Source of the DNA: Paramicrosporidium saccamoebae KSL3
Taxonomy: Eukaryota > Fungi > Cryptomycota
NCBI GenBank assembly: GCA_002794465.1
Contig: MTSL01000157.1
Coordinates: forward strand, 30,321-42,316
Length of the DNA stretch: 11,996 nucleotides
Direction: 5' to 3'
The notes under the pieces are model-generated. The model did not search any database, was not told the origin of the DNA, and was given only the letters and a program-made list of their open reading frames with translations. Of the stretch, positions 1 through 11,996 are shown in pieces; position 1 is the first letter of the stretch, and each line of letters starts with the position of its first letter. Made by a program: the position numbers and the translations under genes.

Positions 1-10
1 TGAGAAATTC

Positions 11-60
11 CCTTCTCGTCCCTTCTCGTCCCTTCTCGTCCCTTCTCGTCCTATCTCGTC
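11..60. repeat. 10-bp tandem repeat (CCTTCTCGTC)x4 plus one degenerate copy
   Basis: Perfect CCTTCTCGTC at 11, 21, 31 and 41; CTATCTCGTC at 51. Confidence 0.95.
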
Positions 61-138
61 TCTTTCCGCCTGACAAAGTCCGTGGTATTATCCCCACTAC
101 GCGACAACATGAATACTGAATACCCTCATATTTGCCCG

Positions 139-184
139 CCAATGATTGGTGGACAGTAATTGGACTGGCAGTTTTGATTGGACT
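139..184. promoter_or_regulatory. Cluster of four CCAAT/ATTGG boxes upstream of the kinase gene
   Basis: CCAAT 139-143; ATTGG 145-149; ATTGGACT at 159-166 and 177-184. All lie 65-110 bp upstream of ATG 250. Confidence 0.4.
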
Positions 185-249
185 AGTCAAGCTCCGGTTG
201 TAAGAAAGGTCGTCCGAATACGGAGACGACCGTTCAGGACGGATAGAGA

Positions 250-3200
250 ATGGGTAACGCACAGACACGTCCATCTGCCAATACGGCGATAGACTATGAA
301 GAAGACCGAACAAAGAGTAATTAATCACTTATTACTGATTGGTAGTCGAGATCACCAACTTTTACGTTACAGAGGTGCCATTGCACGATGAGCCGCCCAA
401 CAGCTCGCAATCATCCTCGGGCGAGACGGGCCCGAGATTGCGCATGTTTAGCACCTTTCAGAGCGCCTCCCGTCCCAACATGTCCGCCGAAGGAGCACAC
501 AGCAGAGTGAAGCTGTCGGATTTGCTGGCCAGCGGAGTGCAGGTGCCGATGGAGCCGGGGGAATTCCAGTCCGAGTCATACTTTTTGAAACGACTTTCAC
601 ATTACGAATTCAAGGTGAAGGAGAATCTGACCAACATCCGAATACTCTTTTGCAAGAACCTTGAAGAGGGAGTGTATGGGGAGCAGTTGCTCGGACAACC
701 GCTATCGAATAACATTCTGATGAAGCCCAGTGCTCGGACATCGATTGTGGGGGATCGTCCTCCCAGTGACAGACTCTATGAACACGAGTTGGACATTTAC
801 ATCCCAGAGGATCAGAGCCGCTCCCGACGACTGTTTGTATTTATTGTGGCGGGTGACGATTCTCGATTGTTGGTCAAGGCACGCGCAGTGGTCATGACTC
901 CGACTGACAAGGCGCGTGTAGAATACATTGGCCAACATATGACGGAGCGTGACGAAAAGATGCACGCCATTCTTAAAAATGTCGCCTCGGAAGACAGCGT
1001 GATGACTGTCTTTAATGCAGAGGACCTCATTGAGGTGTTTTCCAAGACCAAAGCGGTGCCCAAACCGCCTTTTAAATATCTATTGGGCGCAAAGGACACG
1101 CTATTGGCCTATCGGATGTTCACTCCAGCCAATCGCGATTCCATCGTGGCGAATCTCATCTTTGTAGCCACCGATGTAACCTTTTTAGAGTATCTGGCGA
1201 GCTCCATTGCAACGGCGCACCCCATCAGGGTGATTTTGGTTGATCTGCGTGGATTTGGATATTCTGGAGGAAAACGTGGCCACACCCCGTCCATCAATCA
1301 GGTATACCGCGACATTAAGCAGATTATCAAGCACGTGCGGGGATTGTCGACAAAACCCATTGTGTTGGGCGGATATATGTTTGGTGGGGGGATGGTGATG
1401 AACTATTCCAGATTCAAAGATCGGATACCGGTGGATGCGTACATGCTATTGTCGCCTCTCCTTGGACGAGGATGGATTGGCTACTGGAAGGAGCAGCTAG
1501 CATCACTGGAGCAGGACAAGGTTATCAGCAGTCGTCTGGGCCATTTAAAATTGGCTAAGCTAACAGGTGGAAGGATTAGCGGTGGAAAGTACGTTTTTAA
1601 AACCAAAGTAGATGAGAACACGTACGACTTTAGTCCTCGCCATGTCAACAAGATGACGGCAAATTATGTCCTCTCCTTCCAAGTACCAAAAGACACCAAA
1701 GTATTTACTCAATTGGATGCGCCGATGGGAGTGTTTATGGCCGAGCGAGACGAGTTTATGGATACGGCCAAGGTGAGAAACGTCATCCAGCCGGGTTTGA
1801 CGGACCGGGACAGTAAATTTATCACCATTGAGGGGAAGACGGGTCTGCAGGTGTTACTGACGGCAACCAATGACATTGCTGAATGGATAACCAATTTGGA
1901 GGTGGTAAAGCCATGGAAGATTCGGGCCAAGGCGCCTCACAAGAGCCTCATTGATAAGAATGATATGGAGCTTATCAGTGATGTGGTGCCCAAGCCGATT
2001 TGGGACTCTATCACCAAGGGCATTGAGAAAAAGGTCTATGATCGCCAGCCGAGGCACACTGACTGTGATTCGTGTGCCATCTCTTACGATGTCTTTGAGC
2101 CAACATATCTTCCCGGTCGACCTATTGGAGTTCTCCTCTTTGTCGCTCCACGTTGTCAGGCGCACATCCTCCCCACACTGGCCGAGGTACATCGGGTCAT
2201 GGTCTTTCGTGTGGATCCATGGGAGCCGATGGGAAATAAGGCTAATGTCTCTCCAAAGGCCATTTGGCGATTCATGAGGAGTTCCATCCGATTGATAAAG
2301 TCAAATTTCCCGGGTTCGCCGTTCTACATTGGTGGAATTGGGTATGGTGCCTCAATAGTGCTGGGATATTCAAGACGAGAAGATCATCACCATGTGACGG
2401 GATACGTGTTGATTGATCCGCTGGCTGATCTGAAGAGTACCGCTAATAAGCAGTTTGCAAGAGAAAAGACTGACAAGACTGACAAGGCTGAAAGGACTGA
2501 TATTTCCACGCTGATCTATGGATTAGCAGGCCAGGAGGTGACTGACAAGAAACAGTTGACTATTCTCGATCGGACTGGTTATATTCCTCGGAGACTGCCC
2601 AATGCGGCAATGTTGGCCCTCAACAAGGATATTGTTGATGAGATTCGGTCGTTAGATGCTCCGGCCTTGGTGTTGCTTAGTCGAAACCATTCAATGATGG
2701 ACACTGTCAAGTTGCAGGCCTCACTAGCCGAGTTCCTCAAGCCTCCCTTTAAAGGGGTTGAAGTGAAGAACGGTGATCTCTACGGAGGGCTCGGCGAAAT
2801 GGCCACAAGCATCGGTCGCTGGGTTAATCAGCTGAGTACCTCAGTAGCGCCGCGGGTTCCCCTTCGTCTTTCTCGCCTCTCCATGGCCGACTTTGAGCCA
2901 ATTGAAATGATTGGAAAGGGTACCTTTGGGCGCGTTTGGCTTGTACGTCATATTGGCACCAGCCGCTTTTTGGCCCTGAAGGTGTTGGAGAAGGAGACTA
3001 TTATTAACAGCAAACAGACCCAACAGGTGGTCCGAGAGAAAGAGGTGCTCTCTGAATGCAACGATTGTCCTTTCATTGTCAGTTTTGTAGGCAGTTTTCA
3101 GGATCGCAAGCGACTGTATATTGTGATGGAGTTTGTGATCGGGGGAGAGCTCTTTACCCGACTGAACAGCATCAAAAAAATGTCAGTGGACGATGCGCGT

Positions 3201-3839
3201 TTCTACATGGCCGAGGTTGTGTCAGCCATCTCTTTTCTGCATCGCAAGGACATTATCTATCGCGACTTGAAGCCGGAAAACATTGTGTTGGACGCCCTTG
3301 GTCATGTGCGTTTGGTGGACTTTGGATTCGCCCGACATCTCAGCCGCGGTCGATGCACCAGTTTCTGCGGCTCACCCTTTTACATTGCCCCTGAAATGTT
3401 GTCCAATTCGAGTTATGGCATTTCGGTGGACATTTGGGCACTGGGAGTGTTGCTCTTTGAGCTTTTGATAGGGAATCCACCCTTTTCAGGCAGCACGGCC
3501 AACGAAGTTTATCGACGGATCTTATTCTCCAATGTCGAAGTCCCAACTAGCCTGGACTCGGACTCTCGTGATCTTCTCTATGCACTTCTTGATCCATCGC
3601 CCGATAGTCGCATCGGAAGTAAGAATGGACTTGATGATGTGATGAAGCACAGATGGTTTAAGGGGATTGATTGGGACAGAGTACGTGCCAAGGAAACACA
3701 AGCGCCTTATCAACCACACTTTACCTTTGAAGGAGACACGGGCAATTTTATGAAGGTTGGCGGGGCCACTTTTGACGATTTTGAAGAAGAGGCCTACGAT
3801 GGACGGAATGATGGGCTCTTTGCCGGATTCGCCACTTGA
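250..3839 (+). CDS. N-myristoylated AGC (PKA-catalytic-like) Ser/Thr kinase fused to two degenerate alpha/beta-hydrolase domains; exons 250-316 and 346-3839; ~1186 aa
   Basis: The ORF track start at 339 is a TTG right after a stop. Removing GT-AG intron 317-345 joins MGNAQTRPSANTAIDYEEDRTK in frame to IEITNF. Kinase region 2892-3659 has GKGTFG, LALK, YRDLKPEN, DFG, APE and the C-tail FDDFEEE...FAGF. Hydrolase-like regions are ~1101-1890 (DLRGFGYSGGKRG) and ~2079-2835. Confidence 0.88.
317..345 (+). other. 29-nt spliceosomal intron
   Basis: GTAATT...TACTGAT...GGTAG. Phase 1; contains the in-frame TGA at 336; removal restores the frame from ATG 250. Confidence 0.85.
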
Positions 3840-3889
3840 ATGTGATTAGCATGATTGGTGTGATGGTATATCTACAGACTAGAGACTCT

Positions 3890-3895
3890 AATAAA
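3890..3895 (+). terminator. Candidate polyadenylation signal AATAAA for the kinase gene
   Basis: AATAAA about 50 nt after stop 3839. Confidence 0.35.
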
Positions 3896-4037
3896 GAATC
3901 TGGATTATTTGGCGCTTTTATAGGCTGCCATCTGGGTCGGATCTATCAAGCATGGGTGGATACTGTTTGACAGGGTCGTTGTGCTAACTAAAACCCACAC
4001 AGGGATTGCTGTATAAATAAAGGCAAAACAAATTTGA

Positions 4038-4624
4038 TTAGAAGGTTATACTCATGTTTCTTATGGAATCGGATCGTACCATGGCAGAGGAGAATTCGTC
4101 AAAATCTATTAGGCTGTCGCGGTTCAAATCGGCATCTCTGAATGTCTGTTCCACAATTGCCACCAGTTCGTCCTCTTCCAGGTTGTGTCCGGCCATCAGC
4201 CTGAGCACTTCCAGGAGCTCTTCCTTGGTAATGAATCCATTGCCCGACAGATTGTACACTCGAAATGCGACTAAAATCAGTGACACGACTCGCTGTACAT
4301 TGCAGCTTTTCCAGGTTGTTGGCCTTGCTGTGGAACACGGACATTAGCTGGGCAAACGTGGTAAAGTCGACTTCTTCCTCGTCAAAATTCAACAGCTCTA
4401 TTATCCGCGGTGTCAGCGGGTTCATGGCAAATTCTGGAATGCCAAGTATCTCTTCTACGCTGAGAGTGCCGCTGCGGTCGCGGTCAAGCCTCTCGAAGCG
4501 TCTATACAGTTCCTCAAGCTCTGCCAACGAAACTACAATTGAGATTGACACGGGACATACAATAAGTGCATTGCTGCAGCTGGGCAATGTCCTCGGAGGC
4601 CAACGATGAACTTGCTGTTCCCAT
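4038..4624 (-). CDS. Calcineurin B-like / CHP-like myristoylated EF-hand Ca2+-binding protein; exons 4624-4561, 4532-4299, 4270-4038; 176 aa
   Basis: Spliced product: MGTASSSLASEDIAQLQQCTYFSLAELEELYRRFERLDRDRSGTLSVEE...IPEFAMNPLTPRII...KLQFAFRVYNLSGNGFITKEELLEVLRLMAG...DADLNRDSLIDFDEF...MSITF. EF-hand loops and the NPL and KLxFAF motifs match the CNB/CHP family. Confidence 0.92.
4271..4298 (-). other. 28-nt intron
   Basis: GTACAG...CACTGATTTTAG. Removal gives the conserved KLQFAFRVY. Confidence 0.92.
4533..4560 (-). other. 28-nt intron
   Basis: GTATGT...TTGTAG. Removal joins the MGTASS exon to FSLAEL in frame. Confidence 0.9.
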
Positions 4625-4976
4625 GTAAGCCAACAATATCAGAAATATCCGAAATGTTATAAATGCTTTGTTATTGACCGCCAATCACGATTGTTTCATG
4701 GTATAATACTCTTGAATTGCCGATCCGCCACTATTGCTACTGCAGCCGCCTCGATACTAAGTGACAATTGTATCCCACAAGGAAAATAAATATTGCAGAT
4801 ATAAAACAGACGGGCCGCGCCGGGGGTTTAGATTCTATCGCCAAAGACTGAATTACGGCCACTGCATCTATCCACTGCAGTGTTCTTGTCTCCTTTGGCA
4901 GAATAAAAACTCTCTGGGCGCCCTTTGTGAACTTGTGAGCATTGGGAATCAGGCTGTTTACATATAAAGCTACAGC

Positions 4977-5451
4977 ATGCTAAAAAAGTCAATTATGTGC
5001 ATTTGTGAGGCCAGAAAGGTCAAGCTTTTGTGGCTCGCCGGAACAGATGCGGTGGTGCATTCAGAGTATATGGATCTTTTACAGACGGAGTGGGACAATG
5101 TCCTGTTGTGGACAAGGTGCTCAGAGGCTTGCGTGCTACTAAGACTCACTGACGGCCCAGCTATAGTCTGTCTGCTGGCAAGGCTCCTGTCAAATCATCA
5201 TGCGCCCGAGTCGGTAATGTCGTGGGTTCTTGCAAAAAGCCCACAACCACCCCTAGAGCAGGTTTGAATTTATATACAAGGCTCTAACCGAGTAGGCTGC
5301 AACTCTGCTGCATGGCCTGAACTTGGAGGCCCAAAAAGTCAACGAGTTGGAAGAGACATTTTTGGATCAATATCCGTCATTCAAGGCCCCCTTTAGTGCC
5401 GCCCAAAAGGCGACTACTGAGCTTGTCAATCTGCACAAGCCGTTTAGATGA
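4977..5451 (+). CDS. Probable small hypothetical protein; exons 4977-5261 and 5296-5451 (~146 aa); 5' end uncertain
   Basis: The 96-aa ORF ends inside an intron-like segment (GTTTGA...CTAAC...TAG). Splicing continues in frame for 51 aa (AATLLHGLNLEAQKVNELEETFLDQYPSFKAPFSAAQKATTELVNLHKPFR*). No recognisable family. Confidence 0.55.
5262..5295 (+). other. 34-nt intron
   Basis: GT donor at a codon boundary, canonical CTAAC branch point at 5284-5288, TAG acceptor. Confidence 0.65.
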
Positions 5452-5572
5452 TGATTTATTCACAATTCCAGCTGTTTCATAATATTAAAGACTTGTTCAT
5501 CTGCACAGACTGTTTAGATGATAATTTATTCATAATTCCAGCTGTTGCATAATATTAGAGACTTGTTCATCT
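5431..5572. repeat. 70-bp tandem duplication (two copies, 63/70 identical)
   Basis: 5431-5500 versus 5501-5570 differ at 7 positions by my count. Imperfect CTTGT(C/T)(A/C)ATCT microhomology at 5422, 5492 and 5562. Confidence 0.95.
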
Positions 5573-7752
5573 TTACCCGACGGTTCACACTCATCCTGGG
5601 CTGCGCTGCAGTTGGGGTCATTTTCCTCAACCTCACTGTCAGTCTCTATGGGTATATGGTGATCCATGGAGCGGGGAGTGTCGAAATCAACAACTTGGCG
5701 CAGTCGGGAGACTGGCGTAGAAGGCATTGTCTTGGGCCGGAGGGAAATTCCCAATTCTGCGTCAAGGATGATCTCATCATCATGAAACACTCTAGGCGAG
5801 GGAATGATTTCGCCCTCTTCAGTGACATTTGAATCGGGCGAAGGAAAGAGGAACTCTTCTCCAGTGACATTTGAATTGGGCGAGGGAAAGAGTCCCACCC
5901 CTCCAGTGGCATTTGCATTGGGCGAGGGAAACAGCCCCGTCCCTCCAGCGGCATTGGAAGAGGGATGGAATCCCTCCCCTCCAGCGGCATTGGAAGAGGG
6001 ATGGAATCCCTCCCCTCTAGTGACACCCTTCATCGGGCTACCCAACAATAACTCATGGTCGGGATGTAGCTTTCTGGGACTCTGCAGGGTCACAATCGTA
6101 TTGACTTGGACATCATCTTCAAGTATGCGCTCTTCAAGCATGCGTTCCTCAATGATGCGCTCTTCGATGGCCTTGGTCACATTTGGATACTGGCTCTTTC
6201 CTTTGCAGCTTGTCAGGACCTGAATGCGTTTTCCGGGTGCAGACCATTCAATAATATCGTCCACCAGTCTATGGGCATCTTCAATCAGAGATGGTTTGGC
6301 CTTGAATTGTATATTGGTAGCAACGTAGAATAGCCGATGGATAATCTTTTCAGTCTTTAGGGCCACCTCTGGAACCTTTTCGGCAGGGATCAGCTTTAGC
6401 AATTTCTTTCCAAATTCGACGACCATAAAGACAACTTTGTAGTGGACGTCGCCAAGCCCACCAAAGAATATCTCAAAGAGTCGCCCGGTTGTCGGCCGAT
6501 GTGACAGCATAAACTCGACAATATCGGGTCGTTCCATAATTTCTAAGAAATCTACAAGGGACTTGTAGCGCACATTCCACTCTACACGCTTCACCCCCTC
6601 GAAAAAGTCATAAAGTAGCGACTTTGGAGTAGGGGGTAAAATGTGACTGTCCATGGAGACGGTTCGCTTTGGTGACGTGATTGCTGATGAGGACCCAGAC
6701 CGAGGAAGCATCACCTTGGCAAGACTGGGAAGCTGATGGGCAGAGGCTGATGAGACAATTCGGTGGGGCTTGTGCACATTATCCAAAGTAGGAGGAGCGG
6801 ACAGGGTTGATTTTATGGCTCTAGTGGGTAATTTGGTACTTTCCACGCGAACAGACTTTTTCAGACTGCTCGGCTCTGAGGGATACGGATGGAACGGGGC
6901 TACTTTTGCTGCAACGCGTTGAGGCCCATGAGGCTTTACTGGATCAGCACTCGCCTCCTTCTTGGTGGAGATGAATGCACGGAACGATAGGGTTGGCTTG
7001 GATGCATTGGATTGTCCAGCATCCAGGCTTTTGCTAATTGTAGAGGGCAGATTCGACATGATCCTAGTCAGTTAATAATAAAAGTTGCGAGACTACTGAA
7101 GAGCATGGTTGGGGAAGACGAGCCTGAAATCGGCAAATACTGTGCGACTAGCAACCCTCACCGGCTCGGCAGCATCTTGCAGTCCATTTCTGATTACAAG
7201 TGAGATAATGTCGACATGCTCAATTGTCGCATCTTTTTTTGAGTGCTTCAGGACAGCTCCGATGGCCTCGATGATGCAGTGGCGGAGATTTTTGTTGGCA
7301 CTGCTCGCAGATTCGCCCAGACGGGGCACAACGTATTTCGTCGGACCTGGACATGCGCTTAGCACCTCCAACAGCAGGCATTTTGCTCGCTCAAATAGGA
7401 TTTTACTGGTGCGCTCACATAGCTTTAAGATTTGGCCCAGGAAGTACTCTTGCAAATGTTCATATTCTGTCCCAACCGATCGAACAACTGCAGCAATGGT
7501 AGCCATCGATGTCAATGCCAAGCGCGTCCGCTCGGTGGTCATCTAGGAATTTATGCATAAGAGACTCTTGGGTACGACATCCTGCAAAACTTGTCTAAAT
7601 CGTCTGATGGAGAGCATGGCATTGTCAACATTTGACTTTGGCAGTTCACTGATGTACTCTTTGAACAGCGTATCAATTTTCTCCCAATTGTGCTCCGTCT
7701 CCTTTCCATCATAAATGGTGAGAATCTTGGTGGCGATAGAGTTCAAGCTCAT
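5530..7752 (-). CDS. STU1: CLASP/STU1 microtubule-associated HEAT/TOG-like protein; exons 7752-7576, 7542-7097, 7063-5530; ~718 aa
   Basis: The N-terminal GKETEHNWEK...ERTRLA...LLKLC-type...GLQDAAEPVRVASR pattern matches CLASP_N. It is followed by an S/P/K-rich linker, a second HEAT region (WNVRYKSL...RLFEIFFGGLGDVHYKV) and a low-complexity tail. Two 33-nt introns join three track ORFs in frame. Confidence 0.85.
5794..6025 (-). repeat. In-frame coding minisatellite (42-nt and 36-nt units) in the CLASP tail
   Basis: 42-nt units at 5822, 5864 and 5906; a perfect 36-nt duplicate at 5941-5976 and 5977-6012. Encodes GEGFHPSSNAAG x2 and G(T/V)GLFPSPN-type repeats. Confidence 0.93.
7064..7096 (-). 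other. 33-nt intron
   Basis: GTAGTC...TAACTGACTAG. Phase 2; gives NHALQIMSNLP. Confidence 0.85.
7543..7575 (-). other. 33-nt intron
   Basis: GTACCC...TTCCTAG. Phase 0; gives VLQDVMTTERT. Confidence 0.8.
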
Positions 7753-7800
7753 GCAATGCGCGCCAATGGGAAAAGGCAAATTCACTTTGGCTTTAACTCG

Positions 7801-8674
7801 ATGCGTCCGGCAACCCACAGCGGAAGCTGGTACTCTGCAAATCGTATAGTCTGGCCCTAATCCTAACCAGCTAGCCGAGGATTTGCAATCCCAGATACGG
7901 CGGTGGCTTGATACGGCGACTGTAGAGGCATGCAACGCAAAGGTCGTGATCGTTCCTCATGCAGGCTATAAATATTCGGCATTTACCGCTGCCCATAGCT
8001 ACAAGGCATTGGCGCAGAGTAAGCAGTGGAGACGGGTTATCGTTCTCGGTCCCTCCCATCGCGCCATATTGCCTTCAGCATGTGTAAAGTGTCCATTTGA
8101 CGTAATTGCAACTCCGTTGGGCCCTATGCATGTTGGCACCCTGTCTGGTCCGATGCATACCGGGTCCCCCTCGATTGATCAAAATGAGCACTCTTTGGAG
8201 ATGCAGTTTCCATTCATAAAGTTTTGCTTCCCCAATGCACATGTCATTCCAATCCTTGTTGGTGATCTGGGGCACGATAGAGAAAAGTATGCCCACATTC
8301 TGGCTGAGGAATTGCTGGACAAAGATACGGCACTGGTAATTAGCAGCGATTTCTGCCACTGGGGAAACAATTATTCATATGCGCCTTCCCTTGGAGCCTC
8401 GGGAACGATGAGCGGGAGAATCCAAGCACTGGACATGAAGGGGATGGATAGCATTTTCACGGGCGATTTCCGGCTGTTCGGCAAATATTTGCAACAAACC
8501 CGAAATACAATCTGTGGTAGGAATCCGATCATGTTGGGACTGCAGATTATTGAACAAGCACAAATAAAGGGCGAATGGAAGCTGCAACACTACAGCCAAA
8601 GTGCACATATCCAATCATACGATCCAAACCAATACTCTGTGAGTTATCTATCGGCAGCCTTTTGTGTATCGTAG
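7801..8674 (+). CDS. MEMO1: MEMO1/MHO1 family protein (AmmeMemoRadiSam protein B-like, dioxygenase-like fold); exons 7801-7843 and 7875-8674; 280 aa
   Basis: MRPATHSGSWY (exon 1), PHAGYKYS, GPSH, EHSLEMQ, SSDFCHWG, NTICGRNPI and SVSY match MEMO-family motifs. Confidence 0.95.
7844..7874 (+). other. 31-nt intron
   Basis: GTATAG...CCTAAC CAG CTAG. Only the distal TAG restores the frame (SANPEDLQ). Confidence 0.88.
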
Positions 8675-8841
8675 CATTGCTTTATTTCTCCGAGATAAAT
8701 GAGTGTTGTGTTGTGTGGGTATTGGAGGATAGGAGTGTCAAGCTTTCCGTCTTTCCAATTTTTCTTTCATATATGACATATCAGGGATAAGGGGCTTTTA
8801 TTACAGACACGTACCCTGCTAGAGAGCAGAAATTCATAAAT

Positions 8842-10072
8842 TCATAAATATGCAGTCTGGTTAGGATTGTTGCAAGTAAGGACCCTATATATGCGTTTTG
8901 ATAGAGATGGTCCCAATGTTCTATTTCCGCCCAATGGGATGTCGGCGAGGAGCATTTCGCCCTGCATTTGGTCCGATTCATTGTATCGGCGCAGCAGACT
9001 ATCCATGGTTGGGAATGAGGCTGCAATTGCCGTAGCTACAGTTGGAGTGACTCTGCCTATCTCTTCGAGAATCCGCCTCCACGTGCCACTTAGTGTAGTG
9101 CCACAGCGTTTTGAGGCCACGACACAAAAATTGCCAGTTTCATGGCGATGACCATATGGTTCCCAGGCCACACACTTGGTCATTTCGAGAAGATGGTCTG
9201 GTAACTGGTCGACATGGTCCAAAAACTGTATGCGTACTCCATTTTCGAGACCAGCGAGCCATAGGGCTTGTTCCAGCTCATCCCAGGTTGGAAGCTTTTT
9301 TGTGGGCGTCAGCACTAGTCGTGTGCCAGTAAGGACAGCGCGTCGGAACTCTTTGTTAATTTCCGAAGCTAGTCTTGACGACAGAGCCTTTCCACCAATG
9401 ATGAGAAAATATACTTGATCATATGTAGAGGGTATGAGACGTTGGTGCCTTGACAGAAATTCCAATACCGCCTCTTCCCCACCAGATTTTATATGGGCAT
9501 GGATGTCTTGAGAATCAAAAATGAGTGCAACAAATCGTGTCGAATCTAAAGGCGTTTGGCATTGTGAGCGGGCGCTATTAGACCTACTGGCGCTGGTACT
9601 ATTGGAGAGTTGGCGATTCCACAGTATTGCATTTTCAGCAAATAGTCGAACTGAGGCCGTTTCAACTGTCGACTGTAGCTTTGTAAACGCAGACATGTAT
9701 CGAAGGAAGAGACGATCGTCGACAAGGGCGCAAATCTCATTGATCGCCTCTGCCTTGACGCGCGGGGGACGTCCTAGGCGGACTCGCTTAGGGGGGCTGG
9801 CTTTCAAGGGTTCATCGTGACTTAACATGGACCCGCTCCGCTCAAGGCGGGGAGTGTCTCGGTCAGAGGACAAGACAATGACATTTTTACTAGCTGGGAG
9901 TTTGCGCTCCACTGGGCTGTTATAGCTGAGCCATTTTTTGCGAAACGAATTAAACAACGGAGTTGTGACGCCACCATTCCCTGCAGTGGGCGGGGAAGAT
10001 GAGACCAAATCAATGACTTTAACTTTTCCTGAAAATCAACCAAATAGCCCATTGCGTACCAGCTGTGTGCAT
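8842..10072 (-). CDS. EME1: EME1/MMS4 non-catalytic subunit of the MUS81 structure-specific endonuclease; exons 10072-10060 and 10028-8842; 399 aa
   Basis: N-terminal VIDLVSSSP; an ERCC4-like region ([17 protein letters not shown]...[11 protein letters not shown]); a C-terminal HhH region ([25 protein letters not shown]...LLADI...[12 protein letters not shown]). The track start is a TTG; the ATG comes from a 13-nt first exon. Confidence 0.85.
10029..10059 (-). other. 31-nt intron
   Basis: GTACGC...TTGATTTTCAG. Phase 1; gives [12 protein letters not shown]. Confidence 0.78.
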
Positions 10073-10190
10073 CCTGTCCGCCGCGAGGTACAATTGGCCG
10101 ACCGGGGTAGGGAAGTCGTCGCTAGAGATCGGCCTGTATCAGGTAGGCCCCTATCCATCCGTCCCCTTTAACTGGCATTTAGATAGACTA

Positions 10191-10964
10191 ATGGGTCGTG
10201 TTATCCGCACTCAGCGCAAAGGTCACGGAGGAATCTTCAAGGCCCACACCAAGCATCGTCAAGGTGCCGCCGCTTTCCGTCGTCTCGACTTTGCCGAACG
10301 CGAGGGATATATCCGCGGTGTCGTCCGTGAAATCGTGCATGATCCTGGCCGTGGTGCTCCACTTGCCAAGGTCGAGTTCCGCGACCCGTACCGCTACCGC
10401 AAGGTTGTTGAGACTTTTGTCGCCATCGAGGGCATGTACACTGGCCAGTTTGTCTACTGTGGCAAGAAGGCCACCCTGAGCGTTGGAAACATTCTCCCTC
10501 TGCAGTCTATGCCCGAGGGTACCATTGTCTGCAACGTTGAGGAGAAGGCTGGTGATGGTGGTTCCGTGGCCCGCTGCTCTGGAAACTACGCCACCGTCAT
10601 TGGACACAATGTCGATGATGGCACCACCCGTATTAAGATGCCCTCTGGCTCCAAGAAGCTCGTCTCTGGCCGCTGCCGCGCCATGATTGGACTTGTTGCT
10701 GGTGGTGGTCGTATTGACAAGCCTCTCCTGAAGGCTGGTCGTGCCTACTACAAGTACAAGGCCAAGCGCAACTGCTGGCCCAAGGTTCGTGGTGTTGCCA
10801 TGAATCCCGTTGACCATCCTCACGGAGGTGGTAACCACCAGCACGTTGGTCACGCCACCACCGTGTCTCGCTTCGCGCCGCCTGGCCAGAAGGTTGGTCT
10901 TATTGCTGCTCGTCGCACTGGTCTCCTCCGCGGAACAAAGAAGGTGCGTGAGACTACTGATTAA
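10191..10964 (+). CDS. RPL2: 60S ribosomal protein uL2 (fungal RPL2 / animal RPL8), 257 aa, no intron in the CDS
   Basis: [11 protein letters not shown]...[11 protein letters not shown]...[19 protein letters not shown]...[13 protein letters not shown], with strong C/T-ending codon bias. Confidence 0.99.
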
Positions 10965-10974
10965 GTACCGGATC

Positions 10975-10980
10975 AATAAA
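10975..10980 (+). terminator. Candidate polyadenylation signal for RPL2
   Basis: AATAAA 10 nt after the stop. Confidence 0.45.
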
Positions 10981-11345
10981 ATATATATCATCTACAAGGG
11001 GGGCTGTTACGTGAAACTGGCCGGCCGCTCGGTCTAGGGTCTTGGCATCTTAGATAGATTTATTTAGGCTGTCACTCTGTGGGATCCATTCCAAACTCTA
11101 GCTGTAACATTTACAGATTTTACAAAATTTAGCTCGTACGTAATGCAATATCCGGAACGTTGTGAGTCAGCCCTAATCTATCTACGTTTCATCAATTCCT
11201 AATTTCTGCATAAAAAGGAATCTTTACGTGTGGGCCGGACTGTTTTATCGTCTGCTCATGCAAGAATTACAATTTTAGGACTAGTGCTCCCGGAGGCGTT
11301 TTTATTAAACAATCATGCAACTATTAGAATGGTATCTATGTTACA

Positions 11346-11996
11346 TTACGCTTCCAAGCTGTGTAAAGCCGGATCTATCAGCAAGGAACAACACCTGCAT
11401 GATCTCTCTGCTGCTCTCATAAACCAAGAGCGCCCTGTGTAATGGTCAAAGATTACTACCATGTAATGTGTTAGAAACAGTTTGCCCTCCGGTCCCTCCA
11501 TGATGCACATCATAAATCCGAGAGATTTCCGAACGCGCATCCTTCCGTCCAGAAACATCTTGTCATGCCACAAATACGGCTCTTCAGAGCGGACAATGCC
11601 TGAGTGTAGCTGCGATCCTAGAAAAACCCCATCAGAAAACAAAAGACCGTGCCGATGCCGAGAAAGTAGCCCGCGCCCGATAGTGCAGTCAGCAGCACGG
11701 ATAGAATAGTATCGGTGGATAAAACGACAAGCCAACCCAACCCAACCACGTGCTAAACTCTCTTCTGTCCCCAAGAGTGATATGTCGTCTTCTTGCACAA
11801 TCAACTGTATCATATTCATCGTAATATCCGAGGGTCAATGAACTGGGTTTATCCTAAACCGAAAATAGGAGCCCGAGATGCTTCAAATCCTGAAAGCCGT
11901 TGGCTGTGAGCTGATCTCCGGGGCGAATCTTGGCAACTATAAACGAGCGAATACTGAGTCGCGTAATGAGCCAGTAGAATAAGGGATATGGCACAA
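11346..11996 (-). CDS. Hypothetical protein, 5' end beyond the window; probable exons >11994-11860 and 11804-11346
   Basis: The 157-aa ORF can be joined in frame by a phase-0 GT-AG intron (11859-11805, 55 nt) to a frame that stays open to the window edge (VPYPLFYWLITRLSIRSFIVAKIRPGDQLTANGFQDLKHLGLLFS). Minus-strand AATAAA at 11306-11301 follows the stop. Confidence 0.55.

What the first reader, a model, noticed from the sequence alone, without database searches (positions are those of the whole stretch)
250..3839. Myristoylated double pseudo-hydrolase / PKA-like kinase fusion: a possible lipid-sensing kinase
Seen: one stop-free frame carries a Gly2 myristoylation signal, an unassigned N-terminal region, two alpha/beta-hydrolase-like folds lacking the nucleophile, and an AGC kinase with all core catalytic motifs. 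Established: PKA catalytic subunits are normally ~350-500 aa with no such folded extensions, and inactivated or repurposed hydrolase folds act as small-molecule receptors (GID1 for gibberellin). I do not recognise this architecture. Inference: a membrane-anchored kinase whose dead lipase pockets bind a lipid or host metabolite and gate activity in cis, replacing the cAMP/R-subunit switch.
Basis: partly seen in the sequence, partly recalled or inferred. Interest (0 to 1): 0.85.

Follow-up and report, generated by a model that had tools for sequence, protein, structure and literature searches.

The report
Myristoylated PKA-like kinase with dead lipase domains
This is a real two-exon gene for a 1186-residue PKA-like protein kinase that carries a lipid-anchor signal, a small beta-sandwich and two catalytically dead lipase-like domains; the family is uncharacterised but conserved in several unicellular relatives of fungi and animals.

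Summary
The Met-Gly start at 250 is not in the frame of the long ORF. A 29-nt intron (317-345) joins the two frames. Six related loci and an annotated NCBI homologue support this splice.

The 1186-aa product contains, in order:
- an N-myristoylation consensus, MGNAQT;
- a disordered linker with a conserved RxRxFSTF motif;
- an Ig-like beta-sandwich with no Pfam match;
- two homologous monoglyceride-lipase-type alpha/beta-hydrolase domains (hhalign E 4e-13), both lacking the oxyanion HGGG motif, the nucleophile Ser and the catalytic His;
- a complete AGC kinase, 43% identical to PKA C-alpha, ending in FxxF.

The dead hydrolase domains evolve as slowly as the kinase (dN/dS about 0.08-0.19), so they are functional.

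The architecture is not unique. About 25 cluster representatives carry it, from rozellid-like metagenome organisms, aphelids (Paraphelidium, Amoeboaphelidium) and ichthyosporeans (Chromosphaera, Amoebidium). Public sources label them hypothetical or "PKA". I found no paper describing the fusion.

Lipid sensing that gates the kinase is plausible but untested. My verdict is a new variant of a known kind, of moderate interest.

The parts
250..316 (+). Exon 1. Encodes MGNAQTRPSANTAIDYEEDRTK plus the first base of the junction Ile codon. Carries the N-myristoylation consensus (Gly2, Thr6, Arg7).
   Evidence: Sequence. The same mini-exon is conserved in L001, L003 (two genes), L004 and L005 and in the annotated or transcript-derived relatives P0130-P0139, P0156, P0159 and P0172.
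317..345 (+). 29-nt phase-1 intron, GTAATT...GGTAG.
   Evidence: Removing it joins frame 1 to the ORF frame and creates ATC (Ile). Homologues have GTAA..AG introns of roughly 40-70 nt at the same codon position. The neighbouring gene has two 28-nt introns.
346..3839 (+). Exon 2. Supplies the rest of the 1186-aa protein. The stop codon is 3837-3839.
   Evidence: ORF list and translation.
435..470 (+). Conserved basophilic motif RLRMFSTFQSAS (Arg at -5 and -3 of Ser35) in a linker predicted to be disordered. It is a candidate autophosphorylation or pseudosubstrate site (inference).
   Evidence: F34, S35, T36 and A40 are nearly invariant in alignment A1. pLDDT is below 50 for aa 12-50. P0130 has RRPRMFSTF.
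498..1052 (+). N-terminal domain: a beta-sandwich of about eight strands (aa 53-182) followed by a long helix (185-214) and short helices to about aa 235. No Pfam family matches it.
   Evidence: AF2 models (pLDDT 74-88 over aa 51-185). Foldseek finds only weak matches, led by RhoGDI (E 5e-4, TM 0.52), then Der p 2, PDE-delta and MD-2, mixed with generic Ig-like domains. Pfam finds nothing. dN/dS is 0.035-0.19.
1053..1937 (+). Pseudo-hydrolase domain 1, an alpha/beta-hydrolase of the Hydrolase_4 / monoglyceride-lipase type. Met344 sits at the nucleophile position (nt 1377-1379). The oxyanion HGGG motif is lost, His is replaced by Gly499, and the acid residue Asp468 is retained.
   Evidence: Pfam Hydrolase_4 E 7e-18. 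Best Foldseek matches are Mtb and human monoglyceride lipases at E about 1e-9. Triad table against active bacterial relatives. dN/dS is 0.09-0.11.
2082..2852 (+). Pseudo-hydrolase domain 2, an ancient internal duplicate of domain 1. Gly665 sits at the nucleophile position (nt 2340-2342), and the acid and His are also lost. A short conserved linker (SVAPR) connects it to the kinase.
   Evidence: hhalign of domain 1 against domain 2 gives probability 97.9%, E 3.9e-13 over 211 columns. The model has canonical beta-alpha-beta topology. Triad table. dN/dS is 0.075-0.19.
2895..3659 (+). AGC protein kinase core, PKA-like. Key residues are Gly-loop GKGTFG, Lys878, Glu897, YRD973LKPEN, D991FG, activation-loop Ser1005 and APE1016.
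   Evidence: Pfam Pkinase E 4e-68. The best PDB match is PKA C-alpha at 268 bits, against Akt 243 and PKG 242. Identity is 43% over 289 aligned positions. Invariant columns and coordinates.
3660..3836 (+). AGC C-terminal tail. Contains FEGDTGNF, an FDDF motif, and a terminal hydrophobic motif F1158-A-G-F1161 two residues from the C-terminus, as in PKA's FTEF-COOH.
   Evidence: Alignments A1 and with PKA. Most relatives end in FxxF or FxxY.

Best explanation
Window 250-3839 is one two-exon gene of an uncultured early-diverging relative of fungi. It encodes a 1186-aa AGC kinase closest to the PKA catalytic subunit.

Shown:
- The kinase has every catalytic motif. It also has a conserved activation-loop Ser, the acidic residues that read Arg at P-3/P-2 (equivalents of PKA E127, E170 and E230), and a PKA-style C-terminal FxxF.
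- The N-terminus carries a family-wide MG...[S/T] myristoylation consensus.
- Between the N-terminus and the kinase lie an Ig-like beta-sandwich and two tandem-duplicated monoglyceride-lipase-type alpha/beta-hydrolase domains.
- In this protein both hydrolase domains have lost the oxyanion motif, the Ser nucleophile and the His. They nevertheless evolve under purifying selection as strong as on the kinase.

Inferred:
- The protein is an active, basophilic, membrane-tethered kinase.
- The dead lipase tandem is a non-catalytic regulatory or targeting module that controls the kinase in cis through the short conserved linker.
- The most likely modes are binding a hydrophobic ligand or membrane lipid in the retained capped pocket, and/or holding the kinase in an autoinhibited state. 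The conserved RxRxFS motif in the N-terminal linker would serve as an intramolecular (pseudo)substrate.

The gene belongs to an old, patchily retained opisthokont family found in rozellid-like organisms, aphelids and ichthyosporeans. Its hydrolase module descends from active stand-alone enzymes of about 300 aa. The closest such enzymes found here are bacterial.

My step probabilities:
- single gene, spliced as described: 0.95;
- both hydrolase domains non-catalytic: 0.9;
- kinase active: 0.85;
- N-myristoylated in vivo: 0.75;
- N-terminal module regulates or targets the kinase in cis: 0.6;
- regulation occurs specifically through a lipid or small-molecule ligand: 0.25.
For: Gene model.

Domains:
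- Pfam and PDB sequence search.
- AF2 plus Foldseek; monoglyceride lipases are the best matches, E about 1e-9, TM to target up to 0.67.
- Internal duplication, hhalign E 3.9e-13.

Loss of catalysis:
- All 8 bacterial relatives examined and the kinase-less Capsaspora protein keep GHSxG, Asp and His. Seven of the 8 bacterial ones also keep an HGGG-type motif, which Capsaspora lacks.
- No kinase-fused domain 1 has Ser, and the window has Met and Gly at the two Ser positions.

Constraint: per-domain dN/dS is 0.035-0.19 in two orthologous pairs, with the hydrolase domains close to the kinase.

One polypeptide:
- The long relatives scanned (about 25) all carry the hydrolase region plus Pkinase.
- They include Trinity transcripts from Paraphelidium and Amoebidium that span both parts.

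The cap region is kept at the same length as in the active enzymes and shares motifs such as L[ST]GGR and [MI]T.N.

Organism and synteny.
Against: - No experiment and no ligand evidence exists. Nothing here shows the pockets are open or occupied.
- Both AF2 models rest on only 10 sequences and are of moderate confidence (mean pLDDT 71 and 64, pTM about 0.5).
- The relative arrangement of the domains is unknown, and I had no full-length model with hydrolase-kinase contacts.
- The cap is no better conserved than the C-terminal core, so its retention is weak evidence for a pocket.
- Two distant relatives (P0132 and P0138, domain 2) keep Ser, Asp and His. Catalysis may therefore persist in part of the family, and loss of activity need not reflect one shared function.
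- Position 6 of the most divergent close homologue (MGAALE, L004) fits the myristoylation consensus poorly.
Confidence: 0.6

Rival explanations
1. Ligand-gated kinase. One or both dead lipase pockets bind a specific lipid or host metabolite (monoacylglycerol, lysolipid or fatty acid), and occupancy switches the kinase on or off, independently of cAMP and R subunits.
For: - The fold is closest to monoglyceride lipases.
- The cap is kept at full length with motifs shared with active enzymes.
- Purifying selection acts on both domains.
- A short conserved linker leads to the kinase.
- Trp196 of PKA, which docks R subunits, is not conserved here.
- Hydrolase folds repurposed as receptors are an established precedent (GID1, D14/KAI2).
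Against: - There is no direct evidence for a pocket or a ligand.
- The cap is the lowest-confidence part of the model (pLDDT below 50 for aa 385-438 and 708-729).
- Whether these organisms also have R subunits and a canonical PKA could not be checked.
- Pseudo-hydrolases such as neuroligins and NDRG proteins work through protein contacts, not ligands.
Confidence: 0.25
2. Scaffold or autoinhibition without a small-molecule ligand. The beta-sandwich and the two dead hydrolase domains are protein-protein or intramolecular docking surfaces. They position substrates, dimerise the kinase or clamp it. Release would come through phosphorylation, for example at the RxRxFS motif or the activation-loop Ser.
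For: - A conserved basophilic motif lies in a disordered linker.
- The kinase retains the acidic residues that read Arg at P-3/P-2.
- All three non-kinase modules are strongly constrained.
- The two hydrolase domains may form a pseudo-dimer, since they are duplicates.
Against: - The RxRxFS motif is limited to the window's clade and P0130. It is absent from the aphelid and ichthyosporean members.
- No partner protein is known.
- The inter-domain geometry is unresolved (pTM 0.48).
Confidence: 0.35
3. Myristoyl switch. The N-terminal beta-sandwich is a RhoGDI/PDE-delta/UNC119-like lipid-binding sandwich that sequesters the protein's own myristoyl group. The protein would then cycle between cytosol and membrane.
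For: - The only Foldseek match below E 1e-3 is RhoGDI. RhoGDI2, Der p 2, PDE-delta and MD-2 are also among the top 50.
- The myristoylated Gly lies only about 25 residues before the first conserved strand.
- Gly2 and the sandwich co-occur across most of the family.
Against: - The matches are weak (TM about 0.5, E 5e-4 at best) and are mixed with generic Ig-like domains of glycosidases, transglutaminases and integrins.
- There is no sequence-level similarity.
- Model confidence is only moderate.
Confidence: 0.12
4. Gene-model artefact. Two adjacent genes, a hydrolase and a kinase, are read through as one, or the MG exon is unrelated upstream sequence.
For: The ATG at 250 is out of frame with the ORF. 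No transcript data exist for this organism.
Against: - The reading frame is uninterrupted for 1163 codons, with a conserved linker.
- The same fusion occurs in about 25 diverged relatives, including single assembled transcripts.
- The MG exon and the intron phase are conserved in the five homologous genes examined on four loci and in an NCBI gene model.
Confidence: 0.03

Closest known systems
cAMP-dependent protein kinase catalytic subunit (PKA-C, AGC group)
   Same: - It is the best match in the PDB: 268 bits, 43% identity over PKA residues 40-329.
- All catalytic motifs are identical or conservative.
- The equivalents of E127, E170 and E230 are kept.
- The tail has FDDF and a terminal FxxF.
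- The N-terminal MGN... myristoylation signal resembles that of mammalian C-alpha (established knowledge).
   Different: - About 850 residues of folded domains are inserted between the myristoylated N-terminus and the kinase core, in place of PKA's A-helix.
- Trp196 is replaced (Thr here, variable across the family) and Glu203 becomes Phe.
- The activation-loop Thr197 is Ser.
- The tail has an 8-residue insertion.
- The score margin over Akt and PKG is small (268 against 243 and 242 bits), so orthology with PKA is not established.
- cAMP and R-subunit control is unknown.
Monoglyceride lipase / Hydrolase_4 (Pfam PF12146) alpha/beta-hydrolases, including ~300-aa bacterial stand-alone enzymes such as the Candidatus Tenebribacter burtonii MAG hydrolase
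   Same: - The fold is shared (Foldseek E about 1e-9 to Mtb Rv0183 and human MGLL).
- The D-x-R-G-x-G-x-S-x-G-x-R-G motif after strand 4, the G..G..LNY helix after the elbow, and the cap length and cap motifs are all shared.
- The family profile matches the bacterial enzymes at E 1e-30 to 1e-37.
   Different: - The oxyanion HGGG motif, the Ser nucleophile and the His are all missing in both copies.
- The domain is duplicated in tandem.
- It is fused to a kinase.
Alpha/beta-hydrolase-fold receptors and pseudoenzymes (GID1, D14/KAI2, neuroligins, NDRG)
   Same: A hydrolase fold is kept for a non-hydrolytic role under purifying selection. These are precedents for both the ligand-sensor and the adhesion/scaffold readings (established knowledge).
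   Different: There is no detectable sequence relationship beyond the superfamily. None of these proteins is covalently fused to a kinase. GID1 and D14 keep the Ser, whereas this protein does not.
Kinases controlled in cis by lipid-related modules (Akt PH domain, PKC C1/C2 domains, the c-Abl myristoyl switch)
   Same: They share the logic of a lipid anchor or lipid-binding module N-terminal to, and regulating, a kinase domain (AGC for Akt and PKC). This is analogy only.
   Different: The folds are unrelated: a dead lipase tandem and an Ig-like sandwich here, against PH, C1 or SH3-SH2. Regulation in this protein is inferred, not shown.
RhoGDI / PDE-delta / UNC119 and ML-domain lipid-binding beta-sandwiches
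   Same: They are the best, though weak, structural matches of the N-terminal sandwich.
   Different: TM is about 0.5 and sequence identity 12-13%. They are not separable from generic Ig-like domains, and Pfam gives no hit. Membership is not established.

Membership tests
Eukaryotic protein kinase, AGC group | Complete catalytic core: Gly-rich loop, VAIK Lys, alpha-C Glu, HRD-type catalytic loop, DFG and APE. | tested here: met
   GKGTFG, K878, E897, YRD973LKPEN, D991FG and APE1016 are invariant across 10 sequences. Pfam Pkinase E 4e-68.
Eukaryotic protein kinase, AGC group | AGC C-terminal tail with an NFD/FDDY-type motif and a hydrophobic motif FxxF. | tested here: met
   GDTGNF...FDDF and a terminal F1158-A-G-F1161. 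FxxF or FxxY is at the C-terminus of most relatives.
PKA catalytic subunit (as an orthologue) | Closest to PKA rather than to other AGC kinases. | tested here: inconclusive
   PKA C-alpha scores 268 bits, Akt 243 and PKG 242. No phylogeny with canonical PKA from the same lineages was possible.
PKA catalytic subunit (as an orthologue) | Surface that docks R subunits and PKI (Trp196, Glu203, and the substrate-Arg readers E127, E170, E230). | tested here: inconclusive
   The equivalents of E127, E170 and E230 are kept. Trp196 is Thr (variable across the family) and Glu203 is Phe. The docking residues are therefore not met and the Arg readers are met.
PKA catalytic subunit (as an orthologue) | Inhibition by a cAMP-binding regulatory subunit. 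| not testable with these tools
   No genome of this organism is available to search for R subunits, and no biochemistry exists.
Hydrolase_4 / monoglyceride-lipase-type alpha/beta-hydrolases | Alpha/beta-hydrolase fold with a cap inserted after strand 6. | tested here: met
   Pfam PF12146 E 7e-18. AF2 topology and Foldseek matches to MGLs. Domain 2 is assigned through hhalign to domain 1. It was not searched by fold on its own.
Hydrolase_4 / monoglyceride-lipase-type alpha/beta-hydrolases | Catalytic triad Ser (in GxSxG), Asp and His, plus the oxyanion-hole motif. | tested here: not met
   Domain 1 has Met344, Asp468 and Gly499, with no HGGG motif. Domain 2 has Gly665, His and Leu at the three positions, with no HGGG motif. 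The bacterial relatives and the kinase-less Capsaspora protein keep the triad. These are pseudoenzyme derivatives, not enzymes of the family.
N-myristoylated proteins | Met-Gly start with a small or uncharged residue at position 3 and Ser/Thr (or Ala, Cys) at position 6. | tested here: met
   The window has MGNAQTR. All twelve full-length relatives that start MG and all five homologous genes examined (plus the window) keep Gly2, and most have S/T at position 6. L004 (MGAALE) fits poorly.
N-myristoylated proteins | Covalent myristate on Gly2 in vivo. | not testable with these tools
   This needs metabolic labelling or mass spectrometry.
RhoGDI / PDE-delta / UNC119-like lipid-binding sandwiches | Ig-like beta-sandwich with a hydrophobic lipid-binding cavity, and detectable homology. 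| tested here: inconclusive
   The best Foldseek hit is RhoGDI at E 5e-4 and TM 0.52, mixed with generic Ig-like domains. Pfam gives no hit. The cavity could not be examined.

The most novel reading that the evidence does not exclude
This would be an ancestral opisthokont class of cAMP-independent, lipid-gated PKA-like kinases. The myristoylated N-terminus and a RhoGDI-like sandwich would act as a membrane switch. One or both dead monoglyceride-lipase pockets would sense a monoacylglycerol or lysolipid, or in the parasitic lineages a host lipid, and release the kinase. The class would survive in ichthyosporeans, aphelids and rozellid/early microsporidian-like parasites and would have been lost from animals and higher fungi.
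Probability: 0.15. Interest if true: 0.8.

Novelty: new variant of a known kind. Interest (0 to 1): 0.55.

Why it matters
AGC kinases are usually switched by second messengers acting through separate subunits or through small lipid-binding domains. A conserved family in which a PKA-like core is welded to two dead lipase folds and a lipid anchor would be a new regulatory design. It would also be a natural example of pseudoenzyme domains taken over for signalling.

The family's distribution spans both the fungal and the animal side of the opisthokont tree, and the named members are all unicellular, several of them parasites. This makes it relevant to how kinase regulation diversified before animals and fungi. 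It may also bear on how intracellular parasites such as rozellids and aphelids read host lipids.

Several relatives come from culturable organisms (Amoeboaphelidium, Chromosphaera, Amoebidium), so the idea can be tested.

If the module is only a scaffold, the finding is still a useful annotation for about 25 clusters of proteins now labelled "hypothetical" or plain "PKA".

Tried and rejected
- **Reading 250-3839 as one frame.** It contains many stops, so I replaced it with the spliced model.
- **PDB sequence profile search with the N-terminal 835 aa.** Only marginal hydrolase hits came back (E at best 0.009). They served only to confirm the register of the nucleophile.
- **Pfam on the N-terminal domain of seven family members at E up to 10.** Nothing was found.
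- **Rfam on the whole window.** Nothing was found.
- **Four literature searches.** The terms covered hydrolase plus PKA plus Rozella or microsporidia, Hydrolase_4 plus Pkinase, pseudoenzyme plus AGC kinase, and aphelid kinome. None returned a paper describing this fusion. One earlier query failed on syntax.
- **dN/dS for the tandem paralogues.** Synonymous sites are saturated, so only the orthologous pairs were used. The window-versus-L001 comparison was never computed, because the script stopped at that pair with a division error.
- **Blastocystis as the source organism.** I considered it because of the ~30-nt intron and rejected it. RPL8 places the organism near Mitosporidium, Amoeboaphelidium and Rozella.
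- **Residual catalysis through the Thr at the nucleophile position in P0001, P0002 and P0004.** I rejected it because those domains also lack His and the oxyanion motif.
- I did not build a full-length model with inter-domain confidence, and I did not run a separate fold search of domain 2.


Full report
**1. What is in the sequence**

The window has a 1166-codon ORF at 339..3839 on the + strand. It encodes MGNAQTRPSANTAIDYEEDRTKSN and then stops. The claim of "one stop-free frame" is therefore wrong as written.

A 29-nt GT..AG intron (317-345) joins the two frames in phase 1. The junction codon is A|TC, which encodes Ile. The spliced protein has 1186 residues and begins MGNAQTRPSANTAIDYEEDRTK-I-EITNFYVTEVP.

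I tested this splice against relatives. The five homologous genes whose upstream DNA I read lie on four loci: L001, L003 (two genes), L004 and L005. Each has the same mini-exon (MGN[ATS]QT[RK]PS.NTAI[DE]Y.E.D, or MGAAVTK / MGAALEK in the two most distant), a GTA..AG intron at the same codon phase, and the same junction Ile.

An NCBI gene model, P0130, reads MGNTLTRPSENAAIDYDEDQSKIEVLNFSL. The neighbouring EF-hand gene in the window has two 28-nt introns of the same style, so such tiny introns are normal for this genome.

**2. Organism and context**

The ribosomal protein L8 encoded at about 10.1-10.96 kb is 80% identical to that of Mitosporidium daphniae. It is 76-78% identical to those of Amoeboaphelidium, Rozella and Paraphelidium. 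Many unnamed metagenome proteins reach 87-95%. The source is therefore an uncultured early-diverging member of the fungal side of the opisthokonts, either rozellid-like or early-microsporidian-like.

The other genes in the window are an EF-hand protein, a CLASP-like protein, Memo, EME1/MUS81 and RPL8. The order TIMELESS, kinase, EF-hand, CLASP, Memo, EME1, RPL8 is conserved in the related contigs L001, L003 and L006. The kinase gene is tandemly duplicated in L003 and L006.

**3. Domain anatomy**

Residue numbers are counted from nt 348. Add 23 for the full-length protein.

- *Pfam.* Pkinase matches 850-1104 (E 4e-68) and Hydrolase_4 matches 290-481 (E 7e-18). Only a weak Abhydrolase_3 signal appears at 653-718.
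- *AF2 model of residues 1-835.* It used 10 sequences and reached mean pLDDT 71 and pTM 0.48. It shows a disordered stretch (12-50), a beta-sandwich of about eight strands (53-182) followed by a long helix (185-212), and two canonical alpha/beta-hydrolase folds (243-530 and 579-833).
- *Fold search.* Foldseek against the PDB returns 802 matches at E 0.001 or better. They are led by Mycobacterium tuberculosis Rv0183 and human monoglyceride lipase (E about 1e-9, TM to target 0.55-0.67).
- *Internal duplication.* A profile-profile comparison of the two hydrolase regions gives 97.9% probability and E 3.9e-13 over 211 columns, with the two nucleophile elbows aligned. The second fold is therefore an ancient duplicate of the first.
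- *N-terminal sandwich.* It has no Pfam match in seven family members. A second AF2 model of residues 1-251 has pLDDT 74-88 across the sandwich. It finds only weak fold matches. RhoGDI is best (E 5e-4, TM 0.52). RhoGDI2, Der p 2, PDE-delta and MD-2 follow, interleaved with generic Ig-like domains of glycosidases, transglutaminases and integrins. I call it an Ig-like sandwich. The resemblance to lipid-binding sandwiches is a lead, not a result.

**4. Are the hydrolase domains dead?**

I searched 1.84 billion representative proteins with a profile of the N-terminal 835 residues. The closest stand-alone relatives are bacterial proteins of about 300 aa (E 1e-30 to 1e-37). One cluster is named an alpha/beta-fold hydrolase of a Candidatus Tenebribacter burtonii MAG.

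I aligned all hydrolase domains together.

- All eight bacterial relatives keep GHSxG, the Asp and the His, and seven of them keep an HGGG-type oxyanion motif. The kinase-less Capsaspora proteins keep the triad but not the HGGG motif.
- No kinase-fused domain 1 has Ser at the elbow. The residues found there are M, T, V, F, A, H, L, Y, G, E or N.
- In the window, domain 1 has Met344, retains the acid Asp468, and has Gly499 in place of His.
- In the window, domain 2 has Gly665 and lacks both the acid and the His.
- Both window domains lack the HGGG motif.
- The exceptions are in distant relatives only. P0132 domain 2 has GHSFG plus Asp plus His, and P0138 domain 2 has Ser, Asp and His.
- Aphelid and some ichthyosporean copies keep His but not Ser.

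The domains are nevertheless constrained. In two orthologous gene pairs (L003 against L006), Nei-Gojobori dN/dS values are as follows:

| Region | Pair a | Pair b |
|---|---|---|
| Beta-sandwich | 0.035 | 0.19 |
| Hydrolase 1 | 0.093 | 0.11 |
| Hydrolase 2 | 0.075 | 0.19 |
| Kinase | 0.058 | 0.10 |

The cap between strands 6 and 7 keeps the length of the cap in the active enzymes and shares motifs with them. It is no better conserved than the C-terminal core.

**5. The kinase**

The best solved relative is PKA C-alpha, at 268 bits and 43% identity over PKA residues 40-329. Akt scores 243 and PKG 242.

All catalytic motifs are present and invariant in the family. The activation-loop phosphosite is an invariant Ser. 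The acidic residues that read substrate Arg (equivalents of PKA E127, E170 and E230) are kept, which predicts a basophilic kinase. The tail has FDDF, and FAGF lies two residues from the C-terminus, as with PKA's FTEF.

Two residues differ from PKA. Trp196, which docks the R subunit, is Thr here and variable across the family. Glu203 is Phe.

A nearly invariant R-x-R-x-F-S-T-F motif lies in the disordered linker of the window's clade and in P0130. It fits a basophilic AGC consensus. I propose it as a candidate intramolecular substrate or pseudosubstrate. This is inference.

**6. Distribution**

The first homology search, with the N-terminal 841 residues, found nine relatives at 31-52% identity. 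All are 1104-1180 aa and all carry both Hydrolase_4 and Pkinase.

The exhaustive profile search added longer-range members of 800-1443 aa. Every one I scanned has Pkinase, and nearly all have Hydrolase_4. Named members are listed below.

- Paraphelidium tribonemae, a transcript annotated as a putative cAMP-dependent protein kinase catalytic subunit.
- Amoeboaphelidium protococcarum, KAI3649756.1 and paralogues, annotated as hypothetical.
- Chromosphaera perkinsii, two proteins.
- Amoebidium parasiticum, a transcript.

Capsaspora and Pigoraptor have related hydrolase proteins without a kinase. The Capsaspora copies keep an intact triad.

Every relative whose sequence begins at the true N-terminus starts MG, with S, T, A or C at position 6.

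The fusion is thus old and spans both Holomycota and Holozoa. It is patchily retained and is already present in public data under uninformative names. Four literature searches found no description of it.

**7. Mechanism**

*Shown.* This is one gene encoding one polypeptide. The myristoylation consensus is conserved. The sandwich and the two dead MGL-type domains are under purifying selection. The kinase is complete and PKA-like.

*Inferred.* The protein is a membrane-tethered, active, basophilic kinase. Its N-terminal module regulates or targets it in cis.

I rank three mechanisms:
- scaffold or autoinhibition without a small ligand, about 0.35;
- a myristoyl switch through the sandwich, about 0.12.

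These are not mutually exclusive. A gene-model artefact is essentially excluded.

**8. Limits**

- Both structure models rest on a 10-sequence alignment and are of moderate confidence.
- I could not obtain a full-length model or inter-domain confidence.
- Domain 2 was not searched by fold on its own.
- No transcript data exist for the source organism.
- I could not check whether it also has a canonical PKA and R subunit.

**9. Verdict**

The architecture is not unique to this window. It appears to be an uncharacterised, conserved variant of an AGC kinase. Interest is moderate at 0.55. Novelty is a new variant of a known kind.

Noticed in passing
window about 3900-4650, minus strand: The neighbouring gene encodes an EF-hand protein that looks like calcineurin B or CHP. 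It also starts Met-Gly (MGTASSS) and has two 28-nt GTA..TAG introns. It sits next to the kinase gene, on the opposite strand, in all related contigs (L001, L003, L006).
   Followed up: partly
L003 10001-17326; L006 6164-13489: In two related genomes the hydrolase-kinase gene is tandemly duplicated, with paralogues about 50-55% identical and synonymous sites saturated. The window and L001 show one copy next to the EF-hand gene. Only 249 nt lie upstream in the window, so a second copy further upstream cannot be excluded.
   Followed up: partly
window 135-155; L003 about 9720 and 13540; L004 about 195 and 250; L005 about 325-385: A TGATTGG motif (an inverted CCAAT box) recurs about 100-200 nt upstream of the start codon of this gene in the window and in every homologous locus examined.
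   Followed up: no
window 9-64: A 10-bp tandem repeat, TCCCTTCTCG, occurs 5.6 times at the very start of the window, upstream of the gene.
   Followed up: no
window 5530-7935, minus strand: Three consecutive minus-strand ORFs of 130, 149 (CLASP_N) and 509 aa probably form one CLASP-like gene split by short introns. The homologous gene is a single product of about 685 aa in L003 and L006. The 509-aa part contains in-frame 36/42-nt tandem repeats (GEGFHPSSNAAG-like units) at 5795-6017.
   Followed up: partly
window 5422-5572: A 70-bp tandem repeat (2.2 copies, 88% identical) overlaps the 3' end of the 509-aa ORF and the sequence downstream of it.
   Followed up: no
P0132 and P0138 (distant relatives, not in the window): Domain 2 of these two kinase-fused relatives keeps Ser, Asp and His (GHSFG in P0132). 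Hydrolase activity may therefore survive in part of the family. Aphelid copies keep His but not Ser.
   Followed up: partly
window 7883-8674 (+), 8842-10008 (-), 10065-10964 (+): Memo-like, EME1/MUS81-C and ribosomal protein L8 genes are packed with intergenic gaps of 50-170 nt, which indicates a very compact genome. The L8 ORF listed from a GTG start extends upstream of the conserved MGRVIR start.
   Followed up: no
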